Shown here piece by piece: positions 1-64,000 of a stretch of DNA of 64,000 bases. Position 1 is the stretch's first letter; each line of letters starts with the position of its first letter. Source of the stretch: Bacteriovoracia bacterium (lineage in GTDB: Bacteria; Bdellovibrionota; UBA1018; CAIPTA01); NCBI GenBank assembly GCA_050246755.1, contig JBFWVL010000003.1, positions 64,001 through 128,000 of the forward strand, read 5' to 3'. The position numbers were made by a program, and so were the translations under genes. Below the pieces are notes generated by a model. It was not told the DNA's origin, searched no databases, and was given only the letters and a program-made list of their open reading frames with translations.

Positions 1-667
1 TATGCGGCGCTAATGCCACGAAATCACCGATTACGCCTTCGCCCGTGAGTTTTTCCAGCACGGAAAGTGCCACGCGGGCTCCTTTGGCGCGGAGTTTTTC
101 GGCAAATCCCCGGGACTGCGGGTCCGTGAGAAACCAGGAAAAAATACGGTCGTCGAAGAACTTTGCGATCAAATCCGGGGCGTCGAGGAAATCGAGGGTG
201 TGGCGGGCCGGGGGCGTGTCGAGCACCAATAAGTCAAATTCCCCCGAAGCGTCGAGCTTATAGAGCTTTTCCATCGCCAAGTAATCATGGGCGCCGCCGA
301 AATTTCCGGCGATCACTTCGAAGAGCGAGCTTTCGGCGAACCGATTTTTCATTTCGGGCCCGCCTACCTCTTCCAGGAAGCGGTAGAACGTGTTTTCGGA
401 ATCGAGCATCATCGCCGCGAGCGAGCCCTTCAGCTTTTCGCCCAGCGCCTTCTCGATGTATTTATTTAAATTCTGCGGCTCGGCGCTCAGCGTTTCGAGG
501 CCGAGCGAAGTGGCTAAGCGTTTGGCGGGATCGATCGTGATCAAGCCCACCCGTTTGCCCGCTAACGCTCCACGCAGCGCGAGCGCCGCCGAGGTGGTGG
601 TTTTTCCCACGCCCCCGGTGCCGCAGCAAACCACCATTTTCTTTCCGAGAATTTTCTGGAGGCTCAT
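1..667 (-). CDS. ArsA/Get3-family ATPase (3' end outside window)
   Basis: Manual translation, not in ORF track: MSLQKILGKKMVVCCGTGGVGKTT...TIDPAKRLA...LVLDTPPARHTLDFLDAP; ATG overlaps the TGA of the upstream ATPase (ATGA, 664-667). Confidence 0.9.
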   Translation of the reverse strand, partial: MSLQKILGKKMVVCCGTGGVGKTTTSAALALRGALAGKRVGLITIDPAKRLATSLGLETLSAEPQNLNKYIEKALGEKLKGSLAAMMLDSENTFYRFLEEVGGPEMKNRFAESSLFEVIAGNFGGAHDYLAMEKLYKLDASGEFDLLVLDTPPARHTLDFLDAPDLIAKFFDDRIFSWFLTDPQSRGFAEKLRAKGARVALSVLEKLTGEGVIGDFVALAPH

Positions 668-1566
668 CGTAGCTCCTCCGAAATACGCAGGTAAAGCGGC
701 TCGGCATCGGGCTCGGGAAAGAAATAGGGAATTTCTTGATTCTGCTTGCTGAGTTCCTGAATCGATTCTCGCTCCCGCAAAGAGCGGGCTAGGGAATAGG
801 CGTAGGCTTTCCATACCAGCGAATCTTTCTTTGGTGCTTCGAGCTCTTCCATTTTGGGAAACAGCTTATTCACGAACACAAAAGGCTTTACGAAGTTCTT
901 ACCAATGATTTGTTCTGATTCGAGCGTTTCCTGGATCGACATTTCTTCCGGTAGGCTCACCAGGCCAATGCCGGTTTGAGCGGGATCGGCGAGAAAATCG
1001 GCCATCTTCGAAGCATCGCGGAAAATCGGGCCATTTCGCGTAATGCGGCGAAAATTGCCTGGAGCACTCAGCAATGAGATGGCGTGACCAGTGGCGGGCG
1101 CATCGAACACGATCGCGTCGTAACCCGCGCTTTTCTCCGGGTGAGTGAGCTCGTACCAAAGCTTTCCCACGGCCACGAGATCGGGAAGGCCGGGAACCAC
1201 TTCGAGGAAGGAGGCGGTAACGCTATTGCCAAGCAATACTCCGGCGAGCCCGCCCGTGGGCAATTTTAGATCCACATATTCGCCGAGGCAGCGCGAAGGA
1301 TCGAGTACCGAAACGAAGATCTTTTCTTTGGCTCCGGGAAGTTTGATTTCGGTAGGCTTATGGCCCAGTTCCTTTTTTCCGACTAGGCCGGGAAGCCGGG
1401 AAAAGGCTTTCTCGCGTCCGCGGCCTAACTCGACGAGCCAAATTTTTTTGCCTTCCGTTGCGAGGCGGTGCGCCAAAGCCAAGGAGAGCAGGGATTTTCC
1501 CGCGCCGCCCTTGCCGGTAACTATCAAAAGCTTTTTTTCCAAGAAATCCGAAAGCTTCGCGTCCAT
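664..1566 (-). CDS. ArsA/Get3-family ATPase
   Basis: TGKGGAGKS Walker A, FDAPATGH switch II; likely start MDAKLSDF at 1566, preceded by a promoter. Confidence 0.88.
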   Translation of the reverse strand: MDAKLSDFLEKKLLIVTGKGGAGKSLLSLALAHRLATEGKKIWLVELGRGREKAFSRLPGLVGKKELGHKPTEIKLPGAKEKIFVSVLDPSRCLGEYVDLKLPTGGLAGVLLGNSVTASFLEVVPGLPDLVAVGKLWYELTHPEKSAGYDAIVFDAPATGHAISLLSAPGNFRRITRNGPIFRDASKMADFLADPAQTGIGLVSLPEEMSIQETLESEQIIGKNFVKPFVFVNKLFPKMEELEAPKKDSLVWKAYAYSLARSLRERESIQELSKQNQEIPYFFPEPDAEPLYLRISEELR

Positions 1567-1573
1567 TGCGAGC

Positions 1574-1601
1574 ACTATAACGATCCGTGGATTTCTTGCA
1601 A
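1574..1601 (-). promoter_or_regulatory. sigma-70-type promoter, probably leaderless, for the ArsA pair
   Basis: Minus strand TTGCAA-N16-TATAGT-N7-ATG. Confidence 0.55.
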
Positions 1602-1650
1602 ACGCCGGAATCGTATGGCACAACTAAAAACGTCAATTTTCCCTGGTTAA

Positions 1651-1726
1651 GGGCGCGTAGCTCAGTTGGTAGAGCACCACAATGGCATTGTGGGGGTCAT
1701 CGGTTCGATCCCGTTCGCGTCCACCA
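1651..1726 (+). tRNA. tRNA-Ala(GGC)
   Basis: 76-nt cloverleaf GGGCGCG...CGCGTCCACCA; D arm AGCTCAGTTGGTAGAGC; anticodon arm CCACA-ATGGCAT-TGTGG; T loop GGTTCGATCC; G3:U70 alanine identity pair; encoded CCA. Confidence 0.97.
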
Positions 1727-1941
1727 ATTTAAAGATCCCAAATCACGTAGAAACCATTGAACTCAAAGGGGAGTGGGAAACCATCCCTGCAATGGGCCAG
1801 TCTAAATCTGGTCTGTTTCTTTCTGCGTATTACGCAAAAAAAACCAAAAACGATTTGAAAATGATTTGAACGGCAAACGCCGCAAGAGATCGGCTTAACC
1901 GATGGCCAAGCGCTTTACCGACACTCAAAAATGGGGTACCC

Positions 1942-1973
1942 GCTCCCAAAATGGGAGCAGTTCGCTCCCATTT
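1942..1973. repeat. Overlapping inverted repeats upstream of the DUF4423 regulator
   Basis: GCTCCCA-AAA-TGGGAGC (1942-1958) and AAATGGGAGC-AGTTC-GCTCCCATTT (1949-1973). Confidence 0.7.
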
Positions 1974-2011
1974 CTCTGTCCGTCCGCGTATCCGTGTGTA
2001 ATAAACACTCC

Positions 2012-2770
2012 ATGAGCAATGAAACACCAAGTTTTTCGGTCCGCTGGCTGGCCACCGAGCTTGAGCGACGCCAACAAGACAATCCTCGCCAGTCGTTGCG
2101 AGGGTATGCCAAGCAACTAGAGATTCCATCCGGGCGGCTATCGGAAATACTTTCCGGAAAAAGGGGGCTTAGCCAAAAGCTTGCGGTGAAGCTGGCCGGA
2201 CGGCTTGGGCTCTCACCCGAGCAAAAGTCCGCATTTTTGTCTCCTGGTAATTCGCTCCAAGGAAGTTCGGAGGAAGCACACCATTCATTGTCCGAAGATG
2301 CCTTTACAGCCATTTCCTGCTGGCAGCACTTCGCGTTACTTAGTCTAATGAACACTTACGACTTTCGTTCCGACTTGAAGTGGATTTCTCGCCGCCTTGG
2401 GTTAACGACAGTAGAGACACGAGCCACGATCGAGCGGCTCATTCGACTGGGACTGATACAGAAAGGTGCAAAGGGTTATTGTCGAACTCACCAAAAGTTA
2501 AAGACTACTAATGAGATTTCTTCGCCCGCCTTGAAAAAGTCGCACCGGCAATCGCTTGAGCAGGCTATTGGTCATATTGAAGCTACCCCCCTTGACGAGC
2601 GTGACATCACTTCGATGACTATGGCGATCGACCCAAAGAAAATCCCATTGGCCAAATCCCTTATCCGAGACTTTCGTTACCGGCTGGCAGAGGTGCTGGA
2701 GAGCGGGCGCCGCAAAGAAGTTTACAATCTGAACGTTCAACTTGTTCCCGTAACCAGGAGAAAAAAATGA
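2012..2770 (+). CDS. TIGR02147/DUF4423-family HTH protein
   Basis: NPRQSLRGYAKQLEIPSGRLSEILSGKRGLS N-terminal HTH; WQHFAL, ERDITSMT, VYNLNVQLVP C-terminal motifs. Confidence 0.88.
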   Translation: MSNETPSFSVRWLATELERRQQDNPRQSLRGYAKQLEIPSGRLSEILSGKRGLSQKLAVKLAGRLGLSPEQKSAFLSPGNSLQGSSEEAHHSLSEDAFTAISCWQHFALLSLMNTYDFRSDLKWISRRLGLTTVETRATIERLIRLGLIQKGAKGYCRTHQKLKTTNEISSPALKKSHRQSLEQAIGHIEATPLDERDITSMTMAIDPKKIPLAKSLIRDFRYRLAEVLESGRRKEVYNLNVQLVPVTRRKK

Positions 2771-3849
2771 AATACTTACTGATAATGACCTTGATTCTCG
2801 CCTTGCCAATTTGCGCTTTGGCGGAGGAGGGAGACGATCGCGGCAATGGCGGCGATGCCTACAGCCAAGAATTCATTTCGACCGCTCGTACTGTGGTTAA
2901 GCTTTTGCAGAGATTTCCTATAAAAGGTTTGGATTCGGACGGGATTTCTCGATTGATCGATCGCACGGTGGTTGGATCGAAAGAATCGTTACTTCTGCGG
3001 GGTACAGAGGTAGACGCAATTAATTATCCTGACGCCAACAAACCTCGAATCGAGGTGAGCCGGAGGGGATGGGACAGAATGCGGCACGATTTTCGTCGCA
3101 AGCGAATTATCGTATTGCATGAGTTTTTGTCCATCGCGGGAATTGATGATTCACATTACCAATATTCGGAGCTTCTTACCGACGCAGACGTTTGTGAACG
3201 CACGCCAGCTATTCGCCTATTGCTTGAAGCCCAACTAAAAAAATCTTGCACCCAGATCAGCTCGCGAGATCTGGAAAGTGTTACGTACCTAGACTTTCCC
3301 GCCCAACACTTGAACCGGCTCGAGCACGGTGATTTCGCAGGGCTAGTCCGGCTGCGCAGCGTGAGCTTGGGGAATAATAGTTTTACCTCACTGCCAGCCG
3401 ATCTATTTGAAGGGGCACCAAGCATCGAGGGACTCGGCATGGGGAGTTTTGTGGAAAACCTTGCCGATTGCTCATTCTTGCGGGAGCTTCGCTACCTGGC
3501 CACGATCAGCATCGGTAGTGCTGCTTCTCCTATAAGAAATGTTCCGGCCGGGTGCCTTGCGGAGGCGAATTTTGGGATGCTATTTCTTCGGATAGACGGA
3601 AATGACTTTGATCCCAACGGCTTGTTTGCGAATTTTACTCAGGAACATCGGCAGTTCGCTGTTACCTTCCAAGGAATTGGCTTTGAGAAGTTGCCTGTAA
3701 GCTTTTTGGCGGAACAGCGGCCGGCGTTACATCAAATCAACTTCGAGCTCTATACCTGGCGAAGGAACGACGAATTTTTATCCAGCGTGCAAAATGCCAC
3801 ACATTTGACCTGTGAGCCTCATCTGGGGGTGGAGATTCGCTGTGAGTAG
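2767..3849 (+). CDS. Secreted protein with GNGGD motif and leucine-rich repeats
   Basis: Signal peptide, DRGNGGD, VLHEFL, LRR-like LNRLEHGDFAGLVRLRSVSLGNNSFTSLPADLF; ATGA overlap with upstream gene. Confidence 0.75.
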   Translation: MKYLLIMTLILALPICALAEEGDDRGNGGDAYSQEFISTARTVVKLLQRFPIKGLDSDGISRLIDRTVVGSKESLLLRGTEVDAINYPDANKPRIEVSRRGWDRMRHDFRRKRIIVLHEFLSIAGIDDSHYQYSELLTDADVCERTPAIRLLLEAQLKKSCTQISSRDLESVTYLDFPAQHLNRLEHGDFAGLVRLRSVSLGNNSFTSLPADLFEGAPSIEGLGMGSFVENLADCSFLRELRYLATISIGSAASPIRNVPAGCLAEANFGMLFLRIDGNDFDPNGLFANFTQEHRQFAVTFQGIGFEKLPVSFLAEQRPALHQINFELYTWRRNDEFLSSVQNATHLTCEPHLGVEIRCE

Positions 3850-3967
3850 TGATATTAAGGAAAATTTAGTGCTTTTGTCTGCTTGTCCAGATCGATGCAC
3901 TGTGGAACCTCAACAGAAATATACCTACGCAATGCTGAATTCCTTAGTTGCTTAGGGTGCTTAGTAT

Positions 3968-4434
3968 TCACAAGTGGCGCGCCTGCCGTTTTTCCTCTCG
4001 TGTTGGCTTATGGTAGAAGCTCGCTCGCGCGAGCCTCATTATTTCGCATCCTCTTTTAATCGAGCCAAATTCTCGGAGGTGATTACGGATGAATCTTCGT
4101 TTTTCTTCCGTAGTGAATGTTCCAAGGCTTTTTTTAACATCAGGTTCTCAAGGTAGAGGTCGGCGATCTCGAGCTTGAGATCCTTCATCTGTTGCTGGCC
4201 TCCCGATAGCTCATGCCATCTTCTACAACTTTCTTGGCTACCATCATTCGATATTCGGGTGAATGCTTTGGCTGGCGTCCTGGTGGGCGCTTGGGCTTCA
4301 CGTCTGGCGGGGTAAAGATCTCCATGGGTCGGTCCTTTTCTCGTGGGCCTGTGCCTATCACAGGGCCCCACACTAAGGCCAACCGCTGTTCAGAAGAGTT
4401 TTGGAACGGTGTCTAACCTAAGGGACTCAGTCTA
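3968..4434 (-). mobile_element. IS3-family insertion sequence remnant (left IR, broken orfA, start of orfB)
   Basis: End TAGACTGAGTCCCTTAGGTTAGACACC (4434-4408) resembles IS2/IS3-family IRs; orfA pieces KHSPEYRMMVAKKVVEDGMSYREA and LKLEIADLYLENLMLKKA in different frames; -1-frame orfB start CEIMRLARASFYHKP after AAAAG, then a stop. Confidence 0.75.
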
Positions 4435-4806
4435 ATTACGATAAAAATATTTCAGGGCGTGCGCGTAATAGAGCGGATCTTGAATAAGAGACCAAAAGTA
4501 GCGCCCACCAAAAAGGTGCCCAGAACGCCTGGATTGCGTGTGGATAATGCACGTGCTTGAGCTGAGGACGTTTTGCATGACCCTACTGATCGAAATCCGT
4601 GGGGTGGTCAGAAGCAGGTGAATGTGATTTGGCATCAGCACGAACGCGTGCACCTGAATTCCGTGCAAGACGGTTTGCAAGTAAAGTTCGCTCGTGAGCG
4701 TTTTCCAGGCAAAGTCGAGACCGCAAGGAAACTCTTCTCTATTATTCACCCTTGCGGCCACGTGATATGGGAAATTGGCAGATTGGATTAGGCGTTTGCG
4801 TGGCAT
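4432..4806 (-). pseudogene. Truncated Y1/HUH REP-associated tyrosine transposase (RAYT-like)
   Basis: MPRKR..YHV..R.NNRE, FVLMPNHIHLL HUH motif, GHLFGGRY; ends KYFYRN just before the expected NP motif. Confidence 0.85.
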
Positions 4807-4982
4807 TGTCAGCTATTGCCTGCAACGACCGCGCCTGTTTCTACTAGTCATTCACGAGCTAAATCTCGACTCCGTATGCCCGCGCCGTTTCCTCTAAGTT
4901 CTGAATTTCCTTTTGATGCTTTTCTTTTGCTCACGAATGGACGCAGAGAAGCATGAGACTTGGCCGAGTTTTTGTTCGTTGC

Positions 4983-6056
4983 CTATTTCGCGCTCATCTC
5001 TTGAGAGTGGTCGTCTTCCTCTGCCGTCGCCGGCTCGGATTTTTTGATCGGCGCAAGATCATCCGGTTTCTCGTAAGGAAGGTCGCCGTCACAGCCGAAG
5101 ACATTCTTTTTTACCCAATCCGCGGTGCCTGCGGCCCGCTGCTTTCCGGCGAGATCGTTCCATAGCAAGCCGCCCTCGTTCGGGATGACAGGGCTGGCAT
5201 TGCGGGCCGAATCCATGAAGAGGGTTTGGATCAGGAGGCGATCTTCATTGTTCGTGTCCGATTTTTGTGTGAAATAGCGAACTTGTTCCGCGTTCAGGCT
5301 ATCGCTCCGGAGCATTACGAAAGAATACTCCATAGAAGTTTTAGCGGGACACGCGGGGAATTTCGTTTGCATGTAGTAATAGCCCAAAAGATCTACCTTT
5401 AGGATATCGCGGAACACGCTCTGTAATAGCGCTTGGCAAGGAGGCGCGAGCTTGTCTCCGCCGTTTTTAAAATAGGAAGCCGAATCCCCGTCGCACTTGA
5501 AGGAAGCGAGAATTTTTTTTGCGTCGGACTCGTCCAACAGGAAGACGCCCAGAATAGGATTGAGTACATCGAATACTTTGAGTCCTGCCGGTAATTTCAG
5601 CTGCAGCAAAACCCAATTCTTGCCGCCGTAGTTGCGGGTGATTACTGGGTCGGCCGCCAAGTAGAGTCCGGATCCGAAATAGTTTCCCGATTTTTTTCCA
5701 AATTTATCCCAGAAGATCTGGGAGCGCGATTTAAGGTAATCGAGATCCTCTTCTGCATTGTGGGCTTTCGTGAAATAGCTGTCATATTCGACGTGCGACC
5801 AGCTATACATCGCTAGCGGACGATTCGTGGTTCGAATGCGTTTTTGAAAATAAGTTACTACTGGGGTTATGTCGGTGCCGTTCAGCTCGTAGGTCTCGCC
5901 TTTAGCGGGCGAGGAAAACCAGCAGGCGAAAAATATACCGAGCAAAACCCAAAGGCCGTAGCGAGCCGGGCCGGTACGCGAGAACCGCCATGGCAGTCCG
6001 ATCAGCGTAAGAGAGGGATAGGTCCATGTATGAGCGAGGTTTCCCATCTTAGACAA
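4983..6056 (-). CDS. Secreted/membrane-anchored hypothetical protein with ADP-ribosyltransferase-like motif
   Basis: Hydrophobic N-terminus; GNYFGSGLYLAADPVITRNYGG; several Cys; start uncertain. Confidence 0.65.
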   Translation of the reverse strand: MSKMGNLAHTWTYPSLTLIGLPWRFSRTGPARYGLWVLLGIFFACWFSSPAKGETYELNGTDITPVVTYFQKRIRTTNRPLAMYSWSHVEYDSYFTKAHNAEEDLDYLKSRSQIFWDKFGKKSGNYFGSGLYLAADPVITRNYGGKNWVLLQLKLPAGLKVFDVLNPILGVFLLDESDAKKILASFKCDGDSASYFKNGGDKLAPPCQALLQSVFRDILKVDLLGYYYMQTKFPACPAKTSMEYSFVMLRSDSLNAEQVRYFTQKSDTNNEDRLLIQTLFMDSARNASPVIPNEGGLLWNDLAGKQRAAGTADWVKKNVFGCDGDLPYEKPDDLAPIKKSEPATAEEDDHSQEMSAK

Positions 6057-6249
6057 TTCGGCATTTTGGGAGATCTTCTTAAGGAATCGCCTTCGAAAAA
6101 GGGATCTCGGTTTTCATAGGGGCCAAAACCGGCTTTGGGTAGCATAAAAGCTGTCAGCGGGTGTTCCAGAGGCCTTGAATTGCCCCCCAGGACTCCTTTA
6201 CTTTGCCGCCCGTCTTTGCCACCATTTTACAAATGGAGGATTTTTTATA

Positions 6250-6627
6250 ATGGGAAAAATTACGATCGCGGTGCGTATTCTCTTGGGTTTGATTTTTGTC
6301 GCTTCGGGAGTTGCGTTTTTTCTGAGCACGCCTCCCCCGATGGAAGGGCCCATCGCTGATTTCTTTAAGGGCATGGCGGCCACCGGGTACTTTTTTTATC
6401 TCCTCAAGGGCACCGAAATCGTGGCTGGATTGCTGCTGATCGCGGGAATGTTCGTTCCCCTGGCGCTTATCATGCTCGCGCCGGTGATCCTGAATATCTT
6501 CCTGGTGCACGCCTTCCTGATGCCTAGCGGATTGCCGCTCGCGATCGTACTATGCGTGCTCGAGATTTATCTGGCCTTCTTTTCAGAGCATAGCCCGAAG
6601 ATTAAGGCGCTTTTTCGCCGGGCTTAG
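6250..6627 (+). CDS. DoxX-family membrane protein
   Basis: RILLGLIF, TGYFFYLLKGTEIVAGLLL, APVILNIFLVH; GGAGG SD. Confidence 0.85.
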   Translation: MGKITIAVRILLGLIFVASGVAFFLSTPPPMEGPIADFFKGMAATGYFFYLLKGTEIVAGLLLIAGMFVPLALIMLAPVILNIFLVHAFLMPSGLPLAIVLCVLEIYLAFFSEHSPKIKALFRRA

Positions 6628-6644
6628 CCAAACTCTTTCAGGTA

Positions 6645-6690
6645 AAAAAATCCGCGGTTCTCGAAAGAGATTCGCGGATTTTTTGTTTTA
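6645..6690. terminator. Bidirectional intrinsic terminator
   Basis: AAAAAATCCGCG-gttctcgaaagagatt-CGCGGATTTTTT between convergent genes. Confidence 0.8.
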
Positions 6691-6724
6691 AGCCAAACGC
6701 TCCCCTCTGCGAAGGGGCGGGAAT

Positions 6725-7090
6725 CTAAAAAGCGGCGCCAAACACGGTATAGCGCAGGAGCATCTGCACGAGGGAGAGCACGATGGCGCCGAAGATGGCG
6801 GAAAACCACGAGCTCACTTCAAAGCCCGGCAAGATGAACGCAGAAATTTTTAGGATAATGCCGTTAATCACGAAGGTGAAAAGCCCAAGCGTGAGGATAT
6901 TGATCGGCAAAGTGAGCACGAAAAGTACTGGCCAGAGCACGGCGGTGCAGCCGGCGATCACGATGGCGGCTATCAGGGCGGAGAGAAAACTTTTGGCGCG
7001 GATTCCGGGCATGATCCAGGAAGTGATGAGCACGCCGAGCGCGGCTACGAACCAATAAAGAATGATGCCGAGGTAAGATTGGTTTTGCAT
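6725..7090 (-). CDS. YvlD/DUF360 (phage-holin-like) membrane protein
   Basis: PVLFVLTLPINILTLGLFTFVINGIIL signature. Confidence 0.88.
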   Translation of the reverse strand: MQNQSYLGIILYWFVAALGVLITSWIMPGIRAKSFLSALIAAIVIAGCTAVLWPVLFVLTLPINILTLGLFTFVINGIILKISAFILPGFEVSSWFSAIFGAIVLSLVQMLLRYTVFGAAF

Positions 7091-7347
7091 GGGGCCAGCT
7101 TAGCAAAGCTCGGCGAACCATCCCAAAAGAAAACGCGCAAGAGCCTGATGGCTGGGATATTTTTCCCCAAATCCATACCGATTTAGCCCCGGTGGATCCA
7201 TTTCCCAAATCCGCGCCGTCGCGTGTAAAGCGCAGAAAATTCGTCTTCTACTCAGTTTTAGGTAGGGCAGGCCAAAAATAAGCGCAGCGTTAGGGTCTTT
7301 TGGTTTTCCAATTGCACTATCGGCCCTCGAAACTCGAAAGGAGCTCG

Positions 7348-8922
7348 ATGCATCCGCAAGAAAAGAAGAAAAAAGAAGGGAAGAAGCAGGCCACTATTTC
7401 TGCGCGCTTGCTGGACGCAGAATCAGAAATCATTCGCGTGTGGGAAGATCGCGTGCGCGAGCAGATTCCTTTGGCCGATGAGCATAGCAGCCAAGTGCTC
7501 CGAAATTCTTTGCCCAGCTTTATCATCGGCGTGGCGAAAGTATTGGCCGAAAATGCCGAGGGCGAAGACTTTAAAGCCGTTTGCCAAAAGCACGGCGAGC
7601 AGAGGGCTGAGAAAACTTATTATTCCGTAGAGCAACTGGTGCATGAATACCGGATTTTGCGCGAAGTGATTTTTGAGCTCATAGAGGGAAAGGAAGCGCT
7701 CGATTCTCGCTCTCGTCAACTGATTAATCTAAGCGTAGACCATGGCTTGGCGGAAGCCGTTACCAGTTTCATCCGGCGCGTGGGCTTGGAGCGGGAGCAG
7801 GCCGAAAAAAATTTGCTCGAAAGCGAAGAACGGCATGATCTCGCCCTTAAAGCGGGCAAGATCGGCATCTGGGAAATGGACTTGAAGTCGCCCCGTATTA
7901 AATGGAGCAGCCGCCAATTCGAGATTTTCGACGTGGATTCTTCTATTGACCCCCTCACCTACGATACGTTCCAGAAGTGTGTGCATCCCGAAGATAAGCC
8001 GCGCATGGCCCTGGAGCTCGACCGGGCCGTACGGGAAAAGCGCGATTTCTTACTGGAGTATCGGGTGATCTGGAGGGATGGAACCATTCACTGGGTGAAG
8101 GCGAGCGGGCGGCCTTACTACGATACGGACGGCAATCCCGATCGCATGATGGGAACGAATATCGACATTACCACCATGAAGGCGGAGCAGGACCAGCGCC
8201 ATGAATTAATCGACAGCCTAACCCGGGAGCAGGAGATTCGGGAGCGTTTCGTGAACGCGCTCACCCACGATCTGCGCACTCCACTCACGGCCGCGAAAAT
8301 GAGTGGGCAGCTGGTGGCCCGAATGGCTTCCCGGCCCGACGACGTAGTGAGGCTGGCGGCTCGCGTGGTGGATAACTTAAATCGGGCCGATGAGATGATC
8401 AGCGATCTGCTTGATTCGAGCCGAATTCGCGCGGGCTTGCCGCTCGCATTAGATATCAAAGAGTGCGAAGCGCGCGCGGTGGTGGTGGCTACGCTCGAAG
8501 AGTTGACGATCATTCACGGCAATCGCTTCGTGGTGGAGAGTGGGAGCGAAGTGCGGGGCTACTGGGATTGCAAGGGCGTGCGCCGTATTCTGGAAAACCT
8601 TTGCTCGAACGCCGTGAAATATGGCGACGCGCATGCGCCGATCTACGTGGCTTGCCGCCGGGAAGCAGCTGAGCTGGTACTTTCGGTGAAAAATACGGGA
8701 GCGCCGCTCGGCACGGAAGAAAAGATGACGCTCTTTAACTTGTTTGAACGCACGGAAAGCGCACGTTCCCTTGGCCGGAAGGGATGGGGAATCGGGCTTA
8801 CGGTGGTGAAGGGAATCGCCGAGTCGCACGGCGGATCCGCCGAGGTGCAGAGCGACGCGGGCAGCACGATCTTCACCGTGCGCTTACCCCTCGACGCCCG
8901 TAATTTTCTCTCTGCACGCTAG
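7348..8922 (+). CDS. PAS-domain sensor histidine kinase (RsbRD_N-like N-terminus)
   Basis: KHGEQR helical N-domain, PAS (VHPEDK, DGTIHWV), THDLRTPL H-box, NLCSNAVKY, GWGIGL. Confidence 0.92.
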   Translation: MHPQEKKKKEGKKQATISARLLDAESEIIRVWEDRVREQIPLADEHSSQVLRNSLPSFIIGVAKVLAENAEGEDFKAVCQKHGEQRAEKTYYSVEQLVHEYRILREVIFELIEGKEALDSRSRQLINLSVDHGLAEAVTSFIRRVGLEREQAEKNLLESEERHDLALKAGKIGIWEMDLKSPRIKWSSRQFEIFDVDSSIDPLTYDTFQKCVHPEDKPRMALELDRAVREKRDFLLEYRVIWRDGTIHWVKASGRPYYDTDGNPDRMMGTNIDITTMKAEQDQRHELIDSLTREQEIRERFVNALTHDLRTPLTAAKMSGQLVARMASRPDDVVRLAARVVDNLNRADEMISDLLDSSRIRAGLPLALDIKECEARAVVVATLEELTIIHGNRFVVESGSEVRGYWDCKGVRRILENLCSNAVKYGDAHAPIYVACRREAAELVLSVKNTGAPLGTEEKMTLFNLFERTESARSLGRKGWGIGLTVVKGIAESHGGSAEVQSDAGSTIFTVRLPLDARNFLSAR

Positions 8923-8930
8923 CAGAATAT

Positions 8931-8959
8931 TTGAGTCGCACGCGCTTGTTCGCTATGCT
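8931..8959 (+). promoter_or_regulatory. sigma-70 promoter, leaderless
   Basis: TTGAGT-N17-TATGCT-N6-ATG. Confidence 0.65.
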
Positions 8960-8965
8960 TAGCCG

Positions 8966-9118
8966 ATGAGCGCGGAAAACACTGACCTCGTGGAAGGGGA
9001 AGACTACTATCTCGATCCTGACACGGGACTGCTCACCTTTACCGCGGATTACCTGCGCAAGCGTGGGTATTGCTGCGATAGCGGCTGCCGCCATTGTCCC
9101 TACGAGAAGCCATGCTGA
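8966..9118 (+). CDS. DUF5522-like small Cys-rich protein (50 aa, absent from ORF track)
   Basis: MSAENTDLVEGEDYYLDPDTGLLTFTADYLRKRGYCCDSGCRHCPYEKPC. Confidence 0.85.
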   Translation: MSAENTDLVEGEDYYLDPDTGLLTFTADYLRKRGYCCDSGCRHCPYEKPC

Positions 9119-10332
9119 TCGACCTCAGTCCGCTGAAGAATAACCGCGACTATCGCCTGCTTTATTTCAGCCAAGTGGTCTCTCTTTTTGGCAGCATGAT
9201 CACCTACGTAGCGATTCCCTACCAAGTGCATCAGCTCACGCACTCAGTTTTTTTGGTCGGTCTGCTAGGCGCCGTGCAGCTCATTCCGCTAGTGCTGAGC
9301 GGCCTGGTTGGGGGAACCTATGCCGACCGCCTGGATCGCCGCCGGCTCATCCTCTGGTGCGAAGTGCTTATGTTGGTGGGCACGCTGGTGCTCGCGGCGA
9401 ATTCTTGGCGCGCCGAGCCCAGCGTGGTTCTTATCTTTTGCACCACCGCCTTCATGCAGGCGGTGAACGGTTTCCATCGGCCTTCCCTCGAAGCGATCAC
9501 CCAGAAAGTGGTGGCGAAAACGGACTACGCCGCGATCGGGGCGCTGAATTCTCTGCAGCGCACCGGCGGCGCTATTCTCGGGCCGATGCTCGGCGGCGTG
9601 CTATTAGCGTCGGGGGGAGCGGCCTTTGCGTACTTGGCCGATGCGGTCACGTTTTTCTGGGCCTTTGTCATGATCAGTTTATTGCCCCGTAGTGGCTTTG
9701 TTCCCGAAAAAAGAGAGGCCAGTCCGCTCGAGAGCTTTCGCGAGGGTATGGATTTCGCCCTTCGCCGCCCGGAACTGCTCGGAAGTTATTTCGTGGATAT
9801 CGTGGCCATGACTTTCGCTTTTCCGATCGCGATATTTCCCGCGCTCGCGTTGAACTGGGGGGGAGAGAAGGCCGCCGGGCTGCTTTTTTCCGCGATGTCG
9901 GTGGGATCCCTGCTCATTGCCCTCCTGAGCGGATGGCTAAACCGCTTTAAGCGGCACGGGGCATTGATCACAATTGCCGCCGGCACCTGGGGCTTGTGCA
10001 TCGTAGGGTTTGGGATGGCCGATTCGCTCTGGATGGCGCTTCTTTTTCTCGCGCTGGCGGGCGCCTCCGATATGGTGAGTGGAGTGTATCGCTCGGTGGT
10101 ATGGAATCAGGTAATTCCGAACGAAATGCGCGGGCGCTTGGCGGGAGTGGAAATGATCAGCTATATGATCGGCCCTCTCCTCGGGAATTTACGTGTAGGC
10201 ACGCAGGCCTCGTTCATGGGCACACGGATTGCCGTAGTTTCGGGCGGAGTTCTCTGCGCATTGGCTTGCGTGGCCTGCGTCTGGATTTTTCCTAAATTTT
10301 GGAACTACCGCGAAGCCGCGATTCCCGTGTAG
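9112..10332 (+). CDS. MFS transporter (EntS/DHA3-like)
   Basis: DLSPLK.NRDYRLLY, GGTYADRLDRRRL motif A, multiple TM helices, IPNEMRGR. Confidence 0.92.
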   Translation: MLIDLSPLKNNRDYRLLYFSQVVSLFGSMITYVAIPYQVHQLTHSVFLVGLLGAVQLIPLVLSGLVGGTYADRLDRRRLILWCEVLMLVGTLVLAANSWRAEPSVVLIFCTTAFMQAVNGFHRPSLEAITQKVVAKTDYAAIGALNSLQRTGGAILGPMLGGVLLASGGAAFAYLADAVTFFWAFVMISLLPRSGFVPEKREASPLESFREGMDFALRRPELLGSYFVDIVAMTFAFPIAIFPALALNWGGEKAAGLLFSAMSVGSLLIALLSGWLNRFKRHGALITIAAGTWGLCIVGFGMADSLWMALLFLALAGASDMVSGVYRSVVWNQVIPNEMRGRLAGVEMISYMIGPLLGNLRVGTQASFMGTRIAVVSGGVLCALACVACVWIFPKFWNYREAAIPV

Positions 10333-10454
10333 TTCGGTAAGATCCCTAAATTCTGTCTCGATGATAATTGTTTTGGGGCGGCGCTTCTTAGCCCTTATCC
10401 TATGTATAGAAATACTGCTCATACTGCCCGTAACGATATCATGGAGGATACCGT

Positions 10455-11654
10455 ATGCTACGCACGCATGGATGCTTGCTGCTCGCGATTCTGTTATTTG
10501 CCCTGCCAAATATTTCCGCCGCCACGGAGGTGAAGGAATGGACCTTCCTGGTATTCCTCAATGGGCACAACGATCTCGACCAGTACGGGGCTTCGAACAT
10601 GAAGCAGATGGAGCGGGTGGGCTCTACCGATAAGGTAAACGTGGTGGTGCAGTGGGCCTCGATGGCTTCGCCAACAACAAAACGCATTTATGTGAAAAAG
10701 AGCACCAACGCGGAAGTGGTTACCTCGCCCGCAGTGGAAGAGCTTTCGCCGGTGGATATGGGAAATCCCAATAGCCTCATCGAGTTCGTGCGCTGGGCGA
10801 AGGAGCGGTATCCCGCCCGTCACTATTTCATCGACGTGTGGAATCACGGCAGCGGCTGGCACCGGATCAATAAAATTGGCGGGGAGGCGCACCAGGACGA
10901 TATTAGCTGGGACGAGCGTTTCAACTCGCATATCACCACGAAGCAGCTGGGGGCCGCGATGCAGGTTATCAGCCGCGAGCTCGGCCAAAAAGTGGACGTA
11001 TACGGTAGTGACGCCTGCCTGATGGCCATGGCCGAAGTGGCCGGCGAGATGAAAAATTCCGTGGAGGTGTTCGTGGGCGCCGAAGAAACCGAGCCCGGAG
11101 ACGGCTGGCCCTATGACCAGCTGTTGGCCGAATGGAATAAGAAAGAGCGCGCCACTGCTTCCGATGTGGGCCAAATCCTGGTGCGGGAATACGTGAAGGC
11201 CTATTCCGGCGGCCAGTTTGGCAAAGAAGAAGTCACGCTCTCGGCGATGAAGATGTCGAATTGGAACCGCTTCGAGTCGGCATTCAAAAGCTTTTCCTCG
11301 GAAATGCGTAGTCTTGATGCGGCAGAACGAGCAGCGGTGCTCCGGGTGGCGGCCAATACCCAGTCCTACCAGTACTCAGACTATAAGGACTTGTTTCATT
11401 TCACCCAAGGACTTGCGGCCGCCAATCTGCCGAGCGTAGGCCGGAGCAGTCTGGCCCGCCTGCAGGAATCCCTGAATGACCTGATCCTCGAGAACGGAGT
11501 TACGGGAGAGTACCGCAATTCCCGCGGGATTTCCTTGTGGGTGCCTGATACTCGCTACCAGTACGACGCCCACGCCAAAGCATATCAGAGCTTGGCATTT
11601 CATCAGGCCACGAGCTGGGGCCAAGTGCTGGCGCGGCTTTTTCCCAAAAAGTAA
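10455..11654 (+). CDS. Clostripain-related cysteine peptidase (C11), secreted
   Basis: Signal peptide, KEWTFLVFLNGHNDL, WNHGSGW (His), DACLM (Cys). Confidence 0.92.
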   Translation: MLRTHGCLLLAILLFALPNISAATEVKEWTFLVFLNGHNDLDQYGASNMKQMERVGSTDKVNVVVQWASMASPTTKRIYVKKSTNAEVVTSPAVEELSPVDMGNPNSLIEFVRWAKERYPARHYFIDVWNHGSGWHRINKIGGEAHQDDISWDERFNSHITTKQLGAAMQVISRELGQKVDVYGSDACLMAMAEVAGEMKNSVEVFVGAEETEPGDGWPYDQLLAEWNKKERATASDVGQILVREYVKAYSGGQFGKEEVTLSAMKMSNWNRFESAFKSFSSEMRSLDAAERAAVLRVAANTQSYQYSDYKDLFHFTQGLAAANLPSVGRSSLARLQESLNDLILENGVTGEYRNSRGISLWVPDTRYQYDAHAKAYQSLAFHQATSWGQVLARLFPKK

Positions 11655-11877
11655 TAGCTGAGATCAGCTATGCTCCGATTTTTGGGGCCGGATATGGTGC
11701 TGCCTTCACACGGCAGCGCGATCCGGCCTTTTCATTTTCCCTTTTCCGCCCGCGATGATACGCCGCGCATGTTTCAAAGATATATACCTTTCTATATAGT
11801 TGTTTATTTTTTTTTGGAATCTCCGAAAGGATTGGGGGCCCGCTACGCGAGTGGTTGTTTAATGGAGGTAAAGTGAA

Positions 11878-12591
11878 ATGAAAACGATATCCGGGAGTCA
11901 GCTACGCTTCTGTATTTTACCGTCCGCTAATCCGCCTGCAGAGATGAAGGCGCTGCACGATAATTGTTTCCGGCTATGGATGGATGTGTGGAGCGAAACG
12001 TTCCGCAAGCTGAATTTTGATACTTCTCGGCTCGTGGACGATTTTATCCGCCAAGATTTGATCGCCTGCATTGCCGATGGTGACATGCCGGTGGCGATCC
12101 ACCTTTATTCCTTTTACGCCGCCGATAGCGAGGCCGCACGGGCCCACAGCTACCTAAACGGCAATTACCCTGAGCTCTACTTTGCGCGGCTGAAGAAGCA
12201 GAAGGTACGGTCGCTGATGTCGATGGAGTACCTCACCGTGCATCCTGATTGGCGCAAAGGGAAGAGTAACGTGCATTTTGCCATTGTGCTCGTAGGTCTT
12301 GCCCTAAAAACACTCCGGGCCTACGGTGCCGACGCCGCCATCGCGCCCGCGCGCCGCGATCATAAGGTGCATGATTTGGCTTACGCTTTTGGCGGAGAGC
12401 CGGTGATTGAAAACGTGCTCAACCACAATGTGGCTTGTGATCTGCTGATGTGCCACCGCGACCGCGTGATTCCGCACGCCAATCCCGAAGTGAACGAGCT
12501 CGTAAACTCGCTCTGGCAAACCAGGAAATTCTATCCCAACTACGAATTGCAGCCGGAAGACAATATTCTTCCGCTGCGTAAGGCGGCGTAA
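11878..12591 (+). CDS. GNAT-fold (LuxI/FeeM-like) putative N-acyltransferase
   Basis: LHDNCFRLWMDVW, DDFIRQD, MEYLTVHPDWRKG (GNAT motif A-like); GGAGG SD; fold inferred. Confidence 0.6.
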   Translation: MKTISGSQLRFCILPSANPPAEMKALHDNCFRLWMDVWSETFRKLNFDTSRLVDDFIRQDLIACIADGDMPVAIHLYSFYAADSEAARAHSYLNGNYPELYFARLKKQKVRSLMSMEYLTVHPDWRKGKSNVHFAIVLVGLALKTLRAYGADAAIAPARRDHKVHDLAYAFGGEPVIENVLNHNVACDLLMCHRDRVIPHANPEVNELVNSLWQTRKFYPNYELQPEDNILPLRKAA

Positions 12592-13544
12592 TGGAAAACG
12601 TAACGACCAAATTACCGGCCCGCACGGATTTTCCTCCCGAGCTCACCGTTTCTTCGCCGTGGCCTACCGTGGCGGCGATCGCGATGGACTGGGCGATTAT
12701 CGTGGGTTCCATCTGGTTGGCCGAACGGTTCTCTAATCCCGCTACCTTTCTCTTCGCCGTCTTTATGGTAGGTTCGCGGCAGCATGCCTTTTTCTTGATC
12801 ATGCACGAGGGGGCACATAGCTTGATCAGCAAAAACCGCTTTTGGAATGATAAGATCAGTAATTTTTTCGCGGCTTGGCCGGTAGGCTTTTCCACCGAAA
12901 AATATCGGCTACGTCACTGGATTCACCACCGCTACGTAAATACCGACAAAGATCCCGACTGGACCCGCAAGCGCGACGACGTAACTTGGCAATTTCCAAA
13001 AACTAAGATTGTTTACTGGAAGGATACGCTGGCGCACTTGCTCGGCAAGGGCGTGCTGGAGATGATTTTTGCTCTTCGCGGGCTCGGCCTCGCTAAATCG
13101 GATATCCCGCTCGCGGTTCCTTATTTCGGGTTCATCGTGGCAGCGATTACCTTGCTCGGCGGCTGGCGCTTGTTCGGCCTCTATTGGGTGGTTCCCTATT
13201 TCACGGTACTGCCGCTTCTGCACCGAATTCGGAATTCCTCGGAGCATTTGGGGCTTCCCAAAACTCACGTGCTGAATGGAACCCGTAACGTGGTGGGCTC
13301 GCCGGTGGAAACGTTTTTGCTCTGCCCCCATAACGGAGCAATGCATTTAGTTCACCACGTATATCCTTTTATTCCCTGGTACCGACTCAAGGCGGCGAGG
13401 GCCTTTCTTCTCACCAATGAAGAATATCGCACTTACGCCCACGAGAACGATAGCTACTTTCTCCCGCTCGGACGCAGCATGTACCGCGATATGCTACATC
13501 CGCCCCAGACCGAACTAGCCGAAAACACGAAACGAGCCGCATAG
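12591..13544 (+). CDS. Membrane fatty-acid desaturase
   Basis: His boxes HEGAH, HWIHH, HLVHH, plus EH and PWYRL; TAATG overlap with upstream gene. Confidence 0.92.
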   Translation: MENVTTKLPARTDFPPELTVSSPWPTVAAIAMDWAIIVGSIWLAERFSNPATFLFAVFMVGSRQHAFFLIMHEGAHSLISKNRFWNDKISNFFAAWPVGFSTEKYRLRHWIHHRYVNTDKDPDWTRKRDDVTWQFPKTKIVYWKDTLAHLLGKGVLEMIFALRGLGLAKSDIPLAVPYFGFIVAAITLLGGWRLFGLYWVVPYFTVLPLLHRIRNSSEHLGLPKTHVLNGTRNVVGSPVETFLLCPHNGAMHLVHHVYPFIPWYRLKAARAFLLTNEEYRTYAHENDSYFLPLGRSMYRDMLHPPQTELAENTKRAA

Positions 13545-13562
13545 AATACATTGGAGTCACCC

Positions 13563-14210
13563 ATGAAAAAACAAACCATCAAAGAGTTTACTGAAGGCGA
13601 GATCAACCGAGTAACCGCTACCATGATGAGCATCGACTGGAGCAACCCGGCGGCTTACGGCGATTTTTTGGCGCAAACCTATTATCATATCTGCCATTCC
13701 ACGCGCCTGCTTGCAGCGGCGGCGGCCCGCTTTCCTTTGCATCAGGAGAAATTCCATTTGCAATGCATGCGGCATTCCGAGGAGGAGCGCAGTCACGAAA
13801 AGCTTTCGTTGAGTGATCTCAAGGAAATCGGCTACCGGCTGGAAGAATTCTCCGAGCTGCCCGGCACCAAGTCTCTTTATCGCTCCAATTATTTCTTGAT
13901 CGAGCACGTGAGCCCCTTGGCGCTTTTCGGCTACGCGTATTTTCTGGAATGGATCGCCATCGCGGGCGGCGAAAAATTGATGGCCGCCACGGAGCCGGTA
14001 TACGGGTCCAGGGCCGTGAAGCATATGCACGTTCATACCAAGGAAGATCCTGAGCACCTAAAGGCCTATGAAGGATTGCTGGAGGAGTTTTCGGGGAAAG
14101 ACCGGGAAGTTCTGATCGAGGCGATCGCCACCACGGCTGCGGACTACGAAAGAATTTATCTGGAGATTGACGCGCGGGCCGCCAGCAAAAAGCAGAAACG
14201 GGCCGCTTAG
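13563..14210 (+). CDS. Heme-oxygenase-like diiron oxidase (iron-containing redox enzyme, TenA/CADD-like fold)
   Basis: YGDFLAQTYY, HSEEERSHE, GYAYFLE, HVHTKEDPEH metal-ligand pattern. Confidence 0.82.
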   Translation: MKKQTIKEFTEGEINRVTATMMSIDWSNPAAYGDFLAQTYYHICHSTRLLAAAAARFPLHQEKFHLQCMRHSEEERSHEKLSLSDLKEIGYRLEEFSELPGTKSLYRSNYFLIEHVSPLALFGYAYFLEWIAIAGGEKLMAATEPVYGSRAVKHMHVHTKEDPEHLKAYEGLLEEFSGKDREVLIEAIATTAADYERIYLEIDARAASKKQKRAA

Positions 14211-14953
14211 AGGAAACGCATGTTTCCGCGTGCCGTATTTTCGGAACCTACTTCGCGTACGGTTTTAAGGGTGAGCACATAGGTCTCACCCGTAATCGCG
14301 GAAACGAGCTTTACGATGTACTTTTCCTTCATCGCGAAAATGCATTCTTGTTCCGTCATCAATTCGCGCAGAGTATACTCGGGCACGTTTTCCCATTCCG
14401 AGTAGCTAAGGCGCCCTTCCAAAACTTTTTCGACCGTCTCGCAGAGTTGTTTCGTGACTAGACTCGAGCGTTCGTAGAGCTCGAACCAAGGATACGTGGT
14501 GAGCTCGAGGATGGAATAATTGCAAAGCGTGAAGCAGCTGTAGCTGCGGTAGACCTGGATATAATCTTTGTTGGCTACCTCGATCACATCGCCCGGGCTG
14601 ATCTGGGTCATGAAGTTCGAAACGTAGCCAGAATCTGAAAGCAGGAAGAGCTGGCCCATGGCGTAATTCAGCATGGCGCTTTCGTCGAAGCCGTCGATCT
14701 GTTGCTCAAGGGCCCCGGCCACGAAGCGGCTCTGCTCTTGGAGGCCGCGAATAATGCCGATTTGGTTGTCACTGCTTAGTTCGGCAAAGCGCGCCCAAGC
14801 TCTCGCCGGAGCCTGAGGAACCTGTTTTTTAATGAGCTGCTTGAGCAGCGCTTCAAAATGCGTGAGCGTCGAACGCATGAGCTCGATATTGCAGTTTTGA
14901 TGGGGCGGGCCCATCGAGGGGGTAGGGCTTAATTTGGCAGTGCTAATGGGCAT
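14207..14953 (-). CDS. Stand-alone PAS-like protein
   Basis: DVIEVANKDYIQVYRSYSCFTLCNYSILELTTYPWFELYER follows a PAS core pattern; no output domain seen; stop overlaps the HDO stop. Confidence 0.6.
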   Translation of the reverse strand: MPISTAKLSPTPSMGPPHQNCNIELMRSTLTHFEALLKQLIKKQVPQAPARAWARFAELSSDNQIGIIRGLQEQSRFVAGALEQQIDGFDESAMLNYAMGQLFLLSDSGYVSNFMTQISPGDVIEVANKDYIQVYRSYSCFTLCNYSILELTTYPWFELYERSSLVTKQLCETVEKVLEGRLSYSEWENVPEYTLRELMTEQECIFAMKEKYIVKLVSAITGETYVLTLKTVREVGSENTARGNMRFL

Positions 14954-14961
14954 TTGGTGTA

Positions 14962-14990
14962 CTTATACCAAACTGTAGTATTATAGTCAA
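14962..14990 (-). promoter_or_regulatory. Near-consensus sigma-70 promoter, leaderless
   Basis: TTGACT-N17-TATAAG with TG extended -10, 8 nt before ATG. Confidence 0.75.
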
Positions 14991-15021
14991 CTACTTTAAG
15001 CGGCCATAAGCTATTATAGGC

Positions 15022-15318
15022 CTAGCTGGGGCGCTTCGGCTTAAGGGCATGCTCCAGCTGTTCGCGCTCTGATTCCAGGATTAGTTCCATCACCGTTTGA
15101 GCGGGCATATCGTACATTTTAATCAAGGCTTTGAGCTTCTTAAGCGGCGGCACCGCGATTCCACGTTCGAAGTTGGAAATAAACTGGGCAGAAGAATAGC
15201 CGAGGGTGTTGCTTACTTCTCGCTGCGTAAGGTTTGCCCGCATGCGCATTTTTTGGAGGTATTCTCCGAGGTTGGTGTATTTGCGGGGAAGTATATATCG
15301 TTTTTTCTTTGCCATCAT
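15022..15318 (-). CDS. XRE-family HTH transcriptional regulator
   Basis: LGEYLQKMRMRANLTQREVSNTLGYSSAQFISNFERG. Confidence 0.92.
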   Translation of the reverse strand: MMAKKKRYILPRKYTNLGEYLQKMRMRANLTQREVSNTLGYSSAQFISNFERGIAVPPLKKLKALIKMYDMPAQTVMELILESEREQLEHALKPKRPS

Positions 15319-15634
15319 GTTGTCACATTTCCAAGGTGAATTAGACGCGAGTATGTAAGGAAATCTGAAAAAAATCAAATCTTAGTTAGGGAGGAAATTT
15401 CTTTTCGAATGCCGAAAGGGCACCGTCCGACTGGAGAAATTGCGGTTAGTAAAGGGTGTGCGGCGCATTGTCTGCCCATAAAAATCGCCGCGAAGCCCCA
15501 AAATCTTTCTAATATCCCTATAAGCTCGGAATTATCGTAGTTATAGAGACATATTTCCGTATTCTGCCGCAAATATGACGCACGCGATTGAAGCGTGGAA
15601 ATCGCACGTTTAGCATTGCCTTATAGTAGGCAAA

Positions 15635-16033
15635 ATGAATAAACGGGTTGCGGCGATGAAAGCTACGCCAAAAGTATTGGTGGCCGATGATGATGAGGCT
15701 ATCCAAATTTGTATGGAAGACATCTCCATGCAGGAGGGCTGGGACCTCATATTCGCCCGCGACGGCGAAGAATGCCTTTCGATGGTGGCCACGCAGAATC
15801 CTTCCCTTATTATTTTGGACCAGCGGATGCCGCATATGACCGGAGAAGAGGTGCTCACGCGCCTGCAGGATGAGGGGCGCCACTATCCCATTATTTTAAT
15901 TTCCGCCGAAAAGGATTTATCCCGCATGAAGCGTTTTCCGGCCATCGTAAAGACCCTCACCAAGCCCTTCGACTTAGATGAGTTCATTAATGTGGTAAAC
16001 GCGGAGCTCTCTCGCTTGTCGGCGCCCCTCTAA
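15635..16033 (+). CDS. Single-domain response regulator
   Basis: VLVADDD, ILDQRMPHMTG, KPFDL; TATAGT-N7-ATG upstream. Confidence 0.92.
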   Translation: MNKRVAAMKATPKVLVADDDEAIQICMEDISMQEGWDLIFARDGEECLSMVATQNPSLIILDQRMPHMTGEEVLTRLQDEGRHYPIILISAEKDLSRMKRFPAIVKTLTKPFDLDEFINVVNAELSRLSAPL

Positions 16034-16054
16034 GCCACGCGTTTTTATTCATGA

Positions 16055-16089
16055 GACATTTTGCCCAATTGAGTTGTCAGTTCTGACAA
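16055..16089. promoter_or_regulatory. Candidate upstream activator sites
   Basis: GACATTTTGCC (16055-16065) and palindrome TTGTCAG-TT-CTGACAA (16074-16089). Confidence 0.55.
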
Positions 16090-16137
16090 GCCACACTGCA
16101 TCTATGGGCCTTTCTGCATTTTACGCTAGCTGAATTC

Positions 16138-16153
16138 TGGAACGGCTCTTGCT
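16138..16153 (+). promoter_or_regulatory. sigma-54 (-24/-12) promoter
   Basis: TGGAACGGCTCTTGCT, GG-N10-GC. Confidence 0.8.
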
Positions 16154-16184
16154 TTTGTTAATTCAGTCATTGATGAGGTGAGGC

Positions 16185-17732
16185 ATGGAACAGCTGAGAA
16201 CGGGGCGGGATATGAGGTCCAAAAAAACTGCGAATGCAATTCGGATGTCTGGCAGCACTAGCGCCGAAGACTTCGAGGAAACGGAAGAGAAGCCGGTCGA
16301 ACGTGATTCGCGCCGCCGCAGCTTTCAGCTCATCAGCCAGGATGGAGTGCAACGGCGCATTGCCGTCATTGATGACGATGAGGGCATCCGTCTCTACCTG
16401 AGCGAGGTGCTCGCGCAGCAGGGTTTTCAGGTGCAAGAATACCCCAATGCGGAGCAATTTCTCGTGCGCTTGGAGCAGTCGCTTAAGAACGGGATATCCT
16501 TCGTAGACGTAATTCTCTGCGATGTGCGCTTGCCGGGAGTAGATGGGATCACTTTAGTGAGCCGCGTGAAAGAGCGCACGAACGATTTGCCTGTGATCCT
16601 GATGACGGCCTACGCCGAAGTGGAAGCCGCCGTGCGGGCCATGCGCGACGGCGCCTACGACTATCTCGAAAAACCATTCGACCTCAGCCGCCTGAACAGC
16701 GTGCTCGAAAACGCGGTGCGCTTTCGTAAGCTGAGCTACGAAAATAAATTCCTGAAGAATATAATCGATTCCGACATTCATCTGCAGGGAGTGCAATGCC
16801 AAAGCGCTTCCATGCGCGCGATATACGACCTGATCAAGCGGGTTGCTCCTACTGAATCGAGCGTGCTCATTACTGGGGAAAGCGGTGTGGGCAAGGAAGT
16901 GGTGGCCCGGGCGCTCCACGATAATAGCGAACGTGCCGATAAGCCTTTCATAAGTATTAACTGTTCGGCCATTCCGGAGTCTTTGCTGGAGTCCGAGCTG
17001 TTCGGCCATACCAAGGGATCTTTCACGGGGGCCACCCAGCATCGCAAGGGCCTTTTCGAAGAAGCCGACGGCGGTACTCTTTTCCTCGATGAGATCGGAG
17101 ACCTTCAATTCTCCCTCCAGGCGAAACTCCTCCGGGTTTTTCAGGAGCAGAAGATCCGCGCGGTGGGAGATAGTAAATTCCGGCCGGTGGACGTACGTAT
17201 CATTACGGCTACGCACAAAAATCTGGCGAACGAAATTAAGGAAGGCCGCTTTCGCGAAGACTTATACTACCGCCTCAACGTGATTCCGATTCACATCGCC
17301 CCCCTTCGCCAGCGCAAGGAAGACATCATCAGCTTGGCGAAATTTTTTCTCGATAAGTCGGCAGAAAAAAATAAGATGGACCTCCGGGGATTCACGCCGG
17401 CGGCCCTCACCAAATTGGTAAATCTCCCTTGGCACGGAAACGTGCGGGAGCTGCAAAACGTGATCGAGCGCAGCGTGGTTCTTTCTTCGGGAGACGCGAT
17501 CGATGAATCGGATATTCCTGTGGAGCAGGCCGCCGAGGGCGACGAAATGATGGAGGAGGTGGGTTTCGACATGCCTTCCCTGCGCGACGTGGAAAAGCGC
17601 TATATTCTTTCGGTGCTGCGAAAGCATAACGGAAAGAAAGATGCGGCCGCGAAAGTATTAGGGATGAGCCGCCGGACGCTTTACCGGAAGCTCACTAACC
17701 AGGACGACGAGTCGGATACGGGGCTTAATTAG
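16185..17732 (+). CDS. NtrC-family sigma-54 activator (REC-AAA+-Fis HTH) with N-terminal extension
   Basis: IDDD receiver, GESGVGKE, ELFGHTKGSFTGA, LFLDEIG, WHGNVRELQN, LGMSRRTLYRKL. Confidence 0.95.
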   Translation: MEQLRTGRDMRSKKTANAIRMSGSTSAEDFEETEEKPVERDSRRRSFQLISQDGVQRRIAVIDDDEGIRLYLSEVLAQQGFQVQEYPNAEQFLVRLEQSLKNGISFVDVILCDVRLPGVDGITLVSRVKERTNDLPVILMTAYAEVEAAVRAMRDGAYDYLEKPFDLSRLNSVLENAVRFRKLSYENKFLKNIIDSDIHLQGVQCQSASMRAIYDLIKRVAPTESSVLITGESGVGKEVVARALHDNSERADKPFISINCSAIPESLLESELFGHTKGSFTGATQHRKGLFEEADGGTLFLDEIGDLQFSLQAKLLRVFQEQKIRAVGDSKFRPVDVRIITATHKNLANEIKEGRFREDLYYRLNVIPIHIAPLRQRKEDIISLAKFFLDKSAEKNKMDLRGFTPAALTKLVNLPWHGNVRELQNVIERSVVLSSGDAIDESDIPVEQAAEGDEMMEEVGFDMPSLRDVEKRYILSVLRKHNGKKDAAAKVLGMSRRTLYRKLTNQDDESDTGLN

Positions 17733-17758
17733 TTAACGGCGAGAAAAGAGGGGTTTTT

Positions 17759-18073
17759 ATGGCGTTACCAAAAAGAGAATACAGTATGGCAATTTCCGAA
17801 GCCACGCGCAGCAGGTATATACAGAACCTGCAGGCGCAGGTGCAGATGCTTCGCAATGCCATGGAGAAGTCCGACTTTGAAGAAGTGAGAGCGATTTGTC
17901 ACCGCGTGCAGGGGAGCGCCGGGCTCTTCGGGATGAAGGATCTCGGCGAAGCTTGCCGCGCGATGGAAGAGGCGGCGATTGCCAATCTTCCCACTCAAGT
18001 AGTGGAGGCATTTCAGGTGATCGAAGTGATTTTGGCGCGGAAAGTAGAAGGCCCTATCGACGCTCAGGTTTAG
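17759..18073 (+). CDS. Hpt phosphotransfer domain protein
   Basis: ICHRVQGSAGLFG...LGEACRAME. Confidence 0.88.
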   Translation: MALPKREYSMAISEATRSRYIQNLQAQVQMLRNAMEKSDFEEVRAICHRVQGSAGLFGMKDLGEACRAMEEAAIANLPTQVVEAFQVIEVILARKVEGPIDAQV

Positions 18074-18094
18074 CGAGCAGAGAGAAAAATACGA

Positions 18095-18127
18095 GCGCCG
18101 GAGAGGAAAGCTCTCCGGCGTTTTTTT
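18095..18127 (+). terminator. Intrinsic terminator
   Basis: CGCCGGAGAG-gaaag-CTCTCCGGCG followed by T7. Confidence 0.85.
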
Positions 18128-18234
18128 ATGCCCCGCGGGGCAAAATGCCGGGTCTAATTGCCTGAGCCTTGTCATCTTTGTCCCGTCCACACGCTAATCG
18201 GACACTCTGCCACGGATAAAATCGATCCTAATTT

Positions 18235-18250
18235 TGGAACGGCACTTGCT
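18235..18250 (+). promoter_or_regulatory. sigma-54 promoter
   Basis: TGGAACGGCACTTGCT, 15/16 identical to the 16138 site; GGCAAAATGCC (18139) and GACACTCTGCC (18201) upstream. Confidence 0.8.
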
Positions 18251-18303
18251 ACTTTTTACCCAATGAACTGATTCGTGACCCTAAACTCAAGAGGAGATTT
18301 CCC

Positions 18304-18543
18304 ATGTTGCACCTTCGGCATTCTGCGCCCAGTCATCACCCTAAAGCGAAACGCCGTTACGCACGCGACTGCAATCTTTGCGGCCATGTTTTCATCGCGT
18401 CTGTTCCTCACAGCTGTTTCTGTGATGGTTGTAAGATGAGCAGCGATCTTTACCGGTTCCACGACTGGCTTCCCGACGCACCGGCCGAAATTTCGGATAA
18501 CGTTTTTTCTATAAACCGAACGGGCGGGAAACAGGCCGCCTGA
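18304..18543 (+). CDS. Small zinc-finger-like protein
   Basis: CNLC...CFCDGC; GAGGAG SD; first gene after the sigma-54 promoter. Confidence 0.72.
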   Translation: MLHLRHSAPSHHPKAKRRYARDCNLCGHVFIASVPHSCFCDGCKMSSDLYRFHDWLPDAPAEISDNVFSINRTGGKQAA

Positions 18544-18549
18544 GACGGA

Positions 18550-18891
18550 GTGAGTATGGAAATTATGGGGTCTATTCAAGGGGAAAATGTGGTGATCAGC
18601 GAGCGGGAAAGAATTCAGAAGCTGATGCGGGATTTTATCGGTATCTTGCGGCTGCGGCTAGAGCTGAACGAGGTGGCCTATCGGGTGCATTTCTGGCGCC
18701 CGTTCTTAGGCGCAAAAATTGACTCGCTAATCGAGTTTCGTGCCAACGGCCAGGATGCCTGGTGCGCGCGAGCTAACGGCCCGGACGCTTGGCGGGCATT
18801 CTCGAGAGCGCTGGGAAGTTTAAAGCAAATGATCATGGAAATTGAAATCAGGGAGGATTCACAAAATGCAAACCGCATTACTTCAGTTTAA
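18550..18891 (+). CDS. HPF/RaiA-fold-like protein 1
   Basis: SIQGENVVIS...AYRVHF...SLIEFRANG..WCARANGPDAWRAFSRALGSLKQMI pattern; fold inferred. Confidence 0.55.
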   Translation: MSMEIMGSIQGENVVISERERIQKLMRDFIGILRLRLELNEVAYRVHFWRPFLGAKIDSLIEFRANGQDAWCARANGPDAWRAFSRALGSLKQMIMEIEIREDSQNANRITSV

Positions 18892-19306
18892 AAAAGATGT
18901 GCCGGCCCAAGCGCAGGACAACGTGCTTTTCTTGGATAAAAAACATTTATTGTATCGCCGCATGGAGCGCTGGGTGCGCCTTCAGCAGTTCGTCTATGGC
19001 CTGCCCGATGATTTCTCGTATTCAGTGCATGCCACCGAAAATAGCGGGGTTGTCACTTGCCGCACGCTAGTGAGAGTGGGCTGGATGTCGTGGTACGGCG
19101 TGGGTAAAGCTGCCGACCGCCAACAGGCCCTCTCGGTGGCTTTGCTGGAAACTTCCGAGGCGATCTCGGCGAATGCCTATAAAGTTTTTTTCTATTCGCT
19201 TTCGAAATGGCTGGGGGCCCGCTGGAGATTCACGAAATTGCCTGCGAGATCGAATCTGCCCAAACTGATGAAGAACGCCCGCGAGAACGAGTTGCTGGCG
19301 GGCTAA
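18866..19306 (+). CDS. HPF/dsRBD-fold-like protein 2
   Basis: GGAGG SD; helix-YSVHATE-VTCRTLVRVG-SWYGVGKA-DRQQALSVAL. Confidence 0.5.
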   Translation: MQTALLQFKKDVPAQAQDNVLFLDKKHLLYRRMERWVRLQQFVYGLPDDFSYSVHATENSGVVTCRTLVRVGWMSWYGVGKAADRQQALSVALLETSEAISANAYKVFFYSLSKWLGARWRFTKLPARSNLPKLMKNARENELLAG

Positions 19307-19327
19307 AGCGAACGAAGGAGGTGCGTG

Positions 19328-19696
19328 ATGGAAAATGTGTACTCAATCACCGGTGGCAAGCCGGACGGCGAGCGAGGAGTGTCGCTTACGGGAGAAGTGA
19401 TCTATGAATCAATTCACCGGGCGATCAATAAGCAGGCGCTGAAGCGCTTCATTCATCGTTCGATACAGAGGCGCCTAAGGGAGGTGCCCAATGGCCTTAT
19501 TTGGGCGAGCTATTTGGTAATTTTCTCTCCGGGGCAAGATTACGAAGAGGTTCGCTGCCAAGTGGACGTGGAGACCGACGGCGATCGCGCCGGTTTTTCC
19601 ATCGGTTATGGGCAGCGGCCTAACCACGCTTTCAATGATGCGATCGAAAGAATGCAGTGGTACGAAAAAAATGTTCCGCTACAGCTGAGCGTTTAG
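19328..19696 (+). CDS. HPF/dsRBD-fold-like protein 3
   Basis: AAGGAGGT SD; LKRFIHRSI-SYLVIF-VRCQVDVE-GFSIGYG-PNHAFNDAIERM. Confidence 0.5.
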   Translation: MENVYSITGGKPDGERGVSLTGEVIYESIHRAINKQALKRFIHRSIQRRLREVPNGLIWASYLVIFSPGQDYEEVRCQVDVETDGDRAGFSIGYGQRPNHAFNDAIERMQWYEKNVPLQLSV

Positions 19697-19736
19697 ATTT
19701 TCTGAGAATTCCATTCTGGCGATGAAGGGGACTACG

Positions 19737-20081
19737 ATGAAATATAACTTCAGTGATTCTATGGGCAATGAACTAGCGCAGCGCCGGGCCGACCTTCGGG
19801 TGCAGGCACTAGTGCAGCGCTGGTACGAGAATATCAGAAGCCGCTTGCCGGCGGGGAGCTCGCTGGTGGCGAATCTGGAAGAGGCCGCGCCGATGGGCTT
19901 CATGGTATCTTTCCGCGCCCAAACGGAGAAAGAGACTTTCATCTCTGAGGCTCGCGGAACCGAACCCGGCAAAGTGGTGGAAGAGGCGGGCCAGAGCCTG
20001 TATCAGCGCTTGGCTCAGCTCGGAGAGGGGCGAGCGAGCTTTAAAGACAAACTGAGGAAATTATTTTCCGAGGCCAGCTAA
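19737..20081 (+). CDS. HPF/RaiA-fold-like protein 4
   Basis: LPAGSSLVANLE-FMVSFRAQT-FISEARGTEPGKVVEEAGQSLYQRL. Confidence 0.55.
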   Translation: MKYNFSDSMGNELAQRRADLRVQALVQRWYENIRSRLPAGSSLVANLEEAAPMGFMVSFRAQTEKETFISEARGTEPGKVVEEAGQSLYQRLAQLGEGRASFKDKLRKLFSEAS

Positions 20082-20138
20082 TTGTGCTCCGCGATTGTAC
20101 TTGGGGCAGGAAATCGGGTAAAAGCACTCACGAATAAT

Positions 20139-20540
20139 ATGACAAATTGCACCGTACTTTTAGTTGAGGACGATAGGGACCTTCAAGAGGTGGCTTCCGA
20201 GCTGCTGCTAGAAGAAGGATTCGATTTGCGGCTGGCCACTACGGGCCAGGAAGTTCTCACATTGCTAAAGGGCGGTTTCCGGCCGGGATGTATTCTACTG
20301 GATTTGGGCTTGCCTGATATGAGCGCTGCTGATTTTCTCGAGCGGTATACCGCTATTCCGGGAGCCTCTGAGTTGCCTATCGTGCTAGTTTCGGGAAATT
20401 CGGACATTGGGGATTGGGCCAAACGCTTTAAGACAAGGCGCATTATTCGTAAACCCTATGGCCTAGAATCCCTGGTTGATTCTGTCACTGAGTTTTGTGG
20501 CCAGCCTAAAGCTCTTACCTCTTCTCCTGCCCCCCTCTAG
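20139..20540 (+). CDS. Single-domain response regulator
   Basis: VLLVEDD, LLDLGLPDM, KPYGL. Confidence 0.9.
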   Translation: MTNCTVLLVEDDRDLQEVASELLLEEGFDLRLATTGQEVLTLLKGGFRPGCILLDLGLPDMSAADFLERYTAIPGASELPIVLVSGNSDIGDWAKRFKTRRIIRKPYGLESLVDSVTEFCGQPKALTSSPAPL

Positions 20541-20543
20541 GGA

Positions 20544-20648
20544 TTGCTGAAAATTGCAACAGTGCGCACTGGTGAAATGCAACAGGACGCAAGGCGTAAG
20601 TACTTGTAATCCAAAGGAAAAGCATTAGGGGTTGGCATTGGGCTTGCA
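20544..20648 (+). promoter_or_regulatory. sigma-54 promoter with candidate activator repeats
   Basis: TGGCATTGGGCTTGCA (20633-20648, GG-N10-GC); TGCAACAG at 20555 and 20578; IHF-like TAAGTACTTG between repeats and promoter. Confidence 0.75.
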
Positions 20649-20690
20649 CTTATCTGGGCGAGAAACCCTCATTCAATAAATGGAGATACT

Positions 20691-20921
20691 ATGAAAAAAC
20701 TAAGCCTCGTTCTCGCTCTCTGTGCTTTCATCGCTGCCCCTGCTTTCGCTAACGAACACGGTGGAGCCACTGCTGCTGCTGACGCTACTGCTTCCAACGA
20801 AACCGCTAAAGCTCCTGCTAAGCACGGCAAAACCAAAGGCAAAAAAGCTAAAGGCAAAATGCACAGCGAAAAAGCTGCTCCTGCCGCTCACGAAGAGCAC
20901 GAAGAAGCTGCCCATCAGTAA
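20691..20921 (+). CDS. Small secreted Ala/Lys/His-rich protein
   Basis: Signal peptide ending AFA; low-complexity mature part with HEEHEE tail; GGAG SD; GCT/AAA-biased codons. Confidence 0.82.
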   Translation: MKKLSLVLALCAFIAAPAFANEHGGATAAADATASNETAKAPAKHGKTKGKKAKGKMHSEKAAPAAHEEHEEAAHQ

Positions 20922-20942
20922 GCTCTAGCTTTTCTGAAGGAT

Positions 20943-20988
20943 AAAGAGCTGGTGATTGCCCTCGGGCATCCCGGCTCTTTTCTTTTTT
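20943..20988 (+). terminator. Intrinsic terminator
   Basis: AAAGAGCTGG...CCGGCTCTTT followed by a T-rich tail. Confidence 0.7.
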
Positions 20989-21029
20989 GGCCTTCCCAAA
21001 ATCACTCTCGTTTAAGGTAGATTGCCCTC

Positions 21030-22451
21030 ATGCAATGGCTCGATTTTCGTCAGCGGATTTACCGCCTAGACCTGCAAGCCAAGGTTATTCTGGTGCTGGT
21101 TCTTGTGACCGCCCCCGTCTACTTGTTGGTGAGCTTTGCGGTTTCGCAGCTGACCCTGCCCGTGATCGAAGAAGAGATGCGTGTGCTCGGCGTGCATGCG
21201 GCCCGCTCTCTCGCCGATGAATTGCAGAACGATCGTTTCCTCATGGTTGGTAAGCCGGAGGACATCGAACAAAAACTCCGGGAAGTTTTCTATTTTCAGC
21301 CCAGCGTGGTGCAGGTGGACGCTTTTCGCAAGAACGAAGCCGGGCTGATTGAGCTGGCCGGCACCACCGAAGATCCCACGATGGTGGTGCGTCCTCCCGG
21401 CGAAGTGCTTCCCGACCACATGCTCTCTTTCCGCAAAAAATTCGAAGATGGCCGCGGTTTCTGGGAAATTTGGGTGCCCGTCCGCTCCAAGCGCGGCTCG
21501 CTCAATGGGGTGGTGCGTGTGGAAGTGTCGGTGCAAACCGCCACTACTCTAGGGCATGCCGTTTCCAAGATCATGTTTTTTGCCGGCGCGATCAATATTG
21601 TGCTGCTGCTCGTGGCCCTCAGTTATTTTTTACGCAAAACCATCGCCAACGATCGCAAGCTGCGCCAGGCGGAATTTCAGAACGTGGAGCTGAGCAAGCA
21701 GCTGCGGGACGCTGAGCGACAAGTGATGCTAAAGGAGAAGCTAGCGGTGATGGGGCAGCTCACGGCTAGCTTCGCCCACGAGATCGGAACCCCACTGAAT
21801 GCCATCGGCGGGCACTTGCAGCTTCTGCAGGAAAATCTTCGTGCGGCTAAAGGCGATCAGGCGTGGCTGAACCGTCTCGAGATCGTGAGCGATCAGTTGC
21901 TGAAGATCGAGAATATCGTGAAGGGGTTTCTGCAGAGCACGGCCAAGCCACCCTCGCAGTTCCAGCTGCTCGACATCAACCAGGTACTGGAAAAAACGCT
22001 CGGGATCGTGAGCCCGAGAATTGATTCCCTGGGCGTAAGGCTGGAGAAAAGCCTAGATAAAAAACTCGGGCCCATTCGCGCTGTTCCGCTCGATATCGAG
22101 CAAGTTTTTCTTAATTTGCTGAATAATTCTCTCGATAGCATAGAGTCGAAGCAGCGTGAGCATCCTTACTCCGCCGCGAAGCTTGAAATTTTTTCCCGCT
22201 ACTGCAAGGAGGGCCTCGAGGAGTGGGTGGAACTCGGCGTGATGGATTCGGGCGAGGGGATTCCCAAGCAAGACATCAAGAAAGTATTTAAGCCCTTTTT
22301 TACCACCAAGGCGGTGGGGGAGGGCACGGGCCTGGGTCTCACGATTTGCCAGGAGATTGCCGGTAAGTACCGCGGGAAGCTGGAAATCGAATCGCGTGAA
22401 GGCGCCTGGACAAAAGTTACCCTGCAGATGCCTTACGGAGTAAATGCATGA
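21030..22451 (+). CDS. Membrane sensor histidine kinase (NtrB/ZraS-like)
   Basis: Two TM segments, FAHEIGTPL, NLLNNS, DSGEGI, PFFTTK, GTGLGL. Confidence 0.93.
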   Translation: MQWLDFRQRIYRLDLQAKVILVLVLVTAPVYLLVSFAVSQLTLPVIEEEMRVLGVHAARSLADELQNDRFLMVGKPEDIEQKLREVFYFQPSVVQVDAFRKNEAGLIELAGTTEDPTMVVRPPGEVLPDHMLSFRKKFEDGRGFWEIWVPVRSKRGSLNGVVRVEVSVQTATTLGHAVSKIMFFAGAINIVLLLVALSYFLRKTIANDRKLRQAEFQNVELSKQLRDAERQVMLKEKLAVMGQLTASFAHEIGTPLNAIGGHLQLLQENLRAAKGDQAWLNRLEIVSDQLLKIENIVKGFLQSTAKPPSQFQLLDINQVLEKTLGIVSPRIDSLGVRLEKSLDKKLGPIRAVPLDIEQVFLNLLNNSLDSIESKQREHPYSAAKLEIFSRYCKEGLEEWVELGVMDSGEGIPKQDIKKVFKPFFTTKAVGEGTGLGLTICQEIAGKYRGKLEIESREGAWTKVTLQMPYGVNA

Positions 22452-23812
22452 TCACGAACACGCTTCTGGTGGTGGACGACGATCGGGTGACCCGCGAGTT
22501 GCTGCGCGAGGTATTCGAGGCCGAGCACTATACCGTTCGCTTGGCCGCCAGCGGAGAAGAGGCGCTGGCGATCTTAGCCAAGGAAAATGCGCCCCTGGTT
22601 CTCTCCGACATTCGCATGCTCGGTATTGATGGAATCGAGCTCTTGGGGCGTATCCGCAAATTGCACCCAGATTCCCTCGTGATCCTCATGACCGGTTTCG
22701 GCAACCTCGACGGTGCCGTGCGGGCTATTCAGGAGGGAGCCTTCGACTATATTTCCAAGCCTTTCCGTATTCAGGAGCTGAAGGCGCTGGTGGCCAGGGC
22801 CCACAAGCAGTGGAAGTCGCTACGCGAAGAAGGCCGGCCCGTGGGCGGACCCGCGCAGTTGCCGCGCCGTACGTTGATCGGGAAGTCGCCCATGATCGTG
22901 GATGTTTATAAAAATCTAGCCAGGGCCGCGCTTTCGGCTAGCTCCGTGCTGATCGTGGGCGAGAGCGGAACCGGCAAGGAGCTCGTGGCCCGCGCGATTC
23001 ACGAGCATGGCGCCCGCAAAGACAAGCGCTTCCTCGCGATCAATTGCGGAGCCCTTACCGACAGTTTGCTGGAGTCGGAGCTCTTCGGGCACGCCAAAGG
23101 TTCTTTTACCGGCGCGGTGGCAGAGAAGCGTGGTTTGCTCGAAGAGGTAAACGGCGGGACCCTTTTTCTCGATGAAATCGGCGATATTAGCCCTTCCCTG
23201 CAGGTGAAGCTGCTTCGCGTATTGCAAGACGGGGAGTTTAAACCCGTAGGCTCCAACGAGGTTCGGCAAACGGATCTACGCGTGATCGCGGCGACGCACC
23301 GAAATCTGGAGGAGATGATCAAGGCCGGAAAGTTTCGCGATGATTTATATTACCGCCTCAAGGTGATCGAGATCGCGTTGCCTCCCTTGCGCGACCGCCT
23401 GGAAGACCTGCCCGAACTTGTGAATCATTTCGTGGCCCATTACTCCGACGCAAACGGCAAACGCATATCCCACGTTTCGGCGGAGGCCATGGAACTGCTG
23501 GCCCAGCATACCTGGCCAGGAAATGTGCGTGAGCTTGAGCACAGTATCGAACGGGCCGTGGCGATGAGCGGAAGCTCGGTGCTCTTCCCTGAGGATTTTT
23601 CCGGGATGACGCCCAAGACGGCTTCCGAGCCTTTGGCTTCCGCTAAACGTTCCTCGCTCGAAGAAATGGAAAAAGAACATATCCTGCGCGTGCTACGCGA
23701 AACGAACTACAATAAGTCCAAGGCGTCGAATCTACTAGGGATCGACCGGGCCACGCTCTACCGTAAGGCCCAGCGCTACGGTATCGAGCTCCGAGGCGGC
23801 GAATCTAATTAG
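22448..23812 (+). CDS. NtrC/ZraR-family sigma-54 response regulator
   Basis: VVDDD, GESGTGKE, ELFGHAKGSFTGA, WPGNVRELE, LGIDRATLYRK. Confidence 0.95.
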   Translation: MITNTLLVVDDDRVTRELLREVFEAEHYTVRLAASGEEALAILAKENAPLVLSDIRMLGIDGIELLGRIRKLHPDSLVILMTGFGNLDGAVRAIQEGAFDYISKPFRIQELKALVARAHKQWKSLREEGRPVGGPAQLPRRTLIGKSPMIVDVYKNLARAALSASSVLIVGESGTGKELVARAIHEHGARKDKRFLAINCGALTDSLLESELFGHAKGSFTGAVAEKRGLLEEVNGGTLFLDEIGDISPSLQVKLLRVLQDGEFKPVGSNEVRQTDLRVIAATHRNLEEMIKAGKFRDDLYYRLKVIEIALPPLRDRLEDLPELVNHFVAHYSDANGKRISHVSAEAMELLAQHTWPGNVRELEHSIERAVAMSGSSVLFPEDFSGMTPKTASEPLASAKRSSLEEMEKEHILRVLRETNYNKSKASNLLGIDRATLYRKAQRYGIELRGGESN

Positions 23813-26249
23813 TTTTTTTGCGCTTAACGGCGAGGGCGTAGGTGAAAATTTCGTCTACCCTGGAGGCGAATTGAAAGTCGATGCCTTCCAGATGGCGGGC
23901 GGGAATTTCTTTCAGGTCCTTTTTATTTAGGAGCGGAAGGATGATGGTGCGGATGCCGGCCCGTTTTGCGGCCAAAACCTTCTCCTTGATCCCGCCCACT
24001 GGCAGTACTTTTCCCACGAGCGAAAGCTCGCCCGTCATGGCCAAGCGGGGCTTCACGTTCTGCCCCTTCAACAAGGATAAGATCGCAGTAGCCATGGTCA
24101 CCCCCGCCGAAGGGCCGTCTTTGGGCACCGCTCCCGCCGGGATATGCAAGTGGATATCGTGTTTCTGAAACCATTCCGTGGCGCTGAGCTTGGTGGACTT
24201 ACCGGATTTTCCCACCGGCGCGAGCATCGCGCCTTCTTCGGAAAGAATTTTCTTCACGTGCGAGAGTGCGATGCGCGCGCTCTCGATCATCACTTCGCCC
24301 ATTTGCCCGGTAAGGCGCAGCTCGCCTTTTCCCTCGAGCGCGAGAGCCTCAATGAAGAGAATATCGCCCCCCGCGGCGGTCCAGGCAAGGCCAGTAACAA
24401 CGCCCGGTTGGGTGCTGCGCTCGGCCATTTCGTTGAAAAATCGCTGAGGCCCCAGCCATGTATCGAGCTCATTTTCCTTCACGGTGATCGCGGACTTGCT
24501 CCTGCGCTCCACGATCATGCGGGCCACGCGGCGGGAAATCCTGTCCATTTGCTGCTGGAAGGAGCGCACGCCGGGCTCCCGTGCGTAGTCCTGCAGGATT
24601 TTTCTCAGCGTGCTCTTGGGTAGCTGTACCTGCGAGCGGTTCAGGCCGTGTTTTTCCAGGGAACGCGGGATCACGTAGTCGCTGGCGATATGTTCTTTTT
24701 CCTCGAGTGTATAGCCCGGGATCTCGATCACTTCCATCCGGTCCAGGAGCGCGGGCGGAATCGTGGTTAAGGTATTGGCCGTGGCGATGAAAAAAACTTT
24801 TGAAAGATCAAAGGGCACATCGAGGTAGTGGTCGAGAAAAGAGGAATTCTGCTCAGGGTCGAGCACCTCCAGCAGGGCCGAAGCTGGGTCTCCCTGAAAT
24901 CCCATGCCGATCTTGTCGATCTCGTCGAGCATGACCACCGGATTATTTGTGCCCGCGCGTTTCATGCCCTGCAGGATTTTCCCCGGCAGTGCGCCGATAT
25001 ACGTGCGGCGGTGGCCTTTAATCTCGGCTTCATCACGCATTCCGCCCAAAGAGAAGCGGAAAAACTCGCGGCCGAGGCTTTCCGCGATGGATTTACCCAG
25101 CGAAGTTTTGCCCACCCCGGGAGGGCCCACGAAGCATAAAATCGAGCCATGGAATTTCGGCTGCAGTTTTCTCACCGCCAAAAATTCGAGGATGCGGTCC
25201 TTCACCTTTTCGAGGCCGTAGTGGCCCTCTTCGAGCACGCGGCGCGAGTGATTTAAATTGAGATTGTCCTTCGAGCTATGGCTCCATGGCAGGGAAGCGA
25301 TCCAGTCGATATAATTTCGGGCGAGGTTAAACTCCGGGCTCATTTCCGAAATCGTGCTGAGCCGGCGCAGCTCTTCATCGGCCACCTTCAATGCGTGGGG
25401 AGGCAGGTTGGCTTTGGCGATCTTTTCCGTGAGCGCCTTGGTCTCGCGGCTCTTGTCGTCTTCTTCGATGCCCAATTCTTTCTTGATGCTTTTCAGCTGT
25501 TCGCGGAGAAAAAACTCCCGCTGGATTTTATTCACGCGTTGATCTACTTCGGAAGAAAGTTTTTTCTGGAGATTGGAAAGATCCTGCTCTTTGCGGAGGA
25601 ATACGAGCAGCTTCAGCAGGCGTTCCTTAACGTCGGCGGTTTCCACATAGTCCTGGGCTGCGCTGCCGCGGGGGGCGATCGCGAACGCCACTAAATCGGC
25701 CAATGAGCCCTTGGAGGGAGTATTGATCATGGCCATCTTCATCTCTTCGGTGAAAAAAGGGTTGGTTTCGGAAAGCTCGCGCACCTGCAAGATTACCGAT
25801 CTAGCCAGGGCTTCGATCTCGGCGTCTTTCACGTTTCGATCTTCCACGTAATGCACGGTGGCCGCGAGAAAGGGGCTCGATTGAACCGTCGATTCAATCT
25901 CGAAACGCTGTACCCCATGCACGAGCAGGGTCATGGAGCCGTCGGGCATATGCACTTTTTTAAGCACCCGCGCGCTCACGCCCACCTGGTGGAGATCGGC
26001 GAAGTCGTAGGTCACTTCCGAGGACTCGTTCACGTCTTTGGGTGGAGGAAGAACTTTTAGGCGCCGCTTAGGCAGGAGCAATCCCACCATGCTTTTTTCG
26101 CCCAGGGCTTTTTCCACGGCGAGGATACTTTTTCCGCGCGGTACCTGGAGCGTGGCCATAAGGCCGGGCAAAACCGGGCTATGATCCACCGGCAAGATCG
26201 GCAAAACCGCGGGAAGCTTAGGATTTACGACAACCAGCTCTTTACTCAT
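23805..26249 (-). CDS. lon: Lon protease (endopeptidase La)
   Basis: LON N-domain, [28 protein letters not shown] catalytic Ser, GGIKEKVLAA. Confidence 0.97.
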   Translation of the reverse strand: MSKELVVVNPKLPAVLPILPVDHSPVLPGLMATLQVPRGKSILAVEKALGEKSMVGLLLPKRRLKVLPPPKDVNESSEVTYDFADLHQVGVSARVLKKVHMPDGSMTLLVHGVQRFEIESTVQSSPFLAATVHYVEDRNVKDAEIEALARSVILQVRELSETNPFFTEEMKMAMINTPSKGSLADLVAFAIAPRGSAAQDYVETADVKERLLKLLVFLRKEQDLSNLQKKLSSEVDQRVNKIQREFFLREQLKSIKKELGIEEDDKSRETKALTEKIAKANLPPHALKVADEELRRLSTISEMSPEFNLARNYIDWIASLPWSHSSKDNLNLNHSRRVLEEGHYGLEKVKDRILEFLAVRKLQPKFHGSILCFVGPPGVGKTSLGKSIAESLGREFFRFSLGGMRDEAEIKGHRRTYIGALPGKILQGMKRAGTNNPVVMLDEIDKIGMGFQGDPASALLEVLDPEQNSSFLDHYLDVPFDLSKVFFIATANTLTTIPPALLDRMEVIEIPGYTLEEKEHIASDYVIPRSLEKHGLNRSQVQLPKSTLRKILQDYAREPGVRSFQQQMDRISRRVARMIVERRSKSAITVKENELDTWLGPQRFFNEMAERSTQPGVVTGLAWTAAGGDILFIEALALEGKGELRLTGQMGEVMIESARIALSHVKKILSEEGAMLAPVGKSGKSTKLSATEWFQKHDIHLHIPAGAVPKDGPSAGVTMATAILSLLKGQNVKPRLAMTGELSLVGKVLPVGGIKEKVLAAKRAGIRTIILPLLNKKDLKEIPARHLEGIDFQFASRVDEIFTYALAVKRKKTN

Positions 26250-26316
26250 ACAAAGAATTTGGGCACGAAAAAGGTTTTGGCAAGCGGCCAAGTATTTAGG
26301 ATACAACGCGCTCCGC

Positions 26317-26820
26317 TTATTGTTCCTGAATCTTCTGCCGCAGTTTTTTGGCCATTAGATCGTAGGCGGAGGGGGAAGGATCTACGCTTTTCCAGCCGTT
26401 AGCCTCGCCGGATTTTAGGTCGACGTTCTGGATTTCTTCTTCCACGCCGAATGTTACTTGGCTGCCGGCCAAATTTGGCACCGCCGTATAAGAATATTTC
26501 CGGCGCATACCGAGGAGCTTACGGCGCGGGCTGCCATTGAAGTAGAACTCTACGTATTTGTCCCTGGAAGTGGAATATACCCAGCCCGTGCGCACGCTTT
26601 CGTCGTTCCCCTTGAGGGCGCCGGTGGACGGAGGACTGCTTTCACGGCTGAGTTCATCGAGCACGGCCCGAGCGGCGCGCAAAATTGTTTCCGGGGTTTC
26701 GGTGAAAGAGCGGGAGGTGGCAAATTTAGGGGCATTTTCCTCTTCTTTGTATTTGCCTTTAGGGCCGCTCGAACAAGCGGTGAGGGCGAGGAGAACGGTA
26801 AGGGCGCTGATTATTTTCAT
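26317..26820 (-). CDS. Lipoprotein of unknown function
   Basis: Lipobox LTAC; GGAGG SD. Confidence 0.75.
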   Translation of the reverse strand: MKIISALTVLLALTACSSGPKGKYKEEENAPKFATSRSFTETPETILRAARAVLDELSRESSPPSTGALKGNDESVRTGWVYSTSRDKYVEFYFNGSPRRKLLGMRRKYSYTAVPNLAGSQVTFGVEEEIQNVDLKSGEANGWKSVDPSPSAYDLMAKKLRQKIQEQ

Positions 26821-26883
26821 GCCTCCGACCTTACCGTAAAATCACCGTGAAGCAAGGCTGGGGTAGGTGCTAAGCTAGGGGAA

Positions 26884-27930
26884 ATGCTTTGGCGATTGAC
26901 GCGGAAAATTTTATTTTGGCTCGACCCCGAGCTCGCGCATTTTTTTGGCGCTCTCTACTTGCGGCTGCGCGGTTTCGTGACCCAGGGGCGCCCGCGAGTG
27001 GTTCCCGGATCCCGTAAGCGGGCCCATATTGGCGCACTATCCGTGGATTCTCCGCTCGGCGTGGCGGCCGGATTTGATAAAAACGGGGAGCTAGTATTGG
27101 GGCTACGCAGCTTGGGCTTCGGCTTCGTGGAAGTGGGCACCGTTACTCCGCGTCCGCAGGCGGGGAATCCGCGCCCGAGGGTATTTCGCCTACCCGAAGC
27201 GAGGGCGCTCATCAATCGCATGGGGTTCAATAGTCAGGGGGCCGCCGTGGTGGCCGCCCGGCTGGCGGAACTGCGAACCCTTTCCGCCATTCGGTTTCCG
27301 ATCGGCATCAATATTGGTAAAAACCGCGATACTCCTCTCGAGAGGGCGGGAGAAGACTACGTGAGCGCGCTCCAACAGCTCTACGGCGTGGCCGATTATC
27401 TGGTGGTCAATATCAGTTCTCCCAATACTCCTGGCTTAACCGGACTGCAGGAGGGAGATCTTCTGGCGCCTTTGCTTCGCGGGGTGCGCGCGGCGCGCGA
27501 TGCCCAGGCGGGGCGTGGTACCGGAACGCCGAAGCCCCTATTTTTGAAGCTATCTCCCGATCTAGAAGGCCCGGCCCGCAAGCTCGCTGTTGAAACCGCG
27601 GTCGGGGAGGGATTTGAGGGAATCATTGCCTCTAATACCAGTGTGAGAAGAGATTTTTCCGGCTTAGCGGGGGCCAAGGCCGCGACGGTGGCGGAGAAGG
27701 GTGGCCTTAGCGGACTGCCCCTGGCTGAAGACGCGTTGCGCCATATCGGCGAAATCCGTGCGCTCGTGGGCAGCCAGATCACGCTGATTTCCGTGGGGGG
27801 CCTCGCTTCCGCCGAAGACGCGCGCCGACGCCTAGACCACGGGGCCGATCTCCTCCAGGTGTATACCGAGTTCGTCTATTCAGGCCCGGGATTCCCCCGG
27901 GAAATAGCGCAAGGACTATCCTCATTCTAG
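26884..27930 (+). CDS. pyrD: Quinone-dependent dihydroorotate dehydrogenase (class 2)
   Basis: AAGFDKN, INRMGFN, NISSPNTPGL, KLSPD, GGLSG. Confidence 0.96.
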   Translation: MLWRLTRKILFWLDPELAHFFGALYLRLRGFVTQGRPRVVPGSRKRAHIGALSVDSPLGVAAGFDKNGELVLGLRSLGFGFVEVGTVTPRPQAGNPRPRVFRLPEARALINRMGFNSQGAAVVAARLAELRTLSAIRFPIGINIGKNRDTPLERAGEDYVSALQQLYGVADYLVVNISSPNTPGLTGLQEGDLLAPLLRGVRAARDAQAGRGTGTPKPLFLKLSPDLEGPARKLAVETAVGEGFEGIIASNTSVRRDFSGLAGAKAATVAEKGGLSGLPLAEDALRHIGEIRALVGSQITLISVGGLASAEDARRRLDHGADLLQVYTEFVYSGPGFPREIAQGLSSF

Positions 27931-27989
27931 CGGCTTGATTCGTGCCGATAGTCTGTGTTACTGATCAAGCTCATTTTTTGGAGGTTTCT

Positions 27990-28418
27990 ATGGCCCAAGT
28001 CTGTGAATTGACGGGGAAACGCCCGGCTTACGGAAATAAAGTAAGTCACTCGAACATCAAAACGCGCACGCGCTGGATGCCGAACTTAAGAAGTAAAAAG
28101 TACGAGATCCCAGAATTGAAACAAACAATTTCTCTTTTGCTCTCCAGCCGCGCGATCCGCACGATCGACAAATTGGGTGGGATCACTCCAGCGATTTTCG
28201 CGATGAAAGAAGCGCTCCTCTCGGAACAGCTCCAGAGCGTACGTCGCAAAATCCACAGCTCGCGCGTGAAGCGTACCGCTGCTGGCAAGACCGAAGAAGG
28301 CAAAGCGGCCGCTACCGCAAAAGCTTCTGCGAAAATCGCCAAGGCCGCCGCTCCTAAAGCAGCTGCGCCGAAAGCCGCAAAAGCAAAAACTGCTCCGAAA
28401 AAAACCGCGAAGAAGTAG
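27990..28418 (+). CDS. rpmB: 50S ribosomal protein L28 with long Ala/Lys-rich C-terminal extension
   Basis: MAQVCELTGKRPAYGNKVSHSNIKTRTRWMPNL; GGAGG SD. Confidence 0.93.
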   Translation: MAQVCELTGKRPAYGNKVSHSNIKTRTRWMPNLRSKKYEIPELKQTISLLLSSRAIRTIDKLGGITPAIFAMKEALLSEQLQSVRRKIHSSRVKRTAAGKTEEGKAAATAKASAKIAKAAAPKAAAPKAAKAKTAPKKTAKK

Positions 28419-28419
28419 T

Positions 28420-29049
28420 TTAGCGGCTTCTGAAAAGAAGCTTCTTAAGCTCTTCCAAACGACGCACTATTTCCTGAGGAGGAAGTGGTGCGTTTTGTTT
28501 TTCTGGCAGCGAGGACGATGGCGCGGACAAATCAGCCGGGCGGACAACTGCGCTAGCAGAGTCTCCGGACTCCACCACGCGCAGGCGGAATTTTTCCTTG
28601 AACATTCCGGCATTGAATTTCTCGCAGCAAGTAGCGCAGGCGTACATATGCATTTTCCGCTTTGCCGGAATCCGGCGCAGGCAGCCCGGGCATTCGTACC
28701 AGTATTTGATCGGGCGTTCTTTGGGCACGGTATTAAAACGCTTGGCGCCCACGCGTTTTAATATTTCGTAAAATTCCGGGGTATGGCCGTAGGGCCGCTG
28801 CTTATGCCAAAGAAAATAGTGAATCATCTCGTGCAGCATGGTGTCGCGCACGTGATCCTGGCCGTCCGGTAAATCGCGGAGGTAAGAGGCCACTTCGATC
28901 TTCGGCGCCCGCTGAAAAAATCGGCTCCGCGATCCAGGCGAAAATCTTCCGGCCGTGGAGCTCAGGCGGGAATTCCAGGCGAGCGTGGGTGGCGGCAGCT
29001 CGCCGGAAAAATGCTCGATATTTAATTCTTGGAAAATAAGGGCCAACAT
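28420..29049 (-). CDS. SprT-like zinc metalloprotease
   Basis: WNSRLSSTAG, HEMIH, HTPEF, CxxC...CxxC. Confidence 0.88.
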   Translation of the reverse strand: MLALIFQELNIEHFSGELPPPTLAWNSRLSSTAGRFSPGSRSRFFQRAPKIEVASYLRDLPDGQDHVRDTMLHEMIHYFLWHKQRPYGHTPEFYEILKRVGAKRFNTVPKERPIKYWYECPGCLRRIPAKRKMHMYACATCCEKFNAGMFKEKFRLRVVESGDSASAVVRPADLSAPSSSLPEKQNAPLPPQEIVRRLEELKKLLFRSR

Positions 29050-29202
29050 TTTTTCGTTTCTTAGGTTACTTCATTCGTCGGAGCGGTGCCGAGATTTATT
29101 CGATTTTCATGCCGGACCTAAAACGGGTAGGCCCTAAATGTTCTTGTGCTTTTTGCTTGGGTGTTCGAAAAATGAACTCCCACTAGCCTAAAGGAAACCA
29201 TT

Positions 29203-30588
29203 TTGCCGAACGTGGAAGTATCCGTTGTTCTGCCCGCCCTCAATGAAGCCGCGAATCTGCGGGTGCTCGTTCCTCAGCTTTTTGCTCTCGGCGGCGTGGC
29301 CGAGGTGATCGTGATCGACGATGCCTCCCACGATGATTCCCAGGCGGTCTGCGCGGCGCTCGCGCGTTCTTATCCTGGCCGGTTTCGCTCGCTCCGCAAC
29401 CACGTACGGCTCGGCTTGGCCTGCTCCACGCTTCAGGGCCTGAAGGCCGCCCAGTTTCGCTTTGCAATCGTGCGCGATTCCGATCTTAATCACGATTTGG
29501 GAACCATTTCTCTATTGGTAAAAGCCGCTGAAGATGGAGCGCAGCTTGCCGTGGGCAGCCGCTATCTTGAAGGGCGCAAGCTCGTGGGCCGCCTGAACGA
29601 TCTGTTTAGTATCGCCCTGAGCGCTTTTTTATTCCGGCTATTCGGGAAAATTTCGGACTGGACCTACGGCTACTACCTGCTGGATTGCCACCTGCTGGAA
29701 GACCTTCCTGTGGGCTGGATTTTTCAAGGCCGGGGAGAATATACGCTGCGGCTCTATCGCACCTTACTCGGCCGTCCGGATTTTCGCATGGAGGAAGTTC
29801 CCACTCTGGTGAAACCGAGGGGCAACGGGTTAAGCACCACCCGCGTGTTTCGCCATGGCCTGGCTTATCTGCTGGCGGCCCGCGAGCTGGTGCCTTTGCC
29901 TTCGCGTGTTCACTCCTACCTTGATACCACCGTGGATGGCTGGCTTAGCGCAGGCCCAGGACACGCCGGTTCGGGGCACGGCTCTCTCGGAGCGAGGGCC
30001 CGGGCCGCGCTCACCAAAAAAATTGCCTCTGCGCCACGCTTGGCGGTGCTGGATTTAGGTTGCGGCAACGGAGCCTTCACGCGCTCCTGGCTCCCCGAGC
30101 AAATTGCGGTGGACGGAATAGACCGCAGTGCGCGCGCATTGGCAATGGCCGCCGAGCGCGGTTACCGGCGCGCTCTGTTCGCCCAGCTTCCCGAGCTGCC
30201 TCCCGAAATTCACGGAGAAAATTACGGGGGGATTCTTTGCTTCGAAGTATTGCAATACCTTCGCTGGGAAGAGCTAATACGATTATTCGCGAATTGCCGG
30301 GATCTGGCCGACGCCGACGCACGGTTGTTTTGCCTGATCCCTAACCGGAACTCCCTATTGCACCGCCTGCGCCGGGCTGTTTTCCCCTCCCATGTGGACT
30401 ACAGGATGAGCCACGATCTCGCACTCCTGTGTGCTGCGGCCGAATCTGCCGGCTGGCGCACCGTGAGCGCGTGGGGTGCGATGCACGGGAGGGCGAAGGC
30501 GGGTGCGCTCCGCGTGCACGAGCCCGCCTTCTGGCATTCGCTGGCTCTGCTGGAGTTCGCGCCTTTCCAATTGACGATCGCGGATTGA
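29203..30588 (+). CDS. GT2 glycosyltransferase (DPM-synthase-like) fused to class I SAM methyltransferase
   Basis: SVVLPALNE, IDDASHD, DSDLNH, GSRY; C-half VLDLGCGNG, GIDRS. Confidence 0.82.
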   Translation: MPNVEVSVVLPALNEAANLRVLVPQLFALGGVAEVIVIDDASHDDSQAVCAALARSYPGRFRSLRNHVRLGLACSTLQGLKAAQFRFAIVRDSDLNHDLGTISLLVKAAEDGAQLAVGSRYLEGRKLVGRLNDLFSIALSAFLFRLFGKISDWTYGYYLLDCHLLEDLPVGWIFQGRGEYTLRLYRTLLGRPDFRMEEVPTLVKPRGNGLSTTRVFRHGLAYLLAARELVPLPSRVHSYLDTTVDGWLSAGPGHAGSGHGSLGARARAALTKKIASAPRLAVLDLGCGNGAFTRSWLPEQIAVDGIDRSARALAMAAERGYRRALFAQLPELPPEIHGENYGGILCFEVLQYLRWEELIRLFANCRDLADADARLFCLIPNRNSLLHRLRRAVFPSHVDYRMSHDLALLCAAAESAGWRTVSAWGAMHGRAKAGALRVHEPAFWHSLALLEFAPFQLTIAD

Positions 30589-30599
30589 TTCTCTAGATT
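30571..30599 (+). promoter_or_regulatory. sigma-70 promoter, leaderless
   Basis: TTGACG-N17-TAGATT-N8-ATG. Confidence 0.65.
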
Positions 30600-30607
30600 T
30601 GGTTTCC

Positions 30608-31678
30608 ATGAAAAAGCGCATTGGTTTAGTGGGGTACGGTTTCATATCGGGAAAAGGGCATGTGCCTGCTTTCGCGAAACGGGACGACGTGGAAATCGTA
30701 GCCGTGGCCGATATCTGCGAGGCAAGGCGTGATTTGGCGCGCCAGGCGCTTCCCCAGGCGAAGATTTATTCTACCTACCGGGAGCTGTTAGCTGGCGAAA
30801 AGAATCTCGATATCCTCGATATTGCTTCCCCCCCCGCCGTGCACGCCGAGATCGCGGTGGCCGCCCTGGAAAAAGGCATCCACGTGCTTTGCGAGAAACC
30901 TCTGGCCACCAGCACTGAACAAGCGAGGGCTATGCTTTCGGCCGCCGAGAAAAACAAGCGCGTGCTCTTTCCTTGCCATAATTATAAGCACGCGCCGGTG
31001 GTGAAGCTGATCCAGGAAGTGATCGATTCCGGCCGCATCGGCGCGGTGAAGAGCGTCACTTTGCAAACCTTCCGCAATACCCACGCCAAGGGCGTGAAAG
31101 AATGGCGTACCGACTGGCGACGCGATTTCGCCACGAGCGGCGGCGGTATCGGGATGGACCACGGCTCGCATACTTTTTACCTTACTTTTTCCTGGCTGAA
31201 ATCCCTGCCGATTTGGCTTTCCGCGAAGGCCCTTAATCTCTCCACCGAGTGGGATACCGAGGATAATCTCACCGCCACGGTGGAGTTCCCGGGAAAGCGC
31301 TACGCCCACTCTTACCTTTCCTGGACCGCCGGCATGCGTAAAGTGATCTATACGATTCAGGGCGAAAAGGGCGGAATCGTCGTGAACGACGACGATGCCG
31401 AGATCTCGGTGGGCTTCCCGAATACTGGTTCCCACGCCGGCACGGGGGATCACAAAGTGGAGAAGTTCACGATTGAAAGCGACTGGATGGATGCTTCGCA
31501 TACCAAATGGTTTAATTCGATGTTCGATAAGTTCCTCGGCTGTATCGCGAAGAACGATTTCGTGAACGACGAGATCCGCGAATCGTACGCTTGCGTGGAG
31601 ATTATCGAAAAATGTTACCGCTCGAGTGAGCAGAACTCGGCTGGGCTGAAACTCGAAACGGATTATACGCATGTTTAA
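30608..31678 (+). CDS. Gfo/Idh/MocA-family oxidoreductase
   Basis: IGLVGYG, HVLCEKPLA, SGGGIGMDHGSH. Confidence 0.93.
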   Translation: MKKRIGLVGYGFISGKGHVPAFAKRDDVEIVAVADICEARRDLARQALPQAKIYSTYRELLAGEKNLDILDIASPPAVHAEIAVAALEKGIHVLCEKPLATSTEQARAMLSAAEKNKRVLFPCHNYKHAPVVKLIQEVIDSGRIGAVKSVTLQTFRNTHAKGVKEWRTDWRRDFATSGGGIGMDHGSHTFYLTFSWLKSLPIWLSAKALNLSTEWDTEDNLTATVEFPGKRYAHSYLSWTAGMRKVIYTIQGEKGGIVVNDDDAEISVGFPNTGSHAGTGDHKVEKFTIESDWMDASHTKWFNSMFDKFLGCIAKNDFVNDEIRESYACVEIIEKCYRSSEQNSAGLKLETDYTHV

Positions 31679-31937
31679 CTCCGCCGAAACCGCCGCGAAG
31701 ATCGAGGCAAAAATCCGAGAAGCCCTGAATCCAGTAGAGTTCGAGCTCGAAGACCAGTCCTATATGCACGCCGGCCATAAGAGCGCTGGCGGGGGCGGGC
31801 ATTTCTTCGTGAGGGTGAAATCGGCCAAGTTCAATGGCTTAGCCCCGTTGGCGCGGCAGCGGCTGGTGATTGCCGCCGTGGGCGCCCTGATGGACCGCGA
31901 AGTGCACGCACTCTCAATGCAATGCCAGCCAGCCTAG
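31671..31937 (+). CDS. bolA: BolA-family protein
   Basis: EDQSYMHAGH, HFFVRVKSAKF, ARQRLV, VHALS. Confidence 0.92.
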   Translation: MFNSAETAAKIEAKIREALNPVEFELEDQSYMHAGHKSAGGGGHFFVRVKSAKFNGLAPLARQRLVIAAVGALMDREVHALSMQCQPA

Positions 31938-32083
31938 AAAACTATGGCACCACGGGACTCGGCGCGTCAATGATCCGCCCCAGGTGAGGGAAAAACCTTG
32001 TAATTTTGCGCACAATCCACTAAAAAATCGAAGTCCCCAAATTTGGAAAACCTCTTAAACGAGCAATGTCGTAAGGAACACAA

Positions 32084-34192
32084 ATGTCTGCCTATTCGTT
32101 AGAAAAAATTCGTAATATCGGGATCTCTGCTCACATCGATTCCGGAAAAACCACGCTTTCGGAGCGCATTCTTTTCTACACCGGAAAGATCCACGCTATT
32201 CACGAAGTAAAAGGCAAAGACGGCGTGGGCGCCGTGATGGATTCCATGGACCTTGAGCGCGAGAAGGGCATCACGATTCAGTCGGCCGCCACTTTCTGCG
32301 AGTGGAAAGACATTAACATCAATTTGATCGATACCCCCGGACACGTGGATTTCACCGTGGAAGTGGAGCGCTCGCTCCGCGTTCTCGACGGAGCCGTGAT
32401 GGTTCTCTGCGGCGTATCCGGCGTGCAGTCGCAGTCGATCACCGTAGACCGCCAGATGAAACGCTATAACGTTCCCCGTTTGGCTTTCATCAATAAGCTC
32501 GACCGTGCCGGCGCGAATCCTTTCCGCGTGATCCAAGCGATCCGCGAGAAATTGTTCCTCAATGCCGCCGCCATCCAGATTCCTGTGGGCCTCGAAGACC
32601 AGCACAAAGGCGTGGTGGATCTAGTGAGAATGAAGACCTATTTCTTCGACGGCGAGAACGGCGAACACGTCCGTGAAGAAGCGATTCCAGCCGACATGGC
32701 GGATCTCGCTAAAGAAAAACGCGAAGAGTTGATTTCCAAGCTGGCCGACGTAGACGAAGAGCTCGGCGAGAAATTCTTGATGGAAGAAGAGATCACCGAA
32801 GAATTGCTCACGGCCGCAATTCGCCGCCAGACCATTCTGCTGAAGTTCGTGCCCGTGCTCATGGGTTCCGCCTTCAAAAACAAAGGCGTTCAGCCTCTCT
32901 TGGATGCCGTGGCCGCTTACTTGCCTAGCCCTCCGGAAGTTCGTAACGAAGCCCTCGATCAGAACAAAGGCGAGGCGAAAGTGGAAATTCCCTCGGACCC
33001 TAAGGCTCCGCTGGTTGCGCTTGCTTTCAAGCTCGAAGACGGACGTTACGGCCAGCTCACTTACATGCGGATTTACTCCGGCTCGGTGAAAAAAGGCGAC
33101 ATGATCATGAACGTGTCGCAAGGCGATAAAAAGGTGAAAATCCCTCGGATCGTGCGCATGCACTCCTCCGTAATGGGAGACGTAGAAGAAGCCCGCGCCG
33201 GCGACATCTGCGCCTTCTTCGGCGTGGAATGCGCATCGGGCGATACCTTTACCGACGGCACTCAGCGCGTGACCATGACTTCCATGTTCATTCCTGCGGC
33301 CGTAATTTCTCTAGCCGTAGCTCCCAAAGACAAAGCCGGTTCGGCTTCTTTCTCTAAAGCGCTCAACCGCTTCACGAAAGAAGACCCGACCTTGCGCGTG
33401 CACCGTGATGAAGAGTCGGCCGAAACCATTCTCAGTGGCATGGGCGAGCTTCACCTCGAGATCTATATCGAGCGTATGAAGCGTGAATATAATTGCGAAG
33501 TGATCGCCGGTAAGCCTCAAGTGGCCTTCCGGGAAGCGATCAACAGCGCTGCTAACTTCAACTACACCCACAAGAAGCAAACCGGTGGTACCGGGCAGTT
33601 CGCGAAGGTGGTGGGCATCATGGAACCGATTCGTCCTCTCGATCTGCTGAAGCCTTATGAGTTCGTTGACGAAGTGGTCGGCGGAGCGATTCCGCGAGAA
33701 TACATCCCTTCCTGCGACAAGGGCTTCCAAGAGCAGCTCAAGAAAGGTCAGCTAATCGGCGCTCCTGTGGTAGGCGTGCGAATGAAAGTGGTAGACGGCT
33801 CTTACCACGACGTAGATTCCTCCGACCTTGCCTTCCGTATCGCCGCCATGGCCGCGATACGCGAAGTTTACATGTCGGCCAAGCCCACCATTCTCGAGCC
33901 AATCATGAAGCTCGAAGTGCAGGCTCCCGAGGAATTCCAGGGCTCCGTGATGGGCCAAGTGAACCAGCGCCGTGGCGTGATCCAGGGCTCTTCCACCATG
34001 GAAGGCTACGTAACGATCGAAGCCCAAGTTCCTCTTGTGGAAATGTTTGGTTACTCCACGGATCTTCGTTCTGCTACTCAAGGTAAGGGCGAGTTTACGA
34101 TGGAATTCGCGGAATACCAGTCGGTACCTCGCAACGTGCAGGAAGAAATGGTCAAGAAGTACCAAGAGAAGAAAGCCAAAGAACAGAAATAA
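32084..34192 (+). CDS. fusA: Elongation factor G (mtEFG1-like type)
   Basis: [49 protein letters not shown]. Confidence 0.97.
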
Positions 34193-34212
34193 GTCGAATT
34201 TTCTGGGACGAC

Positions 34213-34248
34213 AAAAGCCTCGGCATCACTGCCGGGGCTTTTTCTTTT
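34213..34248. terminator. Bidirectional intrinsic terminator
   Basis: AAAAGCCTCGGCA-tcac-TGCCGGGGCTTTTT. Confidence 0.85.
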
Positions 34249-35518
34249 AGGGGAGGATCAACGGATCGATCACGCAGAACTGGGATCCGCTGGCCACGTA
34301 GGCATGGGTGGCGAGAGCTTCGATCGGGCCACGCGGCGGCGTGCAGGTGGTGCCGTCGCACCCACCACCGGTACCACCGAGGCCGAGCGCGGGATCCCCG
34401 CCATTGCCGTACTGGCGATTCACCTCGAGGGCCGAGGGTGTAACGGTGGCGAGGGAGACATCCCGCGCGATATCGGCGGCGAGAGAAGTATCAGCGCGGG
34501 CCGCGATCGTGGCTTCATAAAAAGTGCGCTTCACCATTCCCGGAGGGCAGAGTCCGCTGGATCCAACTCTGGCGGCGTAGCCGTAGGTCTCACTCGCCTG
34601 CGCGGGTGCTGAGTTCAGCAGAATGGGAACCTGAAAATTTCCGATTTGTTCCGAGTAAAGCCCAAAAGCCTTCGCGATATTCTGGCCGGTGGTGCCGGCT
34701 GTGCAATCGTATTGCTTCGCTTGGCGGTTACAGAGCACGTTCGTACCGCCGGCGTTGTAAACCTGGTCGGTCATCTGCTTGAACATATTCGTGCTGTAGT
34801 TGTCCTTGAACAAGAAGAAAGGATACTTGATTTGCACGAAGCAAAAGTTACCGCCGTTGCCGGCACCGGAGCCGCAGAGGCTGAGCGTGGTATTGCAGTT
34901 GAAGGTAACGGAGGTGGTATTCGTGCCCACTTTTTCTAAATAATTATACTGGCAGAGGTAGCGCGAAACGGTGCGCACCTTGTTCACGTCGAGCTCGGTG
35001 CCCACCAGCGATTGCGGGGTAATCACCGTCTCCACACTGCTGGCCGCGCTTACTTTCGTGCCCGCAATATTACGGAGCCGCACCTTGGTGAGAGTGGCGA
35101 GGGGGGAAAGGCTGGTATTGTAGGCGCAGGAAAAGAAATTACCGATGGAATCGTAGGAGGGAGTGGACGCGAGGCCGGGGATCACGAAATCCACGCCGCC
35201 CGAATCCGTGCCCATGAACTCGCATTGGCAGCCGGTGCCGGCCGCGTTGCAGGTGGTGGCCATCACCGTATTGGAATTGGCGATTCCCTGCAGGTAGATG
35301 GTGCGCGAAGTAGCCACGTCGTTGGGGTCGCGGTAGGCGAAATTAAAGCGGAAGGTATCGGAGTTGGCCGTGTCTACGGCCACCACGTCGAGCTTCTTTG
35401 CGCCTAAAACTTTGGGTTTTGATTCTAGGCAGGCGGGGGCCAGGAGAATCAAGCCGAGCGGCAGGATTCTGAGCATCCAGTCCTTGAAGGTTGCCATCCT
35501 AGCGTGCTTCTTTTCCAT
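34247..35518 (-). CDS. Cys-rich exported protein/lipoprotein, paralog A
   Basis: Hydrophobic N-terminus followed by Cys; CNAAGTGCQCEF, FGLYSE, YGYAA...SSGLCPPG, FCVI; start uncertain. Confidence 0.78.
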   Translation of the reverse strand: MEKKHARMATFKDWMLRILPLGLILLAPACLESKPKVLGAKKLDVVAVDTANSDTFRFNFAYRDPNDVATSRTIYLQGIANSNTVMATTCNAAGTGCQCEFMGTDSGGVDFVIPGLASTPSYDSIGNFFSCAYNTSLSPLATLTKVRLRNIAGTKVSAASSVETVITPQSLVGTELDVNKVRTVSRYLCQYNYLEKVGTNTTSVTFNCNTTLSLCGSGAGNGGNFCFVQIKYPFFLFKDNYSTNMFKQMTDQVYNAGGTNVLCNRQAKQYDCTAGTTGQNIAKAFGLYSEQIGNFQVPILLNSAPAQASETYGYAARVGSSGLCPPGMVKRTFYEATIAARADTSLAADIARDVSLATVTPSALEVNRQYGNGGDPALGLGGTGGGCDGTTCTPPRGPIEALATHAYVASGSQFCVIDPLILP

Positions 35519-35546
35519 TCGAGCCTCCTCCGGCCAAGCCGGTTTT

Positions 35547-36776
35547 CTAAAGTGTGTCCACTAGGGCTTTCGGGATCACGCATACCACCGGGCTGAGCGG
35601 GGTATAGGCCACGGCCTGCACGGTGGAAACCCCGCCGAAAGTGGCCGTTTTGCAATTGCCGTCCACGCCACTGCACTGGGTTTGGTTGGGCTGGCGAAAA
35701 ACGTTGAAGGTGGCGGGCTGGCTCGTCTCGATCACCGTATTGTTTAGAATCCCGTCGCCCACGTTGAGGAAGTTCGAAGCCGGATTCAAGCCGTCGATGC
35801 TGCCCGCGGTAATGGAAGCAGGCTGGGCCATGTAGGGACGCACCTGCACTAGCCCGGTGGGGCAGTTGCCGGAGCTGTCGGGCGCAGCGGCGTAGCCGTA
35901 GGTGGAGGTGAGGTCCGGAGTATTCGCGAGTTGCTCGGGCGCCCTCGTCATCTGGATTTTGATGGTGAAGGGGCCGGCCGGCTCGGAGTAAAGGCCGTAG
36001 CGTTTATCGGGGCTGCTGCTGCCGCAGTTGGCGCGGGCAAATTCGGCGTCGGGCCGTAAGCAGATCGTGGGCCAGAAGGAGGCCGTGAACTTCGAGTTCT
36101 TATTCCCGCCGCCCGCGTTATTGTCGAATACGTAGTAGTCGTAGTTCGCCATGATCAGCCCGAGTTTTTGGTTCAATACGCAGTTGATGCAGGAAGAGCC
36201 ACCGCCGGCGCATTGGCTGGTCACGCCTTCGCCTTCAAAGAAGGTGCGCGAGCAGGAGTATTTGTAGATTTTATTTACTTTATTCAAGCTGAGGTCGCCG
36301 ATCACTTCCTGCAGGGTGAGGGTATTCTTGATGAGCACAAAGCCGGTGGTCTTTTTGCCATCGATGGTGCGCAGGCGCACGCGGTTGAAATCGGAAACGG
36401 GGTCGGCGCCGGCGATGGTGCAATTGAAGGAATTGTTTTCTTTGCTGATGCCCACGTTCGTTAGGGAGGAAGTGACGGTGGTATTGTTGCCAACTTTATA
36501 GAAGTCACAGGTGCAGCTCGCGCCCGTGACCCCGCAGGTATTCACGAGTCCGGCGGCGGCGGTACTACGCACGCCCTGCACTTGCACCACGCGGCTCGTG
36601 CCTTCGCGGTAGGCGAAGCTGAGGGAAAAGGTATCGGCGTCGGTGGCGGCGGTGCCAGTTCCGGCGGAGGCTTTTTTACCGAGAGTTTTCGTCTCGGAGC
36701 CTAGGCAGCCTACCAAAAATAGGCAGAGAAGAATCGTGGCACTCAGGCCAGAGAAAAGGCGGAATATAGACATCAT
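35547..36776 (-). CDS. Cys-rich lipoprotein, paralog B
   Basis: Lipobox LVGC; CGVTGASCTCDF, YGLYSE, YGYAA...SSGNCPTG, VCVI; GGGAG SD. Confidence 0.8.
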   Translation of the reverse strand: MMSIFRLFSGLSATILLCLFLVGCLGSETKTLGKKASAGTGTAATDADTFSLSFAYREGTSRVVQVQGVRSTAAAGLVNTCGVTGASCTCDFYKVGNNTTVTSSLTNVGISKENNSFNCTIAGADPVSDFNRVRLRTIDGKKTTGFVLIKNTLTLQEVIGDLSLNKVNKIYKYSCSRTFFEGEGVTSQCAGGGSSCINCVLNQKLGLIMANYDYYVFDNNAGGGNKNSKFTASFWPTICLRPDAEFARANCGSSSPDKRYGLYSEPAGPFTIKIQMTRAPEQLANTPDLTSTYGYAAAPDSSGNCPTGLVQVRPYMAQPASITAGSIDGLNPASNFLNVGDGILNNTVIETSQPATFNVFRQPNQTQCSGVDGNCKTATFGGVSTVQAVAYTPLSPVVCVIPKALVDTL

Positions 36777-36847
36777 GTCTCCCTTCTTATGTATTCTATC
36801 GTCCATAATAGGGAGAAACAACAGCATGCAACTAGCTGATTTTATTG

Positions 36848-37888
36848 CTAAAAATTCCGTGTAAGGAGGCGTGCCAAACGGGAGATTTCTGTGGTGCGTT
36901 GGGCGTTGGCATCGATATCTTTGGCGTAGAACTCGGAAGAGAGCACGTTGTTACGCAGAATGTCGATCGTTTCCACGTCTCCATTATCAAGGGCCTTGGA
37001 GCGAAGCAGGAGGGCGGAGATGCCCGCAAAGTGGAAGTATCCGTCGAGGGAGGCAGGATCTACCGAGACATTCGCGGCCAATAGCAAGATCGGCCAAGTA
37101 ATATCGCGGAAACTGAGGGAGGCCATTTCTTGGCTCCCCATTTTTACCTCGGAAAGATTACGGGCGAGGTATTCGAGGGCGTCGGTGCGTTTTTCCACCA
37201 GGAAGCTTTTGCGGAATAGGGAAATTGGGTCCAAGAGGGCAAAGCCTTTTTCCCCTAAGTACTCCACTCGGTAGAGGCTGTTACGACGCAGGAATAAGGC
37301 CGTGGCGCGCGCTTTGCTCGATGCTTCTTGTTTATACTCAAAAAGAAAAGCCGGCGTGTCTGCCTGGCGCATTACATTCACCACGGCCACTCCGGGCAGC
37401 CAGCGTTTCGCCGCGTGAAGCAGGGCCGGCTTGGCTAGAAACAATTGCAGGGGCGAAAGGCCTTCGGGGGACTGGCCCTGGCTCTGGCGAATGGCGGCCT
37501 CGAGGAAGAGGGCTTCTCGGGCCTGGCTTTCGGGGAAAAAGCGAATGGCCCAGGAGTCGGTTTCCGTTTTGCGTCCATAGTACACGATGCGGTCTCGCGC
37601 CCGCCGGGAGTCCGTATCGGGCTGGAAGAGAACCGTGATGCGTTCCAAAAAACGCTCAGGGGGCCCCTTTTTATATTCCAGCTTTGGGAGGGCCCGCACG
37701 CCTTTCAGCGAGGGCAGGGGACTCATTAATTCGTAGAAAGGGAGAGTTTTTTCGGTATCGATCACCGCACTCGATACTTCCCGTATTTCCACGCGCGGCA
37801 TACTGCTCTGCAGGAAAGCGCCGTAGGCAAACCATCCGGTTACGGCGAGCAGGGGGAGGGCAAGAATGGAGAGAAGAATGCGCTTCAT
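36848..37888 (-). CDS. Hypothetical protein with N-terminal membrane anchor
   Basis: 346-aa ORF with N-terminal hydrophobic segment; no motif recognised. Confidence 0.7.
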   Translation of the reverse strand: MKRILLSILALPLLAVTGWFAYGAFLQSSMPRVEIREVSSAVIDTEKTLPFYELMSPLPSLKGVRALPKLEYKKGPPERFLERITVLFQPDTDSRRARDRIVYYGRKTETDSWAIRFFPESQAREALFLEAAIRQSQGQSPEGLSPLQLFLAKPALLHAAKRWLPGVAVVNVMRQADTPAFLFEYKQEASSKARATALFLRRNSLYRVEYLGEKGFALLDPISLFRKSFLVEKRTDALEYLARNLSEVKMGSQEMASLSFRDITWPILLLAANVSVDPASLDGYFHFAGISALLLRSKALDNGDVETIDILRNNVLSSEFYAKDIDANAQRTTEISRLARLLTRNF

Positions 37889-37942
37889 GGTTCAGACTCC
37901 GAAACCGTGTTATTGTGGAAATTATAGGCTGGGAGCTTTGGT

Positions 37943-39262
37943 ATGAATCAAGAAATATTCGCGTCACGACGGAAAGAATTTTTAAAACGCCTCGGAACTG
38001 CCTCGGCCATTCTATTCGCGGCCCCGCATGCCAAGCGCAACGACGACGTTCACTACGAGTACCGTACTAGCTCTTACTTCTATTACCTCACGGGCTTTCG
38101 CGAGCAGGAAGCCGCCGCGATTTTCGCGCCTGGAACGGATAAGCCTTACCAGCTCTTCGTGATGCCCAAAAATCCCGAGATGGAAATGTGGGAAGGCAAG
38201 CGCGTGGGAGTGGACGGCGCGAAAAGTGAGTTCCAGGCCGACGCTAGCTACCCGATCGAAGATCTCGAGAAAATTTTTCGCGAAACGCTGAAAAAAACCG
38301 ACGCTCTCTACCACGCCCTCGGAAACTTTCCCGAGCAGGACGATTTCGTGTTCCGCGTGCTCAAAGATCACCACCCTAATCCGCGCCGCGGAGAGAAGAA
38401 TTTCTCCAAGCTGGTGAAGGTGCAAGACATCCTGAACCCCATGCGCAAAGTGAAAGACGCGGCCGAGATCGAGCTCCTGCGCAAGAACGGCCGTAATACC
38501 GCGCTCGCCCACAAGCGCGCGATGGAGTTCACTAAGCCCGGCCAGTATGAATACCAAGTGGAAGCCGAAATCGAATTCTGGTTCCGCTATGGCGGCGCCG
38601 AAGATTTGGCCTACGCTTCGATCGTGGCCGGCGGAAACAACGCCACCGTGCTTCACTATAAAACCAATCGCGACCAGCTCCGCGACGGAGACTTGATCCT
38701 CATCGACGCCGCCGGAGAAATGGGTAATTACGCGAGCGATATTACCCGCACTTATCCCGTGAACGGAAAATTTTCCAAGGCCCAGCGCGAGATCTACGAG
38801 ATCGTGCTGAAATCCCAGAAGGAAGCGATCGCGGCCACCAAACCCGGCGTGCGTTTTCTCGATGTGCATAAGCGCGCCGCCGAAGTGCTCGTAGACGGAT
38901 TGCTCGGCTTAGGCCTGCTCAAGGGCAACCGCGAAGAAATCCTCAGCGATCGCAAAAACTATATCAATTTCTATCCCCACAATACGAGTCACTGGCTCGG
39001 GATGGACGTGCATGATTGCGGAGAATATTATGCGGCCGACGGCTCCTCTATTCCTCTCGAAGCGGGGAACGTGCTTACCATCGAGCCCGGAATTTATATC
39101 GGGGAAGATCGCACCGACGTTCCGGCGGAGTACCGCGGGATCGGGATCCGCATCGAGGACGATATCCTCGTAACGGCCAACGGCTGCGAGAATCTCACGA
39201 AAGACGCGCCTAAAGAGATCGATGAGATCGAGGCCATTGTGGGCACGGCGAAGGCTCGCTAG
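37943..39262 (+). CDS. pepP: Xaa-Pro aminopeptidase
   Basis: FYYLTGF, LHY, LIDA, YASDITRTYP, HWLGMDVHD, TIEPGIY, GIRIEDD. Confidence 0.95.
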   Translation: MNQEIFASRRKEFLKRLGTASAILFAAPHAKRNDDVHYEYRTSSYFYYLTGFREQEAAAIFAPGTDKPYQLFVMPKNPEMEMWEGKRVGVDGAKSEFQADASYPIEDLEKIFRETLKKTDALYHALGNFPEQDDFVFRVLKDHHPNPRRGEKNFSKLVKVQDILNPMRKVKDAAEIELLRKNGRNTALAHKRAMEFTKPGQYEYQVEAEIEFWFRYGGAEDLAYASIVAGGNNATVLHYKTNRDQLRDGDLILIDAAGEMGNYASDITRTYPVNGKFSKAQREIYEIVLKSQKEAIAATKPGVRFLDVHKRAAEVLVDGLLGLGLLKGNREEILSDRKNYINFYPHNTSHWLGMDVHDCGEYYAADGSSIPLEAGNVLTIEPGIYIGEDRTDVPAEYRGIGIRIEDDILVTANGCENLTKDAPKEIDEIEAIVGTAKAR

Positions 39263-39278
39263 AAAAGTCCGCGGCGTA

Positions 39279-39653
39279 TTAGTCGCGTAACCAATTCCAA
39301 ATTTTACGGATGCGCGACTGCGCCCCGTGCGAGGCGCAGTTCCTATAGGGGCAGGGATCCGGCCCGGGAAAATCCCGGCACATCTTAGGGCGCTCTAAAT
39401 AAATTTGGCAGTTTCCATCCGTTCCCAAATTCTTACATGTGAATAATTCCTGCCCGCGGAATACGCCGAGTGGAATCAGCATGGGGGCAATAATTTTCAC
39501 GTCGGGGATGGAACTAGTTTCGCCCGCGAGCGCGCGCTCGTATTCGGCCTTCACCACCGCGTGAGGGTATTCCAACGAAAAGCCTCGGCAGCAGTGTCCT
39601 GTGCAACGAGGGCGGGGATCGGCGGAGCCGTCGGCGGGATCGTAGATGGCCAC
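39279..39653 (-). CDS. YkgJ-family cysteine-cluster protein
   Basis: CTGHCC...C...CQIYLERPKMCRDFP. Confidence 0.82.
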   Translation of the reverse strand: MAIYDPADGSADPRPRCTGHCCRGFSLEYPHAVVKAEYERALAGETSSIPDVKIIAPMLIPLGVFRGQELFTCKNLGTDGNCQIYLERPKMCRDFPGPDPCPYRNCASHGAQSRIRKIWNWLRD

Positions 39654-39676
39654 TAGCGTTTCTTTCTGACCAAAGG

Positions 39677-41281
39677 TCAGCGCTTCTGCTTCGCGCTCCA
39701 GGCCAGGTAGTCTTCGTAGTTGCCGCTGAAATCCACGAGCTCTCCATTGGGGAAGATCTCGATGATCCGGTTGGCGATCGTGGATACGAATTGCCGGTCG
39801 TGGGAAACGAAGAAGGTGGTGCCGTTGAACTGCTGCAGCGATTCGTTGAGGGCCTGGATGCTCTCCAGGTCCAAGTGGGAGGTAGGTTCGTCGAGCAGAA
39901 CCACGTTGGGTTCTTCCAGCATCATATTCGAAAGCGTCAGGCGCACGCCTTCGCCCCCGGAGAGCACTTCGGTTTTTTTATCGCCGTCTTCACCGGAGAA
40001 AAGCATGCGGCCGAGCACGCCGCGGATCGAACCCATGTCCATCTGGGGATGTTTATCGTGGAGCCACTGAAATAAGGTAAGGCCCTTGCCCAGGGTGGCT
40101 TTGGTATCTTGGGGACAGTACGCCCGGATGGTGGTTACGCCCCAATGCACTTCGCCGGTGAGAGGCTTAAGCTCGCCGGAAAGGATGCGCATGAAGGTGG
40201 TTTTTCCCACGCCGGAGGGACCGATGATGGCGATTTTTTCGCCGGCCGAGAAAAAGAGATTCATCTTTTTCAGCACCATCGTTTTGCCACCGTCGTAGGA
40301 GGCGGTTACGTCCTCGAGGCGAACCACGTCTTTCCCGAGGTCGCGCTTGCCCTTCCAGTAGATACGGGGAAAAACGCGTGAGCTCGGGCGGATGCTTTCC
40401 ATCTCCATATTATCGAGCTGCTTTTGGCGCGAAGTGGCCTGGCGGGCTTTCGATTTATTGGCGCCGAAGCGCGCAATGAAGGATTTGAGCTCGGCGGCTT
40501 TTTTCTCTTTCTTGGCTTGGTCGGTAAGCTTCTGGTCTTTCGCAATCGAAGAGGCCGATTGATAGTAATCGTAGTCGCCCGAATAGACGCGCATCTCGGA
40601 ATAGTCGATATCGGCGATATGGGTGCATACGGCGTTGAGGAAGTGGCGGTCGTGGGAAACGATGAGGATCGTGCCGTCGTACTCGTTCAAATATTCTTCT
40701 AGCCAGGAGATGGTCTTGATGTCGAGGTTGTTGGTTGGTTCGTCCAACAACATTACTTCGGGCTTCTGGAAAAGAATCTGCGCGAGGAGAACCCGGAATT
40801 TATATTGGGTGGGAATCTCTTTCATCAAATCGTTGTGGTACTGCGCGGGAATCCCGAGGCCCACGAGAAATTCGGAGGCTTTCGATTCGGCGGAGTAGCC
40901 GTCGATTTCCATGAACTCGCCTTCGAGCTCGCCGAGGCGGTTTGCTTCTTCATCGGTTAGATCGCCCTTGGCGTAGAGGTCTTCGCGTTCTTTCATCACC
41001 TTCCAAAGCTTGGCGTCGCCCTGGTAAACGGAATTCAAAACGGTTTCGTTGTCGAAGCGGTGGTGATCCTGGCGGAGCCAGCCGAGGCGGGCTTTAGGAT
41101 CAAGGAAGATGGTGCCTTTGTCGGCGCTTTGTTCTTTGGAAATGATCTTGAGGAAAGTGGATTTTCCCGTTCCGTTCGCGCCGATGATGCCGTAGCGGCA
41201 GCCGGGGGTAAACACAACGGATACGTTCTCGAATAGTTTTTTGGTCCCGAAGGACAAGGCGATGTCTTTAACTGAAAGCAT
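39677..41281 (-). CDS. ABC-F family ATPase (YbiT-like)
   Basis: Two NBDs (GANGTGKST, LLDEPTNNLD; GPSGVGKTT, LSGGE, LDEPTSHLD), no TM segments. Confidence 0.94.
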   Translation of the reverse strand: MLSVKDIALSFGTKKLFENVSVVFTPGCRYGIIGANGTGKSTFLKIISKEQSADKGTIFLDPKARLGWLRQDHHRFDNETVLNSVYQGDAKLWKVMKEREDLYAKGDLTDEEANRLGELEGEFMEIDGYSAESKASEFLVGLGIPAQYHNDLMKEIPTQYKFRVLLAQILFQKPEVMLLDEPTNNLDIKTISWLEEYLNEYDGTILIVSHDRHFLNAVCTHIADIDYSEMRVYSGDYDYYQSASSIAKDQKLTDQAKKEKKAAELKSFIARFGANKSKARQATSRQKQLDNMEMESIRPSSRVFPRIYWKGKRDLGKDVVRLEDVTASYDGGKTMVLKKMNLFFSAGEKIAIIGPSGVGKTTFMRILSGELKPLTGEVHWGVTTIRAYCPQDTKATLGKGLTLFQWLHDKHPQMDMGSIRGVLGRMLFSGEDGDKKTEVLSGGEGVRLTLSNMMLEEPNVVLLDEPTSHLDLESIQALNESLQQFNGTTFFVSHDRQFVSTIANRIIEIFPNGELVDFSGNYEDYLAWSAKQKR

Positions 41282-41438
41282 GCGGTGGGTTATAGCAAAA
41301 GAGGGCTGAAATTCCTAGGGAATGTGGAGAAGGGGCTGCCAATGCCTAGGGGCCAAGTCCGCCGTGGAGAGGCGGCGCGTCACTGGCGAAACATCCTTGG
41401 GGAACTGGGGCCTTTTCGTAGGATACTGAAGGTCGGTT

Positions 41439-42800
41439 ATGCTCTTTAACTCCTTCTCCTTCCTCTTCTTGTTCCTGCCCCTCGCGCTCGCGATTGCCAG
41501 CCGGCTGAGGGGGCAGTGGCTCCTAGCCTTTGTCGCCGGGGCCAGTTTTCTCTTCTACGCGTGGGCAGGGGAGCCTTGGTTCCTTGTTCCCATGCTGTTC
41601 ACGATCCTCCTGGATTTCATTCTGGCGCGTTTCCTGGGCGCCACGAGCGATCCCAGAAAAAGAATGGCTCTGCTTCTGGTTTCGCTTTTCTTCAACCTCG
41701 GCTTTCTGGTTTTCTTCAAGTACGCCGGGTTGATCGGCCAACATACCGGAATACTAGCGTCGCTGGTCGCGCTCGGTTTGCCCGCCGGAATTTCCTTTTA
41801 TACCTTCCAGTCCGTTTCCTACATGGTGGATGTCTATCGAAAAGAAAAAGAGCCCGAGAAAAATATCCTGAAATACGCCGGCTTCATTTCCTTCTTCCCC
41901 CACTTAGTGGCTGGCCCCTTAACCAGGCACTCCCAGCTCATCCCCCAGCTTTCCCGCGTTTCCGCCGAAGGAATACGGCCCCACTGGCGCGGGGGCATCG
42001 CGCTCTTCGTGATCGGCCTCGCGAAAAAAGTAATTATTGCCGATCGCATCGACGATAGCGTGGGCCCGCTCCTTTCTTTCGGAGGCCAGCTCGATTTCTT
42101 TTCGGCGTGGCTGGCGCTGTTCGGGTTCACGCTGCAGATCTATTTTGATTTTTCCGGTTATTCCGACATGGCCATCGGCCTCGGACGGCTTTTCGGCATT
42201 GAGCTCCCGCAAAATTTTAATAGCCCTTACCAGGCTACGAGCCCGAGGGATTTCTGGGCTCGCTGGCATATCACGCTCTCTCAGTTTTTCCGCGACTACC
42301 TTTATATTCCCCTGGGCGGAAGCCGGCACGGAAACCTGCGTACCGCGCTGAACTTACTGCTCACGATGTTCCTGGCAGGGCTCTGGCATGGGGCGACCTG
42401 GCTATTCGGGCTCTGGGGTATTTATCACGCTTTTTGGCTGATCCTGCACCATCAAGGCGAAGGCGCGTGGAACCGAATGCCGAGTGCTCTGCAAAAGATC
42501 ATAACCCTTTTGATCGTGATGTGCGGCTGGGTGATTTTTTCTTCCGGATCGCTGCGCCAGTGCGCGGGGTGGATGTCTGCCCTCCTAGGGGGCCGGGGGC
42601 TGGGAGACCTCTCGGCGGTGGATCCCTTGCTGCTGCCTTTGCTATTTACCGCTGGTGTAATCGCGTTATTTCTACCGAATGCGAGTCGGCGCAATTTTAA
42701 TGAGATGAGAGCCGGGCTCCAGCTTCAGTTGGCGGGCGCCTTCGTGGTGGCGGTTTTAATGATTCATTTTTCAAGTAAATTTATTTATTTTAAATTCTGA
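41439..42800 (+). CDS. MBOAT O-acyltransferase (AlgI/DltB-like)
   Basis: LPAGISFYTFQ, FFPHLVAGP, YFDFSGYSDMAIG, FWARWHITLS, GLWHGA. Confidence 0.95.
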   Translation: MLFNSFSFLFLFLPLALAIASRLRGQWLLAFVAGASFLFYAWAGEPWFLVPMLFTILLDFILARFLGATSDPRKRMALLLVSLFFNLGFLVFFKYAGLIGQHTGILASLVALGLPAGISFYTFQSVSYMVDVYRKEKEPEKNILKYAGFISFFPHLVAGPLTRHSQLIPQLSRVSAEGIRPHWRGGIALFVIGLAKKVIIADRIDDSVGPLLSFGGQLDFFSAWLALFGFTLQIYFDFSGYSDMAIGLGRLFGIELPQNFNSPYQATSPRDFWARWHITLSQFFRDYLYIPLGGSRHGNLRTALNLLLTMFLAGLWHGATWLFGLWGIYHAFWLILHHQGEGAWNRMPSALQKIITLLIVMCGWVIFSSGSLRQCAGWMSALLGGRGLGDLSAVDPLLLPLLFTAGVIALFLPNASRRNFNEMRAGLQLQLAGAFVVAVLMIHFSSKFIYFKF

Positions 42801-42801
42801 T

Positions 42802-43881
42802 ATGAGAATATTTTGGATCAGTTCAATTTTCATGCTGGCCGCGGTGGCGGCCCTGAATTATTCCGTGGACGTGGCGGGGGAGTGGCACGCTAGCGCGCGC
42901 GGAATTCCTCTGCCCCCAACAGGGCAAACAACCCCCGTACCGGAAAATTTCAACGAGCGCATGCTCCGGGCCGAGATGGTGAAGGCCGCCGGGCAGGTCG
43001 ATATCGTGGTGCTCGGCAGCTCACGGGCTTACGGATTTTCTTCCGCTCATTTCGATCCCGCGTTGCGCATGCTGAATCTGAGCATGTCTCGCTCCGTTTT
43101 CCGGGATTTTTTCGGGCTCTGGCGAACGCTCGTGGATTCGAGAAAGAAGCCTTCCACCCTGATCTTGCTCGTGGATCCCTGGATGTTCAATGCGCCGGGA
43201 AACGCCGAGAATTTTCGCTGGAAGGAATTTGCGTTGCGGGTGGCGCAGTTCGAAGCGGACTATTTCCAGGCTGGATCGATGCCCCCTTGGCTTCCCTCTA
43301 GCACTTTTCTCCAGCGTTTACGCTGGAAGGCCGATTCCTGGGCCGGACTGCTAAATTGGGAGCTTTTCCTCCAGAGCGGGAAAGCCGTCTGGAATAAGGA
43401 CTCGAGCGGAGACGCTTCTCCTTCCCAGCGCCGCCTACGTGCGGATGGATCTTATAGCTTGCCCCCACCTGCGGTTTTTGACTTTGCGGTGGAAAGGAAG
43501 CGCATCGATAACGATCCCACGCTGATGAAGGTCTGGGAGCTTGATGAGGACTCTATTCACCAGCTGGCGGCGTTAGTAGAGACGGTCGAAAAATCCGGGG
43601 TGAAGCCCGTGGTGATCGTAGGGCCTTTTCATCCGAAGTTATACGGCGCGCTTAAGGAGAATTCCACGGGCGTGCTTTCGGGAACGGAAAAAGCTTTAAA
43701 CGGGCTCTCCGCGCTTTTGCCGAATTTCCAAGCTGTGTGTAACGGCCTCAATCCGGAAAAATCCGGCTGCGGAGACGAAGACTTTAGTGACTTGCTTCAC
43801 TTCAGCCCGGAATGCGTTACGAGGCTGCTGCGCTTTTGCGGGGTTACTATCGAAGGCCTGAATGGAATATTGCGGCGTTAA
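42802..43881 (+). CDS. SGNH/DltD-like exported partner of the MBOAT protein
   Basis: N-terminal anchor, VLGSSR, NLS, FSDLLHF (DxxH). Confidence 0.72.
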   Translation: MRIFWISSIFMLAAVAALNYSVDVAGEWHASARGIPLPPTGQTTPVPENFNERMLRAEMVKAAGQVDIVVLGSSRAYGFSSAHFDPALRMLNLSMSRSVFRDFFGLWRTLVDSRKKPSTLILLVDPWMFNAPGNAENFRWKEFALRVAQFEADYFQAGSMPPWLPSSTFLQRLRWKADSWAGLLNWELFLQSGKAVWNKDSSGDASPSQRRLRADGSYSLPPPAVFDFAVERKRIDNDPTLMKVWELDEDSIHQLAALVETVEKSGVKPVVIVGPFHPKLYGALKENSTGVLSGTEKALNGLSALLPNFQAVCNGLNPEKSGCGDEDFSDLLHFSPECVTRLLRFCGVTIEGLNGILRR

Positions 43882-44336
43882 GGCTTCTTCATCCCTAGAA
43901 TAATTCTCCACTCCGCCTCGCTCACCGGCTGCACCGAGAGCCGCGAGCCTTTCTGCAGGAGAAGCATCTTCGCCAAGGCCTTCTCTGCCCGGAGTTGCGC
44001 CAGCGTGATCACTTCGGAAAAAGCTTCCACGAATTCCACTTCCACTAAAAACCAGATTGGCTTCTCCTTGGTGGCCTTGGGGTCGTAGTAGTCCGATTTT
44101 TTATCGAACTGGGTTGGGTCGGGGTGAGATTCCTGGGAAATTTTCGCAATGCCCGCGATGCCGGTGGGTTCCGCGTTGGAGTGGTAGAAAAATACCAGGT
44201 CGCCCTTTTTCATGTCGTCGCGCATGTAGTTGCGGGCCTGGTAGTTGCGTACTCCGTCCCAGGCGGTTTTTTTCTTTTTCCGAAGATCCTCGATGCTGAA
44301 AAGATCGGGTTCGCATTTCATCAGCCAATATTTCAT
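43878..44336 (-). CDS. EVE domain protein
   Basis: YWLMKCEP, WDGVRNYQARN, FFYHS, SRLSVQPV. Confidence 0.95.
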   Translation of the reverse strand: MKYWLMKCEPDLFSIEDLRKKKKTAWDGVRNYQARNYMRDDMKKGDLVFFYHSNAEPTGIAGIAKISQESHPDPTQFDKKSDYYDPKATKEKPIWFLVEVEFVEAFSEVITLAQLRAEKALAKMLLLQKGSRLSVQPVSEAEWRIILGMKKP

Positions 44337-45040
44337 ACGAGCTCCAGTTGGGCGATCGGGCCGTCCCCTTCGAAAGAAAGGGCCAGTACTTCGGAGTAAC
44401 GGTCCACTTCGAGGGCGAGGCGCACGTCATCTACGCCGGTATTCACCAATTTTTTGGCGAGCACTTCGGGCCGCGGGCTCGCGAGAATTTTTTCTTTGGC
44501 CTGGGCCGCGCATTGGCGCACGAAATCGGGGATATTCGAAAAGCCCTCGATGGCGGTGGCCACGGCCTGGGCGGCGATTTCGTCTTCGATCTGGGTGGAG
44601 CCGGGCAAGGCGGCGGGAATCAGGGTGATAGGGGCGTCCACGGCGGTCAGCGTGCGGATCAGCGCCGAAAAATTCACGAAGGAGCCCACGAAAACTTTTT
44701 TGAAACCGCGGGCGGCGAACATAGCCGGCGTGCCGGTGGTAGTGGCCACGAGCGAAGTGGAAGGCCCCGAAGTGGGATGAAGTAGGGCCTGGTGCGGGGA
44801 ATTGTCGAAGCGCTCCAGGCAGACCGAGGGCTGGGAGAGCTCGGAGAAAACACGCCAGTTGGGCAAGCGAGGATCTCCCTGTACGGACTGGATCGAGGGT
44901 GCCACGTAGACGGGGCCGAGTTTACGTCCGTTGAGGGTATAAATAGTGGAGGAGCAGCGGAAGATATCGAAAACTACCGCCACGCCTTCGGGGGAGGAGA
45001 AGCCTTCGGTCCAGGTGCGGATGCTGAGGGATCTGTTCAT
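44333..45040 (-). CDS. 2-phosphosulfolactate phosphatase (ComB)-like protein
   Basis: [32 protein letters not shown]. Confidence 0.78.
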
Positions 45041-45123
45041 ATTTACTCAGATATTGCCATCGCTCCGGCGATGGGGCGATGCGGTATTTGCGTGTGGAGG
45101 GGAATCCGCTAGGATGGCAGGCC

Positions 45124-46386
45124 ATGGATCTTTTTTCGCCCCTAAAGAAAACCGAAAAAGCCGAGCTTCCCCTCGCGGAGCGGATGCGTCCGCGCACGCT
45201 GGCCGAGGTGGTGGGGCAAGTGCATTTGATCGGCGAAGGCAAGCCGCTCTCGAAATTCGCGGAGAATCCCCCGAGCCTGATTTTCTGGGGCCCTCCCGGG
45301 GTGGGGAAAACCACGCTCGCCAAGTTACTCACCGGCGACCGGCCCTTCTACCAAATATCCGCCGTGCTCGACGGGGTGGCGGAGCTGAGAAAAGTAATCG
45401 AGTCCCTGCGCCACGAAACCCGCCGGGCGGTGCTCTTCGTGGACGAGATCCACCGCTGGAATAAAGCGCAGCAGGATTCGCTTTTGCCTTACCTCGAGAA
45501 CGGGACCTTCACGCTGATCGGTGCCACCACGGAGAATCCTTCCTTCTCGCTGATCGCGCCCCTGCTTTCTCGCACCAAGGTGCTCACGCTGAAATCTCTG
45601 GGCAAGGAAGATATCAAGCTCGTGCTGCAAACGGCGCTGCAAGATAGAGAGCGCGGGCTGGCCGCGAAGTTCGTAACGGTAGACGAAGACGCCATGGACT
45701 TTCTCGCGGAAGACGCATCGGGAGACGCGCGCAAAGCGTTGCATACCCTCGAGATCGCGGCCGGGCTCAGTCATCGAATCACCCTCGAGCTCCTGAAGTC
45801 TGTTTTGCAAAAACGCACCCTTCGTTACGACAAAACCGGCGAGCAGCACTATGATATTATTTCGGCCTTCATTAAAAGCATGCGGGGCTCTGACGCCGAC
45901 GCGGCCATTTATTATCTGGCCCGGATGTACGAGAGCGGGGAAGACCCGCGCTTTCTCGCCCGCCGTATGGTGATCTTCGCCGCCGAAGACGTGGGCCTGG
46001 GCGATCCTCGGGCCCTGCAGGTGGCGGTGGCCGCGGCCGAAGCCTTCGATCGCGTTGGGCAAGCGGAAGGCTGGATCCCTCTTTCGGAAGCCGCCGTTTA
46101 TCTTGCGCTGGCGCCCAAAAGCAATGCTTCCTATATGGCCTATAAGCGCGCGAAAGAAGCGGTGGAAAAGTATGGAGACCTACCGGTGCCCCTCCACCTG
46201 CGCAATGCGCCCACCGCGCTGATGAAAGATCTCGGCTACGGCAAAGGCTACGAATACGCCCACGACAAAGAGGGCGGGCAGGTGGCGCACAAGCATTTGC
46301 CGGAAGAGATCGAGGACGAGAAATTTTACGTTCCCGGAACACGAGGGTTTGAAAAGCTTATTTTCGAGAAGAAGGACAAAGGATGA
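45124..46386 (+). CDS. rarA: Replication-associated recombination protein A
   Basis: [52 protein letters not shown]. Confidence 0.96.
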
Positions 46387-47657
46387 TTCGTTATTGGCTG
46401 GCAGCTTTCCTATTTTTAGTTTCTTCCTGTTCCCGTGCACCGCTCGAGGATCCTAATAAATTATTTCGGCCCGCCGACGAAGTTCCTGCGCTGGCCGATA
46501 GCTTTCCCATTGAAACCTTACGCGACGCCCTGAAGCGCACGCTCGTGGCCTACGAGAGTTCTTCGATTATTCCCAGCGAATTTCGTTTCGCCGGCCGTAC
46601 GGTGAGCCGGGCCGACTACCGTCTCGCGTTACAGGCCCTGGCGCCGGAAATGGAGAATATCAATCGGTTCCAGGCGTTCGTGAGGGAAAATTTTGATTTT
46701 TACGAGGTATACGGGCGCGATAAATGGGGCGAGATTTTTTCCACCGGCTACTACGAAGTGAAAATGCACGGGAGCCGCAAAAAAACCAAGGCGTTCAGCC
46801 AACCCATCTACCGCACACCCGCCGATTTGGTCTCGATCGATCTCTCGGCCTATGCGCTCCGCTATCCCGATATGAAGGCCGCCCAGCTCGCGGTGCTGGA
46901 ACAGAAGTCGAAGACTCCGATCTGGCGCGGGCGCCTGATCGCGGAAAGCAAGAAGGTGGTTCCTTATTACGACCGCGCGGAGATCGAGCGCACCCAGGCT
47001 TTGGCCGGCAAGAAGAGCGAGATCGCCTGGGTGGATCCGATCGACGCCTTTTTTCTCGAAATCCAGGGTTCCGGCACCGTGCTGCTTCCCAACGGAAAAA
47101 GCATCCGCGTGGGCTACGCGGCCCAGAACGGCTGGCCCTACCAGGCCATCGGAAAATTCCTCTTCGATGTGATTCCTAAAGAACAAATGAGCATGCAGCG
47201 GATCCGGCAATTCCTCCAGGCGCTTCCCCGCGAAAAGCAGCAGGAAATTTTCGATAAAAATCCGAGTTACGTATTTTTTCAGGAATTGAAGTCGCTTTCG
47301 CTTACCTACTCGGGCGCCGAGGTTACTCCGGCGCGCACGATTGCCACCGACCAGGTTCTTTATCCCAAGGGGACCTTGGGTTTTTTGGATGTTGAGCTCC
47401 CCGTTTTTGCCGACGACACCGCGCTCGAGCCCGCGAGCTGGGAAGCCAAGCCGCGCTGGGTTTTTGACCAAGACACGGGCGGAGCGATCCGGGGCGGGGG
47501 CCGCGTGGATCTTTATATGGGCGACGACGAGCAGGCCGCGCGCCAGGCTGGCGTGATGAAGCGCACGGGAAAATTGTGGGTAGTGGCGCCCAAAGAAAGT
47601 TTTTTGGCGAAATTAAAATCTACCGCGCCGGCGATACCGGTGGTGCCGGGTCGCTAG
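46383..47657 (+). CDS. mltA: Membrane-bound lytic murein transglycosylase A
   Basis: Lipoprotein-like N-terminus, TGYY, FFLEIQGSG, NPSYVFF, QDTGGAIRG..RVDLY. Confidence 0.93.
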   Translation: MIRYWLAAFLFLVSSCSRAPLEDPNKLFRPADEVPALADSFPIETLRDALKRTLVAYESSSIIPSEFRFAGRTVSRADYRLALQALAPEMENINRFQAFVRENFDFYEVYGRDKWGEIFSTGYYEVKMHGSRKKTKAFSQPIYRTPADLVSIDLSAYALRYPDMKAAQLAVLEQKSKTPIWRGRLIAESKKVVPYYDRAEIERTQALAGKKSEIAWVDPIDAFFLEIQGSGTVLLPNGKSIRVGYAAQNGWPYQAIGKFLFDVIPKEQMSMQRIRQFLQALPREKQQEIFDKNPSYVFFQELKSLSLTYSGAEVTPARTIATDQVLYPKGTLGFLDVELPVFADDTALEPASWEAKPRWVFDQDTGGAIRGGGRVDLYMGDDEQAARQAGVMKRTGKLWVVAPKESFLAKLKSTAPAIPVVPGR

Positions 47658-48495
47658 CTTCGGGGTCTTCGTCGGGGCCGACTACGGGTTCCGAGGAGGG
47701 CGTTTTCGGTTTGGCGGTTTCGGGCTTTTTCTTTTCTATTTTCTTCTCCACGATAGCCGCGGAGGTTCCCACGTACATGAGGCTCCCGCCCTTAAGCCGG
47801 TCGATCGTGGCGCGCACGATAATCGGATCGAGCACGAAGCAGCCCCAGCTGCGGCCGGCGGCGCCCACGAGCTCGCTCACGTAGGTGGCGGAATGAATCA
47901 CCACGGCTCGTTCCTCGGCGCGGAAATTGGAATCCTCGAGACCGCGCAGACGCAGGGAATATCCATGTGAGCCCGTATAAGGGTTGAGCGTTAGGTAAGT
48001 GCCGAGTGAGCTCTGGAGAGACTCCTCTTCGTTGGAAAACTGATTGGCCACGCCGTCGTTCTGGGGATCGGAATTTTTTCCGTGGGTGGTCAGGAGCTCG
48101 TCCACGCGGCCCGCTTCCAGGTCGAATACGTAGAAGCGACGCTCGGTGGATTTTTTGCCGAGGTCCACTACCGTCATGAAGCGGTTCACCTCGGTATCGC
48201 GGGACCAGTAGTCGTAGGCGAGGGAGGCTTTTTCGTATACTTCGCGGGAAAGATTCCAGGCGGGATCAAATTCCGGCATCCGGTATTCTTTGCGTTTTGC
48301 GTAGTCTTTGCGGCGCGGAAGGCGGCGTGGGAGGGGCAGGGGAATCTGGCCGGGAGCCAAATTTCTAACCGAAGGCTCGGCTTCTTCGGTGGCGGTTTCT
48401 GCGGCGAAAACGGTGGTGGCCGTAAGAAAGACCGCGATCAGCAGCAAGCTGATCCATCGCCAGTATTTTTGTTTAGCGTGCTTAAGAATACGCAT
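47620..48495 (-). CDS. L,D-transpeptidase catalytic-domain protein (YkuD_2-like), copy 1
   Basis: THGKNS, SLQSSLG, GYSLRLRGLE, HSATYV, GRSWGC. Confidence 0.9.
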   Translation of the reverse strand: MRILKHAKQKYWRWISLLLIAVFLTATTVFAAETATEEAEPSVRNLAPGQIPLPLPRRLPRRKDYAKRKEYRMPEFDPAWNLSREVYEKASLAYDYWSRDTEVNRFMTVVDLGKKSTERRFYVFDLEAGRVDELLTTHGKNSDPQNDGVANQFSNEEESLQSSLGTYLTLNPYTGSHGYSLRLRGLEDSNFRAEERAVVIHSATYVSELVGAAGRSWGCFVLDPIIVRATIDRLKGGSLMYVGTSAAIVEKKIEKKKPETAKPKTPSSEPVVGPDEDPEASDPAPPVSPAR

Positions 48496-48527
48496 TATTT
48501 CCCCAGAAGCCCACGTTATGACGCGGC

Positions 48528-48560
48528 ATCCTAGATTTCTGGGGCTTATTAGTCAAGTAC
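48528..48560 (-). promoter_or_regulatory. sigma-70 promoter for LDT copy 1
   Basis: TTGACT-N17-TAGGAT. Confidence 0.6.
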
Positions 48561-48565
48561 GACTT

Positions 48566-49483
48566 TTATTTTGCGATATAGAGGAGAGATCCACCGAGGA
48601 GGTGGTTGATCACGGATTTGGAAACTTTTGGATCAAGAGCCAAACAGCCCCAGCTGCGGCCGGCCCGGCCCAGCTCTTCATTCACGTAAGGGGCTGAATG
48701 AATTACGATTCCACGCTTTTCGGCGTTCGAATTACTGGGTGCCAGCCCACGCAACCGTAATGAGTAACCATTGAGGCCTTCGTAAGAATCGAGGGTCATA
48801 AAAAAACCCAGGGAGCTTTGCAGAGAATTTTCCGTATTTGAAAAGTCGCTCGCGATCCCGATATTTTGGGGATCGGAATTGGTGCCGTGGGTGGTGAGGA
48901 GGCGGATCACCTGGGATTTGCGGAGATCGAAGATGAAGAAACGCTTTTCACTGGAGTGCTTGGAAAAATCCACCACCGTTACGTAGTAGGGATTTTTGAA
49001 AAATAGGCGGTTGGCCTGGTAGTAAGCGGCCGCGTGCTCATAGTGTTCAGCGCTCAGGCCCCAGGAGGCCTGGAATTCGGGCATTTTCAGGAGGGCGAAC
49101 GGGGCCACGGGAGTGGAATTGCGGGGAACTTCAGGCGTGAAAGGCTGGGGAGCTGCGGGTGCGGCCTTGGCCGGAGCCGGTTCTGGTTCCGGGGCGATCA
49201 CGGTAGGAACAGTGGTTTCCGTTTTCGCGGGTGCCGCCGGGACATTTTCATTAGCGGCAGGGGGCGCAGCTACTGGGGTTGGCGCGGGGGCTTCGTTAGG
49301 TTTCGTGGGAACAAAGGGAAGGACTTCGTAGGAAAGAACGTCTGGGGTTGCGGAATTTTCTTCCTGGGAAGCAGTGGGGGAAAGCATAGCGCGAGGGCCA
49401 CGATATTCTTTTCCGCAGGCAGAAAGCAGCACGATTACCATGCAGCTAAGAGCTTTCAACTTTGGTTCAACATTCAGCTTCAT
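48566..49483 (-). CDS. L,D-transpeptidase catalytic-domain lipoprotein, copy 2
   Basis: Lipobox LSAC, Pro/Ala linker, THGTNS, HSAPYV, GRSWGC. Confidence 0.9.
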   Translation of the reverse strand: MKLNVEPKLKALSCMVIVLLSACGKEYRGPRAMLSPTASQEENSATPDVLSYEVLPFVPTKPNEAPAPTPVAAPPAANENVPAAPAKTETTVPTVIAPEPEPAPAKAAPAAPQPFTPEVPRNSTPVAPFALLKMPEFQASWGLSAEHYEHAAAYYQANRLFFKNPYYVTVVDFSKHSSEKRFFIFDLRKSQVIRLLTTHGTNSDPQNIGIASDFSNTENSLQSSLGFFMTLDSYEGLNGYSLRLRGLAPSNSNAEKRGIVIHSAPYVNEELGRAGRSWGCLALDPKVSKSVINHLLGGSLLYIAK

Positions 49484-49526
49484 AGCAACCTTTCCCCAGT
49501 GCCTAGGGCAATGGTGAATGGTTGCG

Positions 49527-49560
49527 ATACTACTTTAAATGACTAAATTAGTCAAGTAAA
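49527..49560 (-). promoter_or_regulatory. sigma-70 promoter with overlapping palindrome, LDT copy 2
   Basis: TTGACT-N17-TAGTAT; TGACTAA-A-TTAGTCA at 49540-49554. Confidence 0.65.
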
Positions 49561-49575
49561 GAGTGCTGATTTTAT

Positions 49576-50328
49576 CTAACGATTTCGCCACTTTCGAGCT
49601 TCACTGGCATCATAGTCGATCAGAAGCAGGCTACCGTCACGCAAGCGGTCGATAATCTTTTTGGAATATTTGGGGTCCACGGCCGGGCAGCCAAAGCTGC
49701 GTCCGGCGTAGTTATTCGCATCCGAAACGTAGTCTGCGGGGTGCATCACGATATCGCGCTCTTCGGCCTTGGAGTTCGTGGATTCTAGGCCCCTGAGGCG
49801 TAGCGAATAGCCGTGGGAGCCGTTATAGGTTTTGAGGGTTAGGTAAAAACCCAGGGAGCTCTGCAGGGAATCCACCGTATTGGAAAATTCGGTGGGGAAA
49901 CCATCGTTGTCGGGGTCGGAGTTTTTGCCGTGGCTCGTGGCGTGCAGCTCTACCGTGCCGGCCTTGAGGTCGAATAAATAAAATCTATGGTGGCTCGAAG
50001 GCTGACTAAAGTCCACGATCGTCGCGTAGCGGGCATTGGGAATAAGGTCGAGGTTTCGGTTATAATACGCTTTCATTTTTTCATAGGTGGCGCGTCCCAT
50101 TTTCCAGTCCGGATCGAATTCGGGAAAACGGTAGGAAGCGGAAGGAACCGAAGGGGCCTGGGGCGGCGCGGGAACACCGGGAGGGGTTTCCGGTGCTACC
50201 GGGGCGTTCACGGTTTTCTCGCATTTTGCGCCCGTGCAGGTTTCTTCGAGCTGCCCCGTCTGGCCGCAAGCCGAGAGGGCGAATGCCGCCAGAAGAAGAG
50301 ATACCTGCCTTACACTGAATAGGTTCAC
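49576..50328 (-). CDS. L,D-transpeptidase catalytic-domain lipoprotein, copy 3
   Basis: Lipobox LSAC, SHGKNS, HPADYV, GRSFGC. Confidence 0.9.
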   Translation of the reverse strand: MNLFSVRQVSLLLAAFALSACGQTGQLEETCTGAKCEKTVNAPVAPETPPGVPAPPQAPSVPSASYRFPEFDPDWKMGRATYEKMKAYYNRNLDLIPNARYATIVDFSQPSSHHRFYLFDLKAGTVELHATSHGKNSDPDNDGFPTEFSNTVDSLQSSLGFYLTLKTYNGSHGYSLRLRGLESTNSKAEERDIVMHPADYVSDANNYAGRSFGCPAVDPKYSKKIIDRLRDGSLLLIDYDASEARKWRNR

Positions 50329-50420
50329 CTACTACCGGTCGGTAGGGTGCGTTATCTTCTTTATTAAAACGGTGAGCGGTAAGGTTTTCTCAGGCCCTCA
50401 CCGCCTACCAGGTGGGCCGG

Positions 50421-52046
50421 CTAGCCTAGAAAGGGGTAACGGTAGTTCGTGGGCGGTGCAAAGGTTTCTTTGATGGCCCGGGCGGAAGTCCAACGCAGGA
50501 GGTTCAGAACCGATCCGGCCTTATCGTTGGTGCCCGAAGCGCGGGCGCCGCCGAAGGGTTGCTGACCCACTACGGCTCCCGTGGGTTTATCGTTGATATA
50601 GAAGTTTCCGGCGGCGTAGCGCAGGCGTTCGGTGGCATGCGCGATCACTTTGCGGTCGCGCGAGAAGAAGGCGCCGGTGAGGGCGTAGTCGGTGCTTTGG
50701 TCGCAGATATCGAGCGTGGCCTCGAAATCCTTCTCCTCGTAGATATAAACGGTGAGCACGGGCCCAAACAGTTCTTCGCACATCGTTTCCATTTTAGGAT
50801 TTTTCGTCTCGATCACGGTAGGCTGCACGAAATAGCCCACGCTTTTGTCGGTTTTGCCTCCGAACACAATGCGCGCGTCGGGATTCTTCTTGGCACGCTC
50901 GATGTAGCCCGTGAGCTTATCGAAGCTTTTCTCGTCGATCACGGCGCCCACGAAATTACTAAAGTCGTTAGGATCGCCCATTTTGATTTCGCTCAGCTGG
51001 GAAAGCATTTCCTTTTCGATATCTTTCCAGAGCGCGCGGGGTAGGTAAGCGCGGGAAGCCGCTGAGCATTTCTGGCCTTGGTACTCGAAGGCGCCGCGCA
51101 CGAGAGCGGTGGCCACTTCTCTGGCATCCGAATCGCTGTGCACGAACACGAAATCTTTTCCGCCGGTTTCGCCCACCACGCGCGGGTAGGAGCGGTAGCG
51201 GCCTACGGAATTGCCGATCGTTTTCCAAATATTATTGAACACGGCGGTGGAGCCCGTGAAATGAACGCCCGCGAAATCCCGGTGTTCGAGCATTAAATTT
51301 GCGATTCCGGCGCTGGGGCCGGGAAGGAAATTCACCACGCCCGGGGGCAGGCCGGCTTCCTCGAGCAGCTTCATGATCCAGTAGCCCGAGAAAAGCGAGG
51401 TGGCGCTGGGTTTCCAGAGGGCCACGTTTCCGAGGAGCGCGGGGGCGGTAGGCAGGTTTCCGGCGATCGAGGTGAAATTGAAGGGGGTGATCGCGAGCAC
51501 GAAACCTTCGAGGGGCCGGTATTCCATTCGATTCCAAACGCCGGGAGAGCTCTCGGGCTGCTCCGCATAGATTTTCTTTAAATAAGAAGCATTGAAGCGG
51601 AAGAAATCGATCAACTCACAGGCGGAATCAATCTCGGCTTGGTGCACCGTTTTCGATTGGTTGAGCATGGTGGCGGCATTGAGGATGGGGCGGAATTTTC
51701 CCGCGAGCAGGTCGGCTGCTTTTAAGAAAACGGCCGCGCGGTCCTGCCACTGCAATTGTTCCCAGTCTTTTTTTGCTTTAGCCGAAGCTTCGATTGCCAG
51801 CTTCACTTCTTTTTCGCCGGCCTGGTGCACGTTGGCGAGCACGCGGGAATGAGCGTGGGGCTCGATAGCCTTAATCGTATTTCCGGTGCGGATTTCTTTG
51901 CCGCCGATAATGAGCGGGATATCGAGGGCTTCGGAGCGGAATGTCTTCAGCTGTTGCTCCACCGTTTTGCGGGCCGCATCGCCCGGGGCATAGGGAAGCA
52001 CGGGCTCATTTATTGGCTTGGGCAGTTCAAAATGGGCGTTATTCAT
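50421..52046 (-). CDS. pruA: L-glutamate gamma-semialdehyde (P5C) dehydrogenase
   Basis: AEIDSACELIDF, PFNFTSI, GETGGKDF, YQGQKCSA, INDKPTGAVVGQQPFGG. Confidence 0.95.
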   Translation of the reverse strand: MNNAHFELPKPINEPVLPYAPGDAARKTVEQQLKTFRSEALDIPLIIGGKEIRTGNTIKAIEPHAHSRVLANVHQAGEKEVKLAIEASAKAKKDWEQLQWQDRAAVFLKAADLLAGKFRPILNAATMLNQSKTVHQAEIDSACELIDFFRFNASYLKKIYAEQPESSPGVWNRMEYRPLEGFVLAITPFNFTSIAGNLPTAPALLGNVALWKPSATSLFSGYWIMKLLEEAGLPPGVVNFLPGPSAGIANLMLEHRDFAGVHFTGSTAVFNNIWKTIGNSVGRYRSYPRVVGETGGKDFVFVHSDSDAREVATALVRGAFEYQGQKCSAASRAYLPRALWKDIEKEMLSQLSEIKMGDPNDFSNFVGAVIDEKSFDKLTGYIERAKKNPDARIVFGGKTDKSVGYFVQPTVIETKNPKMETMCEELFGPVLTVYIYEEKDFEATLDICDQSTDYALTGAFFSRDRKVIAHATERLRYAAGNFYINDKPTGAVVGQQPFGGARASGTNDKAGSVLNLLRWTSARAIKETFAPPTNYRYPFLG

Positions 52047-52265
52047 AGAAAACCTCGAAAATGATTTCTCTATCTATAACGGAGGCCATTTCCTCAATCC
52101 AGTACGAAAGAGGAGTGATTTTCATGGCTTAGGACTGGCTTTCTCTCTGGGGCCTAAAGTGCTCTATTACTTCGTCAATCACTAAAATTTATTAATAAAA
52201 ACAAATGGATATAAAGAAAGTGGAAAGTAATTGAGCGAAACCATCCATTTTCCCTGACTCTATAG

Positions 52266-52294
52266 TTGACAACTGTAGTCAAGCGGAATAAGAT
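52266..52294 (+). promoter_or_regulatory. Consensus sigma-70 promoter with palindrome over -35
   Basis: TTGACA-N17-TAAGAT; TTGAC-AACTGTA-GTCAA. Confidence 0.7.
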
Positions 52295-52349
52295 GCACAG
52301 CGTTAAAGGACCCCAATAGCCTTTGATAAGAAAAAAGAGGACAAAGCAA

Positions 52350-53621
52350 ATGAAGAAGCCAATTTGGAAAAATACCCTGATCCTGGCCTTCTCCGCATTC
52401 GTAGTAACCTTAACTCCACTCGGCACTGCCCGCGCGGAACTGGTGAGCGAAGAAGTGCAAGAAGACTCGATCTCCCCAGAAGGAAGCGCGGACGCGTCTT
52501 CCGATAACCAAGAGCTCGTGATCGTTAAAAAACGACCAGCTGCCCGCCAAGCCGCCACCCGCAAGGTGATCCGCCGCGAAGTAGTAGAAGAGCAAGCTGA
52601 ACCCATCGCCCTCCAGCAAGAGCCGGCGATGGAAGTGCGCACGCAAACGCAGGTGGCGGTGCCCGCTCAAGCCGAAAGAAAATCGGTGGGATCTGCCATC
52701 GACAATAATATCCAGAACAAGATGGACGGCGTGCGTGAACAATTCGAACAGGCGCTCATCCGCCAGCTCGATAAGATTAAGATTACCGTAGCCGACGAAG
52801 CTCCCGCCGCTGCTCCCGTGCAAACCACGGTAGTGACCGATAGCGTGATCAGCTCCGCCGCTGCTCCGGAAAAAGCCGGTTACATGTCGATCGAAAGCGC
52901 CCCCGTGGTTGCCGACGACGCCGCGGAAAATGAATCCGTAGCGAAGAAGAGTGAAGAGTCCGAAAAGACCAGCATTCGCCTTTCGCCGATCATCGGTATG
53001 ACCAGCCTTGGTTCCAACTATTACAATATCGAAGCCCGCTACACCGCCGGTATCGAGATTGAAATGGCGATGGACGAAAATCTGGCCGCCGTTCTCGGTT
53101 ATTCGTACTCGCAATACGATATCAGCCTCGGCACCGCCAACCCGTTCTACGCTGCTCAGCCGCAGTTTGGTTACGGGATCGGCAATAATTACTCGACCCT
53201 CAGCTATAACCAGAACGTCTTCCAGGGCGGACTGCGCGTATACCTGACCCCCCAGAGCTCGAAGTTCCGCCCCCATATCGGTGCGGGCCTCGGCTATAAC
53301 AAGGGTTACGTAAACTATAACAACCGTTACGCGAATACCTACCAGTACAACCCGTACCAGAATCAACCCGACTACGAAGTGACTTCGTTCTTGGGGATCC
53401 TGGAAGCCGGTGCGGATTTTCAGGTTTCGAAAGCGGTATCGGTGGGCGCCTTGTTCAAATACGACCAAGTGCTCAGCGCTAACGAGAACCAGCCTCTGAA
53501 CAACTACGCTTTCATCAACCAGGGCTATAACGGCCAGGTTGGCGATAAGGCGCTGGTTGGCGGATCGATCGCGAAGGAAAACTTCTACTCGATCCTCGGA
53601 ACCGTGAAAGTAGCGTTCTAA
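52350..53621 (+). CDS. Outer-membrane beta-barrel protein with long N-terminal extension
   Basis: Signal peptide; amphipathic strands (FRPHIGAGLGY, EAGADFQV); C-terminal VKVAF. Confidence 0.82.
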   Translation: MKKPIWKNTLILAFSAFVVTLTPLGTARAELVSEEVQEDSISPEGSADASSDNQELVIVKKRPAARQAATRKVIRREVVEEQAEPIALQQEPAMEVRTQTQVAVPAQAERKSVGSAIDNNIQNKMDGVREQFEQALIRQLDKIKITVADEAPAAAPVQTTVVTDSVISSAAAPEKAGYMSIESAPVVADDAAENESVAKKSEESEKTSIRLSPIIGMTSLGSNYYNIEARYTAGIEIEMAMDENLAAVLGYSYSQYDISLGTANPFYAAQPQFGYGIGNNYSTLSYNQNVFQGGLRVYLTPQSSKFRPHIGAGLGYNKGYVNYNNRYANTYQYNPYQNQPDYEVTSFLGILEAGADFQVSKAVSVGALFKYDQVLSANENQPLNNYAFINQGYNGQVGDKALVGGSIAKENFYSILGTVKVAF

Positions 53622-53665
53622 ACAAACCTTACTAAGTTCTCTAAAATAGCTTTGTCTAGCCTTAA

Positions 53666-53706
53666 GAGCCCTGCGACATCCCCCCTCGTCGCGGGGCTCA
53701 CTTTTT
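53666..53706 (+). terminator. Intrinsic terminator
   Basis: GAGCCCTGCGAC...GTCGCGGGGCTC then a T tract. Confidence 0.8.
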
Positions 53707-53744
53707 GGTAGGCTTCCCTGCGATCGCAGTGTAATTACCTTCCC

Positions 53745-54551
53745 ATGATTTTTTCTCTTCTATTCGCCACCCTATCCCTCTCTTCCGCCCAAGCCGGCAA
53801 TATCATTTTCCAGTACCTTCCCGAATACGGGGCGATACGGCTGCGGGCCGAATGCACGATCGAAAAAGAAACCCGTGAATGCGCGATCGACACCGGCGCG
53901 CCCCAAACCATGACGGCGCCTTCGGTGCTGAAAGAAGAGCACGAGGTTTTAGGTGAGGTGAAAATGGGCTCGATCGGGATGTCGGTGATCTGCCAGCGCC
54001 TCGCGATTCCCGGTTTCAATTTCGCCGGCTCCGTGCGCGCCGCGGAAGTGCTGAGCTGCCCGGGATTTTTCGAGAGCCTTTCTCCCACGATTGGGATGGA
54101 CTCCTTCGACGCCCGCCGCTTTCTTTTTGATTTTTCGGCTGAGGATTTGAAGTGGGACCCGATCTGGGAATCCCCCACCCAGCCTTTCCGCCGCCTAAGG
54201 CATTGGCTGGTAGTGCCGGGCTCGTTGAATGGGCGCGGCTTTGAAATGGGTTTCGATACTGGAGCTCCGGTTACCCTCGTAGACCAAAAATTCGTGGATG
54301 CCAACCCCGACCTCTTTACCCTTTCCACGGAGCCGCCCTCGGAAATGCTGATCCGCCGGAATATGCGGGCCTACGTGGTGAGCGGCCCAATCCGCGTAGG
54401 GGATGTCAATCTCGAGGCAACTTTCGTGTACGCGGGAGACTTCAGCCCGCTCAAGATCGATTTTCCGATCATCCTCGGCGCCAATCACCTGGTGCAAGCC
54501 GCGTGGTACTTCGACTTGAAGGCCGATCGTTGGGGTATCCGGCGCTACTGA
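53745..54551 (+). CDS. Secreted two-domain retropepsin-like aspartyl protease
   Basis: IDTGA and FDTGA motifs, TIGMD and ILGAN. Confidence 0.82.
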   Translation: MIFSLLFATLSLSSAQAGNIIFQYLPEYGAIRLRAECTIEKETRECAIDTGAPQTMTAPSVLKEEHEVLGEVKMGSIGMSVICQRLAIPGFNFAGSVRAAEVLSCPGFFESLSPTIGMDSFDARRFLFDFSAEDLKWDPIWESPTQPFRRLRHWLVVPGSLNGRGFEMGFDTGAPVTLVDQKFVDANPDLFTLSTEPPSEMLIRRNMRAYVVSGPIRVGDVNLEATFVYAGDFSPLKIDFPIILGANHLVQAAWYFDLKADRWGIRRY

Positions 54552-54685
54552 CGATTTCCTTTTGGCTAGCGTGTCAAAACTGACAAACCCTCCCCATCTT
54601 GCGATGCGTAAGTGCTGGAAATCCTCGCCCTTTTTTGCGGCCTAGAGGTACAATCTCCTAGCTTGAACAGCCAAGGAGGATTCTT

Positions 54686-56008
54686 ATGTCGAACCTAAGA
54701 AGTGTGGTGATCGTAGACGGCGTGCGCACACCTTTCGCGAAAGCCGGAAGCGATTTCGCCAAGATCCGCGCCCATGAATTGGGCCGCGTGGCGATGCGTG
54801 AGCTGCTCGAGCGCCTCGAGATCACCGACGGGGTAGGAAAAAAAGCCCGCGTGAAGGTAGACGAAGTTTGCGTCGGCAACGTGGGCAGCCCCGAAGACGC
54901 CGCGAATATCGCGCGCGTGGTGGCGATGCAAGGTGGCCTGCACCAGTCGATTCCCGCGTATAGCGTGCACCGCAACTGCGCTTCCGGGATGGAGGCCATC
55001 ATGCAGGGCTGGCTCAAAATCGGCACCGGCCAGGCCGACGTGATGATCGTGGGCGGCACCGAGAGCATGAGTAATATGCCTTTTATTTACCGGCCCGAGG
55101 TGGTGGCGGCTTTCATGCGCATCAAGGGCGCGAAATCCCTGCCGCAGCGTTTGGCGGCGTTCGCGAAGATGCCCTGGGGCGCGCTCCTCAATCCCATCGT
55201 GGCGATCCAAGAAGGCCTCACGGATCCTTTCTGCGGGATGAACATGGGCCAGACGGCGGATCTTCTCGCCAAAGAATTCGGGATTTCCCGCGAAGACCAA
55301 GATCGCTACGCCGTGGAATCTCACCGCCGCGCGGTGGCCGCGCAGGAAGCCGGCAAGATGGCCGACGAGATCGTGCCCGTGGGCGTACCCAACGATTACC
55401 GCAGCATCGTGAAGAACGACATTGGCCCCCGCAAGGGCCAGTCGATGGAGCAGCTCGCGAAGCTAAAGCCCTTCTTCGATCGCGTGAACGGCACCGTCAC
55501 GGTGGGCAATGCCTGCCCGATCACTGACGGCGCCGTGATGATCGCGCTGATGAGCGAAGAGAAGGCGAAAGCCGCCGGTTACAATATTCTCGGCAAGATC
55601 CGCTCGGTGGCCTTTACCGGCCACGAGCCGGAGCGCATGGGGCTCGGCCCGGTATACGCGAGCCACAAGGCCCTGCAGCAAGCGGGGCTCGGCCTCCAGC
55701 AGATGGACGTGGTGGAGCTCAACGAGGCGTTCGCCGCGCAGGCGATGGCCGTGCTGAAGGCCGCCGGTTCTCGTGACTGGTGCAAAGAGAAATTGGGCAC
55801 GGATCAGCCGCTCGGCGAGATCGATCCCGCCAAGCTCAATCCCAACGGCGGCGCGATCGCGCTCGGCCACCCCGTGGGCTCGAGCGGCGCGCGCATCGTG
55901 CTTACCGCGCTCAAGGAGCTCAAGCGAAACGGAAAACAGTTCGGTCTCTCCACGCTTTGCATCGGCGGGGGCCAAGGAGGCGCAGTTGTTGTTGAAAGAG
56001 GAGCATAA
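54686..56008 (+). CDS. fadI: Acetyl-CoA C-acyltransferase (thiolase, FadI-like)
   Basis: RTPF, NCASG, NEAFA, GHPVG, CIGGGQG. Confidence 0.9.
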   Translation: MSNLRSVVIVDGVRTPFAKAGSDFAKIRAHELGRVAMRELLERLEITDGVGKKARVKVDEVCVGNVGSPEDAANIARVVAMQGGLHQSIPAYSVHRNCASGMEAIMQGWLKIGTGQADVMIVGGTESMSNMPFIYRPEVVAAFMRIKGAKSLPQRLAAFAKMPWGALLNPIVAIQEGLTDPFCGMNMGQTADLLAKEFGISREDQDRYAVESHRRAVAAQEAGKMADEIVPVGVPNDYRSIVKNDIGPRKGQSMEQLAKLKPFFDRVNGTVTVGNACPITDGAVMIALMSEEKAKAAGYNILGKIRSVAFTGHEPERMGLGPVYASHKALQQAGLGLQQMDVVELNEAFAAQAMAVLKAAGSRDWCKEKLGTDQPLGEIDPAKLNPNGGAIALGHPVGSSGARIVLTALKELKRNGKQFGLSTLCIGGGQGGAVVVERGA

Positions 56009-56012
56009 GGCG

Positions 56013-58133
56013 ATGGCGTACACCAACTTTAAACTTAGCGATCGTGGTCAAGGCTGGTTCGAGCTGATGTTCGATCAGCCCGACTCTAAAGCAAACGTAT
56101 TTAATGAATTGGCTCTGAAGGAATTGGACCAGGTCGCCCAGGATCTCGCCGGCCGCAAAGACATCAAGGGCCTGCTGGTTACGAGCGGCAAGAGCGATAT
56201 TTTCATCGCGGGCGCCGATCTCAGCTTGATCAAGAGCCTCGACACGATCGACAAAGCCCTCGCGGGCTGTACGGCCGGTCAGCAAGCCGTGCACCGTTTT
56301 TCGAAATTGCCCTTCGAAACCGTGGCCGCGATCAACGGCGCCTGCCTCGGCGGCGGCTTCGAGCTCGCGCTCGCCTGCAAAAAACGCCTGGCTTCCGACG
56401 CGAAGGCCGTGAAGATCGGCCTGCCGGAGGTAATGCTCGGAATCCTGCCTGGCTTCGGCGGCTCGGTGCGCTTGCCGCGCCTGGTTCCCTTGCCTACGGC
56501 TCTGGATCTCATCCTCACCGGGAAACAAATCGACGGCGTGCGGGCTTATAAAGCCGGCGTCGTGGACGCGTACCTTCCCCAGCAGAATTTCAACGAGCGC
56601 GCGCTCACGTGGGCCAAAGCGAATGCCGGAAAGCCCGGTCGCCGCTTGACCTCCTTCATGGGCCGCGTGATGGAAATGGTTCCTTTCCGTGGAATCATTT
56701 TCTCCCAGGCGCGCAAGCAGGTGATGAAGACCACGAAGGGCAAATATCCCGCGCCCCTGAAAATCCTCGAATTGCTCGCCGAGATCCACGGTTTGCAAAT
56801 CGAAGAAGCGCTCAAGCGTGAGGCCAAGGCCTTCGCGGTGCTCGCGGTTACCCCGATTTCCAAGCGTTTGATCGAGCTTTTCCAGCTATCGGAAAGCGTG
56901 AAGAAAACGAACGGTGTTGGCCCCGAAGTGCAGGCCAAAAAAGTAGAGCGCGCCGCGCTCCTCGGCGCCGGCGTGATGGGCGGCGGTATCGCCTGGGCCT
57001 TCGCCAACAAAGAAATCCCCGTGCGCATGAAAGACTTGAATTACGAGGCCGTGAGCCTGGGCTGGCAGCAAGCGGCCCGCGATTTCGGCTACGCGCTGAA
57101 AAAACGCAAGATCACCAAAAACCAGTTCCTCGGGAAAATGGGAATGATCAGCGGCACCACCGACTATAGCGGCTTCAAAACGGCCGACGTGGTGGTGGAA
57201 GCCGTAGTGGAAAACATGGACGTGAAGAAAAAAGTTCTGGCCGAGTGCGAGAACTATATCTCGCCCGACTGCGTTTTCGCCTCCAATACCAGCTCGCTCT
57301 CGATCACCGAGATGCAGTCGGTGGCCAAGCGCCCAGATAAAGTGGGAGGATTCCACTTCTTCAACCCTGTTTCCCGCATGCCACTGATCGAAGTGATCGC
57401 CGGCGCAAAAACCTCGCCGGAAACCGTGGCCACTCTTTTCGAATTGGCCAAGAAATTGGGCAAGACGCCGATCGTGGTGAAAGACGGCCCCGGCTTCCTC
57501 GTGAACCGTTTGCTGCTTCCTTACATGAACGAAGCCCTCTTCGTTTTCGGCGAAGGCGTTTCCGTCGAGAGAATCGATCGCGTGATGGTGGACTTCGGGA
57601 TGCCGATGGGCCCGCTGCGTCTCGTAGACGAAGTGGGGATCGACGTGGCCGCGAAGGTGGCTAAGATTCTCAACGCGGCTTTCGGCGCGCGGGCGCAAGC
57701 TTCCCCGATCTCCGACCTGATCGTGAAGAGCGGCCGCCTCGGCAAAAAGAACGGCAAGGGTTTCTACCTTTACGAAAAGGAAAAAGAGACCGGCCTCGAC
57801 GATACGATCGTGGGCCTCGTGCCGAACCGCACCACCAAGAGCGTGAATCTCTCCGACGCCGAGATCGTGCAGCGCTTGATTTACCCGATGATCAACGAGG
57901 CGGCTCTCGCCCTCGCCGAGGGCGTGGTGAAAACTCCGGGCGAAGTGGATCTCGGCATGATCATGGGAACCGGCTTTCCTCCTTTCCGCGGCGGCCTGCT
58001 GCGGTTCGCGGACAGCGAAACTCCCAAGAAGGTGGCCGATACCCTCGAGAAGTTCGCGGCCGCCGGCGGCGGCGAACGCATGAAGCCCAACCAGGCTCTG
58101 CTAGAGGCCGCCCGCAGAGGGTCGTTCTACTAG
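56013..58133 (+). CDS. fadJ: Fatty-acid oxidation multifunctional enzyme (enoyl-CoA hydratase/3-hydroxyacyl-CoA dehydrogenase)
   Basis: FIAGAD, CLGGGFEL, GLPEV.LG, GAGVMGGG, ASNTSSL, HFFNP, GTGFPPFRGG; start MAYTNF after GAGGAG. Confidence 0.92.
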   Translation: MAYTNFKLSDRGQGWFELMFDQPDSKANVFNELALKELDQVAQDLAGRKDIKGLLVTSGKSDIFIAGADLSLIKSLDTIDKALAGCTAGQQAVHRFSKLPFETVAAINGACLGGGFELALACKKRLASDAKAVKIGLPEVMLGILPGFGGSVRLPRLVPLPTALDLILTGKQIDGVRAYKAGVVDAYLPQQNFNERALTWAKANAGKPGRRLTSFMGRVMEMVPFRGIIFSQARKQVMKTTKGKYPAPLKILELLAEIHGLQIEEALKREAKAFAVLAVTPISKRLIELFQLSESVKKTNGVGPEVQAKKVERAALLGAGVMGGGIAWAFANKEIPVRMKDLNYEAVSLGWQQAARDFGYALKKRKITKNQFLGKMGMISGTTDYSGFKTADVVVEAVVENMDVKKKVLAECENYISPDCVFASNTSSLSITEMQSVAKRPDKVGGFHFFNPVSRMPLIEVIAGAKTSPETVATLFELAKKLGKTPIVVKDGPGFLVNRLLLPYMNEALFVFGEGVSVERIDRVMVDFGMPMGPLRLVDEVGIDVAAKVAKILNAAFGARAQASPISDLIVKSGRLGKKNGKGFYLYEKEKETGLDDTIVGLVPNRTTKSVNLSDAEIVQRLIYPMINEAALALAEGVVKTPGEVDLGMIMGTGFPPFRGGLLRFADSETPKKVADTLEKFAAAGGGERMKPNQALLEAARRGSFY

Positions 58134-58136
58134 GGC

Positions 58137-59360
58137 ATGGGCGGGATCTCTTCTTTTATCGGCCTCCGCTATTTGCGTTCGAAGAAGAGTAACGCTTTTC
58201 TCTCGATGATTACTTTTCTTTCGATCGCGGGCGTGGCGGTGGGGGTTTGCACCCTCATCGTGATCTTATCCGTGATGGATGGATTCGAGGGGGCGCTTAA
58301 AGGCCGGTTAGGGCAGGGGGAATTCCATATCCTGGTAACCCGCGCCGCCGACGACGCCGAGCCTTACTTCGAATTCAACTCCGATCAAGTGAACCGCGTA
58401 TTCTCCCTTAGCCACGAGGTGCAGAGCGTGAATCCCGTGCTCGGCACCGAGGCCATCCTCCGCTCGGGCCGCAAGGTGGCGGGCATGAGCATGCGCGGGA
58501 TTTCCGAGACGCAGATGACTTTGCTGGCCAAAAGCCTCGTGGAGGCCGTGGACGGGCCCAAAGTCCTCACCCGCGAGGGCCTGTGGCTCGGAAAAGAATT
58601 GGCGGAGCAGCTGGGCGCATTTCCTGGGGATAAAGTGCAGGTGATCTCGCCCACCGAAACCGAGGGGCCGATGGAAAGCGTACCGCGGGTGCGTTCCTTT
58701 CGGGTGGACGGAATTTTTGAGAGCGGGATCCCAGAAAAAGACCTGCATACCGTATACGCGTCGCTCGCGGCAGCACAGGAATTTTTGGGTCGTCCCGGAA
58801 AAGTGAATCGCGTGGAGATCAGCGTCAAAGATTTTCAGCATAGCGATGCGGCCGGAAATTTGGTGCGGGAAGACCTCGGTACGGCCTATCTGGTGAAGGA
58901 TTGGAACCAGCTCAATGCCCACTTATTCGCTTCCCTGAAACTCGAGCGCATCACAATGTTCGTGATCCTGGCCATGATCGTGATCGTGGCGAGCTTTAAT
59001 ATCGTAACTTCCTTGAAGATGACGGTGATCGAGAAAAGAAAAGAAATCGCAATCCTGCAAACGATGGGCGCGAGCCCCCGCCAGATCGGCCGCATTTTCC
59101 TCGTGCAGGGTTCGGTGATCGGAAATATCGGCACCGTGATCGGCCTGGTGCTGGGGCTGGGGATCACGTTTTTTCTTCAGCGTTTTCCCATTGTGCAGCT
59201 GCCGGATATTTTCTACGACCGTTCGCTACCCGTAAAAATTTCCCCGCTCTTCATTTCGCTGGTGGTGATGGTGGCGGTCGTCATTGTGCTGGCCGCCGCA
59301 TTTTTCCCCGCCCGTGCGGCCGCGAAGAGTTCTCCACTCGAAGGGATCAGAAACATATGA
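58137..59360 (+). CDS. LolC/E-family ABC permease
   Basis: GLRYLRSK, LSVMDGF, VASFNIV, EKRKEIAIL.TMGA, PARAAAK. Confidence 0.9.
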   Translation: MGGISSFIGLRYLRSKKSNAFLSMITFLSIAGVAVGVCTLIVILSVMDGFEGALKGRLGQGEFHILVTRAADDAEPYFEFNSDQVNRVFSLSHEVQSVNPVLGTEAILRSGRKVAGMSMRGISETQMTLLAKSLVEAVDGPKVLTREGLWLGKELAEQLGAFPGDKVQVISPTETEGPMESVPRVRSFRVDGIFESGIPEKDLHTVYASLAAAQEFLGRPGKVNRVEISVKDFQHSDAAGNLVREDLGTAYLVKDWNQLNAHLFASLKLERITMFVILAMIVIVASFNIVTSLKMTVIEKRKEIAILQTMGASPRQIGRIFLVQGSVIGNIGTVIGLVLGLGITFFLQRFPIVQLPDIFYDRSLPVKISPLFISLVVMVAVVIVLAAAFFPARAAAKSSPLEGIRNI

Positions 59361-60232
59361 AGATTTTTTTGTGCCTTTTTCTATTTTTAAGCGTCTCTCT
59401 TCTCGCGTCCGCCGACCTGAATCCGCCTCCGCTGCGTTTTGCAAAATTGCGTAATCCGATCGTGCTCGTGCACGGCGCCACGATGAAGGGGAGCTCCCTC
59501 GATATTGGCTTTCTTCACTACGGCGAGTACTTTCGCAAATTGCCGGCTTTTCTCGGCAGCACGGGCACCCCCGTAAGGGTGGTGGAGCTCACCACCGATT
59601 CCAGCATCGGCGAGCGGGCCGCGGTGCTTAAAAATTTCCTCGAAACCGAAATGAAAGGGCAAATGGTGAACCTCATCTGCCATTCGCTGGGCGGTCTCGA
59701 TGCGCGTTACGCCGCTTCGGTTTTGCACGCGAACCAAATCGCTTCGATCACCACCATCGGCACCCCTCACCACGGCACGCCGCTGGCCGACTGGGCGGTT
59801 CGGCAGAAGCAAAAGCATACGGCCTGGTATTGGTTCTTCCGCCTCGTAGGCTACGATATGGAGCAGCGTCGTTTTTTACCCGAGCTCAGCACCGAGTACA
59901 TGGCTAATACCTTTAATTCCCGGGTTCCAAATGTTCCCGACGTAAAATACTATTCGGTACAGACGAGGGCGAGCTTCGCCCGACGGAATATGAGCTATCT
60001 ACTGTGGCTTACCGCGCACTGGTTAGAGGGTGAAAAAAGCCCGATGGCCGCTAACGGCCACGACGGACTCGTGCCCTTCGATTCCCAGGCGTGGGGGCAG
60101 GTGGTGAGCACGGGAGAGTTCGACCATTTGGCCCAGATCAACCACCACGAATGGCGCTACGAAGACCAGAGTGCCCAGGTATACCAGAGCTATTCCGAGA
60201 TGTATGGGAACCTCTTCAAAGAGGGACTTTGA
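59357..60232 (+). CDS. Secreted lipase/esterase (alpha/beta hydrolase)
   Basis: PIVLVHG, CHSLGGLD, GTPHHGT, DGLV, DH. Confidence 0.9.
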   Translation: MKIFLCLFLFLSVSLLASADLNPPPLRFAKLRNPIVLVHGATMKGSSLDIGFLHYGEYFRKLPAFLGSTGTPVRVVELTTDSSIGERAAVLKNFLETEMKGQMVNLICHSLGGLDARYAASVLHANQIASITTIGTPHHGTPLADWAVRQKQKHTAWYWFFRLVGYDMEQRRFLPELSTEYMANTFNSRVPNVPDVKYYSVQTRASFARRNMSYLLWLTAHWLEGEKSPMAANGHDGLVPFDSQAWGQVVSTGEFDHLAQINHHEWRYEDQSAQVYQSYSEMYGNLFKEGL

Positions 60233-60286
60233 GGCGCTTGCCAAACCGCGCTAAAACCTGATAAACCGAAGCCTTAGGAGGCACCG

Positions 60287-60517
60287 ATGTTTGGTTTAAG
60301 TTTAGGACATATCGTTATTTTAGCCGTAGTGGTTTTGCTGTTCGGCTCTCGTCGTTTGCCTGAGCTCGGCTCGGCCCTCGGTAAAGGCATGAATGCTTTC
60401 AAAAAAGGCCTCGCGGGCGAAGAAGACCTAGAGCCTTCTCCCGGCCATCGCATCGCTAGCGGCGCTAGAGATCCGGATGCCGTGCTTCCTTCCGCCGACG
60501 ATAAATCCAAAGTCTGA
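60287..60517 (+). CDS. tatA: Twin-arginine translocase TatA/E
   Basis: LLFGSRRLPELGSALGKGMNAFKK. Confidence 0.93.
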   Translation: MFGLSLGHIVILAVVVLLFGSRRLPELGSALGKGMNAFKKGLAGEEDLEPSPGHRIASGARDPDAVLPSADDKSKV

Positions 60518-61512
60518 TGAATTGGCGTTCTCCTCACGATAAACCTCGCAAGGCGAATCGCAAACGTAACGCGCTCCTGGCCGCCATTAGCTTCAGTTTT
60601 ATCGCCTTTTTCCTCCAGGTATTTGGCGCGTGGTATACGGGCAGTCTGGCGTTACTCGGGGACACGGCCCATCTCTTTACCGACCTCGTCTCCTTGTTTA
60701 TGAGCTTGACGGCCGTTTTGCTGGCGGAGCGTCCTACGAATAAAATCCAGAGTTTTGGTTTGTACCGCCTCGAAGTTTTGGCCGCTTTTCTGAATGGTGT
60801 ATTGCTCCTGGTAGTGGCTTTCATGCTCGGCTACGAGAGCGTGGAACGCCTTTTTCATCCTCAGGAAGTATTGGCGCTGCCGTTGCTCGCGGTCTCTTTT
60901 GGCGGCTTACTCCTCAATGTTTTTTCCGCGCTGGTGCTCGCTGCCGCCCTCAAGGGCGAAGACGCGCACGCACATCATGGCCATAACCACGGCCCCACGA
61001 CTTTTGTGCCGGTAGAAGCAAAAGCCGGTTGCGGACACGACCATGGCCATTCCCATAGCCACGACAATCATGACCGCAACCTTAGCTCCGCGTTTCTGCA
61101 CGTGATTAGCGATGCCGTGAGTAGCGTGGCGGTGATGGCGGGCGCGGCGGCCGTTTACTTTACCGGGCGTTCCGCTTTCGACTCGGCGATCGGCCTGTTG
61201 CTCTCGATCGTGATTCTCTATTGGGCCTACCGCTTGCTCCACGATACCGTGCACGTGCTTCTCGAGGGAACTCCCCGCCATATTAAGCCCGAAGCGGTGG
61301 TGGAAAAAGTACGGGCCTTGGATTCCCGCATTTTATTGATTGAGGATCTGCACGTCTGGGAAATTACCTCGCGGATGTACGCGGCCACGGCTGAAGTGAA
61401 AGTGAAGACGATGTCGCTAAGCGAAGCCGATGAACTACGCGTCAGAATAGGAACGACGTTGCACGAAAGTTTCGGCATCGCCCATGCCGTGCTCGCCATT
61501 CGCCCCGAATAA
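60517..61512 (+). CDS. Cation diffusion facilitator (ZitB/CzcD-like)
   Basis: SLALLGDTAHLFTD, His-rich loop, AFLHVISD, DLHVW. Confidence 0.93.
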   Translation: MNWRSPHDKPRKANRKRNALLAAISFSFIAFFLQVFGAWYTGSLALLGDTAHLFTDLVSLFMSLTAVLLAERPTNKIQSFGLYRLEVLAAFLNGVLLLVVAFMLGYESVERLFHPQEVLALPLLAVSFGGLLLNVFSALVLAAALKGEDAHAHHGHNHGPTTFVPVEAKAGCGHDHGHSHSHDNHDRNLSSAFLHVISDAVSSVAVMAGAAAVYFTGRSAFDSAIGLLLSIVILYWAYRLLHDTVHVLLEGTPRHIKPEAVVEKVRALDSRILLIEDLHVWEITSRMYAATAEVKVKTMSLSEADELRVRIGTTLHESFGIAHAVLAIRPE

Positions 61513-61515
61513 AAA

Positions 61516-62139
61516 TTATTTACGCCGGAATAGGCCTAGGAATTCCCGCCCGGCGCGCGGTTTCACGCTTCGCTGCGGGGCCTCGATTTTCAGCTCGAAG
61601 TAGGGACGAAACAGATTTTCCACTTCTTCGCGACTTACTAAAAAAGGCGGCCCCTCTTTCTCGCTCTCGAGGGGAAAGAATAATCCTACTAGCAGGCCGC
61701 CAGGCTTCAGCAGTTGCGCCACCGCCTCCACATAGCGTGGACGCAACGCCGGATCGATGGCGCAAAAAAAGGTATACTCGAGCAGAATGTCGTAGCGGCC
61801 ACGGTGGTAGGGCAGCGTAGGGAGCACGAAAAAATCCTGGCGATAGGCGTATACTTTGGCCGCCGCCTTATGGGCGAGCTCTAGCGAGAGCTGTAAGGCC
61901 TGGGGCGCAAAGTCCACGAGATCTACCTCGCAGCCCGCCTGGGCATAGCGGATCGCGTCGTGACCACGTCCTCCTCCCGGCACCAAAACCACGGCGCCCA
62001 ATGGAATTTGTTTTTCTTCGAGCAGGCGCTCAAATTCCGGCGTAGGCCCCGAAAGGTCCCACGGGGTATTTGCGTCCTGGTAAAACTGGTTCCAAGCGTC
62101 GGCCGACAGATCCTTCATCTTGAGCTTCTCCGGAGTCAC
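61516..62139 (-). CDS. TPMT-family SAM methyltransferase
   Basis: TPWDL, LVPGGGRGHD, EYTFFCAI, GPPF. Confidence 0.9.
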   Translation of the reverse strand: MTPEKLKMKDLSADAWNQFYQDANTPWDLSGPTPEFERLLEEKQIPLGAVVLVPGGGRGHDAIRYAQAGCEVDLVDFAPQALQLSLELAHKAAAKVYAYRQDFFVLPTLPYHRGRYDILLEYTFFCAIDPALRPRYVEAVAQLLKPGGLLVGLFFPLESEKEGPPFLVSREEVENLFRPYFELKIEAPQRSVKPRAGREFLGLFRRK

Positions 62140-62155
62140 TGGTAGGCTCTCGAGT

Positions 62156-62491
62156 ATGCCATACGAATTTTACAAAGTGATGCATTTGGTCGCGATTTTT
62201 CTTTTCATCTCGGGTTCCGCCATTTTGCTGATGGGACAGACGAGAAGTAAATTCTGGATGATGCTAACGGGCATCGCCAGCTTCTTGATTCTCGTTGCGG
62301 GAATGGGAATGGTAGCGAAACTGCAGATCGGCTTCCCGGGATGGGTCGTGGGCAAGATGGTGATCTGGCTCGTGATCACGGGCTTGGGGCATATGGTGGC
62401 GAAGAGATTCCCGGCGTATGCGATGCAGGCGTATTGGGTGACGATTATTTTGGCGGGTGCGGCGGCTGGTCTGGCTATTTACAAACCTTAA
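62156..62491 (+). CDS. Small membrane protein (SirB2-like)
   Basis: YKVMHL, GIASFLILVAG, PGWVVGK, YKP; TTGAGC-N17-TAGGCT-N7-ATG upstream. Confidence 0.75.
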   Translation: MPYEFYKVMHLVAIFLFISGSAILLMGQTRSKFWMMLTGIASFLILVAGMGMVAKLQIGFPGWVVGKMVIWLVITGLGHMVAKRFPAYAMQAYWVTIILAGAAAGLAIYKP

Positions 62492-63470
62492 ACTGGCCTA
62501 CATGATTGTTGTTTTCAGGGCCGCTCGTTTAGGGATTTCCCTGCTCTCAAACCAAGTTTTCGTTATGAAAATGCGCGTAGATCACGAGATGCGCATAAAG
62601 GCGGTCGGCTTGCTTGGTTGTGCACCAGGTTTTGCGGATTAAGCGATTCACATTGGCGCGAAACATCGCGCAGGTATGGTTAAGGCTAAAGAGCGGATCA
62701 AAGACCACCTTCTTTAACTCCCCCTGTCCGGTATTGGCCCCTCGCTTTCCCTTAAACGTCACATGCCGGGCTTTAGGGAAGAACTTTTTCACGTCCTTTG
62801 GGTAGTGAGGATTGCTGTCTGACTTAATGATCGCGTCTTCTTCAACGAAGGGAAGGATCTTTTGGAACAGCTTTCGTCGGCCTTCTCTACGAAAATCTGG
62901 CCGGTAGCCGTATTTTACCTTCGCCTTCCTGGTCAATAGTCCCTTGGCCGGCATCACGCTCACTTCAAGCCCCAGGATTCTTCTGGTTCCTGATTCCACC
63001 GCTAAAGTAATGGAGAGGGGTTTGCATTTCGTATGCTCAAAGGTTTCAAGATCATCGAACTCGATCTCGGCGGCCTTTTTCTCGTAGTTATTGCTCATCA
63101 ATAGAAATTCAGACTTCAACGATAGGAAATAGAACTTCCTCGCCACCGTTACCCTGGTTAAACACAGAATTTTGGCGATTCTTCGCTGGGAGACGGTCGA
63201 GGCAAAGAGTTTACGGATGAGCTCGTTCTTGTGGCGCTTCTTCTGGCGGTAGCATTCCTGGTAGGTGGCTCTCGAAAAGGCTTTCTTACAGCCCAGGCAG
63301 CGGAACCTTTGGATCCAGCTAGAGTCCGATGTTCGATAATAGACGCCGTAGCGTACGATTCCACTACGGGGAAGCCTGTCTATCTCACATTTAGGGCACT
63401 CTGGGCGATGCATGCGCCCGGCAAAAGCAAGTTCCTGGCCAATGAAAATCAACAATCATGTAGACCGGTT
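62491..63470. mobile_element. IS1/IS1595-like insertion sequence with terminal inverted repeats
   Basis: AACTGGCCTACATGATTGTTG-TTTTCA (62491-62517) vs reverse complement AACCGGTCTACATGATTGTTGATTTTCA (63470-63443). Confidence 0.85.
62547..63413 (-). CDS. IS1-like transposase, single ORF
   Basis: CPKC...CLGC zinc ribbon, SQRRIAKIL HTH, IEFDDLETF, KSD, RLIRKTWCTTK. Confidence 0.82.
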   Translation of the reverse strand: MHRPECPKCEIDRLPRSGIVRYGVYYRTSDSSWIQRFRCLGCKKAFSRATYQECYRQKKRHKNELIRKLFASTVSQRRIAKILCLTRVTVARKFYFLSLKSEFLLMSNNYEKKAAEIEFDDLETFEHTKCKPLSITLAVESGTRRILGLEVSVMPAKGLLTRKAKVKYGYRPDFRREGRRKLFQKILPFVEEDAIIKSDSNPHYPKDVKKFFPKARHVTFKGKRGANTGQGELKKVVFDPLFSLNHTCAMFRANVNRLIRKTWCTTKQADRLYAHLVIYAHFHNENLV

Positions 63471-63912
63471 TGTTAATTCTTCTCCATACATAGAATAGCT
63501 CATCTTCGCCCAATTGCAGGCGGATCACTAGGTTCCCGTCGGTAAATTTGAACGGTGTGCGGGTAACTTTTCCAGGCTGCATATCGGGGTCTTGGCTGCA
63601 GAGCTGTGTGTTCGCCGGATCCACCCATTCCGTTTGGTCCACGAGGATATTGTCCTCGATCTGGTACTTACCCGTTCGCTGGCAGTGATCATGCTCGCCC
63701 TCGTGCCACCAGTAGAGCCGGCTCGCCCCATCGGGTTTTAGCTCGTAGCGCAGGCGAAGCGTATCTTCCGGCTTTTCGGGAATTTCCTCCCCCTTATAGA
63801 CCTTCATAAAATATGCCCAGTGCCCTACCACTGTATCTTCGGCCCTGGCATCCATCGCCACGAAGAGCACCCCGGATACCGCGAGCAGTATCCCCAGTAG
63901 TAATTTTTTCAT
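63391..63912 (-). CDS. Secreted lipocalin-like protein; C-terminus reads into the IS end
   Basis: Signal peptide, VVGHW, G.Y, two Cys; about 26 final codons lie inside the IS. Confidence 0.7.
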   Translation of the reverse strand: MKKLLLGILLAVSGVLFVAMDARAEDTVVGHWAYFMKVYKGEEIPEKPEDTLRLRYELKPDGASRLYWWHEGEHDHCQRTGKYQIEDNILVDQTEWVDPANTQLCSQDPDMQPGKVTRTPFKFTDGNLVIRLQLGEDELFYVWRRINKPVYMIVDFHWPGTCFCRAHASPRVP

Positions 63913-64000
63913 TCAACCTTCCAGCCGCGGTCCTTCGCGGTTTGTAGAACCAGGCGCGTTTGTGGTTCCGAAAGCAATCCTTCGGCCGCGCTTCGCAGCG
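63909..64000 (-). CDS. 3' end of an unknown gene
   Basis: ...LRSAAEGLLSEPQTRLVLQTAKDRGWKVE*; ATGA overlap with the next gene. Confidence 0.5.
   Translation of the reverse strand, partial: LRSAAEGLLSEPQTRLVLQTAKDRGWKVE

What the first reader, a model, noticed from the sequence alone, without database searches (positions are those of the whole stretch)
11878..15318. Candidate undescribed signal-synthesis/sensing circuit: LuxI/FeeM-like acyltransferase + desaturase + HO-like diiron enzyme facing a PAS-only protein and an XRE regulator
Seen: three tightly linked + strand genes (TAATG overlap, then an 18-nt gap) encode a GNAT-like protein (MEYLTVHPDWRK), a three-His-box desaturase and a diiron HO-like enzyme (EERSHE, HxxxDxxH). 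They converge, with overlapping stop codons, on a PAS-pattern protein with no output domain and an XRE HTH. Known: LuxI/FeeM enzymes make N-acyl amides. HO-like diiron oxidases (UndA, BesC, SznF, CADD) do decarboxylation, C-C cleavage or N-oxidation. PAS domains bind quorum signals in VqmA (DPO) and RpfR (DSF). Inference: the operon makes an unsaturated, oxidatively tailored N-acyl compound that the PAS protein senses, with XRE as output. No LuxR is present in the window, and I know of no described system with this gene set.
Basis: partly seen in the sequence, partly recalled or inferred. Interest (0 to 1): 0.9.

Follow-up and report, generated by a model that had tools for sequence, protein, structure and literature searches.

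The report
Orphan acyltransferase–sensor module in Bdellovibrionota
A predatory-bacterium genome carries a conserved, undescribed gene module that probably makes an oxidised acyl small molecule and encodes its likely binding protein, so it may be a new kind of bacterial signalling system.

Summary
Five genes sit as described: A (237 aa), B (three-His-box membrane diiron enzyme), C (heme-oxygenase-like diiron enzyme), then convergent D (248 aa) and E (XRE). A and D match no Pfam or PDB sequence. Their AlphaFold models resemble CoA-dependent LuxI-type synthases/FeeM (A) and, weakly, PAS domains behind a helical N-domain (D).

The window is from a Bdellovibrionales MAG. In 201 Bdellovibrionota genomes, A occurs in 69 and D in 68, with 62 shared. 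64 of 84 A genes have a D within 1.64 kb. 61 of 125 D genes stand alone. In 29 fetched modules, 28 carry B and/or C, 25 carry D and 16 carry E, in shuffled order.

Some modules add an adenylate-forming ligase, an acyl-CoA dehydrogenase, a methyltransferase or an MFS transporter. One metagenomic protein fuses D to an E-type HTH.

New here: A, B and C all end in an ssrA-like (K/R)xAA tail, and a rare ATATAT element marks both module promoters in this genome.

Best reading (about 0.5): an acyl-CoA-derived, oxidatively tailored signal with a cognate PAS-like sensor. The chemistry, ligand binding and D–E contact are untested. I found no published description.

The parts
11773..11800 (+). Promoter-like site upstream of A (TTCAAA-16-TATAGT). 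Its spacer holds GATATATAC (11779-11787) and a second TATATA at 11793, which together form the candidate operator.
   Evidence: Consensus scan found 2 sites against 3.4 expected in shuffles, so the promoter call alone is weak. The 9-mer occurs twice in the window against 0.09 expected and 4 times in the 3.55-Mb genome. ATATAT/TATATA hexamers number 3 here against 0.03 expected per 280 nt.
11878..12591 (+). Gene A: 237-aa orphan GNAT-fold acyltransferase of the LuxI/FeeM structural class. It ends in ...LRKAA.
   Evidence: No Pfam, NCBIfam or PDB sequence match. AF2 model pLDDT 93.8. Foldseek top hits are BjaI at 4.5e-6, FeeM at 8.3e-6, then RpaI, MesI and EsaI. The Atlas structure search gives FeeM clusters at TM 0.63-0.66. 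38 homologues.
12591..13544 (+). Gene B: 317-aa membrane three-His-box diiron oxygenase (FA_desaturase superfamily). It ends in ...TKRAA.
   Evidence: PF00487 at 9.7e-36. The best NCBIfam hit is GntB at 1.3e-40, but 140 bits against a 380-bit cut-off. His boxes invariant in 9 of 9.
13551..14210 (+). Gene C: 219-aa heme-oxygenase-like diiron enzyme (alternative ATG at 13563). It ends in ...QKRAA.
   Evidence: PF14518 at 1.3e-7. PDB 3dde at 5.2e-10. The ExxH...E...HxxxDxxH ligands are invariant in 15 of 15.
14207..14953 (-). Gene D: 248-aa stand-alone protein with an N-terminal helical domain (about residues 17-101) and a PAS-like alpha/beta domain (about 104-235). It is the candidate ligand-binding partner of A.
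   Evidence: No Pfam or PDB sequence match. AF2 pLDDT 84.9. The listed Foldseek matches are almost all PAS or PAS-like domains, E 2.7e-3 to 7e-2. The Atlas gives PAS clusters. The family has 1417 clusters at 50% identity. D lies within 1.64 kb of 64 of 84 A genes.
14954..15021 (-). E-D intergenic spacer (68 nt).
   Evidence: Read directly. It holds TTGACT-17-TATAAG on the minus strand. This is my reading and was not reported by the scan.
15022..15378 (-). Gene E: XRE-family HTH regulator (118 aa from TTG, 98 aa from the ATG at 15318). GATATATAC lies at 15291-15299 (-), just inside its 5' end.
   Evidence: HTH_31 at 8.6e-9 and HTH_3 at 1.2e-7. Motif. E-like genes are adjacent in 16 of 29 modules.
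9094..10332 (+). MFS_3 transporter 1.5 kb upstream. It is a possible exporter; the association is not established.
   Evidence: PF05977 at 3.4e-32. MFS genes of another subfamily flank modules in L017, L030 and L038.
15635..17732 (+). Single-domain response regulator (15635-16033) and NtrC-type activator (16185-17732). This is conserved context within the genus.
   Evidence: Pfam and NCBIfam. The same pair flanks the module in L013 and L015.

Best explanation
This is one copy of a Bdellovibrionota-wide, rapidly diversifying small-molecule module. A is a GNAT-fold acyltransferase of the LuxI/FeeM structural class and most likely uses an acyl-CoA donor. It joins an acyl group to an amine acceptor (inferred). 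One or two diiron oxygenases, soluble HDO C and/or membrane enzyme B, then tailor the product oxidatively; the chemistry is unknown. D is a cytoplasmic protein with a PAS-like pocket domain and is the cognate binding protein for the product (inferred). Where the XRE regulator E is present, D acts with it on an ATATAT-rich element that overlaps the A promoter and the start of E (inferred). The circuit therefore works like a synthase-receptor signalling pair. A, B and C also carry ssrA-like (K/R)xAA C-termini, which suggests that the enzymes are short-lived protease substrates (inferred).
For: - Folds. The A model has pLDDT 93.8. Its best solved matches are the CoA-dependent LuxI-type synthases BjaI (4.5e-6) and RpaI, together with FeeM (8.3e-6). 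The Atlas structure search also finds FeeM clusters. The listed fold matches of D are almost all PAS or PAS-like domains.
- Enzyme integrity. The metal ligands of C are invariant in 15 of 15 homologues and those of B in 9 of 9.
- Linkage across the phylum. A occurs in 69 of 201 genomes and D in 68 of 201, with 62 shared, 7 A only and 6 D only. 64 of 84 A genes have a D within 25-1640 nt, median 678.
- Module composition. Gene order and strand are shuffled, yet the set is kept. Of 29 modules, 25 have D, 28 have B and/or C, and 16 have E.
- Signalling-like diversity. Genomes hold up to 4 A and 6 D copies, and 61 of 125 D genes are solos. This genome has a second module at 24% A identity and one solo D.
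- Acyl-CoA and export context. Adenylate-forming ligases sit directly upstream of A in L030 (two modules) and L038 (two modules). Acyl-CoA dehydrogenases do so in L022 and L024. A methyltransferase is present in L040 and MFS transporters in L017, L030 and L038.
- D-E link. One metagenomic protein, P0124, is a D domain followed by an E-type HTH: Pfam 1.8e-5 and E-family HMM 1.8e-7.
- Shared cis element. GATATATAC occurs 4 times in the genome, and 2 of these are at A and E. ATATAT/TATATA hexamers number 3, 2 and 7 at the two modules' control regions, against 0.03 expected per 280 nt, and 0 at solo E and D genes.
Against: - No product, ligand or DNA binding has been shown.
- Neither A nor D matches any GNAT, LuxI, FeeM or PAS profile: 0 of 25 and 0 of 22 members at E<=1. 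hhalign against a FeeM-domain protein and a PAS kinase of the same genome was not significant.
- Foldseek E-values for D are weak (best 2.7e-3). For A, LuxI/FeeM beat ordinary arylalkylamine N-acetyltransferases only about five-fold.
- D has no DNA-binding domain. E is missing from 13 of 29 modules. Three E paralogues in this genome are not next to any A or D.
- 20 of 84 A genes have no D nearby.
- The P0124 fusion is a single metagenomic protein and could be a frameshift artefact.
- The cis-element was found post hoc.
- Adjacency alone would be equally expected if D were a biosynthetic or regulatory accessory protein rather than a receptor.
Confidence: 0.5

Rival explanations
1. The module is a specialised-metabolite or lipid-like biosynthetic cluster in which D is not a transcription-linked receptor. 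Instead D would be a protein partner of the enzymes. It could be a product-sensing feedback inhibitor of the synthase, as the RpfR FI domain is for RpfF, or an adaptor or anti-adaptor that controls proteolysis of the AA-tailed enzymes A, B and C.
For: - D has no DNA-binding domain, and 13 of 29 modules lack E.
- D carries a separate, variable helical N-domain in front of the PAS-like domain.
- A, B and C share a (K/R)xAA C-terminus. It is rare in this genome: 13 of 3104 ORFs end [KR][KR]AA, and 3 of those are A, B and C.
- The tail is conserved across the family: 24 of 38 A homologues end in AA, against 0 of 158 D proteins.
- The genome's tmRNA tag ends in ALAA.
- RpfR is a PAS receptor that also binds its synthase (PMC6361424; seen only as a search listing and abstract).
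Against: The D-HTH fusion, the frequent E adjacency and the shared promoter element point to a transcriptional output. 61 of 125 D genes stand alone without any A, which is hard to explain for a dedicated enzyme partner. No interaction was tested.
Confidence: 0.25
2. The module remodels membrane aminolipids. A would be an OlsB-like N-acyltransferase making a lipoamino acid, B and C would hydroxylate or desaturate it, and D would be a lipid-binding helper.
For: A has a GNAT fold of the FeeM/Acetyltransf_5 class. B is a membrane diiron enzyme of the desaturase/hydroxylase superfamily. That ornithine-lipid synthesis uses an N-acyltransferase plus hydroxylases is recalled, not tested here.
Against: - The distribution is patchy, 69 of 201 genomes.
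- There are multiple divergent paralogous modules per genome.
- Regulators are tightly linked to the module.
- Accessory ligase, methyltransferase and MFS genes are present.
- No A member matches PF13444 or PF21926.
- B is closer to the amino-acid hydroxylase GntB than to lipid desaturases.
Confidence: 0.1
3. The module is a toxin-antitoxin or defence-type pair, with a GNAT toxin A and an XRE antitoxin E.
For: E gives weak hits to antitoxin-type HTH models (HipB, MqsA). A GNAT toxin structure appears at rank 23 of the Foldseek list.
Against: A is never paired directly with E. Its constant neighbours are diiron enzymes and D. E is absent from 13 of 29 modules. A is longer than GNAT toxins, and its best matches are LuxI and FeeM.
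Confidence: 0.03

Closest known systems
CoA-dependent LuxI-type acyl-homoserine-lactone synthases (BjaI, RpaI, MesI) with LuxR receptors
   Same: They are the best solved structural matches of A. The gene logic is the same: a synthase sits beside, often convergent with, a cognate ligand-binding protein; there are several paralogous pairs per genome; and there are many 'solo' receptors. Acyl-CoA-supplying genes lie next to A in some modules.
   Different: A does not match PF00765. No LuxR-type PF03472 domain exists in the genome. The partner D is a PAS-like protein without an HTH. Diiron oxygenases are near-obligatory members. Use of SAM and formation of a lactone are untested.
FeeM / N-acyl amino acid synthases from environmental DNA
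   Same: FeeM is the second-best solved fold match (2g0b, 8.3e-6). FeeM-domain clusters are the named structural neighbours in the Atlas. Both sit in clusters with tailoring enzymes.
   Different: A does not match PF21926, although the same genome has true PF21926 proteins elsewhere. No acyl carrier protein was seen in the modules. A constant PAS-like partner is not a feature of fee clusters (recalled).
RpfF-RpfR (DSF) and DPO-VqmA quorum sensing
   Same: In both, a PAS domain is the autoinducer receptor. VqmA is PAS+HTH in one chain, which is the architecture of the fusion P0124. RpfR also contacts its synthase (PMC6361424 and 10.1101/2019.12.19.881847; abstracts only).
   Different: The synthases are unrelated: a crotonase and Tdh, against a GNAT here. 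D shows no sequence similarity to any PAS profile, and in most cases D and the HTH are separate proteins.
UndA (HDO) and UndB (membrane desaturase-like) fatty-acid decarboxylases; GntB arginine hydroxylase
   Same: C has the full HDO ligand set and B the three His boxes. In these modules a soluble HDO and a membrane diiron enzyme appear as alternative or joint partners of A. This recalls the parallel UndA/UndB pair (recalled). B's best curated hit is GntB.
   Different: Both scores are far below family cut-offs: B reaches 140 bits against 380, and C shows only a generic PF14518 match. No substrate can be inferred.

Membership tests
LuxI-type autoinducer synthase (PF00765) | Match to the family profile | tested here: not met
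   No PF00765 hit at E<=1 for A or for any of 25 family members. The genome search was also negative, but its control rang in no control genome.
LuxI-type autoinducer synthase (PF00765) | GNAT-derived fold with the LuxI-type N-terminal extension | tested here: met
   Foldseek finds BjaI at 4.5e-6 with TM 0.57/0.63, and also RpaI, MesI and EsaI. The margin over other GNATs is small.
LuxI-type autoinducer synthase (PF00765) | Conserved SAM-binding and catalytic residues of the N-terminal half (recalled list) | not testable with these tools
   No residue-level structural alignment was available. Only W34 is invariant in the broad A alignment, and R58, Y92, R126 and R159 are nearly so.
LuxI-type autoinducer synthase (PF00765) | Cognate LuxR-type receptor (PF03472) | tested here: not met
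   0 matches in the genome; the control rang in E. coli.
FeeM N-acyl amino acid synthase (PF21926) | Match to the family profile | tested here: not met
   0 of 25 members match. hhalign of the A profile against a PF21926 protein of the same genome gave E 0.071 and probability 0.8% over 16 columns.
FeeM N-acyl amino acid synthase (PF21926) | Fold | tested here: met
   2g0b at 8.3e-6 with TM 0.53/0.64. Atlas FeeM clusters at TM 0.63-0.66.
Heme-oxygenase-like diiron enzymes (PF14518) | Profile match and the six metal ligands ExxH...E...HxxxDxxH | tested here: met
   32 bits against a cut-off of 28.9. E79, H82, E133, H162, D166 and H169 are invariant in 15 of 15. The ligand pattern itself is recalled.
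Membrane fatty-acid desaturase/hydroxylase superfamily (PF00487) | Profile match and three histidine boxes | tested here: met
   9.7e-36. Eight box histidines are invariant in 9 of 9.
GntB arginine hydroxylase (NF041365) | Score above the equivalog cut-off | tested here: not met
   139.7 bits against a cut-off of 380.
PAS domain | Match to a PAS sequence profile | tested here: not met
   0 of 22 D members match at E<=1. hhalign against the PAS kinase of the window was not significant.
PAS domain | Five-stranded antiparallel sheet with flanking helices (fold) | tested here: inconclusive
   The listed Foldseek matches are almost all PAS or PAS-like domains, but with E 2.7e-3 or worse and TM by target 0.45-0.68. 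The Atlas feature and structure rows are PAS clusters at TM below 0.5. The VIA-align libraries were not available.
XRE-family HTH regulators | Profile match | tested here: met
   HTH_31 at 8.6e-9 and HTH_3 at 1.2e-7, both above their cut-offs.

The most novel reading that the evidence does not exclude
Predatory Bdellovibrionota are reported to lack acyl-HSL synthases. They may nevertheless possess their own family of autoinducer systems. An orphan LuxI/FeeM-fold synthase would make an acyl-CoA-derived amide that diiron oxygenases tailor. A new stand-alone PAS-like receptor family (about 1400 clusters at 50% identity, half of the genes solos) would read it, acting through XRE partners. The synthase and tailoring enzymes would be kept short-lived by a shared ssrA-like C-terminal degron.
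Probability: 0.35. Interest if true: 0.9.

Novelty: new variant of a known kind. Interest (0 to 1): 0.78.

Why it matters
Cell-cell signalling in obligate bacterial predators is an open question. A phylogenomic preprint states that no acyl-HSL synthases are predicted in Bdellovibrionota (10.1101/2020.11.01.364414; passage read; its Table S6 was not seen).

This module would give two new protein families a testable role. The A family and the very large D family both lack any Pfam model. The module occurs in every genome of one family sampled (20 of 20), including single-contig complete genomes, so genetics in culturable relatives may be possible.

It would also add a new substrate context for heme-oxygenase-like diiron enzymes. 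The shared AA tail on three enzymes of one pathway is an unusual and directly testable feature.

Tried and rejected
- Sequence-level links. phmmer and profile searches of A and D against PDB found nothing meaningful. Pfam and NCBIfam also gave nothing for A and D.
- hhalign. The A profile against a FeeM-domain protein, and the D profile against the PAS kinase of the window, were both not significant.
- D-E complex. Complex prediction on D (alignment A2) with E (98-aa form) scored 0.00 in both runs. The tool's verdict was 'no answer' and no controls were run. I draw nothing from it.
- Expression. The look-up of sequencing runs listed no RNA holder. It returned 4 DNA rows from 2 studies, one of which may be the source sample.
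- Longer, fused forms of D. The word-index search with lengths 'longer' found none, which the tool itself calls weak evidence. The exhaustive representative search showed 3 of 158 proteins over 280 aa. One of these (P0124) carries an HTH. The other two (P0175, P0114) have no Pfam domain.
- BLASTP of E against P0124 gave no alignment. The E-family HMM did match it.
- Direct and inverted repeat search of 11600-15700 gave only short two-copy matches. I followed up only I22, which led to the GATATATAC element.
- The toxin-antitoxin and membrane-lipid readings were considered and ranked low (see the rival explanations).
- Literature. Five searches found no description of this gene set. The term sets were: heme oxygenase-like + LuxI + quorum sensing; Bdellovibrio + N-acyl amino acid; FeeM + heme oxygenase-like; heme oxygenase-like diiron + N-acyl + GNAT; and an HDO + sequence similarity network + acetyltransferase + diiron set. 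Searches returned only general quorum-sensing papers. Subscription journals and supplements were not covered.

Full report
**What is in the sequence**

- A: 11878-12591 (+)
- B: 12591-13544 (+)
- C: 13551-14210 (+), with a TTG start and an ATG at 13563
- D: 14207-14953 (-)
- E: 15022-15378 (-), with an ATG at 15318

A and B overlap in TAATG. The stops of C and D overlap as TTAG.

Pfam gives FA_desaturase for B (9.7e-36), Haem_oxygenas_2 for C (1.3e-7, above the cut-off) and XRE-type HTH for E. It gives nothing for A or D. NCBIfam adds that B scores best with the arginine hydroxylase GntB (1.3e-40). That score is 140 bits against a 380-bit cut-off, so B is a relative and not an equivalog. Lipid desaturase and carotenoid models score far lower.

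The metal ligands are intact and conserved. E79, H82, E133, H162, D166 and H169 of C are invariant in 15 of 15 homologues. Eight His-box histidines of B are invariant in 9 of 9.

**The two orphan proteins**

A has 38 homologues at E<=0.001 among 325 candidates, all unnamed or 'hypothetical'. D has 11 among 347. Neither matches any PDB sequence, whether as a single sequence or as a profile.

An AlphaFold2 model of A built from the 38-row alignment is confident (pLDDT 93.8, pTM 0.89). Its best solved matches are:
- the CoA-dependent LuxI-type synthase BjaI (4.5e-6, TM 0.57/0.63);
- FeeM (8.3e-6);
- RpaI, MesI and EsaI further down the list.

These are followed closely by arylalkylamine N-acetyltransferases. 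The GNAT fold is therefore secure, while the LuxI/FeeM subclass is only the best guess. The ESM Atlas structure search independently names FeeM-domain clusters (TM 0.63-0.66).

No member of a broader 25-sequence A alignment matches any GNAT, FeeM or LuxI Pfam model at E<=1. hhalign against a genuine FeeM-domain protein of the same genome aligned only the 'hP.WR' strand and was not significant.

The D model (pLDDT 84.9) has a helical N-domain at about residues 17-101 and an alpha/beta domain at about 104-235. Its listed Foldseek matches are almost all PAS or PAS-like domains, such as NifL, HIF-2/ARNT, EcDOS and LOV. They are weak, with a best E of 2.7e-3. The Atlas also returns PAS clusters, both by features and by structure.

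No PAS profile matches any of 22 D members. Two further structure libraries were not available. 'PAS-like' is thus a fold-level call of moderate strength.

**Organism and distribution**

Related contigs are titled Bdellovibrionales, Bacteriovoracaceae, Pseudobdellovibrionaceae and Bdellovibrio MAGs. The window lies in a 3.55-Mb genome of 10 contigs that is 95.7% complete.

In an even sample of 201 Bdellovibrionota genomes:
- A was found in 69 genomes (41 of 118 genera; 84 matches).
- D was found in 68 genomes (42 of 118 genera; 125 matches).
- 62 genomes have both, 7 have only A and 6 have only D.
- 64 of the 84 A genes have a D on the same contig 25-1640 nt away, median 678 nt, which is about one gene.
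- 20 A genes have none within 5 kb.
- 61 of 125 D genes are not next to an A.

One family has the module in 20 of 20 genomes, including single-contig genomes with up to 2 A and 6 D copies. An exhaustive profile search puts the D family at 1417 clusters at 50% identity (1318 at E<=1e-10). Nearly all are stand-alone proteins of about 220-260 aa.

**Composition of the module**

I mapped 29 modules in the window and in fetched loci.

| Component | Modules (of 29) |
|---|---|
| D | 25 |
| C | 23 |
| B | 10 |
| B and C together | 5 |
| B and/or C | 28 |
| E-like XRE | 16 |

Some caveats apply to these counts:
- The loci were chosen from A matches. Three of them (L037, L043, L044) were picked because they lacked a nearby D.
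- L026-L028 duplicate L013-L015 and were left out.
- L033 had only a 35-residue match and was left out.
- L030 and L038 look like close relatives.

Gene order and strand differ between genera: convergent here, divergent in L013, interleaved in L014 and all on one strand in L015. Linkage is kept despite this. That is the classical sign of a functional unit.

This genome has a second module at G000:C1:832229-835160 (E, B, A, D) with A only 24% identical. It also has one solo D next to a response-regulator gene and three solo E paralogues.

Genes directly upstream of A and co-directional with it in other modules are:
- adenylate-forming ligases (L030 twice, L038 twice);
- acyl-CoA dehydrogenases (L022, L024).

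A methyltransferase sits between C and D in L040. MFS transporters flank modules in L017, L030 and L038, and an MFS_3 gene lies 1.5 kb upstream in the window. This context fits an acyl-CoA-fed, tailored and exported small molecule.

**Link between D and E**

E is adjacent in about half of the modules. One representative of the D family, P0124 (317 aa), carries a C-terminal XRE-type HTH. Pfam scores it at 1.8e-5, just under the cut-off. An HMM built from module-linked E proteins matches it at 1.8e-7. BLASTP with the window's E did not match it. This is one metagenomic protein and could be an artefact.

The complex prediction for D with E gave no verdict.

**A shared promoter element**

The 9-mer GATATATAC occurs twice in the window: in the spacer of a promoter-like site upstream of A, and just inside the 5' end of E. 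Only 0.09 occurrences are expected. It occurs only 4 times in the whole genome.

ATATAT/TATATA hexamers are rare in this genome, with 403 hits, or 0.03 expected per 280 nt. Even so:
- 3 lie upstream of A;
- 2 lie at E;
- 7 lie in the E-B intergenic region of the second module;
- none lie at the solo E or D genes.

Similar AT dyads stand upstream of A or E in L013, L014 and L015. I found the motif post hoc. Its recurrence at a paralogous module is what makes it credible as an operator. Which protein binds it is inferred.

**A shared C-terminal tail**

A ends in ...RKAA, B in ...KRAA and C in ...KRAA. In a crude set of 3104 ORFs of this genome, 52 end in AA and 13 end in [KR][KR]AA. Three of those 13 are A, B and C.

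The tail is conserved:
- 24 of 38 A homologues end in AA, and 33 of 38 end in a similar small-residue pair.
- 0 of 158 D proteins end in AA.
- Across the loci, A has it in 13 of 18, B in 5 of 9 and C in 8 of 15. D has it in 0 of 17 and E in 0 of 9.

The genome's tmRNA tag is GNEYALAA. From recalled knowledge of ClpX C-terminal degrons, I infer that the three enzymes are protease substrates. Nothing here tests that.

**Reading**

What is shown:
- a conserved module specific to this phylum;
- intact diiron enzymes;
- a GNAT-fold protein and a PAS-like protein that travel together and diversify together;
- acyl-CoA and export context;
- a shared cis element;
- a shared tail.

What is inferred:
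- A makes an amide from an acyl-CoA.
- B and C oxidise it.
- D binds it.
- D works with E.

I put about 0.5 on the synthase-plus-cognate-sensor circuit. I put about 0.25 on a biosynthetic cluster in which D acts on the enzymes rather than on transcription. Smaller weights go to membrane aminolipid remodelling and to a toxin-antitoxin pair.

**Novelty**

Five literature searches found no description of this gene set. One preprint states that no acyl-HSL synthases are predicted in Bdellovibrionota (passage read; its supplementary table was not seen). The paradigm of synthase plus receptor is known. The protein families, the obligatory diiron partner, the split PAS/HTH receptor and the common degron-like tail are not. 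I therefore rate it a new variant of a known kind, with high interest.

These were search of earlier findings, two structure libraries and the listing of cluster members. No RNA run was listed for this DNA.

Noticed in passing
window 11878-14210 (C-termini of A, B and C); also the loci: All three enzymes end in (K/R)(K/R)AA, a tail shared by only 13 of 3104 ORFs in this genome. It is conserved in their homologues and absent from D and E. The genome's tmRNA tag ends in ALAA. This suggests a common degradation or docking signal.
   Followed up: partly
window 11779-11787 (+) and 15291-15299 (-); G000:C1:832601-832730: A rare ATATAT-type element (GATATATAC occurs 4 times in 3.55 Mb) marks the A promoter, the start of E and the control region of the second module. 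The other two genomic copies lie at G000:C1:195786, just upstream of a 798-aa ORF beside two response-regulator-like ORFs, and at C1:1734008, inside a 765-aa ORF.
   Followed up: partly
G000:C1:832229-835160 (L018:6230-9161): A second, divergent module lies in the same genome, with E, B, A and D but no HDO. An amine-oxidase-like flavoprotein gene follows it (L018:9296-10993).
   Followed up: partly
G000:C1:460007-460702: A solo D paralogue lies directly upstream of a 489-aa response-regulator-like gene. In the window and in L013 and L015 the module also lies beside a single-domain response regulator and an NtrC-type activator.
   Followed up: no
G000:C7 (L034:850-1914, - strand): A 354-aa protein combines an N-terminal FeeM (N-acyl amino acid synthase) domain with a C-terminal PilZ domain. 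This is a possible c-di-GMP-controlled acyltransferase.
   Followed up: no
window 10455-11654 (+): A clostripain-family (Peptidase_C11) protein with a signal-peptide-like N-terminus lies between the MFS_3 gene and A. It is not conserved next to other modules.
   Followed up: no
L016:4782-5522 (+) and L029:2568-3272 (-): In two modules the XRE next to D is about 240 aa long, with an N-terminal HTH and an unassigned C-terminal extension of about 150 aa.
   Followed up: no
L040:6198-7696 (-): Two D paralogues lie in tandem after one A-C-methyltransferase operon.
   Followed up: no
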